DNA from: a virus
Length of the DNA: 27,009 bases
UHGV virus genome: UHGV-1355560
Reading direction: 5' to 3' (one strand)
The translations under genes and the position numbers were made by a program. How positions within the stretch are numbered: position 1 is the first letter of the stretch; each line of letters opens with the position of its first letter. Of this stretch, positions 1-27,009 are shown in pieces. The notes below the pieces were generated by a model. It searched no databases. It worked only from the letters and a program-made list of their open reading frames with translations, and was not told where the DNA came from.

Positions 1-292
1 ACGTGCGATTAAACTATTCATCTGTCTCTCCCTTGCTGTAATCTTTGTATGTTCTTTCTGTAAGTGCGGAATGCTCTGAAGAAGAGCCAACCAAAACTAC
101 TTACATCAATTGTAATATCGAAATCTGTTTCATCATCTAAATCAACAAAGACGACCTAAGCATGTAGCTTCCATCCCTTCTTCAGAGTCACTGTTGATTA
201 CGAAAGCGTATGTCTCCGTTCTGAACCGAGGCACCATCTCTGATAAAAAGTCTAATACTAAATTCATAATTCTTCTCCTCTGAATAAGAGTA

Positions 293-436
293 TAAAGGGC
301 ACATCATAAGATCAACCCGTAAAGGCCTCCTCATACCAACAACCCGTGTACGCTGAAGTAAAGGGCATGTCATAAAGGGGACTTCATGTTAAGGCACTAT
401 CACATAAAGGCCATGTCACGTTAAGGCCTATCCACC
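293..436 (+). repeat. Array of about 7 imperfect direct repeats of a ~15-bp unit, consensus roughly WWAAGGSC-MYRTCAY; five copies are tandem at 359-435 and two are dispersed at 293-310 and 320-336
   Basis: Read directly: TAAAGGGCATGTCAT / AAAGGGGACTTCATG / TTAAGGCACTATCAC / ATAAAGGCCATGTCAC / GTTAAGGCCTATCCAC in tandem. The region 1-476 has no long ORF on either strand. Confidence 0.7.
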
Positions 437-476
437 CATGTACTGAATCTCAACTTACCACATTCCTTACACTTCC

Positions 477-668
477 ATGCTGATAGATAGAGACCATGTA
501 TTCTTTCATCCCCGTAAGCTTTACGAAGAAGATGGTACAGAAACAATTACGTGGATTCACAAGAGTGAGTTAGTAGACGACGCACTGCGAGACTACGAAA
601 AATTTTTGGTCGACGGTTCTAATTCTTTTAGAGGAAGAGAAGGGTGCAGAACTTCCGTGGGAAGGTGA
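477..668 (+). CDS. Hypothetical small protein (63 aa), function unknown
   Basis: ORF with protein-like charged composition, followed by a hairpin plus T-tract at 726-746. No clear Shine-Dalgarno site upstream of the ATG, so it may not be a real gene. Confidence 0.3.
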   Translation: MLIDRDHVFFHPRKLYEEDGTETITWIHKSELVDDALRDYEKFLVDGSNSFRGREGCRTSVGR

Positions 669-725
669 GACGATTGCTCTAGGTAAGATGTTTAACCTGT
701 CCGTTGGTGATTGTAAGTAATGTTT

Positions 726-746
726 GCCTCCGTTGGGAGGCTTTTT
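726..746 (+). terminator. Rho-independent terminator-like hairpin (GCCTCC-GTTG-GGAGGC followed by TTTTT)
   Basis: Perfect 6-bp GC-rich stem, 4-nt loop and a run of 5 T, immediately upstream of the SD and start of the 778 ORF. Confidence 0.55.
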
Positions 747-777
747 GTGTTGTTGATAATGTAGAAGGAGTATAAAA

Positions 778-1251
778 ATGTTTGGAGAAAACGGAGAACT
801 CACGCCTGCACAGGTAGCTGAGGTTACAGGAAGATTACCCGGAGTAACGGAAGAACTCGAAAGCCGTGGTATGAACCCAAGCAATGGGAAGTTTCAAAAG
901 GGAAATAAATTCGGACGACCCAAAGGTAGTAGAGGTAAACTGACACAATTAATGTTGGACCGTGTTGCTGCAAGTCATTTGTCTCCTGATGAAGTGTTAA
1001 TTCAAATTTACGAAGATCCTAATATTCCACCTGATCTTAGATTCAAGGCTGCATCAAAAGTTGCAGATCTGGTATATCCTAAGGCGGCCTCTGTTGAAGT
1101 TAAGATTGAGGAAGAGAATGTAATCAACGAAGAATCATTGAATGCACAAATCAAGGACTTCTTGACTGGAGCACTTGGTATCGACGTTATGCCTCCAGAA
1201 GAAGACAACTCTGAGGACGCTGAAAAGGGGGAGGAAGCGGACGAGAGTTAA
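778..1251 (+). CDS. Putative terminase small subunit (157 aa)
   Basis: Small protein immediately upstream of the large terminase, with a basic N-terminal region (KGNKFGRPKGSRGK) and an acidic C-terminus. Strong SD (AGGAG) upstream. Assignment rests on position and composition only. Confidence 0.45.
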   Translation: MFGENGELTPAQVAEVTGRLPGVTEELESRGMNPSNGKFQKGNKFGRPKGSRGKLTQLMLDRVAASHLSPDEVLIQIYEDPNIPPDLRFKAASKVADLVYPKAASVEVKIEEENVINEESLNAQIKDFLTGALGIDVMPPEEDNSEDAEKGEEADES

Positions 1252-1412
1252 TTAAAGGAAACAGGGAGCTGTCGAAGATCATCTGATTAGCAATCTGAGG
1301 ATTGTTATAGTTTTATTGCCACGATGTTCTTTTGCAGTGTACCCTTGTAGTGGAGAGGGGAGGTTCTTTGACGAAGGGACTTTCCCTTTTCTATTTTTAA
1401 ACTGGAGGAAGT

Positions 1413-2954
1413 ATGTCATTAGATAAACAAATTTATGAAGCTCTAACTGGTAACAACCTTAGTGTAGAGGAAAAGAAAGCACTATTGAATATGTTGAAAG
1501 AGCGTGACCAATGGAGGAAGTATAATAAGATTTTGTCTTTCAAGGCGTATGACTTCCAAAAGAAATTTTATGCAGCAGGATTGAAGCATCGCTTTAGATT
1601 CTTGTGTGCAGCGAACCGTGTTGGTAAATCTTACAGCGAGGCATACGAGTTTGCTTGTCATGTCACAGGTCGCTACCCAACTTGGTGGACAGGATATAAA
1701 TTTAAAAGACCTATCTTAGCATGGGCAGTTGGTATTACAGGGGATTCCACAAGGAAAGTGTTGCAAAAGGAATTGTTTGGTACACCTATCGGAAAGGATA
1801 CAAACTTATTGGGGACAGGTGTCATTCCTCGTGATGCTATCGTCATTGACACGATAGAACGAGATGGTAACAAACTTCAAATCGTACAAATCAAACATCA
1901 AAATGAAAGAGGAGAGTTTGACGGTTTAAGTACATTAGAATTCCGTTCAACCCAACAGGGTGAACACACATTGATGGGTGCAACAGTTGACTACATTTGG
2001 TTAGACGAAGAAGATCCATACGAGTCTATGGCTATATTCGCACAGTGCGTCACACGTACACTCACAACTAAAGGTCTAGTTACAATTACAGCTACACCAG
2101 AGAACGGTTTAACTGAACTGGTAGATAAATTTATGAAAGGTGAAGGGGATGAGAACACAGGTTCTCTATATTTCCAGAATGCTTCTTGGTGGGATGCTCA
2201 TGCAGACCTAGGTGGACATATCACTGACCAAGATATAAAAGATATGACTGAAGGTATTCCAGCGTGGCAATTAGAGATGCGTTCAAAAGGTATGCCATTG
2301 TTAGGAAGTGGTTTGATATATGATGTATCGGATGACACAATTAAATGTGAACCATTCGAAATTCCTGATACGTGGAAACGTGTCTGTGCAATTGATATTG
2401 GTATTGATCACCCAACTGCTGCTGTTTGGACAGCTTACGATGCAAACACGGATACTATCTATGTTTACGACTCATATAAAGAAGGTGGCTTTACTCCAGT
2501 GTATCATGCTCCAGCTATTAATGGTCGTGGTCAGTGGATTCCTGTCATCCTACCGCACGATGCGGATAATATTGAGAAAGGTAGTGGTTCATCTGTTGCT
2601 CAATTCTATAAGAATGCAGGAGTTAACGTACAGAGTGAGACCTTCTACAACAAAATTGGAATGGATGGTAAAAAGAACTTCTTTGTAGAACCAGGAATCA
2701 CAGATATCCGAGAAAGAATGATGAGTGGACGCTTTAAAATCTTTAACACAGCCGCTAACGCTAAGCTATTCGAAGAGAAAGCTAGATATCACCGTAAGGT
2801 TGGTAAGATTATTAAAGAACATGATGACTTAATGGATGCAATGCGCTATTCAGCGTGCTCTGTTACACATCGTGGTCGCTCTAAGCATGACGTTAGCTAT
2901 GGAAGTGCTTCTTTGTATGAGGCAAACGTAAGCAGATGGAATCAGAGTTACTAA
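1413..2954 (+). CDS. terL: Terminase large subunit (513 aa)
   Basis: Walker A-like motif AANRVGKSYS, Walker B-like VDYIWLDEED and a C-terminal nuclease-like region with conserved acidic residues (CAIDIGIDH...). GGAGG SD 5 nt upstream. Typical size and position ahead of portal. Confidence 0.85.
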   Translation: MSLDKQIYEALTGNNLSVEEKKALLNMLKERDQWRKYNKILSFKAYDFQKKFYAAGLKHRFRFLCAANRVGKSYSEAYEFACHVTGRYPTWWTGYKFKRPILAWAVGITGDSTRKVLQKELFGTPIGKDTNLLGTGVIPRDAIVIDTIERDGNKLQIVQIKHQNERGEFDGLSTLEFRSTQQGEHTLMGATVDYIWLDEEDPYESMAIFAQCVTRTLTTKGLVTITATPENGLTELVDKFMKGEGDENTGSLYFQNASWWDAHADLGGHITDQDIKDMTEGIPAWQLEMRSKGMPLLGSGLIYDVSDDTIKCEPFEIPDTWKRVCAIDIGIDHPTAAVWTAYDANTDTIYVYDSYKEGGFTPVYHAPAINGRGQWIPVILPHDADNIEKGSGSSVAQFYKNAGVNVQSETFYNKIGMDGKKNFFVEPGITDIRERMMSGRFKIFNTAANAKLFEEKARYHRKVGKIIKEHDDLMDAMRYSACSVTHRGRSKHDVSYGSASLYEANVSRWNQSY

Positions 2955-3137
2955 AATCCTAAGAGTTTCTAGAGAGGTTTAGGCCAGAGATTAGCCTTTC
3001 TAGCGCAGGGGGCAAGCATTCTGGCGGCTTGTTGGGGAGAGTAGGCTACGACCTCCCTTTTAGTCTTGTGGTTACTAAATTCTAGTGGTGGTAGGACAGC
3101 CCCACGTTAAAAACAGAAACGTCCAAACAGAAAAATT

Positions 3138-3165
3138 GGGAGGTTTGTCCTCCCTTCTTTTATTT
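3138..3165 (+). terminator. Hairpin GGGAGG-TTTGT-CCTCCC followed by a T-rich tract, between terL and portal
   Basis: 6-bp GC stem and T-rich tail read directly. Sits just upstream of the portal SD, so it may attenuate rather than fully terminate. Confidence 0.4.
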
Positions 3166-3191
3166 AAGCTATCAACCGAGGGAGAGAATCG

Positions 3192-5435
3192 ATGGCTAAG
3201 CAAAAATATAGTGAAGAGGTGTTGGACGAGTTACGTGTTGACCTTCAACGTCGTTTTAATTATGCTCAAGGCTACGTGGACATGGCTGTTAAGGGCTATG
3301 CTCGTGAAGCTTGGGAATATTTCTATGGTAACTTACCTGCACCAGTAACTGCTGGCAGCTCTAGTTGGGTAGATCGTACTGTTTGGGAATCTGTTAACGG
3401 TACATTGCAAGATATTATTAACGTATTCTGTTCTGGTGATGAAGCAGTTACTTTCGTAGCTGACAACCAACAGGATTCTGATGCTGCTGATGTAGCAACT
3501 AAATTGGTTAACCAAATTCTTCTGCGTGACAATCCGGGATACAATATTATCTCTTCTGCTGCACAAGAATGTCTGGTTACTCGTAACTCTTTTATCAAAT
3601 ATTATTGGGATGAGCAAACTTCTACTCAAACTGAAGAAGCTGAAGGTGTACCACCGGAAGCATTGGCTGCATATGTTCAGGGATTAGAAGCTGGTGGACT
3701 CAAGAATCTGGAAATCTTCACTGAAGAAAATGAAGATGGTACAGTAGATGTTAAAGTTACTTACGAACAAACTGTTAAACGTGTGAAAGTTGAATATGTT
3801 CCTTCAGAGCAAATCTTTGTTGACGAACATGCTACCTCTTTTGCAGATGCACAATACTTCTGTCATCGTGTACGTCGTTCTAAAGAAGATCTGGTTGCTA
3901 TGGGCTTCCCTAAAGATGAGATTGAAGCATTTAACGACTGGACAGACACGATGGATACTACTCAATCTACAGTTGCTTGGTCTCGTACTGACTGGCGTCA
4001 GGATATTGATGCTGATATTGGTACAGATACTGAAGATATCGCTTCTATGGTTTGGGTTTATGAGCACTACATTCGTACTGGTGTTCTAGATAAGAATAAA
4101 GAGTCTAAACTCTATCAGGTTATTCAAGCTGGTGAGCATATCCTTCACACTGAAGAAGTAACTCACATTCCGTTTGTAACCTTCTGCCCGTATCCGATTC
4201 CGGGTTCCTTCTATGGTCAATCGGTCTATGACATTACGAAAGATATTCAAGATTTACGTACCGCGTTAGTTCGTGGTTATATTGATAACGTCAACAATGC
4301 TAACTATGGTCGATACAAAGCTCTTGTTGGTGCATACGATCGTCGCTCTCTGCTTGATAACCGTCCCGGTGGAGTGGTTGAAATGGAACGTCAGGACGCT
4401 ATTGACCTGTTCCCATACCATAACCTACCTCAAGGTATTGACGGCCTCCTAGGTATGTCTGAGGAGCTTAAAGAGACACGTACAGGTGTAACCAAACTAG
4501 GCATGGGTATCAACCCTGATGTGTTTAAGAATGATAACGCTTATGCAACCGTAGGCTTGATGATGAATGCTGCACAGAACCGTCTCCGTATGGTATGTCG
4601 TAACATTGCTCACAATGGTATGGTTGAATTGATGCGTGGTATTTACAACCTTATCAGAGAAAATGGTGAAGTTCCTATTGAGGTACAAACCCCTCGTGGT
4701 ATGATTCAGGTTAACCCGAAACAATTACCAGCTCGTCATAATCTTCAAGTTGTTGTAGCTATCTCCCCTAACGAGAAAGCAGAACGTGCACAGAAACTGA
4801 TTAGCTTGAAACAGCTGATTGCAGCAGATGCACAGTTAGCGCCTCTCTTTGGTTTGGAGCAAGACCGTTACATGACTGCACAGATCTTTGAGTTGATGGG
4901 TATTAAGGACACACATAAATACCTTCTGCCTCTGGAACAGTATCAGCCTCCAGAACCTTCTCCGATGGAAATCCTCCAGCTCGAGATGACTAAAGCTCAG
5001 GTTGAGAACGTACAGGCTTCTTCTCAGAAGATGATTGCTGATGCATTCGACCAACGTGAACGTACTACATTCGAACAGCAGAAAGCTGCGGATGAATTAA
5101 GTCTGCGTCAGGAAGAGTTGCAGTTCAAGCAAGAAAATGCAGCAGATGCAATGACTCTGGAAAACCGTAAAGAAGATAACAATGCTACTCTGGAACAAGC
5201 CAAGCACAAGTTAGCTCTTATGCAACAGCAGGTCCGTCAGTATGAATCTGTACTGAAAGAATTGCAGATGGTTATGTCTCATCAGGTAGACCAAGAGAAG
5301 ATTGTTCAGCAAGCTCGTGTTCAGGACAAAACTTTGGAACTCCAAAAGAAAGAAGCTAATGTAACTAAGAAAGAGCAACAAGCTTCTCTCAAAGATTCAC
5401 GGATTCCAGGCAAACGTCTTGGAAGTAAAAAGTAA
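3192..5435 (+). CDS. Portal protein (747 aa) with a long C-terminal Q/E/K-rich coiled-coil-like tail
   Basis: Large protein directly after terL and before scaffold and capsid. The last ~150 residues are a low-complexity heptad-like Q/E/K-rich segment ending in a basic tail (GKRLGSKK). Confidence 0.8.
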   Translation: MAKQKYSEEVLDELRVDLQRRFNYAQGYVDMAVKGYAREAWEYFYGNLPAPVTAGSSSWVDRTVWESVNGTLQDIINVFCSGDEAVTFVADNQQDSDAADVATKLVNQILLRDNPGYNIISSAAQECLVTRNSFIKYYWDEQTSTQTEEAEGVPPEALAAYVQGLEAGGLKNLEIFTEENEDGTVDVKVTYEQTVKRVKVEYVPSEQIFVDEHATSFADAQYFCHRVRRSKEDLVAMGFPKDEIEAFNDWTDTMDTTQSTVAWSRTDWRQDIDADIGTDTEDIASMVWVYEHYIRTGVLDKNKESKLYQVIQAGEHILHTEEVTHIPFVTFCPYPIPGSFYGQSVYDITKDIQDLRTALVRGYIDNVNNANYGRYKALVGAYDRRSLLDNRPGGVVEMERQDAIDLFPYHNLPQGIDGLLGMSEELKETRTGVTKLGMGINPDVFKNDNAYATVGLMMNAAQNRLRMVCRNIAHNGMVELMRGIYNLIRENGEVPIEVQTPRGMIQVNPKQLPARHNLQVVVAISPNEKAERAQKLISLKQLIAADAQLAPLFGLEQDRYMTAQIFELMGIKDTHKYLLPLEQYQPPEPSPMEILQLEMTKAQVENVQASSQKMIADAFDQRERTTFEQQKAADELSLRQEELQFKQENAADAMTLENRKEDNNATLEQAKHKLALMQQQVRQYESVLKELQMVMSHQVDQEKIVQQARVQDKTLELQKKEANVTKKEQQASLKDSRIPGKRLGSKK

Positions 5436-5444
5436 GGACGTCGA

Positions 5445-5681
5445 ATGAACATTAGGCATCAATTCAATAAAGAGCACGCCGCCGCTTTGGCGGCTCTCAA
5501 TCTTAACGGCAGTCTTGACGCAGCATTAGAGGCATTGAAAGAAAGACTCATGACAGAGATAGTTCAAACAGAACCTCATGAGAATAAGAAACGCGAAGAT
5601 TGTTATCAAAAGTATAAAATGGTTGGTAGCTTAAAAGAGGTCATAAAAGCTGCTATCAATAGTGCAGGAGATGTTTCATAA
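5445..5681 (+). CDS. Hypothetical small protein (78 aa) between portal and scaffold
   Basis: SD-like AAGGA upstream. Its stop overlaps the scaffold start (TAATG). Helical, charged composition. Confidence 0.5.
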   Translation: MNIRHQFNKEHAAALAALNLNGSLDAALEALKERLMTEIVQTEPHENKKREDCYQKYKMVGSLKEVIKAAINSAGDVS

Positions 5682-6766
5682 TGCCACAAGATAATTATAT
5701 TGACCCGAACGATTTTAAATCTTTCCTCCAACTGGATGACCTGAAAGGTTCTTTCAAAGAAGAACTCGGTCGATTAGAATCTGAACAAGAACCAGAAGTG
5801 GACATTGACGATGAGTTCCCGGAAAAAGACGGTGACGATTTCGACTTTGATACCGACCTTCTCGGTGAAAGCGATGTGCTTAAGTTCGAAGATGAAGATG
5901 GTTGGGAAGATCATGATGAGGAAGGCGAAGTCGAAGAAGATGAGGGCGACTCTGATGAAGGTGCTGAAGACACTGAAGTAGAAGAGGAAGACTCAAGCGA
6001 TGCAGGATATGAAGATGATTCTGCTGACGGCGATGGTGAAGTCTTTGATGTAGACTACGAAACCGTTATCACCCTTCCTGATGGACGTGAGATGACTATT
6101 GAAGAACTCTCCAATGGCTATCTTACTGGTGCTGATATGACAGAACGAGAAACTACTCTTCAGCGTCATATGGAAGCATTTGAGGAACGTGTAGTAGGTT
6201 TGAAGGATGTATTAGAACTGGCGTCTTTAGAAGCAGACCGAGTAATTGAAGATTATAACGGTTTTGATTGGGACAAGCTTGCAGTAGAAGATCCTCAAGC
6301 ATATGTTGAAAACAAACGTTTCCTAGAGAAGTACACAGCTCGCCGTCAACAGCTTGAACAGGCTCAGGTCCGTATTAAGCAGGAAGCAGCAGCTAAAGAG
6401 CAGGAAGCTTTCCAAGCCAAGAGCATTGAATGTGTTAATATTCTGAAACGTGAGATTCCAAATTGGGATGAAAACTTATATCAAAACTTAATGCAATACG
6501 CAATTGACTTAGGTGCTACTGAAGAAGAAGTATTGAAGGAAAACCGTCCGTCTATTTTCCTAGCTCTCCATAAAGCATACCAATTTGATAAAGGTAAGCA
6601 ACAGGTGATGGCTAAGATTAAACGTCCCGGTGCTCCACGCAAGGTTGTGAAGTCTGATGCTGCAAAGTCTCGTACTTCCAATAAGCCAGACAACGCTAAG
6701 GTTGCCAAGGCATTCGCAGAGGGTCGCGTTAGTCACGAAGACGCATTCAAATTCCTCGTAGATTAA
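5681..6766 (+). CDS. Scaffolding protein (361 aa) with a hyper-acidic N-terminal region
   Basis: Position between portal and major capsid. Residues ~30-120 are extremely D/E-rich, and the C-terminal half is helical and charged, as expected for a scaffold. Confidence 0.7.
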   Translation: MPQDNYIDPNDFKSFLQLDDLKGSFKEELGRLESEQEPEVDIDDEFPEKDGDDFDFDTDLLGESDVLKFEDEDGWEDHDEEGEVEEDEGDSDEGAEDTEVEEEDSSDAGYEDDSADGDGEVFDVDYETVITLPDGREMTIEELSNGYLTGADMTERETTLQRHMEAFEERVVGLKDVLELASLEADRVIEDYNGFDWDKLAVEDPQAYVENKRFLEKYTARRQQLEQAQVRIKQEAAAKEQEAFQAKSIECVNILKREIPNWDENLYQNLMQYAIDLGATEEEVLKENRPSIFLALHKAYQFDKGKQQVMAKIKRPGAPRKVVKSDAAKSRTSNKPDNAKVAKAFAEGRVSHEDAFKFLVD

Positions 6767-6807
6767 TCGACAAATTAATTATTTAATAGTATAGGAGCTA
6801 ACATAAC

Positions 6808-7869
6808 ATGGCTAATCCAACTTTATTTGTATCATATGACCAGAATGGTAAAAAACTTTCTTTTGCTAACTGGATTTCTGTTCTGTCCCCTCAGGATACC
6901 CCGTTCGTATCCATGACCGGTAAAGAGTCTATCAACCAGACTATCTTTAGCTGGCAGACCGATGCACTGGCAAGCGTTGATGGTAATAACGCACACGTCG
7001 AAGGCTCTCGTGCTGAAGACGGCGAAATGAAACCGACTGTTATCAAGTCTAACGTTACTCAGATTCTGCGTAAGGTTGTTCGTGTTTCTGACACCGCTAA
7101 CACCACCGCTAACTACGGTCGTGGTCGTGAACTGATGTACCAGCTGGAGAAGAAAGGTAAAGAGATCAAGCGTGACCTCGAGAAAATCCTTCTGTCCGGT
7201 CAGGCTCGTACTGATGTTCTGGCTGACCAATATCTGACTAACTCTGCAACGGATCCTGCTGTTGTTGGTCTGAATGACACCCATGCAGCTCGTAAGACTG
7301 GTGCATTCCAGTTCCTGTGTGCTCACGGTGGTTTGTCTGGTGGTGTTGTTGACAAGACTAAGAATGGTCCTGCTGACCCGGATACTGGTGCAGTAACTGT
7401 TAAAGTTGCACAGAATGCTTCTAACCCGACCACTAACATTGGTTTCGACGAAGCTGATATCTTTGATATGACTCTGCAACTGTATACCGCTGGTTCTGAA
7501 GCAGATATCATCATGATTAACCCGGCTCATGCTAAGATCTTCGCTGGTCTGCAAGAAAATACTCAGGGTTCACGTAAGCGTATCTTTGAGAACACCAAGC
7601 AGTTCATCTACGAAGTTAATAGCATCACTGACCCGCTGGGCCAGAGCTACAAAATCATCGTTAACCGTTGGATGCCTACCGATGCAGTTTACTTCTTCCG
7701 TAGCGCTGACTGGACTCAGATGGTTCTGCGTGCTCCGAAACGTACTGAACTGGCTAAAGACGGTTCTTACGAGAAATGGATGATTGAAATGGAAGTTGGT
7801 CTGCGTCACCGCAACCCGTATGCTTCCGGCGTTCTGTTCACTGCTGCGGGAAAGGTAGCGGCGGCGTAA
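6808..7869 (+). CDS. Major capsid protein (353 aa), zero-frame product
   Basis: Position after scaffold, appropriate size, and a C-terminal region (GLRHRNPYASGVLFTAAGK) that resembles the C-terminus of T7-type capsid proteins as recalled from memory. Not confirmed by search. Confidence 0.8.
   Translation: MANPTLFVSYDQNGKKLSFANWISVLSPQDTPFVSMTGKESINQTIFSWQTDALASVDGNNAHVEGSRAEDGEMKPTVIKSNVTQILRKVVRVSDTANTTANYGRGRELMYQLEKKGKEIKRDLEKILLSGQARTDVLADQYLTNSATDPAVVGLNDTHAARKTGAFQFLCAHGGLSGGVVDKTKNGPADPDTGAVTVKVAQNASNPTTNIGFDEADIFDMTLQLYTAGSEADIIMINPAHAKIFAGLQENTQGSRKRIFENTKQFIYEVNSITDPLGQSYKIIVNRWMPTDAVYFFRSADWTQMVLRAPKRTELAKDGSYEKWMIEMEVGLRHRNPYASGVLFTAAGKVAAA
7848..7854 (+). other. Candidate -1 programmed ribosomal frameshift slippery heptamer G_GGA_AAG, 13 nt before the capsid stop codon
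   Basis: Canonical X_XXY_YYZ heptamer in the capsid zero frame. The -1 frame is open from here through 8924 and encodes Ig-like domains that begin before any ATG. Confidence 0.65.
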
Positions 7870-8924
7870 CAGTAGATTCCGTAACTGTTAGTCCTTCGTC
7901 GGTTGCAAGCCTTCCGACGGGGGCTACTCAGCAGTTTACAGCTACAGCAGAAATGAGTGACGGCTCCACAAGCACAACCGGATTTAGTTGGTCCGTTGAG
8001 GGCGGTGGGGCTGTTTCTGTTTCTGGGCTATATACTGCACCGAGTGCGTCGCAAGAAACCCCAGCAACTATTACGGCAACGAAGTCATCCAAGAAAGGAA
8101 CGGCTACTGTTAATTCTATCTACGAACCGGCGACCATTGTGTCAAAAGGTCCTATTACCGGCAAGATTGGTGGCAGCACTACAGCTTTTACCACAATGTT
8201 TACGGCAACCAACTCAGCATTCTCTGATTATGAATTTGAAATCACTCCTCCGTCAGCAGGTTCCTTTAATCTGTCGGGTGTGTTTGGTTTAGATGATAAT
8301 GCATCTGGAACAGTGACTGTAAAAGCAACACATAAAACTCAGACCTCCGTTACGGCTACTACCTCCTTTACTGGAGTTGCTGCTAAAGCTGGAATTGTGA
8401 CTAAAGGTCCGATAACTACTGCTCTTGTTGGTGGTGATTCAGTAGCTTTCAACACAATGTTTACTACCGTCAACTCTTCAGCGTCTGATTATACAGTTAC
8501 AGTAAATCCTGAAGCTAATGGGTCTTTCGTTAGTGGTTCTGTAGTCCTTTCTGCTAATGCATCAGGAAGCACTGTTGTTAAAGCTGTTCACAAAACACAA
8601 CCTAATGCAACAGAAACTTGTACATTATCCAATGTTACTCCTAAAGCAGTTTTGACAGCTAAGACAGTAACTGGTAAAATTGGTGGGGACACTGTTACGT
8701 TTGCTGATTTATTCACAGCAACTAACTCCTCTGCTTCCAATTACACTTTCGTAGCCAACCCTTCTAATATGGCAACCTCTATTGATGCAAATACAGGTCT
8801 TGTCACTTTAGCAGCTAATGCTACTGGTAATGTTACTATCAAAGCTACCCATAAAACTCAAACCTCAGTTACTGCAACAGGGACAATCAGTGGTGTAGTT
8901 CCTAAAAGCTACTATCACAGGTAA
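7854..8924 (+). CDS. Capsid C-terminal extension in the -1 frame: one Big_2-like domain followed by tandem ~85-aa Ig-like repeats (likely capsid decoration fused by frameshift)
   Basis: The -1 frame has no stop from the slippery site to 8924. The translation VDSVTVSPSSVASLPTGATQQFTA... starts upstream of the first ATG at 7953, so it cannot be an independent gene. Repeats each end in KATHKTQTSVTAT. Confidence 0.65.
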   Translation, partial: GSGGVTVDSVTVSPSSVASLPTGATQQFTATAEMSDGSTSTTGFSWSVEGGGAVSVSGLYTAPSASQETPATITATKSSKKGTATVNSIYEPATIVSKGPITGKIGGSTTAFTTMFTATNSAFSDYEFEITPPSAGSFNLSGVFGLDDNASGTVTVKATHKTQTSVTATTSFTGVAAKAGIVTKGPITTALVGGDSVAFNTMFTTVNSSASDYTVTVNPEANGSFVSGSVVLSANASGSTVVKAVHKTQPNATETCTLSNVTPKAVLTAKTVTGKIGGDTVTFADLFTATNSSASNYTFVANPSNMATSIDANTGLVTLAANATGNVTIKATHKTQTSVTATGTISGVVPKSYYHR

Positions 8925-9492
8925 ATCTCTTACCGGTAAGGTTGGTGGTGATGTGATTCCTTTTACTGACATGTTCACTAGTAACAAGCCAGCATCAGAA
9001 TTCACTTACGTACTAACTCCTACTGGTGAAGTTGGTTCAATCAACACTACTACTGGTGCACTGACTTTAGCACTGGCTCCTACAGATGAAGCTATGAGTG
9101 TGAAAGCTACTCATAAAACTCAAACTTCTGTAACCGCTACTGCTACAATTACAGCAACACCGAAGCTGACAGGTCTTGTTCTTTCTTCTGTGACTAACAC
9201 CACAGTTACTGGAAGCCCTGCGGTTCCGGCTGAATCTGATACAATCACTATCACTGATTCGGGTGTTGCAGGTGTGGCTCGTGTAGATGGAGTTCCTCAA
9301 GGAGCTGTAACTGGAGCTTTGGCCTATGATGTAGAAGGTACAGACTCTTCATTGATGACAGTGGATTTAACCAGTAATGTGTTAACTATCACTCTGTCAG
9401 CACCGATTACCAGTGAAGATACAAAAATCACCATCCGAACTAATCCGGGTTCTGATGTTTTCCGTACCTATATTGTTAAATCTGGTGCATAA
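8899..9492 (+). CDS. Continuation of the Ig-like repeat region in a different frame (fourth repeat plus C-terminal domain), separated from the preceding part by a 1-nt frame break at an AAAA run (8904-8907)
   Basis: The frame-1 translation KATITGKSLTGKVGGDVIPFTDMF... completes the repeat unit that the upstream frame cuts off at VVPKSYYHR*. The ORF-track start (GTG at 8953) lies in the middle of a repeat unit with no SD. Confidence 0.55.
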   Translation, partial: FLKATITGKSLTGKVGGDVIPFTDMFTSNKPASEFTYVLTPTGEVGSINTTTGALTLALAPTDEAMSVKATHKTQTSVTATATITATPKLTGLVLSSVTNTTVTGSPAVPAESDTITITDSGVAGVARVDGVPQGAVTGALAYDVEGTDSSLMTVDLTSNVLTITLSAPITSEDTKITIRTNPGSDVFRTYIVKSGA

Positions 9493-9498
9493 GAATAA

Positions 9499-9527
9499 AG
9501 CCGCCTTCGGGTGGCTTTTCTTGTTTT
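9499..9527 (+). terminator. Rho-independent terminator (AGCCGCC-TTCG-GGTGGCT followed by a T-rich tract)
   Basis: 7-bp stem with one G-U pair, UUCG tetraloop and TTTCTTGTTTT tail directly after the capsid-extension stop. Confidence 0.7.
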
Positions 9528-9591
9528 AAGACCTATACAAGCTAGTGTGTAATGTATATTCTTTGTCTACATATAACAAGGAGGACAACCT

Positions 9592-10345
9592 ATGGCGATG
9601 CCAGATGTGGCCTATCCGATTAACACGTATGGCTGGCTTAAGAAAGCTGTTGCCTTGTGGGCCGATCGGGACGATGATGAATTTGTTAATCAAATTCCAA
9701 ACTTTATTAATTTTGCAGAGAAAGAGATTTATCGTAACTTACGTATTCCTCCTCTGGAAAAAGAAGTGTATTTAGATATCAAAGATGGAGTGGCTTATAT
9801 TCCTCCTGATTACTTAGAAGCTCAGTGGATGATGAGAGCCAAAGATGGTACAATCTTCCAAGTAACATCTCCTGAGGAGATTAGCTATCGTAGACAGCAT
9901 GGAACAATTAACCCATCCCACTGGAACAACCAGCCTGTTAACTTTGTCTCGTTTCGGGAGTCGTTTCATTTTCTATCCTAGTATTGAAGCAGATACTCCT
10001 GTTTATCCTGATGATGGAAGCCCTTTGATTCCAGCAGAAAACTCAGTGATTCTTAGCTATTATGCGGACCCACCGGAATTCCATGAAGATACAGATACCA
10101 GTGCTATCCTTACTATTGCACCAGAGCTTCTTCTGTATTTCACTCTACGTCACGCTTGCTTATTTGTTCAAGATGATAATGGAGTTCAGAAATGGTCTGC
10201 ATTAGGAAAAGCTATCCTTGATGAAATAGTAGAGCAGCATAAGAAACAAGAGTACTCAGGTTCACCTATCGCAATTCCGAATAACATGACTCGACTTCAG
10301 AGCAGCTTGCCTGATATTTATGGTATTCGTACTTCTCGTGTATAA
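9592..10345 (+). CDS. Hypothetical virion structural protein (~250 aa) split into two overlapping frames (9592-9981 and 9899-10345), a possible head-tail adaptor
   Basis: Strong SD (AGGAGG) before 9592. The second ORF has no SD, and its frame is open from 9866, overlapping the end of the first. Protein-like sequence switches from frame 1 to frame 2 near 9946. Confidence 0.5.
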
Positions 10346-10354
10346 GGAGATAAT

Positions 10355-13300
10355 ATGATCGTTTATAATAGCCAAGCACCTGATGCAGTGAATGATGTTG
10401 GGCAGTTTGGTGCTAAGGAAGGCTCTATCGGAGCTTACAAGCAAGCAGCAGAATATGCAGCTGACTCCAAATATTGGGCACTGCTAGCGGAGTCTAAGTT
10501 TGGTACAATTGATGACTTGATCACTGAAGTAGAACGTCTGTATCAACAAGGTGTTTTAATGAAGCAAGATATCGAAGATCTTAAACAGGACTTTAAAGAT
10601 CAAGATGCTCGTTTGATGACACTTATTGCTCAGACTAACGCAGCAGTGTCGGATGCTAATAATGCCGTTGCTTTAATCAATCAGAAACTTATTGAGGTTC
10701 AGAAACAGCTTGATGTTCTGTTGGGAATGTCTGTTGACGTAACTACACTTCCTCCGGGAACTCCGGCTACTGGCTCTTTTAATCCGAACACTGGTGTAAT
10801 CTCTTTAGGTATTCCAGAAGGTGATCCCGGAAAGGATGGTTCTGTTAAAGATTTGGATACAGCACCTACTGGTGTTCCAGAGCTAGGTGATTTAGGTTTC
10901 TATGTTGACAAAGATGACAATACTGTCCACAAGACTACTCTAGAGAATATTGCTAACTTAATTCCATCTGTTCGTTCTGTGTCTGTTAACGGTGGAACAC
11001 CTGCTGATGGAGAAGTTAATCTGGTCCTAGACAAAACTACTGTAGGTCTTAATAACGTAGTTAACGTAGCCTCTTATAGTATCTCTCAAGTTGACGGTAA
11101 AGTGGATGGGTATGTTAAAACCTACAGAACCAAAGCTGCTGCGGATGCTGATGTAGTTAACCGAAAGGTTGGCGAAAACATCCTAGTTTGGGAGGATTAT
11201 AAATACGTCTTCTACACTGTAGCTGCCGATAAAACACTAACTCTTTCTAAAACAGAAAATAGGATTGTTACGGTAAACTCTCGAGTTCCGGATTCTACTG
11301 GTAATATTGATATTACGATACCTACCGGTAACCCGTCTTTGTATTTGGGTGAGATGTTAATGTTCCCTTATGACCCAGCCAAACAGGTGTCATATCCGGG
11401 TGTTCTTCCAGCTGATGGTCGTCTGGTGTCTAAAGATAACGCTGCTGATTTAGGCCCATCTCTTGTCAGTGGTCAACTTCCTGTTGTTTCTGAAACTGCG
11501 TGGCAAGCTGGAGCTAAACAGTATTTCTCTTGGGGCAAGTTAGCTGATGGGGTTACTGATGCGGATTCAACAAACTTTATCAATATTCGACTTCCCGATT
11601 GGACAGGTGGTGAGGCAATTAGATCTCCAAGTAAAACAAGTGACACTCAGTATGATGGAAGACCTCTTTCTCAGGTTCCTTATGTTGTTGCTGTTAACGG
11701 TAAGATCCCTAATGAAGCAACAGGTAATGTTACAGTCACAGCATCAGATGTAGGTGCCCTTCCTACTACTGGTGGTAAGATGACAGGCCATCTAAATCTC
11801 AGCTCTGGGATTGTGTTAACAGGTACCGCGAGTTCTGGAACATCCATTAATATCGCAACTGTTGCAACTGATGGTTCCGTTCTTCTCGGTAGTGATACAG
11901 TTAAAGCTAAAGTCCTATCTTCTGATGTCCCTGTTTATGCAAGCGCTTCGGGAGAGAAGAAGTTTTACACTGAGGCTAACAAACCAACTCCTGCTGAAAT
12001 AGGGGCTGCTGCTATCACCTCTGCTGGGGTTAACGGGGATATCACTAAGCTTGAAGGTTTGGTTGGCCCTACTCGACTGGGTGGAGATGCTGTAGGTGAT
12101 CTAGATGCTGTTACCTTACGTCAGTTAAGAAACCAAGGGGGTGGCGGTGGTGGGGCTAGCTTGAACGGTGTCTCTAATTTCAATATTGGTGATTTCCGTT
12201 TAGTAGACAGTCGTGCTCTTATTCACTCTAATGACGTAACTTCTGACGGTCAATTATTATCTCGTACGGCATACCCAGATCTGTGGGCTTATGCTCAAGC
12301 GTTGTCTCCTATCACAGATGCTGCTTGGCTGGCTGACCCCCAACAAAGAGGTAAATACTCTTTAGGTGATGGTTCTACTACATTCCGTGTCCCTGACCGA
12401 AATGGTGTCCAAAGCGGCTCTATCACAGGGTTGTTTGGTAGGGGTGACTCTGGTAATTCTTCTAACAGTGGTTCAGTTTCTGATGCTTCTCTGCCAAACA
12501 TCACAGCTAGCTTCTCTTCAGACTTAAACGGAAAAGCTTGGTTTCCTTTCACTACAGCTGACGGGTCTATGCTTGTCTCAACATCCGGTAGTGGAACTTT
12601 TATGCCAACTGCTGGATATGAAACTGGGACCCAAGGAAATATACTTAGGTTCGATGCATCTAGACAATCCTCAGTTTATGGTCGATATAGTAACACCCAG
12701 AACGTAATACCTAAAAGTTTTACTGGCGTTTGGGTAATCAGGGCTACTGGTGGATTCACTGCTGCTAATACAGAGTGGTCTGTTATTAACTCCGATGCAA
12801 CCAAACCTTCTACTGGGTTTACAGTGTCTGGTGGTTTAGTCCGCTCTGAGTATAAAATAGGGACCGACCTAACTTACTCAGCAACCTTGTCTGCTTATGG
12901 GCAAATTGATGGAGCCTCCGGAACATCTGGAGCTAAAATCTTAAACGGGTCTCAGGAGTGGAAATTCAACAATGCTGGAACATTAGTTCTTCCTAATGCG
13001 GTATCTCAGCTTGGTACAGAAAGACCTGATGGAGCTATCAATGTTGATGCATACCTAAGACCTAAAGATTTGGTAGCCAACTCACTGAACTCTGTCGGTG
13101 TTGCGGCTTACGAGCGAAACGGTATGAGGATGATTAACTTCAATCAAACCACTCCTGGATATGTTTCTTACTTCTCTGGGGATTGGTATGATGGCAGTTA
13201 CACTCTTGGTGGCGTTCGTGGTACTGGTACAGACCTGATTCATGCTCAGATTGCGGTAAACAACGGTCAAGGTGTAGCAGCTGATTTTAAGTTCATGCCG

Positions 13301-13669
13301 GACGGAACTGCTCAAGCAGGGAACTGGTCAAGCACTTCAGACGAAAGACTTAAAACTAACATCAAGCGTATTGAGAATCCTATTGAAAAACTTAAGGCTA
13401 TCAAAGGTGTTACTTGGGAACGTCTTGATAAACTTCCTAAACCTAATGGTATTGGCTTCCTTGCGCAAGATGTGGAGAAGGTTTTCCCTGACGCTGTTAA
13501 GGCTCTCCAGTATTCAGACACTGAATTGAAAGATGGAACTATTGTGAAAGATGTTAAGTCTGTAGACACCTATGGGGTAGCTGCTGCACTGCATCACGAA
13601 GTCCTATTAGTTTTGTTAGATAGAATAGAAGCTCTTGAGAAAGAAGTAAATGAATTAAGGGCACGGTAA
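10355..13669 (+). CDS. Tail fibre or tailspike protein (1104 aa) with a central tail-collar-like module and a C-terminal intramolecular chaperone (peptidase S74-like) domain
   Basis: Gly-rich linkers and a C-terminal ...NWSSTSDERLKTNIKRIENPIEKLKAIKGVTWERLDK...GFLAQDVEKVFPDAV segment, matching the self-cleaving chaperone found on endosialidase-type fibres. Strong SD. Confidence 0.85.
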   Translation: MIVYNSQAPDAVNDVGQFGAKEGSIGAYKQAAEYAADSKYWALLAESKFGTIDDLITEVERLYQQGVLMKQDIEDLKQDFKDQDARLMTLIAQTNAAVSDANNAVALINQKLIEVQKQLDVLLGMSVDVTTLPPGTPATGSFNPNTGVISLGIPEGDPGKDGSVKDLDTAPTGVPELGDLGFYVDKDDNTVHKTTLENIANLIPSVRSVSVNGGTPADGEVNLVLDKTTVGLNNVVNVASYSISQVDGKVDGYVKTYRTKAAADADVVNRKVGENILVWEDYKYVFYTVAADKTLTLSKTENRIVTVNSRVPDSTGNIDITIPTGNPSLYLGEMLMFPYDPAKQVSYPGVLPADGRLVSKDNAADLGPSLVSGQLPVVSETAWQAGAKQYFSWGKLADGVTDADSTNFINIRLPDWTGGEAIRSPSKTSDTQYDGRPLSQVPYVVAVNGKIPNEATGNVTVTASDVGALPTTGGKMTGHLNLSSGIVLTGTASSGTSINIATVATDGSVLLGSDTVKAKVLSSDVPVYASASGEKKFYTEANKPTPAEIGAAAITSAGVNGDITKLEGLVGPTRLGGDAVGDLDAVTLRQLRNQGGGGGGASLNGVSNFNIGDFRLVDSRALIHSNDVTSDGQLLSRTAYPDLWAYAQALSPITDAAWLADPQQRGKYSLGDGSTTFRVPDRNGVQSGSITGLFGRGDSGNSSNSGSVSDASLPNITASFSSDLNGKAWFPFTTADGSMLVSTSGSGTFMPTAGYETGTQGNILRFDASRQSSVYGRYSNTQNVIPKSFTGVWVIRATGGFTAANTEWSVINSDATKPSTGFTVSGGLVRSEYKIGTDLTYSATLSAYGQIDGASGTSGAKILNGSQEWKFNNAGTLVLPNAVSQLGTERPDGAINVDAYLRPKDLVANSLNSVGVAAYERNGMRMINFNQTTPGYVSYFSGDWYDGSYTLGGVRGTGTDLIHAQIAVNNGQGVAADFKFMPDGTAQAGNWSSTSDERLKTNIKRIENPIEKLKAIKGVTWERLDKLPKPNGIGFLAQDVEKVFPDAVKALQYSDTELKDGTIVKDVKSVDTYGVAAALHHEVLLVLLDRIEALEKEVNELRAR

Positions 13670-13679
13670 TATAAATAAT

Positions 13680-13698
13680 GCTCCCTTCGGGGAGCTTT
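13680..13698 (+). terminator. Hairpin GCTCCC-TTCG-GGGAGC with a short T tract (weak terminator or RNA-stabilising hairpin)
   Basis: Perfect 6-bp stem with UUCG loop but only 3 T after it, immediately followed by the SD of the next fibre gene. Confidence 0.4.
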
Positions 13699-13710
13699 AA
13701 GGAGATTTAA

Positions 13711-15807
13711 ATGTCTAGAGATTTAATGCCCAAATCTGGCATACTTCAACCATATGTTGTTGTTTCCAGAGATGCAGCTGTTGTTGGCGTTTCCACTGTA
13801 GATGGTGTTGCTGGAGCTGTAAATTTAACTGATAAATACTTGCAGAAAACAGAAGCGGCTGATGTATATCAAACTAAAACAGAAGGTGCATCTAAAGATT
13901 ATGTATTAGATTCAATTAAACCTATCATGGAAGGTGCTTTGTTCAAAGCAGACCCTTTTGTAGATAATAACATCCCTTTCCGTTCTGCTGGGGCTAATGG
14001 TGTAGAGTCTGTGGATATGATGAAAGTCACCACTGATAACTCAATTAAGATTGGTAGTTATGCTTCCTCAGTTCAAGGTGTAGAAATTCACTCTGCTGGT
14101 CGTCTTCAGGTTGTTGACCAGAATGACTCTGGGGTAGAAACTAAGTACCCTGTTTATTCTAAACGATACCGCCCTGAGATTGAAGATTTACCTTTCGCTG
14201 CAATCGGAACTTATGTTAAAGATTCAAAAGGTCGTACTGTTGGTGTTACCCGTACAGGTATTAACTCTGATATCAAACAGCTTACACAGAAGGTTACTTT
14301 CACTCAGCCAGTAACTGTTGCCGATGCAGTTGGTGACTATGATGCTGTCACACTAAGACAACTCCGTAATAGTAGTGGTGGTTCTGGTGGTCCTACAATG
14401 AGCGGTATTTCTAACTTTGGTATTGGTGATTTCAGACTAGTAGACAGCCGTGCTTTTATCCAATCAAATGATGTTACCTCAGATGGTCAGCTGTTAAATC
14501 GTGCTGATTACCCAGAGCTTTGGGCTTACGCACAACTATTGACCCCAATTAGTGATGCAGATTGGCTGGCTGACCCCCAACAAAGAGGTAAATACTCTTT
14601 AGGTGATGGTTCTACTACTTTCCGCGTTCCTGATAGAAATGGCGTTCAAACCGGTTCTATCTCTGGTCTGTATGCTCGCGGTGACGGTGGTAACAGCTCC
14701 AACGACGGTACTGTTCAGCAGAACGCCGCGCCTGATATTACAGGCTCCGTTGGTGCGAACATATGGAGCGTATATGGAGATCCTACGGGGGCGATGTTTG
14801 CGGCTGATCCAGCACTTAATATTCCGTTAGGCGCAGGAACCACACCAGCGCTTTCCGTCGGCTTTCGAGCGGGCCTATCAAACGCCGCTTATGGTCGCGA
14901 CAACACGACCGAAGTCCGCACCAACAGCTTCATAGGTGTCTGGGTTATTCGTGCTAATGGTGGCTTTACTGCTGCTAATACTTCTTGGTCTGTTATTAAT
15001 GGCGACAGCGTTGCTCCGGGTACTGGAACAAAGATAGTAGGTGGTGAGATTCGTTCTGACTATAATATTGGAGACTCTATGCACATAAGATCCTCTATGC
15101 GTGCTGATGGTAACTACGGTCAACGTGGAGGTGGTGTATGGAGAATTGAGGACTATCAAGGTAAAAGTGCAGAGATATCTTTCAACCTTGGTGGTGAGTT
15201 AGTGGTCCCAACATACACCAGAGGCGTGGGGTCGGGTTTCATTGCATCTTCTAAATTAGGGTCTGATGGTCAGTGGCCTACAACATCCCCGGCGTTTATT
15301 TGTGAGCTAACAGGCAGAGTGGGTAATCCCGGAACACCGGGTGCTGTTTTCTCCATGTCTATGGCGGAGAACGTGGGTGTTGATAGCTTTGGCATACTTA
15401 GATTCTCAGGAGCAGGGGTGAATGTGGACTGGCTGTTTAACCAGTTTGGTAGTGCCATAGCTCCTGCTAACTGGGTGAGTAATTCGGATATCCGAATTAA
15501 AAAGGATATTGCTAAGATAGAAGAACCTCTTGAGAAGATGAAGAAACTACATGGGTACACTTGGCGACGCTTAGACGGGGGCCAGTTTGGTATTGGGTTC
15601 ATTGCTCAAGAAGTTCAGGATATCTATCCAGAGTTGGTCTATACAGGCCCAGACAGAACCCTCCCTGATGGAACAGTTGTCAAAGGTGTCCTATCTCCAG
15701 ATTCTACTGGTATTGCGATTGGTCTTCACCACGAAGCTATTCTGGCTTTGATGGAACAAATCGACACCCTTAAAGCAGAGATTGCTGAACTCAAATCTAA
15801 CAAATGA
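13711..15807 (+). CDS. Second tail fibre protein (698 aa) with the same tail-collar-like module and C-terminal S74-like chaperone domain
   Basis: Shares DAVTLRQLRN...GDFRLVDSRA...WLADPQQRGKYSLGDGSTTFRVPDRNGVQ with fibre 1, and has a C-terminal ...NSDIRIKKDIAKIEEPLEKMKKLHGYTWRRLDG...GFIAQEVQDIYPELV chaperone domain. Confidence 0.85.
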   Translation: MSRDLMPKSGILQPYVVVSRDAAVVGVSTVDGVAGAVNLTDKYLQKTEAADVYQTKTEGASKDYVLDSIKPIMEGALFKADPFVDNNIPFRSAGANGVESVDMMKVTTDNSIKIGSYASSVQGVEIHSAGRLQVVDQNDSGVETKYPVYSKRYRPEIEDLPFAAIGTYVKDSKGRTVGVTRTGINSDIKQLTQKVTFTQPVTVADAVGDYDAVTLRQLRNSSGGSGGPTMSGISNFGIGDFRLVDSRAFIQSNDVTSDGQLLNRADYPELWAYAQLLTPISDADWLADPQQRGKYSLGDGSTTFRVPDRNGVQTGSISGLYARGDGGNSSNDGTVQQNAAPDITGSVGANIWSVYGDPTGAMFAADPALNIPLGAGTTPALSVGFRAGLSNAAYGRDNTTEVRTNSFIGVWVIRANGGFTAANTSWSVINGDSVAPGTGTKIVGGEIRSDYNIGDSMHIRSSMRADGNYGQRGGGVWRIEDYQGKSAEISFNLGGELVVPTYTRGVGSGFIASSKLGSDGQWPTTSPAFICELTGRVGNPGTPGAVFSMSMAENVGVDSFGILRFSGAGVNVDWLFNQFGSAIAPANWVSNSDIRIKKDIAKIEEPLEKMKKLHGYTWRRLDGGQFGIGFIAQEVQDIYPELVYTGPDRTLPDGTVVKGVLSPDSTGIAIGLHHEAILALMEQIDTLKAEIAELKSNK

Positions 15808-15810
15808 GAT

Positions 15811-15829
15811 AAGCCCCTTCGGGGGCTTT
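15811..15829 (+). terminator. Hairpin AAGCCCC-TTCG-GGGGCTT after fibre 2 (weak T-tract)
   Basis: 7-bp stem with UUCG tetraloop read directly. The T-tract is short, so it may be a partial terminator. Confidence 0.4.
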
Positions 15830-15831
15830 AG

Positions 15832-15886
15832 TAGTAAGTACCCTTAGTAAGTAATGAAACTAATATATCCCAAGAGGTTAATATAT
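15832..15886 (+). promoter_or_regulatory. Intergenic region with two pairs of short direct repeats (TAGTAAGTA twice, TAATATAT twice) upstream of the lysis genes; candidate promoter or regulatory site
   Basis: TAGTAAGTA at 15832-15840 and 15845-15853; TAATATAT at 15861-15868 and 15879-15886. Lies between the fibre-2 hairpin and the SD of the 15900 ORF. Confidence 0.3.
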
Positions 15887-15899
15887 AGGAGACACTCAA

Positions 15900-16118
15900 A
15901 TGAAAATGATGAAACAGGCTGCATATGGTTTAATCTGTTTAGTTGCAGGCGTTGTGGTATCAACCGCAGTTCCTGTAAGCGCAGTTCATCCATTAGTAAC
16001 TGTCCCTGCTCCAGTAGAGAAGCTTAGCTCTCAATGCAAGCAGAGAACAATTCAAAATAACTTAGTTGTTATTTGCCCCGATGCTGAATCTAACGCTCTG
16101 AGAAAGATACTACCTTAA
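15900..16118 (+). CDS. Small membrane or secreted protein (72 aa) with one N-terminal hydrophobic segment; putative holin or lysis accessory protein
   Basis: MKMMKQ followed by a ~20-residue hydrophobic stretch, then a hydrophilic tail with 2 Cys. Located immediately upstream of the lysozyme gene. No canonical lipobox. Confidence 0.4.
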   Translation: MKMMKQAAYGLICLVAGVVVSTAVPVSAVHPLVTVPAPVEKLSSQCKQRTIQNNLVVICPDAESNALRKILP

Positions 16119-16147
16119 TTTAAAGGGACTACAAAAGGAGGTTAGGA

Positions 16148-16639
16148 ATGGATAACGCCGCATTGCCACCTGTACAACTAAACTTAAGCCCAGCTGGAAT
16201 GGAATTCATCATGAAGCATGAGGGTATGAGAACCAAGGCTTATAAAGATTCCGCAGGTATATGGACTATATGTGTAGGGGCTACGCGCGATATGAATGGT
16301 TATCCGGTTAGACAAGGATTAACGTATTCTATAGAGGATTGTCTAGCTCTGCTAGATAGAGACACACAAGACTCTGTTCGTGCTACTCAAAAGAACATAA
16401 AGGTTCCTTTACTAGTTCATGAGTTTGATGCACTCACTTCTTTCAACTTCAATGTTGGCAGTGGTGCTTTGAGCACATCTAAGTTAAGGAAGGTTATCAA
16501 TGGAGAAGTTAAAGGGGATGTATATTCCGAATTTCTTCGTTGGGATAAAATAACGGTCAAGGGAGAGAAGCAGAGAAGTCAGGGTCTTCATAATAGAAGG
16601 GTTGCAGAAGCTGATCTTTACACCGAAGGTAAATATTAA
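16148..16639 (+). CDS. Endolysin, T4-type lysozyme (glycoside hydrolase family 24)
   Basis: Motif HEGMRTKAYKDSAGIWTICVGAT matches the T4 lysozyme catalytic region (Glu, then Asp at +9, then Thr at +6). No signal peptide. Strong SD. Confidence 0.9.
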   Translation: MDNAALPPVQLNLSPAGMEFIMKHEGMRTKAYKDSAGIWTICVGATRDMNGYPVRQGLTYSIEDCLALLDRDTQDSVRATQKNIKVPLLVHEFDALTSFNFNVGSGALSTSKLRKVINGEVKGDVYSEFLRWDKITVKGEKQRSQGLHNRRVAEADLYTEGKY

Positions 16640-16651
16640 TGGAGGTGCCTT

Positions 16652-17455
16652 TTGGCTATCGAAACTAATGCGGTAGTTATTACCGACTTAAACCCGCTCT
16701 ATCCTAGAGACAGGGATTACATCTACGAAGGGGCGGCTCAAATCCGCCTCATTAAACAAACGTTACAGAACACATTCCCCAATGTTACAGAACCGGTTGA
16801 TATAGATTCTGATACCTTTAAGATTATGTCAGAGAAGCTTAAGTTTACTGGTGATGCAATGGATGTTGGTGGTCTTATGATCAAGAATGTTACTCCGGGA
16901 ACTGGTGACAAGGATGTTGTTACTAAAGGCCAGATGGAAGCGTTCATGAAGAACTGGATGGAGAATAAGCTCTATCGAATTGGTTCTTACTATATCACTG
17001 AAGAAGACATTAACCCAGGTGATTCAATCTCCTTAGGGTTTGGTTCTTGGGCTAAAGTGACTGGTGTCATTATGGGTACTGGTGTAGTAAACCCTGATGG
17101 AACTGTTCCTAATGCTCAGAGAGTTGAGTTCCAAGCAGGTGGTACTGGTGGTCGTGTCTTCAATACTATTCGAACTGAGAACGTACCTTTGATGACAGTT
17201 AATGGCTCCAGCTTCTCTCTATCCAGTAATACTCACAGTCACAATATGGTGTTTGGTCGTGGGGATGCTAGTGGTCATAACAGCTCACCAAACTGGTATA
17301 GTCCGGGTGGTGGTTATAGTCAGAGAACTGATAATGACACACATACTCATACAATCTCTGGTAGTGTAAGTCTTGGTCGTGATGATATCTCTCGTCAACC
17401 TATTAACACTTTGCCACCATTCAGAGCAGCTCACATTTGGAGACGTATTAGCTAA
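16652..17455 (+). CDS. Tail fibre-like protein (267 aa) with His-x-His motifs; TTG start
   Basis: GGAGG SD 6 nt before a TTG start codon. Gly-rich beta-type sequence with HSHNMVFG and HTHTISG motifs, which resemble the metal-binding His boxes of T4 gp12/gp37-type fibre tips. Confidence 0.6.
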   Translation: MAIETNAVVITDLNPLYPRDRDYIYEGAAQIRLIKQTLQNTFPNVTEPVDIDSDTFKIMSEKLKFTGDAMDVGGLMIKNVTPGTGDKDVVTKGQMEAFMKNWMENKLYRIGSYYITEEDINPGDSISLGFGSWAKVTGVIMGTGVVNPDGTVPNAQRVEFQAGGTGGRVFNTIRTENVPLMTVNGSSFSLSSNTHSHNMVFGRGDASGHNSSPNWYSPGGGYSQRTDNDTHTHTISGSVSLGRDDISRQPINTLPPFRAAHIWRRIS

Positions 17456-17464
17456 GGAGGAATT

Positions 17465-20400
17465 ATGGCGCTGTATCCAATAAAGTCACTAGGTGCTGTA
17501 GGCGTTATCGCTGATCAGGCTCCGACAGACTTAGCTCCTAATGCTTTCACTAATGCTATAAATGCTCGATTTGTTGAGCAGAGAGTATTTAAGACGGGGG
17601 GCAATGCCCCTCTTTCTTATGTAGATGAAGATAAGGATTTAACCCCTCTGTCTTTCGTTTCTATGCCTTTCGATTATTATAGCGCAGGTAATAGCTTTCT
17701 TGTTGTAGGTACTAATAAGAAGTTATATAAACTGACAGATGAAAGCTTGACTGATATTAGCCGTAAGGTTGCTACAGTCACTAAGAAGGCTTCTGCCTCA
17801 ATTAAGATTTATCCAGTTGTTTCTCAGATCGTTCCTAAAGAATCAACTATCTCAATGAACTTCAATCAGACCAAGAATCTAGAGGTTTCTCTTCTCCCTG
17901 CTGATGCTAACAATACCGATCTTATTTGGGAGGTTAGTAACTCATCCTATGGAAGTATTACGGTAGACCCTAGTGACTCTAAACTTGCTACTCTAACATC
18001 TTTTGAGAAAGAGGGTAATCTTGTAGTAACTATCTCTACTGCCAATGAATCCGTAGTGGCTCAGATTGCTGTTAATATTATCGATGGCGATTCAGGCATC
18101 TTCTTGAGTCAAGACACTGTTACAATTCGTAAAGGAGGGACTACTACTCTCACGGCTGTTACTGGCAAGACTCCTGTAACTTGGTCCAGCAATAACGCTT
18201 CTATTGTATCTGTAACCCCTAATGCCAACTCTTTAACTGCTGTCATTACAGCGAATGGAGAAGGTAATGTAACAATCACTGCTGATAACGGGACTAAGAC
18301 TGCTTCTTGTGAGATTGTTTCTATCCCTCAGATTGATAGTATCTCTTTAAGCCAGTCAGATGTTACTGTGAGTAGAGGTTCTCAGTATATTTTAACTGCC
18401 ACCCTTTCTCCTGCTAACGCCCCTAATCAAAACATTACTTGGACCTCTTCTAACCCAAATATTGCAACAGTATCAGGGACTAGCACACAAGGGACGATCA
18501 ACGCTCTGCTTGCTGGTTTTACTGAGATTACAGCTACCACTGAAGAAGGTAACAGAGTTGCTGTCTGTACTGTACGTGTGGATTTAGCTGGAAGGACAAT
18601 GAGAACAAGTGCTATGGCATTTGCCGCTCCTGTGTCAGAGTCAGTAGAAACTCAAGAGGAAGAAGTAGTAACTCCTCCTGAAAGTGAAGAGACGGTTTAT
18701 TTTGCTGAGCCTACATCCGGTATTGATACGTCAGGGATGTATGAAGGTAACAACTTCTACGACTACTCTAACGTGAATGACATTGAAGGTTTTGCAAGAG
18801 CTTCTTTACTGGCAACCCCTTTGTCGTCTGTAACCTTAGATATTGTCAGCGCCTCCCTTGATGTTGGTGAAGAGATTGTCATTACAGCCACAGCTTCTCC
18901 AGAAGGTGAGTACTCTTATCAGTGGTCTGTTGATAAAACTGGTTATGTTTCTACAACTTCAGTTACTGGTAAATCTATCAAACTGGTTGCTCTTCGTAAA
19001 GGAGAGATTAACGTAACATGTACTGTCAGCCAGATGACTCAGAAAGATTATGATGCTTTTGATGACTACCCTTGGTATCACGCTGTTATCTCTAACTGTG
19101 CAGTTGCTACAACTCACTATGAAACTCCTCAGGTAAAAGAATTCGAATCAGAATACTTTGTAGACCTCCCGGGGTGGGGTGAGCAAACAGTTGTTGATAA
19201 TGATGGAAACCCTTCAGTCAAGAAGTTTAACTGGAAATGTGAGAGAGTGAGATCTTTTAACAACCGTCTTTTTGCTCTGAATATGAGAGAGGCTAATGCT
19301 TCTGGTGTTACCACTAACTATCCGCTTCGTCTTCGTTGGTCTAACTTTGCCAATGAGAACAAGGCTCCTACACTGTGGGATGACTTTGCCTATGATCGAG
19401 TTGTGTCTTCGGACTTAGCTTCTAACATCGTAGGGCAGACTCAGGCTCTAGAGAATGGGTATGCTGGTTACATCGACTTAGCAGATTCTAATGGTAGCTT
19501 GATTGATATCCTACCTCTTAAAGACTACTTGTTTGTTTATACAGAGTTTGAAACGTATATTGGTTCTCCGACTAATAACACATACCAACCTCTGATGTTC
19601 AAGAAGCTCTTTAACGACTCTGGTATCCTTGCTCCCGAGTGTGTGGTTGAAGTAGAAGGCAGTCACTTCGTAGTTACTCAGAACGATGTAATCTTACACA
19701 ATGGCGCAACCAAGAAGTCAATTGCATCTAACCGTGTCAAGAACATGCTGATTAACGAGGTGTGTCTGGTTAATCCTCTAGCAACTCGAGTACACTTGCA
19801 TCAGGATAAGAAAGAAGTTTGGGTTCTGTATGTAGGTCCGGGAGAACCAAAAGAAAGCTTCGCTTGCACCAAAGCTGCTGTATGGAATTATGAGTTTGAT
19901 ACCTGGTCTTTCCGTACTATCCCATATGCTCAGTGTATTGGTCTGGTTGATCCTCCTGTTTTAGAAAGAGGTCCAATCTGGTCTGACTTCCAAGAAATCA
20001 CTTGGGATGATCCGTCTATTAAAGAACTCGTTTGGAGAAAGGATGCAACAAACTTTAGACAGAGGGTTACGATAGTAGGTTCGTTCTTGAGGGGATTCTA
20101 TCAGGTGGATGTAGGTGCTCTTGATTATTTCTATGACAGGCTAAACGATGTTGTTATAGAGAAGCCTCTGGAAATGAGGTTGGAGAGGACTGGTATAGAT
20201 TTTGATAATGTGACGAATGAGTGGAATCAGAAGCATATTAATAGATTCCGACCTCAGACAACTGGCTCAGGTACTTACATATTTGAAGCTGGTGGCAGTC
20301 AATTCTCAAATGAATATGGACACCCACATACATCTAAGACTTATACAATCGGTGTTGACAGGCATGTCTCGGTGAGACTGAACCATCCATACCTTTTCTA

Positions 20401-20482
20401 TAATGTTATAGATAATGATGTTAACAGTAATGCTGCTATCAATGGTTTGACGATAGAGTTTGCTGTTGGCGGGCGGAGATAA
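17465..20482 (+). CDS. Large virion structural protein (1005 aa) containing tandem Ig-like (Big_2-type) domains; possible tail tubular, nozzle or tailspike protein
   Basis: Residues ~110-370 contain three or more repeats of the Big_2-like pattern (VTISTANESVVAQIAVNII, VTITADNGTKTASCEIV, TEITATTEEGNRVAVCTVRV). Strong SD. Confidence 0.65.
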   Translation: MALYPIKSLGAVGVIADQAPTDLAPNAFTNAINARFVEQRVFKTGGNAPLSYVDEDKDLTPLSFVSMPFDYYSAGNSFLVVGTNKKLYKLTDESLTDISRKVATVTKKASASIKIYPVVSQIVPKESTISMNFNQTKNLEVSLLPADANNTDLIWEVSNSSYGSITVDPSDSKLATLTSFEKEGNLVVTISTANESVVAQIAVNIIDGDSGIFLSQDTVTIRKGGTTTLTAVTGKTPVTWSSNNASIVSVTPNANSLTAVITANGEGNVTITADNGTKTASCEIVSIPQIDSISLSQSDVTVSRGSQYILTATLSPANAPNQNITWTSSNPNIATVSGTSTQGTINALLAGFTEITATTEEGNRVAVCTVRVDLAGRTMRTSAMAFAAPVSESVETQEEEVVTPPESEETVYFAEPTSGIDTSGMYEGNNFYDYSNVNDIEGFARASLLATPLSSVTLDIVSASLDVGEEIVITATASPEGEYSYQWSVDKTGYVSTTSVTGKSIKLVALRKGEINVTCTVSQMTQKDYDAFDDYPWYHAVISNCAVATTHYETPQVKEFESEYFVDLPGWGEQTVVDNDGNPSVKKFNWKCERVRSFNNRLFALNMREANASGVTTNYPLRLRWSNFANENKAPTLWDDFAYDRVVSSDLASNIVGQTQALENGYAGYIDLADSNGSLIDILPLKDYLFVYTEFETYIGSPTNNTYQPLMFKKLFNDSGILAPECVVEVEGSHFVVTQNDVILHNGATKKSIASNRVKNMLINEVCLVNPLATRVHLHQDKKEVWVLYVGPGEPKESFACTKAAVWNYEFDTWSFRTIPYAQCIGLVDPPVLERGPIWSDFQEITWDDPSIKELVWRKDATNFRQRVTIVGSFLRGFYQVDVGALDYFYDRLNDVVIEKPLEMRLERTGIDFDNVTNEWNQKHINRFRPQTTGSGTYIFEAGGSQFSNEYGHPHTSKTYTIGVDRHVSVRLNHPYLFYNVIDNDVNSNAAINGLTIEFAVGGRR

Positions 20483-20486
20483 CAAC

Positions 20487-20515
20487 AAGGGGCTTCGTGC
20501 CCCTTTTATTGTTTT
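20487..20515 (+). terminator. Rho-independent terminator (AAGGGGC-TTCGT-GCCCCTT followed by a T-rich tract)
   Basis: 7-bp stem and T-rich tail (TTATTGTTTT), immediately followed by GGAGG and an ATG at 20526. Confidence 0.65.
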
Positions 20516-20525
20516 GGAGGAACTT

Positions 20526-21494
20526 ATGGGTGCAGGTGGTTTTCGTAAGAATACTGGTCGCAACAATACCACACTCCCGTACAACGTTGGGTTTCTCAAT
20601 AATGTACAGGACACAGAAACATATAACGTAGCCGTATATGATGAGCTACAAAAAGTCAGTACAGCTACTAACCAAATGTTCCAAGCTATAGATGAAATTC
20701 ACGAAGAGATTGATGTTCGTATTAAAGCTCTTAATGCAATGAATCTACAATTTGATGAGCTTGAGAATAGAATTACTACAGAGATAGAAACAGCTATTGC
20801 AGATATCCAAACCCAGATGGGGAACCTGTCCACTGAGGATATTTGGGATAATTCTGTTCAACCTCCTGTGAAGCTGGAAAGCACTGTATCTGGTTTTAAG
20901 ACTAGCATCGAAGGTAACACAACTAAGATTCAGACAGTAGAAGGTATTGTTAACGATCAAGGTCAAGAGATTGCTCTTGTTCAGACAGAACTGCAAAATA
21001 TCAACGGAAGCCTTTCTCAGTATATGAAACTCTCTGAGTATGAAGCTACGTGGGGTGTTAACTCTACAGTCAACGGAAGATATGCTGGGGTCAAGTTAAC
21101 TAACAACGGAACAAACAGTCAATTCCAAGTAACAGCTAACAAATTTATTGTTGGTGATGGCAGCTCTGGGAATACTCCCTTCGTATTTGAGGGTGGGCGA
21201 GCTAGGATGGAATTCGCTGATATAAAGAATGTCAATATCACAACAGCTCAGATTGCTAACGCTAGAATCCAATGGGCACAGATTGATAACGTATCCATCT
21301 CCAACGCCCAGATTCAGAACTTGTCAGCGGATAAGATTACTGCTGGTTCTATGTGGGGTTCTAACTGGAGACTTACTGTTGGTGGTGACTTTGTTATGGG
21401 TGGTACAGGTGGAGCGCAGTTGTGGATGAATGGTAACAGAATAGACTTCTATGATGGAAGTGGTGCTCTTAGAATCAGGATAGGGAGTTGGTAA
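20526..21494 (+). CDS. Structural protein (~322 aa): N-terminal coiled-coil followed by a C-terminal short-repeat beta-type region; putative tail fibre or host-specificity component
   Basis: The ORF-track start at 20460 overlaps the previous gene and the terminator. The ATG at 20526 is in the same frame with a GGAGG SD 5 nt upstream, so it is the more likely start. C-terminal repeats such as AQIANARIQWAQIDNVSISNAQIQNLSADKI. Confidence 0.6.
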   Translation: MGAGGFRKNTGRNNTTLPYNVGFLNNVQDTETYNVAVYDELQKVSTATNQMFQAIDEIHEEIDVRIKALNAMNLQFDELENRITTEIETAIADIQTQMGNLSTEDIWDNSVQPPVKLESTVSGFKTSIEGNTTKIQTVEGIVNDQGQEIALVQTELQNINGSLSQYMKLSEYEATWGVNSTVNGRYAGVKLTNNGTNSQFQVTANKFIVGDGSSGNTPFVFEGGRARMEFADIKNVNITTAQIANARIQWAQIDNVSISNAQIQNLSADKITAGSMWGSNWRLTVGGDFVMGGTGGAQLWMNGNRIDFYDGSGALRIRIGSW

Positions 21495-21495
21495 T

Positions 21496-22527
21496 ATGGC
21501 ATATGGAATATGGACACAACCAGTAGGGCCGGGGCCAGCAACCCCCGCTCCCTTATTTATTGATAGCGGAAGTACTTTCCCTCAGTTCAAGAATAGTATA
21601 AGAGGGAGTTTTAACTTTAATGGAGCTGGGAGATCTTTCCCTATTAGTGGATGGGATGGCAGTGGTCAGATAGTTATTGTTCCCACCGGTTCTTTATGCT
21701 GGCAATGGGAAGTCCCTCCTAACCTAGTTCCTGATGTTTATTGTGTGAATAATATCTACGTAGAAAACAGTTCCTCTTTTAGAGTTACTCTGAATCAGAA
21801 CCCCGGCAGTAACCCCTTATTTGACTGTGGGTTCAACGTATATCAAATATGGCCTAGAGCGGATAGGAATTACGGAATTACCTTTTCTAATACAGCAGAC
21901 TACTTCTCGATATCTGATAGTGGGGTCGTCGGTCAATGTATTTGGGCTTGGCAGGGGACCATAAACAATGCCCTTCAGATACCAAATATCGGTGGGTTCA
22001 ATATGACCAATGCTGTTGTGTTTGCTAATTGGTCTGATGGAGGGATAGGACTATCTTATACTTCTGATGACAGGGTTATTCGTGTTTATCAGAACAGACC
22101 TTACATAAACGGCAACACTAATGAGGGTGGTTCTGTGTTTGCTAGAATTGCAGTATTCTGCAATGGAGCAGGAGTTCCGGAACATAACGGAGGTTTGAAT
22201 ATTTACTCTCCGGGTACCACGCAATGTGTCTTCTCTACTAATAGAACACCTTTCACTGTGGATACTTTTATAGGCTCAGGAGGTGGTAACACTGGAATGT
22301 CATACCCTATGATACCTCTTACCTCTGGAATAGGTGCGATAAAAGGCCAAGGCAGTGGATGGAGGTATCAGCAAATGAGATCTCACACAATGAGTGGTTC
22401 TAGCATAGGAACTGGTTATGGAAGATATCTATTTCAATGGGATCAAAATTACGACCTAGGAGCTGATACTGTAGTTAATTTATCAGTTCCTGTAATAAAT
22501 GCAGCTAAGGTTTTTGCTGGACTATAA
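21496..22527 (+). CDS. Hypothetical virion protein (343 aa), Gly/Asn/Trp-rich, probably beta-rich
   Basis: Tightly coupled to the preceding gene (TAATATG) with an SD present. No recognisable motif. Confidence 0.5.
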   Translation: MAYGIWTQPVGPGPATPAPLFIDSGSTFPQFKNSIRGSFNFNGAGRSFPISGWDGSGQIVIVPTGSLCWQWEVPPNLVPDVYCVNNIYVENSSSFRVTLNQNPGSNPLFDCGFNVYQIWPRADRNYGITFSNTADYFSISDSGVVGQCIWAWQGTINNALQIPNIGGFNMTNAVVFANWSDGGIGLSYTSDDRVIRVYQNRPYINGNTNEGGSVFARIAVFCNGAGVPEHNGGLNIYSPGTTQCVFSTNRTPFTVDTFIGSGGGNTGMSYPMIPLTSGIGAIKGQGSGWRYQQMRSHTMSGSSIGTGYGRYLFQWDQNYDLGADTVVNLSVPVINAAKVFAGL

Positions 22528-22539
22528 CAAGGAGATATT

Positions 22540-23322
22540 ATGGCAATTAAAATGGGTATTGAAGAACTAGACCCAATGGTTCAACAGGCTTCAAAGAAGT
22601 ATGGGATTCCTGCTGCTTTGATTCATGCTGTAATCCAAAGAGAGTCTAGTGGTCGTCCTACGGTAGCCTCTGGAACTGGTCCTGTAGGTTTAATGCAGAT
22701 CAGTAAAGGGTTGGCTAAAGACTACGGTTACAAACTAGAAGACAGACTTGACCCAGCAAAGAATATTGATATGGGTGCTCGTTATATTAGAGATAACTTA
22801 AAGGCTTTTAATGGTGATGTTAAGAAAGCAATGGTTGGTTATTCAGAAGGTATAGGTGGAGCTAAGCAAATGTTTGCCGGTAAAAAGGGATTTACACCTC
22901 AAGCCCTTGACTCAATGAACAACAAACACTTTCTTCCTTTCTATGATGATGCAGCTTCTCAGATTGCTAACCCTATTGGAGCTTTGCAAGCTGTTCAACC
23001 AGTCAATCAGTTTAGTCCGGATACTCTTGATAGGGAGAAGGCTGCTCAAGCCCCAACTCAGGCAGAAATTACTGCTTCTAAGACTGGTGCTTTAGGTGGC
23101 AATCCAGTAGAGTTTTACTCTGATGAAGTGCAGGAAGGAGAAAACCAGAAGCCTCAACAGAACTTTGGTAATGCAGTATTAGGGGTAGCTGCTATGCTTG
23201 CCGGTAAACCTCCTACTTCTCAAACAGTTCAGAGGGCAAGTGCACCACATGCAGCAGGTTCTCAGTACAGTCCACAAACACAAGCAGTGCTCAGACGTTT
23301 AGCTAGCATTGGTGTAAAGTAA
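22540..23322 (+). CDS. Lytic transglycosylase (SLT domain) protein, probable internal virion or ejection-associated muralytic enzyme
   Basis: Motif AVIQRESSGRPTVASGTGPVGLMQI matches the family-1 lytic transglycosylase signature (catalytic Glu-Ser ... GLMQ). Confidence 0.8.
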   Translation: MAIKMGIEELDPMVQQASKKYGIPAALIHAVIQRESSGRPTVASGTGPVGLMQISKGLAKDYGYKLEDRLDPAKNIDMGARYIRDNLKAFNGDVKKAMVGYSEGIGGAKQMFAGKKGFTPQALDSMNNKHFLPFYDDAASQIANPIGALQAVQPVNQFSPDTLDREKAAQAPTQAEITASKTGALGGNPVEFYSDEVQEGENQKPQQNFGNAVLGVAAMLAGKPPTSQTVQRASAPHAAGSQYSPQTQAVLRRLASIGVK

Positions 23323-23341
23323 TAATCTTTAAGGAGGACTT

Positions 23342-24394
23342 ATGTCTTTATTTGGAAAATCAGCTTCTAGCAAAACCACAGTGGCCCCTTCCTCTCAGGT
23401 TGATGCCCTGCTGAAGCAGATTGTTGCTAATGCTCAGAATATGCAGAACAACGATCCGGGATTCATCTCCCAACAGCTGGCTGGGTTTAATGGCAACCAA
23501 CAAGGTGCTCTGAACAACTTAGCAGCTTCTACTACTCAGAAGCAATTGGCTGATATGTACACGCCTCGTACACAGCAAGGGTTGGACCAATTAAACTCTC
23601 TTGCACAGCAGTATCAGAATATTGTCAATGGTGGTGGTCTAACTGCTGATGGTGTTAATAACTTCAGTAAAGGATTGAATAACTCAGCTCTTGCTCAAGC
23701 GACTAGTAAGGCAGCTTCCAATGTATCCCTCGGAAATGGTTCTGACTCTGGTTCTCTTCGTAGGGCTGCGGCTCAAGGGGCTGCTTTGAACAGTGCTAAT
23801 ACAAACTTAGCCCGTACTATCAGTGGCAAGAATATGGGAATCAGTGCTCTCCAACAAGACCAAAACTTTCAGAGGGGTTTACTTGGTGCTCAGTCAGGAT
23901 TGGCTGGACAGAATCTCAACCTTGGTGCTCAAGGTGTTCAGGCAACTCAACAAGCTATCCAGAATCAACTCATGGCTGGTAATCTACAACAGCAACAAGC
24001 CCAAGCTCAAGCTGATATTAATTGGCAGAACGCTATTGGCTCTCAACAGTATGGGTGGAATCAGCTTAACAATCAGCTTAATGTATTAAACAGTGTAAGT
24101 CCAATGGCTGGGTACACGATTAAGAATGCTGCTCCGGGAGTCAATACTGGACAACAGCTCCTAGGTGCTGGTATCACTGGTTTAGGTATTGCAGGTCGTA
24201 TGGGTGCTTTCTCTCCTAACCAACAGACTCAGAATGCTTGGAGTTCCTATAACAACTCAGGTGGGCAATCTGGAATGGCTGGACCTATGATTGGAGGTTC
24301 TAATCTTTCTCAACAGAGAGGTCAGTCTAACTGGTTATCCACAGCAGGTAGTAATATCTTAGGTGGTGTCTTAGGGGCATTTGGAGTAAACTAA
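23342..24394 (+). CDS. Q/N/G/A-rich low-complexity protein (350 aa) with a glycine-zipper-like C-terminus; putative internal virion or ejection protein
   Basis: Strong SD. N-terminus MSLFGK...; the end SNILGGVLGAFGVN carries GxxxG-type spacing. Paralog of the next gene. Confidence 0.55.
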   Translation: MSLFGKSASSKTTVAPSSQVDALLKQIVANAQNMQNNDPGFISQQLAGFNGNQQGALNNLAASTTQKQLADMYTPRTQQGLDQLNSLAQQYQNIVNGGGLTADGVNNFSKGLNNSALAQATSKAASNVSLGNGSDSGSLRRAAAQGAALNSANTNLARTISGKNMGISALQQDQNFQRGLLGAQSGLAGQNLNLGAQGVQATQQAIQNQLMAGNLQQQQAQAQADINWQNAIGSQQYGWNQLNNQLNVLNSVSPMAGYTIKNAAPGVNTGQQLLGAGITGLGIAGRMGAFSPNQQTQNAWSSYNNSGGQSGMAGPMIGGSNLSQQRGQSNWLSTAGSNILGGVLGAFGVN

Positions 24395-24406
24395 AGGAGA
24401 TTTGAT

Positions 24407-25375
24407 ATGGGACTTTTCGGAGGAGGGGGTAGTAAAACTACTTCCCAAATGATTCGCCCTGAATATATTCAACAGTATATTGACCAGCTTAACCAGCAGA
24501 TTGGTAATACTAGTTCAGGGGATTATGTCTATCGTGACAACGTAGGATTTAATAACAACCAGACAGAAGCCCTTAATAATTTGGCTCAATCCGGTGCTTT
24601 AGGGACTCTCTCGCAGCAATATATGGATGCAGCAGGTCAAGGGTTGGGTTATCTGGATAATGCCTATAAAGGCTACCAGAGCCTCTCTGGACAAGGTGGG
24701 ATTACTGGAGAACAGATTGGTGCTCTCGCTGGTCAACTGTATGACGATGATGCTGTGCAAGCAGCCATTACCGCTAATAATGAACAGGTTCAACAGAACT
24801 TGGCACGTAATGCTCTTCCTCAATTAGCTCAACAGTTTGCTGGTCAGCAAGGTTCAGGTGCTCGTATGGCTAAATCTTTTGCCCAAGGTGATGCTCTGAA
24901 TCAGATGCAAGGCCAAGCAACAGATATTACCAACAGTGCCTATAACTCGGCTATTAGCCAAGCTGAAAGCATCCTCTCTGGTAATAGACAGAATCAAGCA
25001 GCTGCTCTCTCAGGTCTTTCTAATATTGGTTCTAACCTTTCTAACCTAGGTCAGCAGGGTGCTAATTTGTCTCAACAGCAAATAATGAATCAATGGAATG
25101 CAGGATTGCAGCAACAACAGCAACAACAGAATGAATATGATAATGCCTACCAGAATGCTCAGAACGCAGCTAATTGGGGATGGCAAGATATCAATAACCA
25201 ACTCGGTGCAGCAGGTGTACTTAACGGTGCTCTCGGACAAACTACAACTACTAAAACATCTGGAGGTAGGGGTGGCTTCTTAGGAGGGGGTATGAGTGGT
25301 GCAGCAGCAGGCTCTTCCTTTGGACCTTGGGGTGCATTAGCTGGGGGTGTAATCGGTGGGTTGGCTAGTACTTAA
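24407..25375 (+). CDS. Q/N/G/A-rich low-complexity protein (322 aa), paralog of the preceding gene, with a glycine-zipper-like C-terminus
   Basis: N-terminus MGLFGGGGSKTT... parallels MSLFGKSASSKTT..., and both share ...GFN(G/N)NQ...ALNNLA.... C-terminus GPWGALAGGVIGGLAST. Confidence 0.55.
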   Translation: MGLFGGGGSKTTSQMIRPEYIQQYIDQLNQQIGNTSSGDYVYRDNVGFNNNQTEALNNLAQSGALGTLSQQYMDAAGQGLGYLDNAYKGYQSLSGQGGITGEQIGALAGQLYDDDAVQAAITANNEQVQQNLARNALPQLAQQFAGQQGSGARMAKSFAQGDALNQMQGQATDITNSAYNSAISQAESILSGNRQNQAAALSGLSNIGSNLSNLGQQGANLSQQQIMNQWNAGLQQQQQQQNEYDNAYQNAQNAANWGWQDINNQLGAAGVLNGALGQTTTTKTSGGRGGFLGGGMSGAAAGSSFGPWGALAGGVIGGLAST

Positions 25376-25388
25376 TTAGGAGACAAAT

Positions 25389-27009
25389 ATGCAACAGACA
25401 ACTTACGCTCAGGTCAGAAGTCGTGACCCGAGAAATACTTTCTATGGTGTTAATCCGGGAGCGGCTTCGGCCTCTCCTTATATGGCTAGACCAACTCAGA
25501 CAGCAGATATTTCTATGTATCAACGTCCTGCTATACCTGCTGGGCTTTCCTCTCTTGTAGGTCAAACTTCAGTAGATTATCAGAATATGTTGAATCCTGT
25601 TCAGAGTAATGGTCTTCCTTCTGATATCCCAAATGATGTACAACCTCAAGCACAACAGGCTGTAACTCTTCCTGAGTTTGAGAATCAAGAAACCATGCAA
25701 GCTGCTGGACTTTCTCCTTCTTCTATTCCTCCAGAATCAGAACCTCTTCCGGTAACACCTCCTACTAAACCGTTAGAAGCTGGTCCTATGGAGTTTACTC
25801 CTTCTCAGGTGGAACAGGCACAAGGTGTGATTAATACTCTTGCTCAAGGACAAGACGCTGGTGATGGAATGACTGCTGCTACTCGTGCTAAAGATCAGGA
25901 ACGTGTTAACAACGATATCTTGCAAGTTGCTAAAGCTAAAAATCCTTCAGAAGCTTGGAATAAACTACAGAAAGAACCTTTCTATCAGAACTCCAGTTTC
26001 TATACAGGTTTAATGGGTGTAGGTCTTTCTATCATGTCAGGTAAGTCTCCTATTGAAGCTTTCCAGATTGGTCAGGGAATGGCTAATCAAGATGAGACTA
26101 AGAAGCAACTGGAAGCTAACCGTGATGCTCTGATTGAACAAGGCTTCTCCCAAGACTCGATCGCAGCTGCTATTGCTAACGGAGACCCGTCTCTACTGAA
26201 GATGAGAGCTGTAGACCCTGCTCAGAAAGAAGCGCTGTATGCTTGCTCGTCGAAGAACGACAAAATGCTGAATGGGATAGACGTCAACAGATTCAAGAGC
26301 AAACTATGCGTGAGCGTGCTGATGAAACTCGTCGTGCCGCTGAAGAAAGAGCTAACATGAACTTTGAACGCCAGAAAGAGTTGATTGGTTATCGTGATAA
26401 GGTTAAGGCTGAACGTGCTGAACAAGCTGCTCAGAGTTTTAACTTTAACCCGAAAGAAGTTCGTCTTGCTCAGAATACAGCTGAAGGTACGGTTGCTAAG
26501 CAGTGGGCAGAGAAAGGTGGCCTGTTTAACCAGTCTAATAAAGACTTGGATTTGGCTGATAAGGCTGTTAAGGATAAAGACTATCAGACAGCTCGTTCTG
26601 CTTACATGCAGGCTATCATGAACTCCGCAAGGGCTGAAATCGGTGCTACTCGTTCTCTTACCGAAGAAGACTTGGGGCACTTTGCAGAAGACCCATCAAT
26701 CTTCGTTCGTGTTGGCAACAAGTTTGCACTGAAGTCTGGATGGCGTCCTACTGATTCTGCTCTTGCTTATGCTCGTAAGCAAGCTAACGTTGGTCATACC
26801 TCTGCAATGAAAGGTGTTGCTGATGCTAAGAGAGCTACGATTGAAGCTTACATCGGTTCTGGTATGGACAAGAAGAGGGCTACTGCATTGGTTAACCGTG
26901 CAATCCCTTCTGGTGGTTTCTATGACCCTCTAGGTGTTTTCTCTGAACAAGCAGAAGAAGCGGTTGGTGGTGCAGCAACCAATCCTAAGCTTAATGGTGC
27001 TCTATCAGC
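25389..27009 (+). CDS. Large internal-virion or ejection-like protein, 5' partial (runs off the window end), with an apparent -1 frame break near 26243
   Basis: Strong SD. Frame 3 reads well to about ...DPAQKEALYA (26243) and then becomes implausible and stops at 26360. The -1 frame is open from 26180 to the window end, giving coiled-coil-like EERQNAEWDRRQQIQEQ... Confidence 0.6.

Follow-up and report, generated by a model that had tools for sequence, protein, structure and literature searches.

A conserved array of same-oriented bipartite repeats near the left terminal repeat of Kuravirus phages is a candidate packaging signal

A Row of Seven Bipartite Units in a Kuravirus Genome

The 27,009-nucleotide stretch of viral DNA analyzed here (UHGV-1355560; hereafter, the window) belongs to a Kuravirus, an Escherichia coli podophage of the phiEco32/SU10 type, and carries on the plus strand, at 293-434, a row of seven same-oriented 14-bp units of the form TAAAGGS-N4-YCA. 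This repeat is real and conserved, and it is very probably functional. The interpretation that we favor, with a probability of roughly 0.4, is that the array is the terminase or concatemer-junction recognition site of Kuravirus packaging, in the manner of pacB in T7 or cosB in lambda. No earlier account of the array was found in the Kuravirus papers covered.

The consensus of the seven plus-strand units is (G/A)T(A/T)AAGG(G/C)-N4-(T/C)CA(T/C) (Table 1). The distances from the start of one unit to the start of the next are 27, 39, 14, 16, 16 and 16 bp, so that five of the seven units, at 359-434, stand head-to-tail, 14-16 bp apart. The first-pass annotation had reported exactly this arrangement, and every copy was recovered; Tandem Repeats Finder and a separate repeat search retrieved the same array. 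The degenerate pattern WAAGGSNNNNTCA matches six times, all between 294 and 418, against 1.05 matches expected on both strands of the window, and a count of six was reached in none of 100 shuffles. No further exact plus-strand match to TAAAGGS-N4-YCA is present in the window outside the seven units.

Table 1. Features of the left part of the window (positions refer to the 27-kb window)
Feature	Position	Strand	Remarks
Gene 2 homolog (phi32_4 / SU10_02)	1..267	-	ATG at 267-265; ribosome-binding site GAGGAG at 275-280; +1 at 147-149 relative to SU10
Unit 1, TAAAGGGCACATCA	293..306	+	Last unit in the orientation of the relatives, where 39 bp separate it from the ATG of gene 2
Unit 2, TAAAGGCCTCCTCA	320..333	+	
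Spacer between units 2 and 3	334..358	+	TTCAGCGTACACGGGTTGTTGGTA in the natural orientation; conserved
Unit 3, TAAAGGGCATGTCA	359..372	+	
Unit 4, TAAAGGGGACTTCA	373..386	+	
Unit 5, TTAAGGCACTATCA	389..402	+	
Unit 6, TAAAGGCCATGTCA	405..418	+	
Unit 7, TTAAGGCCTATCCA	421..434	+	Covers the last codons and the stop codon (421-423, minus strand) of the gene 1 fragment
Gene 1, 3' fragment	421..523	-	Small C-x-H...C-x-x-C protein, Paul-type allele; cut at the inversion junction
Inversion or chimera junction	524..533		CGAAGAAGAT, 10-bp inverted microhomology
Gene 3, 3' fragment (phi32_5 / SU10_03)	524..720	+	+1 frameshift at 621-622
Intrinsic-terminator-like hairpin and T run	726..746	+	Ends the gene 1-3 unit
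gp36 (phage sigma factor) late promoter element TAATGTAGA of the terS-like gene	757..765	+	Published
Putative small terminase subunit, 157 aa	778..1251	+	Candidate binder of the array, on a weak basis
Large terminase subunit	1413..2954	+	Terminase_6N and Terminase_6C domains

The two halves of the unit evolve slowly and the DNA between them does not. When the orthologous positions of 12 relatives are compared with the window, mismatches amount to 3.5% in the cores (TGA and CCTTWA when read on the opposite strand), 10.6% in the linkers and 24% in the N5 interior; the cores are thus approximately sevenfold better conserved than the interior (Fisher p = 4e-16, a value that overstates the number of independent observations because the 12 sequences are related). 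The 25-bp spacer CAGCGTACACGGGTTGTTGGTA is kept in the relatives as well. This pattern of conservation fits protein contacts, and two half-sites about one helical turn apart would be the usual signature of a protein that contacts two successive major grooves. Judged from sequence comparison, the units do have the look of a set of protein-binding sites, as the first-pass annotation had proposed. That the repeats arose by tandem duplication and serve no function, or that they are due to chance, seems very improbable: the copy number does differ among relatives, as such an origin would allow, but the cores are far better conserved than the interiors, the motif is kept across genera with the same orientation and location in all genomes examined, and the observed count was never reached by shuffling.

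At the RNA level, the array region has no Rfam match at E <= 1 and its folding is ordinary (z-scores of 0.22 and 0.51, with no unusual stability on either strand), neither of which points to a structured RNA element. Likenesses to DnaA-box, IHF and CRP sites were judged by eye to be poor.

Inverted Orientation of the Left Segment in the Window

The region at 524-2955 is 99% identical to SU10, and in local BLAST alignments the window from 524 onwards corresponds to SU10 from 1253 onwards, the remainder being collinear with that phage. The first ~523 bases, in contrast to this, are inverted relative to approximately 110 related genomes and contigs. Positions 7-537 match 91 of 91 related phage records on the strand opposite to the terminase genes; 7-525 is the reverse complement of SU10 313-830 (local BLAST), and the equivalent of SU10 831-1252 is missing. 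The join coincides with the microhomology CGAAGAAGAT, which in the relatives occurs inverted in genes 1 and 3. The canonical order is present in all 20 further metagenomic or isolate contigs that encode an identical TerS or TerL protein. The junction sequence has no exact match in three collections (viral, metagenome and genome contigs), and exact-protein look-ups of the chimeric ORF that spans the junction and of a divergent structural protein returned no match.

The join could be either a real inversion or a chimeric assembly. Next to it there are two +1 homopolymer changes relative to the relatives, at 147-149 in gene 2 and at 621-622 in the gene 3 fragment, both of which shift the reading frame and could reflect local pseudogenization or poor sequence quality near the start of the window; the large structural genes of the window are all intact. 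The microhomology at the join and the two homopolymer shifts are compatible with an inversion and with a chimera alike. The 9% by which the flipped segment diverges from its closest relatives suggests a true allele rather than sequencing error. In either case, the array adjoins the terminase genes in the window because a 523-base segment was inverted or chimerically joined, and the local gene order, with the array beside the terminase, is untrustworthy unless checked against the reads.

This has consequences for how the surroundings of the array are to be described. The ~480-bp region upstream of the terminase genes, which had been taken for a non-coding leader, does contain the array, but it also contains the fragments of genes 1 and 3 and a chimeric 63-aa ORF across the join (477-668); the supposedly ORF-free leader is made up of the array, these two small-gene fragments, a terminator and a known late promoter. 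The idea that the array belongs to the terminase genes as their leader does not survive comparison with the ~110 relatives, where the array lies upstream of gene 2 in the reverse orientation and the terS-like gene has a terminator-promoter unit of its own. The spacer between the terS-like and large terminase genes contains, at 1352-1391, a long but imperfect hairpin of 18 pairs with a T run behind it; the authors of the SU10 genome remarked that a sigma-70 promoter may lie between these two genes.

The Array in Related Phages

Read on the coding strand of the relatives, that is, opposite to its orientation in the window, the unit is TGA-N5-CCTT(T/A)A. Where the layout is the common one, the stop codon of gene 1, which encodes a ~54-aa C-x-H...C-x-x-C protein, falls within the first unit, and the array extends as far as the gene 2 ribosome-binding site; most relatives have 39 bp between the end of the last unit and the ATG of gene 2, and a few have a longer gap or an extra small gene there. 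In the ~110 relatives, the array is separated by ~960 bp and two genes from the terS-like gene. Its coordinates in SU10 are approximately 404-545, a placement 210-350 bp inward of the 193-bp direct terminal repeat (DTR). Experiments established the ends of the DTR in phiEco32, and sequencing reads did so in SU10, Paul and YF01; the window does not include the DTR, and the location is taken from these relatives.

The number of units ranges from 4 to 7 in 20 relatives, including EP335 of the genus Nieuwekanaalvirus and the Bas92/Bas94 phages, and one further contig (ERR11172772) has 2 units in the DNA covered. All units of the relatives have the same orientation, with variable spacing. Units are separated in some relatives by insertions of 94, 116 or 182 bp, part of which contain small ORFs; the cores and the orientation are kept nonetheless, also in EP335, from the other genus, and in a lineage with 76% identity in TerS.

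The motif is confined to this locus. The whole 77,327-bp SU10 genome was scanned with a weight matrix, and 7 of 7 strong hits (scores 18-24) fall in the array, on one strand; the only other hits scoring above 12 are one inverted copy in each copy of the DTR, at 123-140, which all other relatives have at the same place. The matrix was built from units that included the DTR copy, which a plain regular expression also finds. In 10 further independent contigs, 95 kb in total, every one of the 62 same-strand units falls no more than 900 bp to the right of the DTR, and each of the 10 contains exactly one opposite-strand unit, inside the DTR. The right flank of SU10 has a single weak half-unit of the main motif (77,110-77,127, score 10.1). 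A looser unit match, TTAAAGGGGTACT, is present in SU10 at 17-31, inside the DTR. Weak unit matches (9.8-11.3) were also noticed at 51,555, 51,600 and 52,153, inside the SU10 primase/helicase gene; these are three of about 12 background hits and fall within 1.8 kb, a clustering that was seen post hoc and may be due to chance.

The lineage with a TerS of 76% identity (contigs L019 and L020) keeps both the TGA-N5-CCTTWA motif and its orientation, with the units distributed in three clusters between the end of the DTR and the terS-like gene. One cluster of four units (4137-4261) lies inside an N-terminal coding extension of the gene 3 homolog, and another, of two units (4903-4947), lies 55-100 bp upstream of the terS-like gene. 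Three of the four units in coding sequence share one reading frame, in which they encode D-x-P/A-F. Genes 1 and 2 are both missing from L019, where the units persist, and their products are therefore not obligatory partners of the array. In lineages with a TerS of 52-68% identity, a repeat search and a k-mer cluster scan yielded no clear equivalent of the array; a weak lineage-specific candidate is TCCCCTTC, which occurs three times upstream of terS in one of these contigs (L021). A search of viral contigs with gene 2 returned only 2 loci. In one metagenomic relative (L007, 3447-5716), the large terminase is called as three ORFs of 198, 148 and 308 aa, which suggests either an inserted element (an intron or a homing endonuclease) or assembly errors.

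A second motif, ACGGG(G/T), also marks the junction. In the 994-bp concatemer junction of SU10, composed of the unique DNA of the right end, the DTR, gene 1 and the array, there are 9 copies against 0.31 expected, all on one strand; in genome coordinates, they span 37-516 and 76,822-77,227, with the copies at 76,822 and 76,851 lying to the left of the right repeat. Two ACGGGT copies are found within the array of the window, where they read ACCCGT, at 315-320 and at 342-347, the latter in the spacer between units 2 and 3.

A Possible Role in Packaging

The array, its restriction to one locus, its pattern of conservation, and its placement and orientation with respect to mapped genome ends are observed; protein binding, the binder and a role in packaging are inferred from them. 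The array of the relatives is 210-350 bp inward of the left DTR, with terS-terL ~1 kb downstream. The early sigma-70 promoters of SU10 are located at the right end; therefore, the right end probably enters the cell first and the left end would be packaged first, which would place the array on the initiating side, beside terS-terL, as is the case with lambda cosB. The array would then be a row of 4-7 same-oriented bipartite protein-binding sites at the concatemer junction. An oligomeric DNA-binding protein, most probably the 157-aa product of the terS-like gene, would occupy the units on replicated concatemers and so mark the left, first-packaged side of the junction; the bound protein would recruit the large terminase, which would cut at the DTR boundary, and packaging would start rightwards from the left end. 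In such a scheme, the array would be the functional equivalent of pacB in T7 and T3 or of cosB in lambda.

The assignment of the 157-aa protein encoded upstream of TerL as the small terminase is plausible, given the gene order and weak profile matches. When the family profile is compared with the PDB, the two best matches are small terminases (7joq, E = 0.0016, and that of PaP3, 6w7t, E = 0.062); DUF5681 is matched by 18 of 48 homologs; and the authors of the YF01 genome, using HHpred, also assigned the protein as a small terminase.

Phages of the T7 group provide the closest architectural parallel, in the form of subterminal arrays of short repeats that are named SRL and SRR in the T7 literature. 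In T7 itself, CCTAAAG is present, always in one orientation, as three copies within the terminal repeat, about 13 copies at 175-370, next to the inner edge of the left repeat, and about five ahead of the right repeat. Both T7 and Kuravirus are podophages with short direct terminal repeats that package from concatemers, and both have same-oriented short repeats, spaced by ~12-16 bp, just inward of the left repeat, with copies within the repeat itself. The units nevertheless differ: TGA-N5-CCTTWA in Kuravirus and CCTAAAG in T7 have only TAAAG in common, on opposite strands, and the Kuravirus units, unlike those of T7, are bipartite and 14 bp long. Between the repeat and the start of the Kuravirus array are ~210 bp, including a gene, compared to 15 bp in T7; the copy inside the terminal repeat is inverted, unlike in T7; the right flank carries ACGGGK and, of the main motif, only one weak half-unit; and an RNA polymerase of the T7 type is not involved. 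The two systems are related in architecture, not by descent. The small terminase of T7 recognizes pacB within the concatemer junction (PMC9860248), which the CCTAAAG repeats may or may not represent. With these differences kept in view, the packaging-recognition and T7-like concatemer-junction possibilities that the first-pass annotation had listed among its candidates are the ones that the data favor.

Outside the T7 group, cosB of lambda consists of the sites R1-R3, which are bound by the small terminase gpNu1, and SPP1 and P1 have pac boxes. The Kuravirus array resembles these signals in that repeated short sites lie near the cut site and the terminase genes, on the side that is packaged first. 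The ends of lambda, SPP1 and P1, however, are cohesive or generated by headful packaging whereas those of Kuravirus are blunt direct repeats, and lambda cosB has three sites in mixed orientation as opposed to the seven direct units found here, for which the binder is only a candidate. Repeated short sites that are read by an oligomeric small terminase are discussed in PMC7672466.

The proposal can be extended to the other elements of the junction: the array, the inverted copy in the DTR and the ACGGGK repeats might together form a packaging and end-processing signal that is read by a ring-shaped small terminase, perhaps with looping of the ~280 bp between the inverted DTR copy and the array, and the window might record a natural inversion at the 10-bp microhomology. 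This joint interpretation is rather doubtful. If the inversion is natural, it destroyed genes 1 and 3 and left the seven units intact, and the array would be selected independently of the neighboring genes and would tolerate flipping.

Among the coliphages that are engineered and used for therapy are Kuravirus phages, including phiEco32, SU10 and ES17. According to the SU10 authors, given that no T7-type RNA polymerase is present, the generation and packaging of complete genomes may differ from that in T7, by a mode that is unknown. A defined cis-acting signal beside the terminal repeat would be a testable handle on end formation and would guide genome engineering, the design of transducing particles and the choice of the left-end DNA to be kept. 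It would also add a second independent example for what repeat arrays beside T7-type terminal repeats do.

Regulatory and Replicative Alternatives

Standing immediately before gene 2, the units might instead serve genes 2 and 3, the small left-end operon, as an operator or promoter array, where a phage or host regulator would bind and control transcription that starts shortly upstream of gene 2. The last unit in the relatives, at its distance of 39 bp from the ATG, overlaps a conserved -10-like hexamer, TATACT; the array invariably contacts the ribosome-binding site; the clusters in L019 and L020 also lie directly upstream of gene starts, one of them that of the terS-like gene; and a potential DNA binder, a small zinc-ribbon-like protein, is the product of gene 1 beside the array. 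The promoter elements themselves, however, are not found: in a scan of 293-436, there was no sigma-70-like site with 9 of 12 matches on either strand, and the candidate -35 element is poor and not conserved. The middle and late promoters of phiEco32-like phages use the gp36 element TAATGTATA; in the window, TAATGTAKA, the form of this element that was searched for, occurs only at 757 and 9550, and not in the array. Seven sites, together with the copy in the DTR and units in coding sequence, would be unusual for one small operon, and in L019 the units outlast gene 2 itself along with gene 1. We consider regulation of this operon unlikely to be what the array is for.

A replicative function, with the units as iterons of an origin or as a site near the end where a replication protein is loaded, for example, for duplication of the terminal repeat while concatemers are processed, seems unlikely. 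Like the iterons of lambda ori and P4 ori/crr, the array repeats one conserved core directly, in the same orientation, at a single locus; the cluster of the second motif, ACGGGK, spans the whole junction; and the three weak matches inside the SU10 primase/helicase gene, post hoc as they are, could be added to this side. Unlike lambda and P4, however, there is no recognizable initiator gene beside the array, the neighboring genes 1-3 having no recognizable function; an informal look revealed no obvious AT-rich unwinding element; the spacing of 14-16 bp is not helically phased, as the usual 11 or 22 bp would be; and the replication genes are ~50 kb away.

The suggestion, made in the first-pass annotation, that the units are overlapping promoters for a single-subunit RNA polymerase of the T3/T7 type can be dismissed with near certainty. 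Its only basis is that CATAAAGGGGA loosely resembles the core of the T3 promoter. Such promoters are excluded because phiEco32-like phages, according to the SU10 authors, encode no RNA polymerase themselves, and the gene table of SU10 contains a sigma factor but no RNA polymerase; moreover, the middle and late promoters rely on the gp36 element instead, and the natural orientation of the units points at the genome end, antisense to gene 1.

Other Differences between the Window and SU10

Two further regions of the window depart from SU10. In the spacer between the large terminase and portal genes, an insertion of ~183 bp (2956-3138), for which there is no counterpart in SU10, is shared with just six related records, FH3 and XT32 among them; it has no Rfam match above threshold and a folding z-score of 0.1. 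The tail-fiber region (11,700-15,800) is 66-85% identical to that of SU10 and partly rearranged, which corresponds to the usual host-range mosaicism.

Follow-up and report, generated by a model that had tools for sequence, protein, structure and literature searches.

The addition of Ig-like domains to the major capsid protein by frameshifting is already known for the phiEco32-like podophages (Kuravirus). In the GenBank record of phage Paul, the capsid CDS is joined and bears the annotation [quoted passage not shown], and the YF01 record has a capsid CDS joined in the same way. The SU10, Privateer, and YF01 papers also describe the frameshift and credit the virion-detected product to phiEco32. 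For Privateer, two capsid-protein bands were reported on SDS-PAGE and the minor capsid protein was found in virions by mass spectrometry; the same paper gives the frameshift product as observed in phiEco32 and SU10. The YF01 paper notes an absent extended-isoform band on SDS-PAGE and puts this down to a premature stop in the SU10 -1 frame; our sequence alignment shows the 1-nt insertion that causes this stop. The cryo-EM capsid of SU10 shows no extra density, which together with the premature stop indicates that the extension is dispensable. Outside this group, slippage of ~10% at gene 10A/10B of T3 and T7 and of ~3.5% at lambda G/GT is quoted in the YF01 paper; the T3 extension is Ig-like and that of T7 is not (PMC5009743). 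A first-pass annotation of the DNA analyzed here had proposed that a -1 frameshift joins the capsid protein to Ig-like domains. Our analysis supports this proposal, which describes a published and annotated mechanism of this phage group and is, as such, correct but ordinary.

The stretch that we analyzed (the window) comprises 27,009 nucleotides of the virus genome UHGV-1355560 and, as judged from its sequence, is a Kuravirus structural module. Nucleotide searches returned matches confined to Kuravirus-like phages, with Kuravirus genomes sharing 93-95% nucleotide identity across ~80% of the window, and phage Paul is 91% identical to it overall and 99% identical near the slip site. The major capsid protein gene (6808-7869, + strand) is read in the zero frame into a protein of 353 aa (38.7 kDa) that matches PF17236, SU10_MCP (E = 8.8e-77), and no other Pfam family; its residues 1-352 are 100% identical to the phiEco32 capsid protein. 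The ORF map, read with the Paul and phiEco32 annotations, gives the gene order scaffold, capsid, extension, terminator, adaptor. An intrinsic terminator (9497-9518, + strand), consisting of a 9-bp stem followed by a T-run and annotated at the matching position in the Paul record, closes the capsid transcription unit, and since the terminator comes only after 9492, the capsid gene and the entire extension stretch form one transcription unit. Taken as a whole, the locus is very probably a Kuravirus major capsid gene with the known -1 programmed ribosomal frameshift.

The slippery heptamer G_GGA_AAG occupies 7848-7854 (+ strand), where the sequence reads ...GCT GCG GGA AAG GTA GCG GCG GCG TAA. 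With the capsid ORF starting at 6808, position 7848 is a third codon position, and the heptamer is thus correctly phased for tandem -1 slippage. Between AAG and the stop (7867-7869) come four sense codons (V A A A); sequence and phase both confirm the in-phase X_XXY_YYZ site that had been claimed four codons before the end of the capsid gene, and translation likewise bears out a -1 frame open from the heptamer to 8924. This frame is in fact open from 7788 up to the stop ending at 8924. In the product of a -1 slip, the junction would span K349-G350 and read ...FTAAGK-GSGGVTVDSV..., as the first-pass annotation gave it, with tryptic cleavage expected between ...VLFTAAGK and GSGGVTVDSVTVSPSSVASLPTGATQQFTATAEMSDGSTSTTGFSWSVEGGGAVSVSGLYTAPSASQETPATITATK. 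GGGAAAG occurs 4 times in the window against 3.3 expected, i.e., not above chance, and this is the only copy on the + strand; what makes the site significant is its phase, its position, and its conservation. The heptamer is unchanged in all 16 of the distinct Kuravirus-type sequences compared, while adjoining codons vary, and its position is common to the window, Paul, YF01, phiEco32, and SU10, in two of which (Paul and YF01) it is the annotated frameshift site. The -1 ORF is open in the Kuravirus-type genomes examined, SU10 excepted, with complete extensions of 178-545 aa. No GGAG, GAGG, or AGGA occurs in the 35 nt before the heptamer, where a Shine-Dalgarno-like element of the dnaX type (~10 nt upstream) would be sought. 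In a pattern scan of metagenomes, inspection by eye gave Kuravirus downstream sequence in 10 of 52 matches, while the other 42 resemble chance 19-mer matches.

As read, the -1 frame extension (7854-8924, + strand) consists of a GSGG linker, a Big_2 domain, three Ig-like repeats, and five final residues, SYYHR, that are out of register before the stop. It matches PHROG 13745, "Ig domain containing protein" (E = 9.9e-92). The profile search that had been suggested for the -1 translation places Big_2 (PF02368, bacterial Ig-like group 2; 7872-8105, + strand) at residues 7-84, above the gathering score (E = 2.2e-9; 37.6 bits vs. a cut-off of 22.8). The first ATG (7953) comes 81 nt after the start of the domain, in agreement with the earlier estimate of about 80 nt. 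Repeats 1-3 (8130-8906, + strand) are ~86 aa each and align at 47-53% identity to repeat 1; they fall below the Pfam threshold for Big_2, and TRF run on the DNA missed these 258-nt units, which are too diverged, so the repeats were delimited at the protein level. A PDB sequence search with the extension gave zero matches and a fold search was used instead: the AlphaFold2 model of a repeat unit (pLDDT 95.7) matches Big_2-CBM56, T5 pb6, and the phi29 prohead/capsid protein in Foldseek, and as modeled the repeat units share the Ig-like/Big_2 fold. The extension as read thus has 356 aa and four Ig-like domains, and the fusion 705 aa and 73.9 kDa, close to the ~75 kDa first proposed. In the nearest relatives, an extension of 545 aa holds five Ig-like domains and a C-terminal beta domain, giving a fusion of 894 aa (~93 kDa). 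Extension length varies further in the group: SU10 reads 7 residues beyond the stop of the capsid gene, and the extension has 178 aa in phiEco32, 351 aa in SGF2 (Big_2 and three repeats), and 543-545 aa in YF01 and Paul.

The end of the extension depends on a single nucleotide. A run of four A (8904-8907, + strand) contains one A more than the A3 aligned with it in Paul, in L049, and in the 99.93%-identical metagenome contig L031, and it shifts the frame exactly at the boundary between repeats 3 and 4. The extension continues in the capsid zero frame (8908-9492, + strand) with repeat 4 and a 108-aa C-terminal beta-rich domain up to a stop at 9490-9492, a stretch that is unreachable from the -1 frame in the window as read. 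Homologs of this continuation form the C-terminal part, in frame, of the extensions of Paul, YF01, Bas89, EP335, and SR02, and the codon-position pattern of the continuation, compared with Paul, was counted as support for coding. Single-sequence AlphaFold modeling of the C-terminal domain gave a pLDDT of 60.6, too low for a fold search. The stop at 8924, which the first-pass annotation had taken as the end of the Ig-like ORF, is real as read but is not the natural end, the array running on to 9492 past the extra A.

The extra A may have arisen in sequencing or assembly, or it may mark a genuine truncation that the phage tolerates. We put the chance of an error at about even, in which case the true phage would encode a 545-aa extension and an 894-aa fusion like those of Paul and YF01. 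The window's adaptor gene, whose counterpart in SU10 forms the portal-nozzle interface, also carries a frame-breaking 1-nt insertion, suggesting indel errors or lesions. L031 has A3 and an intact 545-aa extension; the 197 codons downstream of the run are without any stop, so that a mutation, if there was one, would be very recent; and the exact truncated ORF product is on record nowhere else. These points speak for an error and equally against a real insertion, and the change is moreover a homopolymer length difference, but A3-to-A4 miscalls are uncommon on short-read platforms and the window is otherwise the cleaner of the two near-identical sequences, siding with Paul and phiEco32 at its other differences from L031. 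With a probability somewhat short of even, the extra A is instead real, and the phage would make the shortened 705-aa fusion (Big_2 and three repeats) and keep 8908-9492 as a recently orphaned, untranslated remnant. The exact coincidence of the break with a domain boundary fits such a truncation, as does the natural relative SGF2, whose extension stops at the same place, and SU10 lost its own extension through a comparable 1-nt insertion, in keeping with its dispensability.

It is very unlikely that the Ig-like ORF stands as a gene of its own, with initiation at the ATG at 7953 and a free decoration protein that binds the capsid as its product. Many GenBank records of relatives do annotate an "Ig domain containing protein" separately, and the PHROG 13745 profile begins at the Met, but both simply reflect automatic ORF calling; the SU10 structure paper, too, considers that gp10 may be a minor capsid protein. 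Against this, every candidate start lacks a Shine-Dalgarno motif within 18 nt; in place of the ATG, the phiEco32 and L005 clades have AAA and L028 has CTA; and the GTG annotated as the start in phiEco32 is GTA in the window. Furthermore, initiation at 7953 would lose the first 27 residues of Big_2, and the sequence 5' of the ATG is conserved as protein, the 29 codons upstream of it differing from phiEco32 by 13 synonymous vs. 5 non-synonymous changes. Independent initiation, which had been named as the case that would refute the frameshift, was thus rejected on the Shine-Dalgarno motif, start conservation, domain start, and codon pattern, and the claim that the Ig-like ORF cannot be translated on its own is supported. 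Two recoding events in series, in which a +1 slip of tRNA-Lys on AAA_A after the -1 slip returns ribosomes to the frame of repeat 4 and the C-terminal domain and yields a little full-length product, are scarcely credible: AAA_A permits perfect re-pairing after a +1 shift, both frames are open across 8899-8921, and the downstream ORF is intact, but A4 occurs in no relative compared and the site is thus not conserved, the adjoining sequence shows neither a slow or rare codon nor a stop codon or a Shine-Dalgarno-like stimulator, and any slippage would equal background error.

Returning to the -1 frameshift itself, folding of the window and of the alignment found no stable structure 5-9 nt downstream of the heptamer, as the first-pass annotation had stated. 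The nearest element is a weak 7-bp helix (UAACAGU/ACUGUUA; 7867-7873 with 7884-7890, + strand; -4.3 kcal/mol), separated from the heptamer by 12 nt in the window and by 9 nt in phages of the phiEco32 clade; since none of its 7 pairs varies among the 16 sequences, there is no covariation to score. The fold of the 121 nt downstream (7855-7975) is unremarkable (z-score -1.39). The stem at 7897-7919 reported earlier does exist but is only the inner part of a longer, irregular hairpin (7883-7936, + strand) that is conserved within the Big_2 coding region (RNAalifold consensus, -24.6 kcal/mol) and with which the 7-bp helix competes. Three pairs of this hairpin show compensatory changes, one of them occurring as GC, UA, and AU, and these changes appear to be kept even where they replace amino acids in Big_2. 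The hairpin begins 28 nt after the heptamer, too far downstream for a classical stimulator. A hairpin with the heptamer in its loop, which the SU10 paper proposed and RNAalifold also finds (-10.7 kcal/mol), was rejected as a stimulator as well, its 5' arm being inside the ribosome at the moment of slip.

The missing structure at 5-9 nt does not argue against frameshifting, since the lambda G/GT shift uses the same heptamer; and because a review lists G_GGA_AAG among the highly shift-prone heptamers in E. coli (PMC5009743), a stimulator is not strictly needed. That the 7883-7936 hairpin is a functional RNA element tuning the number of extended subunits, or that a +1 slip on AAA_A partly rescues full length if A4 is real, seems improbable to us. 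The hairpin might act at a distance on ribosomes queuing at the slip site, or it might affect mRNA stability, and either the hairpin role or the +1 rescue, if true, would be a new detail atop the known frameshift.

We propose that most ribosomes would pass G_GGA_AAG and terminate four codons on, yielding the 353-aa HK97-fold capsid protein, and that perhaps a few per cent would slip one base back with tRNA-Gly on GGA and tRNA-Lys on AAG, which would re-pair on GGG and AAA, respectively. The slipped ribosomes would produce a capsid protein carrying, at its C terminus, the GSGG linker, Big_2, and the further Ig-like domains. Such extended subunits may co-assemble into the prolate head and present flexible Ig-like arms on its surface, which would probably give weak adhesion to carbohydrates of cells or mucus. 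We infer the presence of the frameshift product in the phage of the window from its homology to relatives.

The value of the finding lies mainly in correct annotation, given that many GenBank records of therapeutic-candidate E. coli phages list the Ig-like ORF separately; proteomics, capsid engineering and display, and questions of phage adherence to mucus all call for the fusion to be recognized. In addition, the range of extensions (7 residues in SU10 and 178-545 aa in the others) forms a natural series for testing the role of capsid-borne Ig-like domains. The extra A serves mainly as a warning that the window sequence may carry indel errors.

Compared with known systems, the locus is closest to phiEco32 gp11-gp12, Paul CPT_Paul_009/010, YF01 gp8, and SU10 CDS9/10, with which it shares the SU10_MCP family, the heptamer and its position, the Big_2 start, and the gene order; only the extension length differs from its Kuravirus relatives (178 aa in phiEco32 and 543-545 aa in YF01 and Paul vs. 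356 aa in the window, with its extra A). GGGAAAG likewise ends the homologous capsid gene of Proteus phage Privateer (Privateervirus), and the related phage P59 has G_GGA_AAG_UAA and a 169-aa -1 ORF. The Privateer type differs in that its heptamer abuts the stop codon and its appended sequence is unlike the Kuravirus Big_2 start; by eye, this sequence resembles an I-set-type Ig domain. Lambda G/GT has the identical heptamer, but in a tail assembly chaperone gene rather than a capsid gene, and its product is an assembly factor absent from virions. The lambda shift is said, in 1993 work by Levin et al., to require no downstream structure.

Gene 10A/10B of T3 and T7 resembles the window in that ribosomes shift to the -1 frame shortly before the end of the capsid gene and so produce a longer minor subunit that enters the head; it differs in a capsid family without detected sequence relationship, in a T7 extension that is not Ig-like, and in a much shorter extension. 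The T7/T3 slippery sequence also differs from G_GGA_AAG. A homologous relationship with T7-like phages, for capsid gene and slip site alike, was considered and rejected, only SU10_MCP in Pfam and Kuravirus-like nucleotide matches being found, so that the likeness is one of analogy and not of membership. The comparison with T7 made at the outset is fair for the mechanism, T3 being the closer parallel for its Ig-like extension. The likeness also drawn to Ig-like domains added to phage structural proteins by recoding is upheld: in the class described by Fraser et al. 2006, a structural protein receives C-terminal Ig-like (Big_2) domains via a frameshift, with copy number and domain type varying among relatives, and the feature in the window is a textbook member of that class, with no substantive difference.

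The window (27 kb) corresponds to the structural module of a podophage of the phiEco32 type (genus Kuravirus, subfamily Gordonclarkvirinae). Megablast with 25 kb as query returned 130 phage records, most of them from Escherichia phages; the leading matches (pEC-N1203-2Af.1, YF01, PGN6866, and phiEco32) reach ~80% query cover at 93-95% identity, and the gene order (terminase, portal, scaffold, capsid, extension, adaptor, fibres) matches those of Paul and phiEco32; Paul is the closest full-length match to window 6800-9600, at 91.2% identity. The major capsid protein ORF (6808-7869) belongs to Pfam PF17236 (SU10_MCP; E = 8.8e-77), and its product is 100% identical to that of phiEco32 over residues 1-352. 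We confirm the first-pass observation at the end of this gene, and its interpretation, a -1 frameshift that adds Ig-like domains to the capsid protein, is supported.

The capsid gene ends ...TTC ACT GCT GCG GGA AAG GTA GCG GCG GCG TAA, so that the slippery heptamer GGGAAAG lies at 7848-7854 as proposed, with 7848 in the third codon position (phase G_GGA_AAG) and four sense codons before the stop at 7867-7869. Translation across the slip reproduces the predicted junction, ...FTAAGK-GSGGVTVDSV..., and the fusion as read in the window has 705 aa and 73.9 kDa, in line with the ~75 kDa expected. The heptamer at 7848 is the sole plus-strand GGGAAAG in the window, and the motif as a whole is no more frequent there than chance allows (4 found against 3.3 expected); it is the phase, the position within a 79-nt overlap of open frames, and the conservation that make it meaningful, not the count alone. 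Among the Kuravirus-type sequences compared, drawn from eleven phage records, ten true Kuravirus metagenome contigs, and IMG/VR loci, no base of the heptamer varies, unlike the flanking codons on both sides, and the -1 frame stays open for 178-545 codons in every relative with a complete extension except SU10, in which a 1-nt insertion brings a TAG shortly 3' of the slip site, as the YF01 paper likewise reports.

The -1 frame is indeed open from 7788 to a stop ending at 8924, but 8924 is not its natural end. Aligned with Paul, the window carries a single extra A at 8904-8907 (CCTAAAAGC in the window against CCTAAAGC in Paul), 3' of which the repeat array runs on stop-free in the capsid zero frame to 9490-9492, encoding repeat 4 and a C-terminal domain of 108 aa, both homologous to in-frame parts of the Paul, YF01, Bas89, EP335, and SR02 extensions. 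With three A residues the fusion would have 894 aa and 92.8 kDa. A sequencing or assembly error and a recent mutation are about equally good explanations of the extra base. The metagenome-derived contig CYGL01000233.1 (assembly GCA_001292545.1) matches the window at 99.93% identity across 9.66 kb, and the two probably represent a single phage that was assembled twice or in sister samples. That contig has three A residues and an intact 545-aa extension, and a search for a product identical to that of the truncated ORF found it on record nowhere else. The other differences between the two sequences over window 664-10318 are small indel or substitution clusters at 779, 948, and 1555-1570; at these sites Paul and phiEco32 side with the window and not with the contig, so the window is not generally the noisier of the two. 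The break falls exactly on the boundary between repeats 3 and 4 and leaves the architecture of SGF2, and a real truncation would probably be tolerated, given the precedent of the extension lost in SU10.

A second extra base lies further downstream: a 1-nt T insertion at 9947 (TTTGTCTCG in the window against TTTGCTCG in relatives), common to the window and CYGL01000233.1, splits the adaptor gene (9592-10345) into ORFs 9592-9981 and 9899-10345. The insertion is absent from Paul, phiEco32, and the L079 locus, where the adaptor is an unsplit 250 aa. In SU10 the adaptor forms the portal-nozzle interface, as described in the structure paper, so the split indicates either indel errors or a defective genome at the source.

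That the Ig-like ORF might instead be a separate gene, translated from its own start such as the ATG at 7953, is rejected on four results that favour the fusion. No Shine-Dalgarno motif precedes any candidate start codon in the -1 frame. The ATG is confined to the Paul/NJ01-type clade, being AAA in phiEco32 and the L005 locus and CTA in L028, and the GTG start used by the phiEco32 annotators is GTA in the window. The Big_2 domain begins 81 nt before the ATG, close to the ~80 nt first estimated (nt 7872-8105; Pfam match over residues 7-84, E = 2.2e-9, above the gathering score), and protein alignments of it begin at extension residue 1-3 in every relative. Finally, the 29 codons from the slip site to the ATG differ from phiEco32 by 4, 4, and 15 changes at codon positions 1, 2, and 3, with 13 synonymous against 5 non-synonymous codons, which shows that they are translated. 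The only terminator found is 3' of 9492; relatives whose capsid genes have no frameshift (Salmonella 7-11, Cronobacter A24, and Vibrio SJSY21) carry a hairpin and T-run directly after the capsid stop. Directly 3' of the capsid gene, Salmonella 7-11 (L019, 2225-3982) and Cronobacter A24 (L020, 2231-3316) have a separately initiated second gene likewise annotated "major head protein", which may supply a second capsid-associated protein by a different route; in 7-11 the hairpin and T-run between the two genes is annotated as a terminator.

The extension is modular among relatives. Big_2 is accompanied by one repeat in phiEco32, NJ01, and KBNP1711, by three in SGF2, and by four in L032 and L028; in relatives that also have the C-terminal domain, there are two repeats in EP335, three in Bas89 and SR02, and four in Paul, YF01, and L031 (CYGL01000233.1, also L078). 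Among the four repeat units, identity to the first is 47-53%. The repeat unit is modelled with high confidence as a beta-sandwich (pLDDT 95.7), its best solved matches in a fold search being Big_2-CBM56, the T5 tail tube protein pb6, phi29 prohead/capsid protein chains, a mycobacteriophage capsid protein, invasin, and intimin; the C-terminal domain model is beta-rich but of low confidence (pLDDT 60.6). The PHROGs annotation is "Ig domain containing protein", with a further, weak match that is Hoc-like. Within repeat 3, a near-consensus sigma-70 promoter-like site at 8652-8680 (TTGACA, 17 nt, TAAAAT, with TG; 11/12 matches) is probably fortuitous, since the region holds no more such sites than expected from shuffling.

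Downstream of the slip site, the stem noted at 7897-7919 is real but is only the inner part of an irregular hairpin at 7883-7936 (-24.6 kcal/mol), recovered by RNAalifold from 12-16 distinct sequences. Three of its pairs show compensatory changes, one of them occurring as G-C, U-A, and A-U, with more cells changed on both sides than in any of 500 shuffles. The 5' arm of YF01 carries a synonymous change, TCG to TCA, and the 3' arm a matching one that replaces Pro by Leu, which suggests that the RNA itself is under selection. Starting 28 nt after the heptamer, well past the mRNA entry channel of a ribosome positioned on the slip site, the hairpin does not qualify as a classical stimulator. A weak helix pairing 7867-7873 with 7884-7890 (-4.3 kcal/mol) starts 12 nt 3' of the heptamer in the window and 9 nt in the phiEco32 clade; it is invariant in the alignment, so covariation is no test of it. 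Folding of the 121 nt downstream gives no unusual stability (z = -1.39). By the lambda precedent, shifting at a few per cent would need no stimulator.

More distant relatives carry variant slip sites. Three IMG/VR contigs (L008:4412-4924, L009:4412-4930, and L010:4412-4927), with capsid proteins 65-66% identical, have G_GUA_AAG, an imperfect X_XXY_YYZ one base from the Kuravirus heptamer. A GC-rich hairpin of -11 to -13 kcal/mol begins within 1-6 nt 3' of this site, and the -1 ORF of ~170 aa opens with Big_2-like sequence; a proximal stimulator seems here to make up for a weaker slip site, opposite to what is seen in Kuravirus. The same G_GUA_AAG ends the capsid genes of Aeromonas phage LAh_6 (L021:2132-2407) and L011 (4412-4687), with a 90-aa -1 ORF encoding a putative Ig-like domain, its likeness judged by eye; annotated in LAh_6 as a separate "tail protein", this may be an unannotated capsid frameshift. 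A further IMG/VR contig (L013:4421-4552; capsid protein 55% identical) has A_AAA_AAG just before the capsid stop and a proline-rich -1 extension of merely 42 aa.

We propose that peptidyl-tRNA-Gly and aminoacyl-tRNA-Lys would slip in tandem by -1 on G_GGA_AAG at low frequency, yielding a minor capsid subunit whose C-terminus would extend beyond the shell as a flexible string of Ig-like domains. With the 715 capsid subunits per SU10 head reported in the structure paper, a lambda-like rate would give a few tens of arms per head, and from the general literature on phage Ig-like domains we infer their surface display and an adhesive role.

The capsid frameshift is already described and annotated in close relatives, leaving the distal hairpin with its covarying pairs, the extra A in the extension, and the slip-site variants of more distant relatives as points of mild interest. 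In the GenBank record of Paul the capsid CDS is a join, annotated [quoted passage not shown], and the YF01 record has the same join; the YF01 paper describes slippage at GGGAAAG, with isoforms of 892 aa (YF01) and 894 aa (Paul), and loss of the extension in SU10, and the SU10 genome paper a frameshift site "as in phage phiEco32". For the Proteus phage Privateer, two capsid-protein bands on SDS-PAGE and a minor capsid protein found in virions by mass spectrometry are reported, and a passage of the same paper, citing others, names phiEco32 and SU10 as phages in which the frameshift product had been observed. A review of recoding (PMC5009743) places G_GGA_AAG among the highly shift-prone heptamers in E. 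coli and describes a recognised class of phage coat proteins that gain Ig-like domains by frameshifting. The heptamer of the window is identical to that of lambda G/GT, for which the YF01 paper quotes ~3.5% slippage.

Follow-up and report, generated by a model that had tools for sequence, protein, structure and literature searches.

The capsid gene and its Ig-like extension

The DNA analysed here (UHGV-1355560, 27,009 nt, hereafter the window) represents the structural module (packaging, head and tail) of a phiEco32-like Escherichia coli podophage of the Kuravirus group, in the Gordonclarkvirinae. More than 100 Escherichia and Shigella phages match the window at 90-95%, the window's own record being absent from these matches. 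Its major capsid protein is 98-99.7% identical to the capsid proteins of Paul and phiEco32, and a protein identical to it is marked as PF17236 (SU10_MCP) on related contigs. The positions of the features discussed below are collected in Table 1.

Table 1. Features of the capsid gene and its extension in the window (all on the + strand)
Feature	Position	Strand	Remarks
Major capsid protein gene	6808..7869	+	353 aa, frame 1, SU10/phiEco32 type; ORF
Slippery heptamer G_GGA_AAG of the known -1 programmed frameshift that leads to the Ig-like extension (conserved)	7848..7854	+	sole GGGAAAG in the window
Extension as given, -1 frame	7854..8924	+	GSGG linker, Big_2, repeats 1-3, 2 residues of repeat 4, tail SYYHR, stop at 8922-8924
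Frame-1 continuation: remainder of repeat 4 and C-terminal beta-sandwich of ~110 aa	8899..9492	+	stop at 9490-9492; from translation
A4 run with a single extra A, cause of the frame break	8904..8907	+	lone indel relative to Paul in 2,721 nt
Intrinsic terminator 3' of the capsid/extension gene	9497..9518	+	terminator annotated at the corresponding place in Paul

The GGGAAAG heptamer is located just before the capsid stop codon, and the -1 frame that it gives access to is open to 8924, or to 9492 if one A is removed from the run described below. A -1 slip site is annotated at the corresponding place in phage Paul, and likewise in YF01, and it has been described for YF01, phiEco32 and Privateer (PMC7881722, PMC9965538). 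The longer capsid isoform has been reported in virions of phiEco32 and Privateer (PMC7881722). The window contains both elements of the Kuravirus-type extension (phiEco32 gp11/12 type), that is, the heptamer and an open -1 frame coding for Ig-like domains. The addition of Ig-like display domains to the Kuravirus capsid by -1 frameshifting is already known biology, and from its reading frames the window is predicted to retain an intact two-isoform capsid system operated by the slip at 7848. A comparable arrangement is found in gene 10A/10B of T7 and T3, whose minor capsid isoform arises from a -1 slip close to where the capsid gene ends (PMC7881722, PMC9965538), although the T7 extension is short and the likeness concerns the slip at 7848 and leaves the break at 8904 aside.

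If the -1 frame is taken as frame 0, the extension is composed of a GSGG linker, a Big_2 domain (Pfam match with E = 5e-6), four repeats of ~86 aa each and a C-terminal domain of ~110 aa. The four repeats share 35-52% pairwise identity, and none of them had a Pfam match of its own in the profile search. The first-pass annotation had described them as tandem repeats with a common ending; they are indeed tandem repeats, but the ending KATHKTQTSVTAT is present in only three of the four, repeat 2 ending in KAVHKTQPNATET. Repeat 4 and the C-terminal domain were modelled by AlphaFold as two all-beta (beta-sandwich) domains with a pLDDT of 91.8, and the modelled pair resembles tandem Ig/cadherin domains, as well as one chain in the capsid reconstruction of phage N4.

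The frame break in the extension

In translation, frame 0 reads ...TGTISGVVPKSYYHR (...GVVPKSYYHR) and stops at 8922-8924, and frame 1, which opens after the TAG at 8896-8898, reads FLKATITGKSLTGKVGGDVIPFTDMF... until the TAA at 9490-9492. Only 23 nt (8899-8921) are common to the two frames, and within them the repeat can be restored by a one-base shift at a single point, the A4 run at 8904-8907. The fusion product of the window is, as given, 705 aa long, and 894 aa long when one A is removed. The break at CCT-AAAA-GC that had been proposed from a first inspection is therefore present in the given sequence, with the +1 frame carrying on repeat 4 to 9492. It had also been placed inside the fourth repeat, which is the correct repeat, although the break falls at residue 2, at the junction between repeats 3 and 4, and not deep inside the unit; as the Big_2 domain precedes the four repeats, this is the fifth Ig-like module of six. 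The GTG at 8953 does lie inside a repeat unit, as had been noted, but it is just the earliest start codon available to the frame-1 ORF, and neither an annotation nor any sign of its use was seen. Purifying selection is seen on both sides of the break (dN/dS 0.16-0.22 in the downstream frame and 0.20-0.29 in the upstream repeats). On the basis of its translation, 8899-9492 is assigned to the capsid extension and not to a separate gene.

Related sequences at the site

The closest deposited phage is Paul, whose global alignment with the window over 6800-9520 (2,721 nt, 91% identity) contains a single gap column, which corresponds to the extra A at 8904-8907. CPT_Paul_010 (QEG08106.1, 894 aa) is like the window in gene order, in its GGGAAAG site and in the succession of Big_2, four repeats and C-terminal domain, and the 894 aa of the repaired window product equal the length of the frameshifted major capsid protein of Paul. 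In contrast to the window, Paul has AAA in place of AAAA, so that its extension ORF is continuous, and its C-terminal 820 nt are more diverged (81%). Three As, with all frames continuous (CCT-AAA-GC), are found in 7/7 homologous sequences (Paul, Bas86, EP335, CYGL01000233.1 and contigs from SRR33913812, ERZ15610127 and ERZ27289034).

One of these sequences is CYGL01000233.1 (NCBI assembly GCA_001292545.1), the one contig found by a pattern scan of metagenome contigs that permitted either A3 or A4 at the site. It is 99.95-99.97% identical to the window over 664-27009 (26 kb), and is thus essentially the window's phage, with which it shares a T insertion at 9947 and an A5 run at 774-778. It differs from the window in having A3 at the site (CCT AAA GCT), in its own private insertions (at 950, 1556-1571, 26141 and 26148) and in a damaged ATG at 779. 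This contig has an uninterrupted extension of 547 codons from the slip site, ending in ...IVKSGA (called ORF, 512 aa), and deleting one A from the window gives the same 547-codon extension. Another contig of the CYGL01 set, CYGL01000085.1, is titled 'Assembly HumMal, Ma_F259_Contig_623' in a 2024 paper.

The 90% protein cluster has eight members; all of them are 509-512 aa long and unbroken across ...VVxKATITGK.... A scan of IMG/VR for the site with A3 or A4 retrieved none, a search of IMG/VR for relatives of the downstream protein gave 36 pattern matches of which 0 were confirmed, and a scan of the GTDB genomes for the site also found none. Exact look-ups of the window ORFs 8953-9492 and 7953-8924 located these broken versions in no other assembly of the collection. 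As A3 and a continuous frame are found in every relative compared, the A4 is private to the window. In the comparison with related phages, which had been suggested as a check on the break, one near-identical independent assembly and six farther relatives have one A fewer and a single ORF. This amounts in effect to the outcome that the first-pass annotation had named as the mark of an assembly artefact.

Insertions elsewhere in the record

The window and contig CYGL01000233.1 differ by nine indel events (0 of them a multiple of 3) and two substitutions, both of which lie within one indel cluster. Against its true relatives the window shows 557-1024 substitutions and 5-24 indel events, and a genuine relative at 99.18% identity (L019) shows 23 substitutions in 2.8 kb and not one indel. 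At every site where window and contig differ, except 778/779, one of them agrees with the whole set of eight relatives, and a private insertion is found in its counterpart: the odd one is the window at 8904, 26243 and 26251, and the CYGL contig at 950, 1556-1571, 26141 and 26148, while at 778/779 both are unlike the relatives. The private insertions mostly lengthen a run of one base. Because each of the two sequences is the odd one at some sites, both are probably noisy consensus calls of one phage. An indel-only spectrum of this kind fits consensus error and is not produced by evolution, which suggests that the A4 is an error and not a mutation.

Several other genes of the record are interrupted in the same way. 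The portal-tail adaptor (gatekeeper) gene (9592-10345), a single 250-aa ORF in all relatives, is split by the T insertion at 9947 (TTTGTCTCG vs TTTGCTCG) into ORFs of 129 and 148 aa that match the respective halves of PF24175 (SU10_adaptor); exact look-ups of the 129-aa fragment and of the window's scaffold protein had matches in the CYGL contig only. A virion gene of ~550 aa (25386-27009, homologue of phi32_25) carries insertions at 26243 and 26251, 8 nt apart and with a net effect of +2; both positions are undamaged in the CYGL contig, where the phi32_25 homologue is instead broken ~100 nt upstream by the contig's own insertions, 26141 and 26148. The homologue of phi32_4 is broken by a 2-nt deletion near 59 and by a change of AA to AAA at 149, where all relatives differ, and that of phi32_5 by a change of A to AA at 622 (sites 59, 149 and 622 fall outside the CYGL contig, which starts at window position 664). 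The insertions at 9947, 26243/26251 and 622 are absent from all eight relatives. Thus, the extra A is private to the window and is accompanied by further single-base insertions, private to the window or to its lineage, in conserved genes. From the sequence comparison we infer that the private insertions are technical rather than mutational, and a viable lytic phage carrying all these gene breaks is unlikely.

Not every oddity is provably technical, since two of them, the insertion at 9947 and the A5 run at 774-778, recur in the CYGL contig. The first may be a real, and then probably lethal, mutation of the lineage, or else an error made in both assemblies; the second may be a real change of the lineage or an error arising from read sets that overlap. 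The A5 immediately precedes the start codon ATG of the phi32_6 homologue, a gene named putative small terminase in YF01, at a place where all relatives have A4; in the CYGL contig the A5 is accompanied by an ATG that lacks its T.

At the left end of the record, positions 1-538 are reverse-complemented with respect to Paul, phiEco32, YF01 and PGN6866, and the inverted end is joined, at about 524-538, straight to the equivalent of Paul 1185, about 360 nt being missing. Either the assembly end is chimeric or inverted, as it appears, or the rearrangement is real. The HumMal/CYGL01 set may be the Malawian-twin gut virome data set, and the Malawian-twin viromes of Reyes et al., from 2015 in PNAS, were reportedly obtained by MDA and 454 pyrosequencing. 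Such a source would be in keeping with homopolymer errors as well as with a chimeric, inverted end, although it was given no weight in the verdict.

Origin of the extra A and alternative explanations

The extra A at 8904-8907 is very probably a sequencing or assembly artefact, to which we give a probability of about 0.85 on the evidence of the sequence comparisons. The variant is private to the record, the differences from the nearest assembly are dominated by indels, and other frame-breaking indels are found in conserved genes; on the other side, four As make a short run. According to this explanation, a homopolymer over-call or a consensus error in a noisy assembly would have introduced the extra A into the record, and the phage itself would have CCT AAA GCT at the site. 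The phage would then make the usual two capsid products, one of 353 aa and one of 894 aa (with Big_2, four Ig-like repeats and the C-terminal beta-sandwich) through the -1 slip at GGGAAAG, and the ORF at 8953-9492 would be the tail of the extension put out of frame by the error, not a gene. The first-pass annotation had left three options for the break, a homopolymer error, a real truncating mutation or a second recoding site; the first is now strongly favoured, the second appears much less likely and the third finds no support.

Insertions by replication slippage do occur at short A runs, as is well established, and the A4 could be a real and recent insertion that leaves an extended form of 705 aa with Big_2 and three repeats but devoid of repeat 4 and the C-terminal domain. 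The length of the extension varies widely in relatives, from about 170 to 547 residues, and SU10, which belongs to the same phage group, loses its -1 frame extension to a premature stop 39 nt past the slip site (PMC9965538), which suggests that truncation is tolerated. On the strength of this early stop the extension seems dispensable in the group, and a truncated form could be viable. The two cases are not equivalent: in SU10 the whole extension is removed, as backed by virion gels and cryo-EM (PMC9965538), whereas the window would lose the last two domains only, through a break that is absent from a near-identical assembly. This assembly, 99.95% identical, has A3, and all its differences from the window are of the indel type with zero clean substitutions; similar private insertions in the window break a conserved virion gene. 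Furthermore, the 198 codons downstream contain no more stops or indels and retain a dN/dS of 0.16-0.22, so that a real break, if any, would have to be extremely recent. A real truncation is, therefore, considered unlikely; if true, it would represent natural variation in the amount of Ig-like decoration of the capsid.

A recoding function for the run is far less probable still. In this case the A4 would be a programmed or tolerated +1 site at which tRNA-Lys moves from AAA (8904-8906) to AAA (8905-8907), followed by GCU, restoring ...VVPKATITGK... in some ribosomes and giving three isoforms of 353, 705 and 894 aa. A +1 slip at AAA_A would allow perfect re-pairing and would give exactly the protein of the relatives, and the 23-nt frame overlap offers no other candidate site. 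Bacterial +1 sites of the prfB type are efficient only when a slow A-site codon is combined with a Shine-Dalgarno stimulator. The A4 shares with the +1 frameshift of prfB (E. coli RF2) the possibility of perfect re-pairing in the P site but, unlike prfB, it is without a stop or hungry codon in the A site, an allele-specific and properly spaced Shine-Dalgarno sequence, and conservation. The run is not conserved, as A3 with a continuous frame is what the seven homologous sequences have; AGC, the 0-frame codon that follows, is not a rare one (55 of 6,886 codons, TCG having 13), and the stop comes six codons past the slippery codon instead of in the A site. The motif AAA_A is not special either, since it occurs in frame 30 times in 15 intact genes of the window, and the Shine-Dalgarno-like GGTG located 5' of the run is ordinary conserved coding sequence that is present in the A3 relatives too. 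A frameshift-stimulating RNA structure was rejected, the local fold being no better than that of shuffled controls (z = -0.43). Transcriptional slippage, which needs runs of roughly 7-9, was also rejected, four As being far below the required length. The idea that a second recoding site tunes the Ig-like display thus finds no support, as the A4 is not conserved and the usual +1 stimulators are absent. A weaker version, in which the A4 would be real in part of the population and rescued by low-level +1 slippage, so that the 353, 705 and 894 aa products would arise through two frameshifts of opposite sign, is judged equally improbable.

The least credible of the explanations is that 8953-9492 is a gene of its own, which would be translated from GTG 8953 into a free Ig-like protein of 179 aa. 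The ORF is open and a weak TAAGG is found 11 nt 5' of the GTG, but this TAAGG is a by-product of a synonymous AAA-to-AAG change with respect to Paul, and a start within the repeat unit would deprive the domain of its first two beta strands. In addition, exact look-up found no 8953-9492 product on record, and all relatives encode this stretch within one ORF.

The main value of the case is one of caution. If the record is annotated as it is, the capsid extension comes out truncated, along with a spurious gene of 179 aa, which might even hint at a capsid gene with double recoding. A capsid gene with two frameshifts of opposite direction would be notable if the break were real and conserved, and the evidence points to neither. 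The same class of error splits the adaptor gene and another virion gene, and gene-level conclusions drawn from this record therefore need to be checked against relatives.

Tail-fibre genes of the window and an endonuclease gene of relatives

The two tail-fibre genes of the window (10355-15807), which code for proteins of 1104 aa and about 698 aa, are mosaic. Only the N-terminal ~468 aa of the first fibre resemble those of Paul and phiEco32 (75-82%), the second fibre is ~53% identical, and both have Peptidase_S74 C-terminal domains, as seen on the CYGL contig; the host-range module is exchanged with respect to the closest capsid relatives. In some relatives a gene for an HNH endonuclease is located between the capsid extension and the adaptor gene (at 3845-4378 in L021, contig k119_19566 of ERZ27289034, and at 3032-3460 in L002, Bas86), and the window is without it.

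Follow-up and report, generated by a model that had tools for sequence, protein, structure and literature searches.

What are the two long, adjacent genes at positions 10355–15807 of the virus genome UHGV-1355560, how do their products fit together, and has sequence moved between them? We analysed the whole stretch of 27,009 nucleotides (the window), for which a preliminary description had proposed two tail fibres with a shared central module and self-cleaving C-terminal chaperones; overall, that interpretation was supported. ORF calls bore out the positions and lengths of both genes:

10355–13669, plus strand: fibre 1 of 1104 aa, the proximal protein of the long tail fibre and a homologue of SU10 gp12 and phiEco32 gp14
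13680–13695, no strand assigned: GC-rich hairpin with a UUCG loop, then a putative ribosome-binding site (AAGGAG), between the fibre genes (sequence and scan)
13711–15807, plus strand: fibre 2 of 698 aa, a distal or branch protein homologous to SU10 gp13, phiEco32 gp15, EP335 gp13 and DT57C LtfB

Residues 1–499 of fibre 1 matched SU10 gp12 (7z47_D, E 6e-251), with near identity over residues 1–204, residues 236–884 matched DT57C LtfA (8hqz_d, E 1e-123), and the fibre of pEC-N1203-2Af.1 was 91% identical over the full length. Fibre 2 matched phrog_6921 across its full length, and its residues 1–500 aligned with residues 1–531 of DT57C LtfB (E 3e-103). The gene order is that of SU10 (PMC9509320), namely adaptor, fibre 1, fibre 2, holin, lysozyme, Gp10_C short fibre and nozzle, the flanking genes being annotated as SU10_adaptor, phage holin, Phage_lysozyme, Gp10_C and Big_2 nozzle. 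Judged by sequence, the two genes encode both long-tail-fibre proteins of an E. coli podophage that resembles Kuravirus (phiEco32/SU10 group). The adaptor gene upstream of fibre 1 carries a 1-nt insertion, which may point to a defective genome or to sequencing errors in this assembly.

Next, we divided each fibre into its parts.

10355–10624, plus strand: fibre 1 N-terminus, residues 1–90, which by homology would dock on the adaptor complex (alignment with SU10 gp12)
11060–11760, plus strand: fibre 1 residues 236–468, conserved segment common to all Gordonclarkvirinae proximal fibres and T5-like LtfA; proposed branch point for fibre 2
12077–12424, plus strand: fibre 1 left conserved arm of the putative gp12-like receptor-binding domain (DAVTLRQLRN ... 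WLADPQQRGKYSLGDGSTTFRVPDRNGVQ), from alignments
12325–12381, plus strand: 57-nt block identical to 14562–14618 in fibre 2, a putative recent conversion or crossover tract
12425–12680, plus strand: fibre 1 hypervariable core, 'gamma' type (nucleotide identity comparison)
12681–12790, plus strand: fibre 1 right conserved arm (F.GVWVIRA.GGF.AANT.WSVIN), from repeat D2 and alignments
12857–13336, plus strand: fibre 1 distal tip, residues 835–994, a 'T5-like' second receptor-binding domain (best relatives; name as used in BASEL-2, PMC11990801)
13337–13669, plus strand: fibre 1 S74 intramolecular chaperone, predicted cleavage between S995 and D996, releasing 109 aa (Pfam, motif position, match to 6f45)
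13711–14310, plus strand: fibre 2 N-terminal anchor, residues 1–200 (conservation across records)
14314–14661, plus strand: fibre 2 left conserved arm, which holds the second copy of the 57-nt block (14562–14618), from alignments
14662–14890, plus strand: fibre 2 hypervariable core, 'alpha' type, with approximate boundaries (match to the L012 fibre 1 core)
14891–15000, plus strand: fibre 2 right conserved arm, 89–93% identical to the right arms of fibre 1 of pEC-N1203-2Af.1 and L012
15073–15483, plus strand: fibre 2 distal tip (second receptor-binding domain)
15484–15807, plus strand: fibre 2 S74 intramolecular chaperone, predicted cleavage between S592 and D593, releasing 106 aa (Pfam, model, fold matches)

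The preliminary description had confined the likeness of the two proteins to a module of ~120 aa between different N-terminal and distal regions. The distal part of this claim did not stand, for homology runs from about residue 575 of fibre 1 and residue 202 of fibre 2 to both C-termini. BLASTP aligned residues 497–1103 of fibre 1 with residues 100–696 of fibre 2 (41% identity, E 3e-129), and therefore the distal tips (28% amino acid identity) and the chaperones (46%) are homologous though diverged. The paralogy is old, with a dS of about 2 everywhere outside the 57-nt block. For the T4 gp12-like region, the Pfam Collar family (PF07484/SSF88874) scored 20.9 bits in fibre 1 and 17.7 bits in fibre 2, under the gathering score of 24.

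Both proteins do end in an S74 chaperone, as had been proposed. Peptidase_S74 (PF13884) was found at residues 995–1049 of fibre 1 (54.4 bits, E 1.6e-14) and 592–644 of fibre 2 (53.8 bits, E 2.3e-14), over the curated cutoff of 22, and the domain starts 110 and 107 residues, respectively, before the protein end. The S-D-x-R-x-K context was likewise present in both, as SDERLK (fibre 1, 995–1000) and SDIRIK (fibre 2, 592–597), and both motifs align with Ser621–Asp622 of EP335 gp13 (motif SDERIK), a fibre 2 orthologue whose C-terminal chaperone was shown by mass spectrometry to be cleaved between these two residues (PMC8217332). The fibre 1 chaperone matched that of S16 gp37 (6f45, E 3e-5); the fibre 2 chaperone was modelled with a pLDDT of 82–93 and its fold matched 7dc3, 3gw6 and 3gud, that is, the chaperone fold of the S74 family. 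By motif and homology, each chaperone would fold its trimer and then cut itself off, between S995 and D996 in fibre 1 and between S592 and D593 in fibre 2.

The 57-nt identity between 12325–12381 and 14562–14618 was reproduced, with two matches in the window against none in 100 shuffles, and is the longest identical run between the two genes. Where both encode the same amino acid, the codons are identical in 92 of 218 cases (42%) outside the block, whereas inside it 17 follow one another (permutation p = 8e-5 against the surroundings), and dS is 0.07 in the block as against about 2 elsewhere, in agreement with the recent module exchange that had been suggested. Nucleotide-level selection, through codon choice or RNA structure, could conserve the same stretch with no recombination, given that the block peptide WLADPQQRGKYSLGDGSTTF is almost invariant among 14 aligned fibres. 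We consider this explanation very unlikely: other fibres whose peptide is identical or almost so differ at 11–46% of block positions, and within the block fibre 1 is 100% identical to fibre 2 of its own genome but only 88–89% identical to fibre 1 of pEC-N1203-2Af.1 and L012, orthologues that are otherwise 96–99% identical to it. Moreover, at all six sites where it departs from these orthologues (6/6) it matches its own fibre 2. A search of 2.9 M IMG/VR contigs returned no exact copy of the 57-mer, all phage records stay below 95% identity over 12280–12430, and other within-genome fibre pairs (72–76% identity there) have no comparable block. The recombinational reading is thus the one we retain, in which the block may be the footprint of the latest swap, at the left junction of the fibre 1 core.

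What recombines is a hypervariable core of ~85 aa flanked by two conserved arms. The arms and backbone cluster by gene slot, the left arm of fibre 1 backbones being 96–99% identical mutually and 66–69% identical to fibre 2, while the cores cluster by type, whatever the slot. Despite its near-identical backbone, the fibre 1 core has only 41% nucleotide identity to those of pEC-N1203-2Af.1 and L012 fibre 1; its closest relatives are the Ltf of Salmonella Tequintavirus SP3 (67% at the amino acid level) and L013 fibre 2 (62% at the nucleotide level), the three-way comparison giving 62–64%. The fibre 2 core is 93% identical in nucleotides to the fibre 1 core of the metagenomic Kuravirus L012, and the cores of pEC-N1203-2Af.1 fibre 1 and L012 fibre 2 share 88%. 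Runs of informative sites back this exchange pattern. The fibre 1 tip is closest to that of pEC-N1203-2Af.1 (93%), followed by the ~68-kb E. coli phages FEC19 (75%) and EC150 (73%); taken together, the pieces of the pair have their best relatives in T5-like phages and in ~68-kb E. coli phages.

The conserved arms probably serve as homology for recombination, by which cores are swapped between the fibre 1 and fibre 2 slots and imported from T5-like phages. We tentatively suggest, at somewhat less than even chances, that a Kuravirus subgroup shuffles a two-slot cassette in this way, its arms being kept similar in both fibre genes and its cores moving between the slots of the same or co-infecting genomes besides being imported. 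If so, a single branched fibre would come to bear varying pairs of glycan specificities, the 57-nt tract would be a fresh junction, and, if this recurs, part of the reason why the arms persist may be their use in recombination. Such a role has been proposed for conserved motifs in T-even gp37/gp38. The exchange of a small hypervariable piece with a partner fibre and with other phages is in itself a well-documented route to host-range change and nothing new.

Repeats of this kind might also mark a decaying duplicate, one head being redundant and heading for loss by deletion between them, as in DT530(1). A crossover between both 57-nt copies would stay in frame (fibre 1 residues 1–657 joined to fibre 2 residues 285–698), fibre 2 of pEC-N1203-2Af.1 has 625 aa and lacks the S74 chaperone, and Golomidova et al. 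(PMC4728585) reported a spontaneous ltfA–ltfB fusion via identical sequences and frequent fibre loss on permissive hosts. We nevertheless find decay extremely improbable, as neither ORF is disrupted and each retains a complete S74 domain and its cleavage motif, the cores and tips of the two heads differ (27–28% amino acid identity), as expected for two specificities, and the two-head layout is also kept in LAMP, EK010, PAS59 and L012.

Separately, a diversity-generating retroelement target was rejected, in line with the preliminary description: the 90 mismatched bases of fibre 1 (T 29, C 25, A 20, G 16) are not adenine-specific, and no reverse transcriptase was found among the genes called in the window between 3711 and 25807. 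Codon position 3 accounts for 52 of the 90 mismatches between the fibres.

How, then, would the two proteins be arranged on the virion? We hold it quite probable that they are two trimeric subunits of a branched long tail fibre, with swapped cores and the same head and chaperone cassette on each branch. Fibre 1 would attach to the adaptor ring via its first ~90 residues, which are almost identical to the 90 residues of SU10 gp12 that the cryo-EM study modelled on the adaptor (PMC9509320). The conserved first 200 residues of fibre 2 would bind fibre 1, most likely at residues ~236–468 of the latter, giving a fibre branched like LtfA/LtfB of the T5-like phage DT57C. Both branches would carry a T4-gp12-like receptor-binding domain (two arms and the ~85-aa core), a T5-pb1-like tip and the S74 chaperone, and they probably recognise surface glycans (O-antigens), each branch or each domain having a specificity of its own.

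The candidate attachment regions are co-conserved. In 242 phage records there is a single homologue of fibre 1 residues 236–468 per genome, 85 with at least 60% identity, in agreement with the 85–86 Gordonclarkvirinae records, and 157 with less than 60%, those among the matches listed being T5-like phages. Residues 1–200 of fibre 2 are 80–97% identical in 85 of 85 matching records, all from one E. coli/Shigella phage group, and the first ~45 residues resemble DT57C LtfB. A docking role for the counterpart of the 236–468 segment was inferred by Golomidova et al., who also cite, as a personal communication, a branched fibre made of phiEco32 gp14 and gp15 (PMC4728585). SP3 keeps this segment with no second fibre gene annotated downstream of its ltf, so the segment need not be the docking site.

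In a linear two-segment fibre, fibre 2 would instead sit end-to-end on the distal end of fibre 1, whose head would be buried or act as the joint. The SU10 cryo-EM paper describes a 700-Å fibre with one elbow, proximal gp12 and distal gp13 trimers and no branch, resolving only 90 residues of gp12 (PMC9509320), and BASEL-2 draws a T-shaped distal fibre on a proximal one (PMC11990801). However, once its S74 chaperone has been removed, as is expected, fibre 1 would end in a complete head of gp12-like and T5-like parts as in LtfA, whose head has been shown to be a determinant of host range in DT57C and DT571/2 (PMC4728585). Fibre 1 also belongs to a minority form (class B, LtfA-like) with its own receptor-binding head and chaperone, found in this phage, pEC-N1203-2Af.1, LAMP, EK010, PAS59 and L012, while fibre 1 of most relatives (class A) ends in PF25670 (Phage_tail_C_2; E 1e-55 to 1e-60 in SU10, phiEco32 and EP335). 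Pfam found no PF25670 in fibre 1 of the window, S74 standing in its place, and only fibre 1 residues 1–468 and the fibre 2 N-terminus are co-conserved across class A, class B and LtfA. A linear arrangement is, in our judgement, unlikely.

The branched reading finds its closest model in LtfA/LtfB of DT57C and DT571/2 (Tequintavirus; PMC4728585; Ayala et al., 2023, PMC10713586, PDB 8HQZ), whose branching was itself deduced from genetics and weak density. There, too, two adjacent genes encode a first protein that anchors to the virion and has its own receptor-binding region and a second that attaches by a conserved N-terminus; each has a C-terminal pfam13884 chaperone, their C-terminal halves are paralogous (LtfA 445–1074 vs LtfB 126–786, 49% identity), and repeats between ltfA and ltfB recombine. 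Homology is direct, fibre 1 residues 246–1104 with LtfA and fibre 2 residues 1–500 with LtfB, at an identity of only 36–42%. DT57C differs in its siphovirus virion, in a chaperone cleavage motif without S-D-x-R-x-K and in the LtfA N-terminus, which docks on the LtfC/T5 collar; no such N-terminus was found in fibre 1, where LtfA homology begins only at residue ~236–246. The fibre 1 N-terminus resembles that of SU10 gp12, which by homology would dock on the podovirus adaptor, and therefore the pair would work like LtfA/LtfB but be anchored differently.

SU10 gp12/gp13 and phiEco32 gp14/gp15 (Kuravirus; Siborova et al., 2022, PMC9509320) share the gene order and the predicted virion type of our phage. 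Fibre 1 residues 1–468 are 82% identical to theirs, the first 200 residues of fibre 2 are 86.5–87% identical, and fibre 2 has the same layout of putative gp12-like domain, tip and S74. Their fibre 1 (786 and 880 aa) differs in ending in PF25670 without a gp12-like head or S74; from about residue 470, that of the window has an LtfA-like head in place of this end. EP335 gp13 (Nieuwekanaalvirus; Witte et al., 2021, PMC8217332) is a fibre 2 orthologue with 56% identity over the full length, has a T4 gp12-like centre by HHpred and binds O157 and O26 cells. This receptor is not transferable to our fibre 2 because the hypervariable core and tip differ, and EP335 fibre 1 (gp12, 926 aa) is of class A, without head or chaperone.

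According to BASEL-2 (Humolli et al., 2025, PMC11990801), the 'T-shaped' dual-RBD fibres of Gordonclarkvirinae, Wifcevirus and Tequintavirus have the head architecture proposed here, with a gp12-like RBD1, a T5-like RBD2 and a chaperone. Each of those fibres has a single T-shaped head and rests on a proximal fibre that lacks one (Gp9 of Bas87), whereas the proximal fibre in the window has a further full head of its own. The available part of the paper describes no exchange of cores between two slots; like us, its authors conclude that receptor-binding domains are passed horizontally between podo-, myo- and siphoviruses. Finally, as cited in PMC8217332 (Schulz et al., 2010), the chaperone family (MEROPS S74) includes those of the endosialidase K1F endoNF, GA-1 and T5 pb1; the domains upstream of the chaperone in the window are fibre heads, in contrast to a sialidase beta-propeller or a triple beta-helix.

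The window holds the structural and lysis module of an E. coli podophage of the Kuravirus-like phiEco32/SU10 group (Gordonclarkvirinae), with all genes on the + strand in the order portal, scaffold, major capsid protein, Ig-like protein, adaptor, fibre 1, fibre 2, holin, lysozyme, short tail fibre (Gp10_C), nozzle (Big_2), tail needle and ejection proteins. Among published phages, pEC-N1203-2Af.1 (OQ540978; L001 among our relatives) is the closest. A single record contains the exact fibre 2 protein, namely contig CYGL01000233.1 (28,121 nt) of the draft assembly GCA_001292545.1 at NCBI, from which the window comes. It belongs to a WGS assembly and is not a phage record, though the group is described as lytic podoviruses.

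Both fibre ORFs were recovered with the extents proposed in the preliminary description, 10355-13669 for fibre 1 (1104 aa) and 13711-15807 for fibre 2 (698 aa). The 57-nt block that it had reported to be common to both genes (12325-12381 = 14562-14618) is real, being the longest identical run between them and absent from shuffled sequence, and the two C-termini contain the expected Peptidase_S74 (S74) domain well over threshold (fibre 1 995-1049, E 1.6e-14; fibre 2 592-644, E 2.3e-14), each with a cleavage motif, SDERLK at fibre 1 995-1000 and SDIRIK at fibre 2 592-597. What did not hold was the confinement of the homology to ~120 aa, as BLASTP aligned fibre 1 497-1103 with fibre 2 100-696 at 41% identity (E 3e-129). 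Amino acid identity along this alignment ran from 73-95% in the left arm (fibre 1 575-705) through 27% in a hypervariable stretch (706-774) and 63% in the right arm (775-835) to 28% in the distal tip (836-994) and 46% in the chaperone (995-1104), so that the distal regions, which had been described as different, are diverged homologues and not unrelated. The original finding is real and its interpretation essentially right. We also looked for a second, upstream collar-like repeat in fibre 1, as in LtfA 346-400 of the T5-like phage DT57C; BLASTP of fibre 1 321-430 against 615-702 gave nothing (E 2.5), and thus no such repeat is claimed.

The matches identify both gene products directly. Residues 1-499 of fibre 1 match the 'putative tail fiber' gp12 of SU10 (PDB 7z47 chain D; E 6e-251), and residues 236-884 match DT57C LtfA (1076 aa; 8hqz chain d; E 1e-123). 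For fibre 2 the full-length match is phrog_6921; residues 1-500 align with DT57C LtfB 1-531 (42% identity, E 3e-103), and residues 203-644 match LtfA 559-1015. The N-terminal 200 residues of fibre 2 matched 85 phage records, all from one E. coli/Shigella phage group, at 80-97% identity. In SU10, gp12 and gp13 are the proximal and distal proteins of the long tail fibre, and the model built from the cryo-EM map includes the first 90 residues of gp12, attached to the adaptor complex (PMC9509320). LtfA and LtfB are reported to make a branched fibre and both have the pfam13884 chaperone, while phiEco32 gp14 resembles LtfA 223-471 and phiEco32 gp15 the LtfB N-terminus (Golomidova et al., PMC4728585). 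The window locus is the podovirus counterpart of this arrangement. By analogy with SU10, residues 1-90 of fibre 1 would dock on the adaptor and, following the argument of Golomidova et al., the N-terminus of fibre 2 would dock on fibre 1 near residues 236-468. This segment was found once per genome in 242 records, 85 of them at at least 60% identity and 157 below 60% (T5-like phages among the matches listed). Since the Salmonella Tequintavirus SP3 also keeps the segment, with no second fibre gene annotated downstream of its ltf, a docking role for residues 236-468 is plausible but unproven.

The 'T-shaped' fibres of Gordonclarkvirinae, Wifcevirus and Tequintavirus described in the BASEL-2 study (Humolli et al., PMC11990801) consist of a Gp12-like RBD1, an RBD2 of T5-like type and an intramolecular chaperone at the C-terminus. 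Both window fibres show this domain order, with a putative Gp12-like RBD1. In gp13 of phage EP335, the orthologue of fibre 2 (56% identity), HHpred relates the centre to the tip of T4 gp12, and ESI-MS showed that the chaperone is cleaved off between Ser621 and Asp622, within SDERIK; the protein binds cells of O157 and O26 (Witte et al., PMC8217332). This site aligns with S592|D593 of fibre 2 and S995|D996 of fibre 1, and we infer from the homologues EP335 gp13, T5 pb1 and endoNF that the two fibres would cleave themselves. The chaperone fold was recovered in an AF2 monomer model of fibre 2 195-698 (mean pLDDT 66.7; 82-93 in the chaperone). By analogy with EP335, DT57C and the BASEL-2 phages, the receptors of both fibres are probably glycans.

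Comparison of fibre 1 across the group outlined two classes. Class A (phiEco32 gp14, SU10 gp12, EP335 gp12 and the metagenomic L013 and L014) comprises proteins of 786-926 aa that end in PF25670 (Phage_tail_C_2) and are without S74. Class B (the window, pEC-N1203-2Af.1, LAMP, EK010, PAS59 and the metagenomic L012) comprises proteins of 1068-1104 aa that are LtfA-like from about residue 470 and have S74 at the end. By tblastn the fibre 1 module was found in 308 phage records, and the best 60 of these belonged nearly all to this phage group (phiEco32/SU10, Gordonclarkvirinae). Since only ~20 of the 308 genomes have two copies (among the best 60: pEC-N1203-2Af.1, PAS59, E20-1, EK010, LAMP and SDYTW1-F1-2-2_3), fibre 1 of the window is, on this count, the minority form, a 'proximal' fibre with its own complete head. 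Fibre 2 of pEC-N1203-2Af.1 (L001 7354-9509), at only 625 aa, lacks S74 and has two small annotated ORFs behind it. Its gp12-like module is of a very divergent type (left arm 50-60% nucleotide identity), and this fibre 2 may be truncated or have another head type.

The mosaic structure of the heads was observed directly by comparing the two gene positions, or slots, among close relatives. Fibre 1 of the window is 97-100% identical at the nucleotide level to that of pEC-N1203-2Af.1 over the whole gene with two exceptions, the first at 12300-12760, where identity falls to 30-50%. The same fibre 1 backbone is present in L012, a gut-metagenome contig, at 93% over nucleotides 1-2103 and 2371-3315 of the gene. 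Clustering is by slot in the left arm (12077-12324) and in the downstream part (12791-12900), where the fibre 1 genes are 96-99% identical among themselves and 66-69% (left arm) or 46% (downstream part) identical to fibre 2. The hypervariable core between the arms (12425-12680) clusters by type whatever its slot: fibre 2 of the window pairs with fibre 1 of L012 (93%), fibre 1 of pEC-N1203-2Af.1 with fibre 2 of L012 (88%), and a third type unites fibre 1 of the window, fibre 2 of L013 and the Ltf of SP3 (62-64%). Because the core clusters by type and the backbone by slot, the same core types are found in fibre 1 of one phage and fibre 2 of a close relative; three types are distributed over two slots in differing combinations on the same backbones in the window, pEC-N1203-2Af.1, L012 and L013. 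The second exception, a patch in the fibre 1 tip (13010-13100, aa ~886-916) with 72% identity to pEC-N1203-2Af.1 against 97-99% around it, points to either a further exchange or a hotspot of selection in RBD2.

The closest relatives of the individual pieces lie in several phage groups. For the fibre 1 core this is SP3, a T5-like Salmonella phage (67% aa; next best 45%), and for the fibre 2 core and tip Kenya-K42 and K36, likewise T5-like phages of Salmonella (58%). The fibre 1 tip is nearest to pEC-N1203-2Af.1 (93%), followed by FEC19 and EC150, E. coli phages of ~68 kb (73-75%). These apparent origins agree with the travel of receptor-binding domains among sipho-, myo- and podoviruses described in the BASEL-2 paper (PMC11990801). 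We sought a receptor or serotype through near-identical heads of characterised phages; because no core or tip outside pEC-N1203-2Af.1 exceeded 67-75% aa identity, no serotype was assigned.

The left boundary of the replaced fibre 1 core falls exactly at the 57-nt block. Synonymous divergence between the two genes is saturated (dS ~1.9-2.2) in all segments but the 20 codons of the block (dS 0.07), and the paralogy as a whole is, by this measure, old. Outside the block 42% of the codons for the same amino acid are identical between the genes, and permutation gave p 8e-5 for the 17-codon identical run. Within the block the two window genes are 100% identical, whereas fibre 1 of the window is only 88-89% identical to its orthologues in pEC-N1203-2Af.1 and L012, which share 98% identity. 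The conversion tract is directly visible at six sites (12349-12367) where fibre 1 of the window differs from its orthologues, all of which match fibre 2 of the window; conversely, fibre 1 of pEC-N1203-2Af.1 equals fibre 2 of the window at runs of 10 sites (12425-12450) and ~35 sites (12685-12823). We take the block to be the tract left by a crossover or conversion in the latest exchange. The data fit both an intragenomic conversion from fibre 2 to fibre 1 and arrival together with the core from a foreign fibre 2 gene having the same arm.

Two other explanations were rejected. As a widely conserved DNA element the 57-mer would be expected elsewhere; it has no exact match in IMG/VR, and by megablast only 3 phage records match 12280-12430, none reaching 95% (best 91%). 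The preliminary judgement that the repeat is not the target of a diversity-generating retroelement was borne out: the 90 mismatches of the 355-nt ungapped repeat are spread over all four bases without A bias, 52 of them at third codon positions, and the genes called on the contig over window 3711-25807 include no reverse transcriptase. Because both 57-nt copies begin at codon position 3, a crossover between them would be predicted to give a 2237 bp in-frame deletion joining fibre 1 1-657 to fibre 2 285-698, the same kind of event as the ltfA-ltfB fusion of phage DT530(1), which arose through recombination between identical sequences (Golomidova et al., PMC4728585).

The locus does not reveal a new mechanism: the two-gene long fibre of Kuraviruses, LtfA/LtfB branching, the S74 chaperone, the dual-RBD head and horizontal RBD exchange are already documented. 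Our results add the assignment of the window to the minority class B form of fibre 1, the definition of the recombining unit as the core between two arms, and comparative evidence for its movement between the two slots. The locus is a clean natural example of host-range re-dealing in O-antigen-dependent phages, the arms WLADPQQRGKYSLGDGSTTFRVPDRNGVQ and F.GVWVIRA.GGF.AANT.WSVIN mark precise in-frame junctions for fibre engineering, and class B Kuraviruses are predicted to carry two complete heads per fibre.

The following features accompany the fibre genes.

6808-7869, + strand, major capsid protein
7953-8924, + strand, Ig-like ORF
8953-9492, 179-aa ORF with GTG start, between the Ig-like decoration gene and the adaptor
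13680-13695, after the fibre 1 gene, perfect GC-rich hairpin GCTCCC-TTCG-GGGAGC with TTCG loop
15811-15828, after the fibre 2 gene, perfect GC-rich hairpin AGCCCC-TTCG-GGGGCT with TTCG loop

The Kuravirus major capsid protein is reported to have a normal and an extended isoform made by ribosomal slippage (YF01 paper, PMC9965538). The 179-aa ORF had no match in Pfam or PHROG, and relatives have other content in its place, for example a 170-aa HNH_3 ORF (L013) or a second ORF of 170 aa (PAS59). The gene call stored for the contig, one 512-aa product at 7954-9492, disagrees with the reading frames in the window. Promoter and terminator scans of the fibre region gave counts not above shuffled controls. 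After both fibre genes the TTCG hairpin lies within ~10 nt of the stop codon and the + strand T-tract is short; the two hairpins may act as weak terminators or stabilise the mRNA. The gene for the adaptor (SU10_adaptor; 250 aa in relatives), at 9592-10345, is split into overlapping ORFs (9592-9981 and 9899-10345) by one extra T at ~9947 compared with pEC-N1203-2Af.1, LAMP and phiEco32 (TTTG-CTCG to TTTGTCTCG), which is either an assembly error or the mark of a defective essential gene.

What the first reader, a model, noticed from the sequence alone, without database searches (positions are those of the whole stretch)
23342..25375. Tandem paralogous Q/N-rich proteins with glycine-zipper C-termini between the transglycosylase and the large internal protein
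Two adjacent genes encode ~320-350-aa proteins of very low complexity (Q, N, G, A, S-rich) with matching N-termini (MSLFGK.. and MGLFGG..) and C-termini carrying GxxxG-type small-residue spacing (GGVLGAFG; GALAGGVIGGLA) that could insert into membranes. Their position next to a lytic transglycosylase and a large internal protein suggests ejected proteins that help form the DNA-translocation channel. Q/N-rich prion-like composition is unusual for virion proteins.
Basis: inference. Interest (0 to 1): 0.5.

Follow-up and report, generated by a model that had tools for sequence, protein, structure and literature searches.

The report
Paired phage DNA-ejection proteins, glycine-zipper tails
These two neighbouring genes of a phiEco32-like E. 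coli phage encode proteins that a near-identical phage carries in its head and loses when it releases its DNA; that role is already published, though how they work at the bacterial membrane is still unknown.

Summary
ORFs 23342-24394 (A, 350 aa) and 24407-25375 (B, 322 aa) are real, adjacent, paralogous (BLASTP 2e-12, z=14 against shuffles) and under purifying selection. They are rich in Q/N/G/A/S and poor in charged residues. The window is a Kuravirus. A and B are 97% and 99% identical to SU10 gp21 and gp22. Those proteins were found in virions by mass spectrometry and are absent from genome-release intermediates (Siborova 2022), and RefSeq already calls them "DNA ejection protein".

"Prion-like" is not supported: the first ~250-275 residues are predicted helical and conserved position by position.

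B's tail is a conserved double GxxxG glycine zipper. A's quoted terminal motif is weakly conserved; its conserved Gly-rich motif is internal (aa 271-291).

New here:
- The family extends to Bruynoghevirus gp53/Pa223 gp56, a proposed outer-membrane channel (hhalign 98.5%).
- Relatives in 7-11-like phages carry a self-cleaving Peptidase_S74 domain exactly where B ends.
- Other relatives are fused to peptidoglycan hydrolases.
- A-type and B-type proteins keep opposite net charge.

Most likely they are membrane-inserting parts of the DNA conduit, possibly acting as a heteromer.

The parts
22540..23322 (+). SLT lytic transglycosylase, the orthologue of SU10 gp20 and first gene of the ejection-protein cassette
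   Evidence: PF01464 SLT at 1.2e-23. phrog_12507 at 8e-176. 97.7% aa identity to SU10 gp20. SU10 gp20 is reported as an ejection protein.
23342..24394 (+). Protein A (350 aa, net charge +7, no Glu), the orthologue of SU10 gp21 and phiEco32 gp23; A-type paralogue of the PHROG 4287 ejection-protein family
   Evidence: ORF. phrog_4287 at 1.8e-117. 96.9% identical to SU10 and 99.1% to phiEco32. Found in SU10 virions by MS. Codon changes against NJ01: 70 synonymous, 11 non-synonymous.
23393..24094 (+). A, predicted alpha-helical domain (aa 18-251), which contains the Q/N-rich region
   Evidence: AF2 secondary structure gives helices 18-36, 51-61, 64-96, 102-121, 137-161 and 192-251, but with low confidence (mean pLDDT 54). 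Invariant or near-invariant W228, N230, W239, N244 and L246 among orthologues.
24152..24214 (+). A, conserved internal Gly-rich hydrophobic motif QLLGAGITGLGIAGRMGAFS (aa 271-291)
   Evidence: Invariant or near-invariant Q272, G275, G277, L281, G282, G285, G288 and F290. The same GLGxxGLG-type motif sits at about residues 260-300 in distant and long relatives.
24356..24388 (+).
   Evidence: Highest 11-residue hydropathy window in A. Kept as LGAFG only in relatives of about 55% identity or more; it changes to ..LNGLSSLFS in more distant ones.
24407..25375 (+). Protein B (322 aa, net charge -8), the orthologue of SU10 gp22 and phiEco32 gp24; B-type paralogue of the same family
   Evidence: ORF. 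phrog_4287 at 2.9e-109. 99.4% identical to SU10 gp22, with 43 synonymous and 2 non-synonymous codon changes. Found in SU10 virions by MS.
24461..25231 (+). B, predicted alpha-helical domain (aa 19-275)
   Evidence: AF2 secondary structure gives helices 19-34, 50-60, 65-94, 101-111, 114-144, 151-190 and 194-275. The tertiary model is unreliable (pLDDT 39).
25262..25357 (+). B, double glycine zipper: G286-x3-G290-x3-G294-x3-G298-x3-G302-x3-G306, then P307-W308, then G309-x3-G313-x3-G317. This is the best-conserved block of the protein
   Evidence: GxxxG list. Invariant or near-invariant glycines across 39 orthologues of 37-97% identity, and in the tail-only alignment that includes S74-type homologues. 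B ends within a few residues of where homologues carry the S74 'SD' start.
25389..27009 (+). Orthologue of SU10 gp23 (551 aa; ejection protein). Here it is interrupted by two 1-nt insertions at about 26243 and 26251, and it runs off the window end
   Evidence: phrog_12130 matched only over profile positions 1-291 of 551. DNA alignment with SU10 and phiEco32. SU10 ORF23 found in virions by MS.

Best explanation
A and B are two anciently diverged paralogues of one family of podophage ejection ('pilot') proteins. They are packaged in the Kuravirus head. At infection they are expelled through the nozzle together with the SLT transglycosylase (gp20 orthologue), the ~550-aa gp23 orthologue and the 1473-aa gp24 orthologue.

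Proposed mechanism (inferred):
- The helical N-terminal ~250-275 residues oligomerise into the wall of the conduit that extends the nozzle.
- The conserved Gly-rich C-terminal element anchors that assembly in a host membrane, most probably the outer membrane. In B this element is a two-segment GxxxG hairpin. In A it is a GLGxxG-type motif.
- This is the role proposed for the homologous Bruynoghevirus protein Pa223 gp56 (LUZ24 gp53).
- Both paralogues are retained together, and A-types are net positive while B-types are net negative, so they probably work as a hetero-oligomer.

What is shown and what is inferred:
- Shown by others for 97-99% identical orthologues: presence in virions and loss on genome release.
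- Shown here: paralogy, conservation of the tails, homology to Bruynoghevirus gp53, the S74-bearing and hydrolase-fused relatives, and the charge split.
- Inferred: channel formation, which membrane is targeted, insertion through the glycine zipper, and the heteromer.
For: Ejection-protein status:
- SU10 gp20-24 are present in virions and absent from genome-release intermediates, and ORF21 and ORF22 are MS-positive.
- The numbering maps onto A and B, with 96.9% and 99.4% aa identity.
- Homologues are virion or particle-proteome proteins in Privateer, phiM5 and Pa223.

Cassette:
- The order SLT, A, B, ~500-aa protein, ~1100-1470-aa protein is conserved in distant contigs L005 and L006.
- The genes are tightly packed, with no internal promoter or terminator signal above chance.

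Membrane element:
- B's glycine ladder is the most conserved block of the protein.
- A Gly-rich hydrophobic motif lies at about residues 260-300 in nearly all of 143 representatives.
- Sub-threshold hits to Pfam glycine-zipper families fall exactly on this element in homologues.

Link to a proposed outer-membrane channel:
- B-family against LUZ24 gp53-family profiles give hhalign probability 98.5%, E=2.5e-15, over 269 columns.
- PHROG hits are reciprocal.
- Pa223 gp56 is 313 aa, the same size as LUZ24 gp53. Its authors assign it the outer-membrane channel role and predict membrane segments at 278-291 and 296-311, which is its Gly-rich tail.

Envelope-penetration context:
- In 49 long relatives, the N-terminal family domain is fused to five different kinds of peptidoglycan hydrolase in 8 proteins.

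Heteromer:
- A-types have net charge +5.2 (range -1 to +11, n=52). B-types have -6.8 (range -10 to -2, n=46).
- Both types co-occur on the same contigs.
Against: - No structure exists. AF2 monomer models are unreliable (pLDDT 54 and 39), and no solved structure matches by sequence.
- The SU10 maps contain no density assigned to these proteins.
- The hydrophobic segments are short and fall below classical TM-helix hydropathy.
- B's tail alone misses the Pfam glycine-zipper cutoffs (10.6 bits against 24.2).
- The outer-membrane role of Pa223 gp56 is itself only a bioinformatic and AF3 proposal.
- These proteins are about twice the size of T7 gp14 and P22 gp7 and share no detectable sequence similarity with them.
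- S74 domains in relatives usually chaperone trimeric fibres, which fits a trimeric rod at least as well as a 6- or 9-fold channel.
- Opposite net charge is compatible with a heteromer but does not prove one.
Confidence: 0.6

Rival explanations
1. A and B are ejected, but they form a trimeric, needle- or rod-like helical bundle rather than a multi-subunit pore. The rod would sit in the portal/nozzle lumen as a plug or first-out 'harpoon'. Its Gly-zipper tip would breach or mark a membrane before the real conduit (gp23/gp24) assembles.
For: - Single-copy homologues in Grimontviridae and in metagenomes carry a Peptidase_S74 intramolecular-chaperone domain directly after the Gly-zipper.
- From my own knowledge of endosialidase and fibre CIMCDs, this domain drives folding of trimeric fibres and then cleaves itself off.
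- 12 of 49 long relatives also carry S74.
- AF2 predicts very long single helices, 60 residues in A and 82 in B.
- The SU10 map shows unassigned density in the portal barrel, attributed to the DNA end or to ejection proteins.
Against: - A and B themselves lack S74.
- The SU10 tail needle is already assigned to gp18.
- The Pa223 authors obtained a hollow AF3 model for the homologue only with nine copies. A nonamer could still be three trimers.
- No oligomeric state has been measured for any member of the family.
Confidence: 0.2
2. A and B are ejection proteins, but they belong to the periplasmic-tunnel or inner-membrane part of the conduit. The outer-membrane step would be handled by the nozzle, needle and short fibres, or by another protein.
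For: - Kuravirus tails already extend by a 28-nm nozzle on binding, which could reduce the need for an outer-membrane pore protein.
- At 322-350 aa, the proteins are larger than known gp14-class pore proteins.
- Long relatives join the domain to hydrolases that act in the periplasm.
Against: - Gene order places the family first in the cassette, upstream of the tunnel-sized and large proteins, which is where gp14-like genes sit in other podophages.
- The Bruynoghevirus homologue lies next to the portal-bound tunnel candidate gp54.
- Glycine-zipper two-segment motifs are typical of outer-membrane-associated proteins, as the Pfam family names show. This is only a weak argument.
Confidence: 0.15
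3. The Q/N-rich sequences are prion-like or amyloid-like low-complexity regions. They would aggregate or phase-separate inside the capsid as a DNA-condensing core or scaffold and play no specific structural role after ejection.
For: - Q+N is about 26% and charge is very low.
- 19-33% of residues lie in low-entropy windows.
- AF2 cannot fold the proteins.
- No density for them was resolved in SU10 heads.
Against: - Conservation is position-specific down to about 40% identity, with invariant W, N, Y and G positions.
- Synonymous changes far outnumber non-synonymous ones.
- Consistent helix predictions cover about 75% of each protein.
- The longest Q/N run is only 8 residues.
- Full-length profile homology reaches Bruynoghevirus proteins that are not notably Q/N-rich.
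Confidence: 0.03

Closest known systems
SU10 gp21 and gp22 (phiEco32 gp23 and gp24), the Kuravirus ejection proteins
   Same: Direct orthologues: 96.9% and 99.4% aa identity to SU10, 99.1% and 98.8% to phiEco32, with the same lengths, order and neighbours. Found in virions by MS and lost in genome-release intermediates.
   Different: Essentially nothing; this is the same pair of proteins in another isolate. The published work does not describe their paralogy, their tails, or any structure or specific role.
Bruynoghevirus LUZ24 gp53 / Pa223 gp56 (phrog_7477), a putative outer-membrane channel of the ejectosome
   Same: Homologous over nearly the full length (hhalign 98.5%, E=2.5e-15). Similar size (313 aa). 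First gene of the ejection cassette. Gly-rich C-terminal tail ending at the same point as B. Virion protein by MS but invisible in cryo-EM maps.
   Different: Single copy, not a pair. Only about 28% identity. Not notably Q/N-rich. No adjacent SLT gene. The other cassette proteins show no detectable similarity. Its outer-membrane role and nonameric state are predictions, not measurements.
Salmonella phage 7-11 gp20, Proteus phage Privateer gp18 and Sinorhizobium phage phiM5 gp27: S74-bearing members of the family
   Same: 7-11 gp20 and Privateer gp18 hit phrog_4287 at 2e-136 and 2e-98. phiM5 gp27 is linked only weakly, through a tblastn match to the long relative P0145 (28% identity, E=3e-9) and 14.6 bits against the B-type HMM. 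All three have the helical domain followed by a Gly-rich tail. Privateer and phiM5 are annotated as detected in particles. 7-11 and Privateer score closer to the B-type HMM than to the A-type.
   Different: Single copy. They carry a C-terminal Peptidase_S74 intramolecular-chaperone/autoprotease domain starting at 'SD' right after the tail, which A and B lack. phiM5 gp27 is annotated as a tailspike because of this domain.
T7 gp14 / P22 gp7 / DEV gp73 class of outer-membrane pore-forming ejection proteins
   Same: Smallest members of, and first gene position in, an ejection cassette that also holds a tunnel-sized and a very large protein. Predicted helical. Proposed membrane insertion.
   Different: No detectable sequence similarity. 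About twice as long: 322-350 aa against 150-240 aa. No classical hydrophobic TM helices, whereas gp14-like proteins are reported to have 2-5. Two paralogues rather than one protein.
Pfam glycine-zipper families (PF05433 'Glycine zipper 2TM domain', PF13488 Gly-zipper_Omp, PF13441 Gly-zipper_YMGG)
   Same: B's tail has two runs of GxxxG repeats joined by a Gly-Pro turn. Homologues P0141 and P0122 give near-threshold hits exactly on this element (21.5 bits against a cutoff of 25).
   Different: A and B do not reach any curated cutoff (best 10.6 bits against 24.2). Here the element is the C-terminal tail of a 300-aa helical phage protein, not part of a small bacterial lipoprotein.

Membership tests
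PHROG 4287 ('DNA ejection protein') | Significant full-length match to the family profile | tested here: met
   A: E=1.8e-117, residues 1-349 on profile positions 1-391 of 392. B: E=2.9e-109, residues 1-310 on positions 1-321.
Podophage ejection (internal virion, pilot) proteins | Physically present in purified virions | not testable with these tools
   Published for 97-99% identical orthologues: SU10 ORF21 and ORF22 are marked 'in virion yes, MS yes'. Homologues are also annotated as detected in Privateer, phiM5 and Pa223 particles.
Podophage ejection (internal virion, pilot) proteins | Released from the capsid on genome ejection | not testable with these tools
   Published: SU10 gp20-24 are absent from in-vitro genome-release intermediates, by SDS-PAGE and MS.
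Podophage ejection (internal virion, pilot) proteins | Encoded in a late-gene cassette with a peptidoglycan hydrolase and a very large internal protein | tested here: met
   The order SLT, A, B, 551 aa, 1473 aa is seen in SU10 and phiEco32 and conserved in distant contigs.
Podophage ejection (internal virion, pilot) proteins | Required for infectivity but not for particle assembly | not tested
   I found no genetic data for any member of the family.
T7 gp14 / P22 gp7-like outer-membrane pore proteins | Sequence or profile similarity to gp14 or gp7 families, or to their solved structures | tested here: not met
   No Pfam hit. No PDB sequence hit with the family profile, including the T7, P22 and DEV entries held in the 2026 PDB copy.
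T7 gp14 / P22 gp7-like outer-membrane pore proteins | Small size (about 150-240 aa) with 2-5 predicted hydrophobic TM helices | tested here: not met
   350 and 322 aa. The best Kyte-Doolittle 19-residue windows score 1.16 and 0.94, below 1.6. No dedicated TM predictor was available.
T7 gp14 / P22 gp7-like outer-membrane pore proteins | Localises to the host outer membrane after ejection and forms a pore | not testable with these tools
   No experimental data exist for this family.
Bruynoghevirus gp53 / Pa223 gp56 family (phrog_7477) | Profile-level homology over most of the length | tested here: met
   hhalign of A3 against A7: probability 98.5%, E=2.5e-15, 269 columns. LUZ24 gp53 hits phrog_4287 at 2e-10, and 7-11 gp20 hits phrog_7477 at 2e-4. 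A and B themselves do not hit phrog_7477 at E<=0.01, so they are a sister family, not members.
Pfam glycine-zipper families (PF05433, PF13488, PF13441) | Score above the curated gathering threshold | tested here: not met
   B tail: PF05433 at 10.6 bits (cutoff 24.2) and PF13441 at 7.5 bits (cutoff 28.9). A tail: no hit.
Pfam glycine-zipper families (PF05433, PF13488, PF13441) | Repeated GxxxG spacing in a short hydrophobic segment, conserved among relatives | tested here: met
   B has G286/290/294/298/302/306 and G309/313/317, invariant or nearly so. A's conserved motif has GxGxxGxGxxGxxG spacing instead.
Peptidase_S74 (self-cleaving intramolecular chaperone) proteins | Presence of the PF13884 domain with the N-terminal Ser and a Lys five residues later | tested here: not met
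   A and B have no hit even at E<=1 to 5. Relatives do: P0145 37.9 bits, P0125 26.2, P0131 24.8, 7-11 gp20 20.5, all starting at 'SDxx[LM]K'. 12 of 49 long relatives also hit.
Prion-like Q/N-rich domains | Long disordered Q/N-dominated stretch lacking positional conservation | tested here: not met
   Q+N is about 26%, and the longest Q/N run is 8 residues. The region is predicted helical, has invariant positions, and synonymous changes far outnumber non-synonymous ones. No dedicated prion predictor was available.

The most novel reading that the evidence does not exclude
The family may be an ancient 'first-out' ejection module whose ancestral form is a self-processing precursor. In that form, a helical domain and glycine-zipper tail are followed by a Peptidase_S74 chaperone/autoprotease, and in many phages by a peptidoglycan hydrolase and further domains. 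Oligomerisation-dependent self-cleavage would then release a mature protein whose new C-terminus is the membrane-inserting glycine zipper. Kuraviruses and Bruynogheviruses would have lost the chaperone and now encode the 'already-cleaved' form, since B and LUZ24 gp53 stop within a few residues of the S74 cleavage position. Kuraviruses would compensate by co-assembling two oppositely charged paralogues into a heteromeric, outer-membrane-anchored conduit. This would be the first case I know of in which an S74 intramolecular chaperone acts in ejection-protein maturation rather than in fibre or spike maturation.
Probability: 0.25. Interest if true: 0.6.

Novelty: already known. Interest (0 to 1): 0.3.

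Why it matters
How short-tailed phages build a DNA conduit across the Gram-negative envelope is solved in part only for T7-, P22- and N4-like phages. For Kuraviruses, which are used in E. coli phage-therapy collections, five ejection proteins are known but none has a structure or an assigned role.

The finding itself adds nothing to what the SU10 work showed. The follow-up gives four concrete handles:
- a conserved double glycine zipper to mutate;
- a homology bridge to the Bruynoghevirus putative outer-membrane channel;
- S74-bearing relatives that predict a defined processing site and an oligomeric state;
- a conserved charge split that predicts an A:B heteromer.

It also shows that several database labels are inherited rather than tested. 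Examples are 'tailspike' for phiM5 gp27, 'nuclear pore complex' for SU10 ORF24, and 'DNA, RNA and nucleotide metabolism' as the category of PHROG 4287.

Tried and rejected
- **AF2 monomer models.** A (74-sequence alignment) gave pLDDT 54 and pTM 0.28. B (39 sequences) gave pLDDT 39 and pTM 0.20. Only the secondary structure is usable, so I ran no fold search; matches to such models would be meaningless.
- **Solved structures.** PDB sequence searches with the family profile, the tail-only profile and the LUZ24 gp53 family profile found nothing significant. The best hit was apolipophorin-III at E=0.56.
- **Pfam and NCBIfam on A and B.** Nothing.
- **Single LUZ24 gp53 sequence against the family profile.** hhalign was weak (probability 9%). 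The comparison became convincing only profile against profile.
- **One search is discarded as circular**, because alignment A5 contained LUZ24 gp53.
- **Rest of the cassette, Kuravirus against Bruynoghevirus.** SU10 gp23 against LUZ24 gp51, and gp24 against gp50, showed no similarity by BLASTP.
- **gp23 against the C-terminal half of the long fusion relatives.** Only a 30-35-residue motif matches (BLASTP 5e-4; hhalign probability 11% and 6.5%). Not established.
- **Savalia 2008 phiEco32 proteomics paper** is not held in the library.
- **Literature searches** for 'glycine zipper' with 'ejection protein' found nothing. 'Chaperone of endosialidase' with 'internal virion protein' found one generic paper, which I did not read. 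The library is incomplete, so absence is weak evidence.
- **Promoter and terminator scan** of 22000-27009 found nothing above shuffles.
- **Short ORFs** in other frames and on the minus strand within the region have no support and are treated as chance.
- **N-terminal 'GLFG' and the influenza HA2 fusion peptide.** The four-residue resemblance is probably coincidence. More distant family members begin MGK, MGGGG or similar.
Full report
**1. What is in the sequence**

The window is the late, structural arm of a phiEco32-like podophage (genus Kuravirus). The 3.8-kb stretch around the finding is 92-97% identical in DNA to about 70 E. coli and Shigella phages, including MN03, ES17 and NJ01. The same genes are found in SU10 and phiEco32.

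ORFs 23342-24394 (A, 350 aa) and 24407-25375 (B, 322 aa) exist exactly as described. They have AAGGAGG and AAGGAG ribosome-binding sites, and the gaps to their neighbours are only 12-19 nt. No promoter-like or terminator-like signal within 22000-27009 exceeds shuffled controls, which is consistent with one transcription unit.

Against SU10, phiEco32 and NJ01, synonymous codon changes outnumber non-synonymous ones by about 5:1 to 20:1. For example, B against SU10 has 43 synonymous and 2 non-synonymous changes. Both are therefore real genes under constraint.

**2. Checking the description**

- **Paralogy is solid.** BLASTP gives 31% identity over 275 residues at E=2e-12. The Smith-Waterman score is 279, against 94+/-13 for shuffles and 112+/-14 for shuffles that preserve local composition. 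Both proteins fall in PHROG 4287.
- **Composition is as stated.** Q+N is 25-27%, G+A+S is 36%, and charged residues are only 7-9%. The other virion proteins of the window have 8-17% Q+N.
- **'Very low complexity' and 'prion-like' go too far.** Only 19% of A and 33% of B lie in low-entropy windows. The longest Q/N run is 8 residues. AlphaFold2 predicts helices over residues ~18-251 of A and ~19-275 of B. Orthologues down to about 40% identity keep invariant W, N, Y, L and G positions.

**3. The Gly-rich elements differ between the two proteins**

In B, the last ~40 residues are the best-conserved block of the protein. The glycines form a ladder, G286-290-294-298-302-306, followed by P307-W308 and then G309-313-317. 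That makes two GxxxG zippers joined by a Gly-Pro turn.

The conserved element is internal (aa 271-291, QLLGAGITGLGIAGRMGAF) and has GxGxxGxGxxGxxG spacing.

None of these segments reaches classical TM-helix hydropathy. The Pfam glycine-zipper families are hit only below threshold, although the hits fall exactly on this element in homologues.

**4. What is already known**

SU10 is a Kuravirus whose gp20 (SLT), gp21 (350 aa), gp22 (322 aa), gp23 and gp24 (1473 aa) are collinear with the window. A is 96.9% identical to gp21 and B is 99.4% identical to gp22.

Siborova et al. 2022 (PMC9509320) report that gp20-24 are present in virions and absent from genome-release intermediates, and they conclude that these are ejection proteins. 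Their Supplementary Table 1 lists ORF21 and ORF22 as virion proteins detected by MS. No density in their maps could be assigned to these proteins. All tail parts were assigned to other proteins: gp11, 12, 13, 16, 17 and 18.

RefSeq annotates both genes as 'DNA ejection protein' in phiEco32, SU10 and NJ01. The YF01 paper repeats this reading. Its stated refutation test, absence from virions, has been run and failed.

**5. What the wider family adds**

*An old, retained pair.* A-type and B-type orthologues form separate sets and co-occur on the same contigs. The five-gene cassette (SLT, A, B, ~500 aa, ~1100-1400 aa) is kept in two distant contigs, one of which has a different surrounding gene order. 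The pair is therefore old and retained.

*Distant relatives.* An exhaustive profile search of 1.84 billion representative proteins found 396 relatives at E<=1e-3. Three points follow.

(a) *S74-bearing relatives.* Single-copy homologues of about 410 aa occur in Grimontviridae (7-11 gp20, Privateer gp18) and in metagenomes. They consist of the same helical domain and Gly-rich tail, followed directly by a Peptidase_S74 domain. That domain begins at 'SDxx[LM]K'. Three members pass Pfam's cutoff, and most of the rest align from profile position 1. B and LUZ24 gp53 end within a few residues of that 'SD'. From my own knowledge of endosialidase-type C-terminal intramolecular chaperone domains, S74 folds trimeric fibres and then cleaves at its first serine with the help of a lysine five residues later. 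That spacing is present here. This suggests the mature C-terminus of the family is the glycine zipper.

(b) *Long fusion relatives.* About half of the listed representatives (69 of 143) are longer than 700 aa, up to about 1650 aa, and carry the family domain and Gly motif at the N-terminus. Of the 49 I scanned, 12 have S74. Eight have a peptidoglycan hydrolase, of five different kinds: SLT, Hydrolase_2, phage lysozyme, M15 peptidase and GH108. These are repeated, independent fusions to the activity that the adjacent gene encodes in Kuraviruses.

(c) *Two subfamilies.* The S74 single-copy forms score higher against a B-type HMM (7-11 gp20: 111 against 66 bits). The long fusions match only the A-type HMM. 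A and B therefore represent two old subfamilies, not a recent local duplication.

**6. A bridge to a protein with a proposed role**

LUZ24 gp53 (313 aa, annotated 'phage particle protein') lies first in the Bruynoghevirus internal-protein cassette. A profile of B-type orthologues aligns with a profile of the gp53 family at hhalign probability 98.5%, E=2.5e-15, over 269 columns. PHROG hits are reciprocal. An earlier comparison was circular and is discarded.

Pa223 gp56, gp54 and gp53 have the same sizes as LUZ24 gp53, gp51 and gp50. The Pa223 preprint shows gp56 in virions by MS. It proposes gp56 as the outer-membrane channel of the ejectosome, predicts membrane segments in its Gly-rich tail (278-291 and 296-311), and reports a hollow AF3 model only for nine copies. 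That role is a prediction, not a measurement.

The remaining cassette proteins show no detectable similarity between the two phage groups.

**7. Charge**

A has net charge +7 with no glutamate. B has net charge -8. Across 52 A-type and 46 B-type cluster representatives, the means are +5.2 (range -1 to +11) and -6.8 (range -10 to -2), and the ranges do not overlap. Together with strict co-retention, this suggests a heteromer. It is an inference only.

**8. Most likely mechanism**

A and B are head-internal proteins expelled at infection (shown by others). I infer the following:
- their helical domains oligomerise to extend the nozzle;
- their conserved Gly-rich elements anchor the assembly in a membrane, most probably the outer membrane;
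- they act alongside the SLT enzyme and the two larger proteins.

I put about 0.9 on 'ejection proteins' and about 0.4-0.5 on 'outer-membrane-anchored channel part using the glycine zipper'. The composite statement gets 0.6.

The main rival is a trimeric rod or plug with a membrane-active tip (0.2), motivated by the S74 relatives. Next is a periplasmic or inner-membrane role (0.15). A prion-like aggregate is unlikely (0.03).

**9. Novelty and verdict**

However, it concerns proteins already identified experimentally as ejection proteins in near-identical phages, so I rate it 'already known' with modest interest.

The following appear not to be discussed in the literature I could search:
- the paralogy into two old subfamilies with opposite charge;
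- the conserved double glycine zipper;
- the S74-bearing and hydrolase-fused relatives;
- the homology to the Bruynoghevirus candidate outer-membrane channel.

These make the mechanism testable. They are computational leads, not demonstrations.

Noticed in passing
window 26243 and 26251 (gene 25389-27009+): The gp23 orthologue carries two single-base insertions relative to SU10 and phiEco32 ('GCTTGCTCGTCGAAG' against 'GC-TGCTCGT-GAAG'). This shifts the frame, so the ORF stops at 26360 (323 aa instead of about 551), while DNA homology continues to the window end. It is either an assembly or sequencing error, or a real disruption of an ejection-protein gene.
   Followed up: partly
window 23164-23205 (SLT protein aa 209-222): The SLT transglycosylase has its own short Gly/Ala-rich hydrophobic segment, FGNAVLGVAAMLAG, near its C-terminus. 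It has the highest 11-residue hydropathy in the protein (2.21). At least three consecutive cassette proteins therefore carry such an element.
   Followed up: no
window 26004-26090 (gp23 orthologue aa 206-234): The motif FYTGLMGVGLSIMSGKSPIEAFQIGQGM resembles a conserved motif (AGLGMMAGxSPxAGxNIGxGGL) in the C-terminal half of the long fusion relatives of A. The long proteins might thus equal A + hydrolase + gp23 in one chain. Support is weak: BLASTP 5e-4 and hhalign probability 6-11%.
   Followed up: partly
L011 7692-9098 (Sinorhizobium phage phiM5 gp27): This gene is annotated 'putative tailspike protein / chaperone of endosialidase'. It appears to be a distant member of this ejection-protein family with a Gly-rich tail and an S74 domain, and it heads the internal-virion-protein cassette. 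The tailspike label probably derives only from the S74 domain. The family link is weak: tblastn to P0145 at 28% identity, E=3e-9, and 14.6 bits against the B-type HMM.
   Followed up: partly
L001 9868-10122 and 10217-10837 (Escherichia phage EcK-vB): In this 96.8%-identical record the B orthologue is annotated as two separate 'DNA ejection protein' CDSs. Several neighbours carry implausible names ('nuclear chromosome segregation protein', 'exonuclease' for tail genes). This points to a frameshift or low-quality annotation in that record.
   Followed up: no
L006 (Logan SRR24679947 contig, 59.9 kb) and protein P0095: A B-type homologue (44% identity) is named by NCBI as an Enterobacter cloacae protein and is recorded on a contig of up to 317 kb. 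In the locus I read, the SLT-A-B cassette follows capsid, terminase and portal genes directly, a different module order from Kuravirus. This may be a prophage, a chimeric assembly or a distinct phage lineage.
   Followed up: no
window 23342-24394: Protein A contains no Glu, His or Cys in 350 residues. Seven of the 52 A-type cluster representatives also have zero Glu.
   Followed up: partly
window 20460-21494: The mechanical ORF for the tail-needle orthologue (SU10 gp18, annotated as 969 nt) starts at a TTG that overlaps the end of the 1005-aa nozzle gene. The true start is probably further downstream, as in the SU10 annotation.
   Followed up: no
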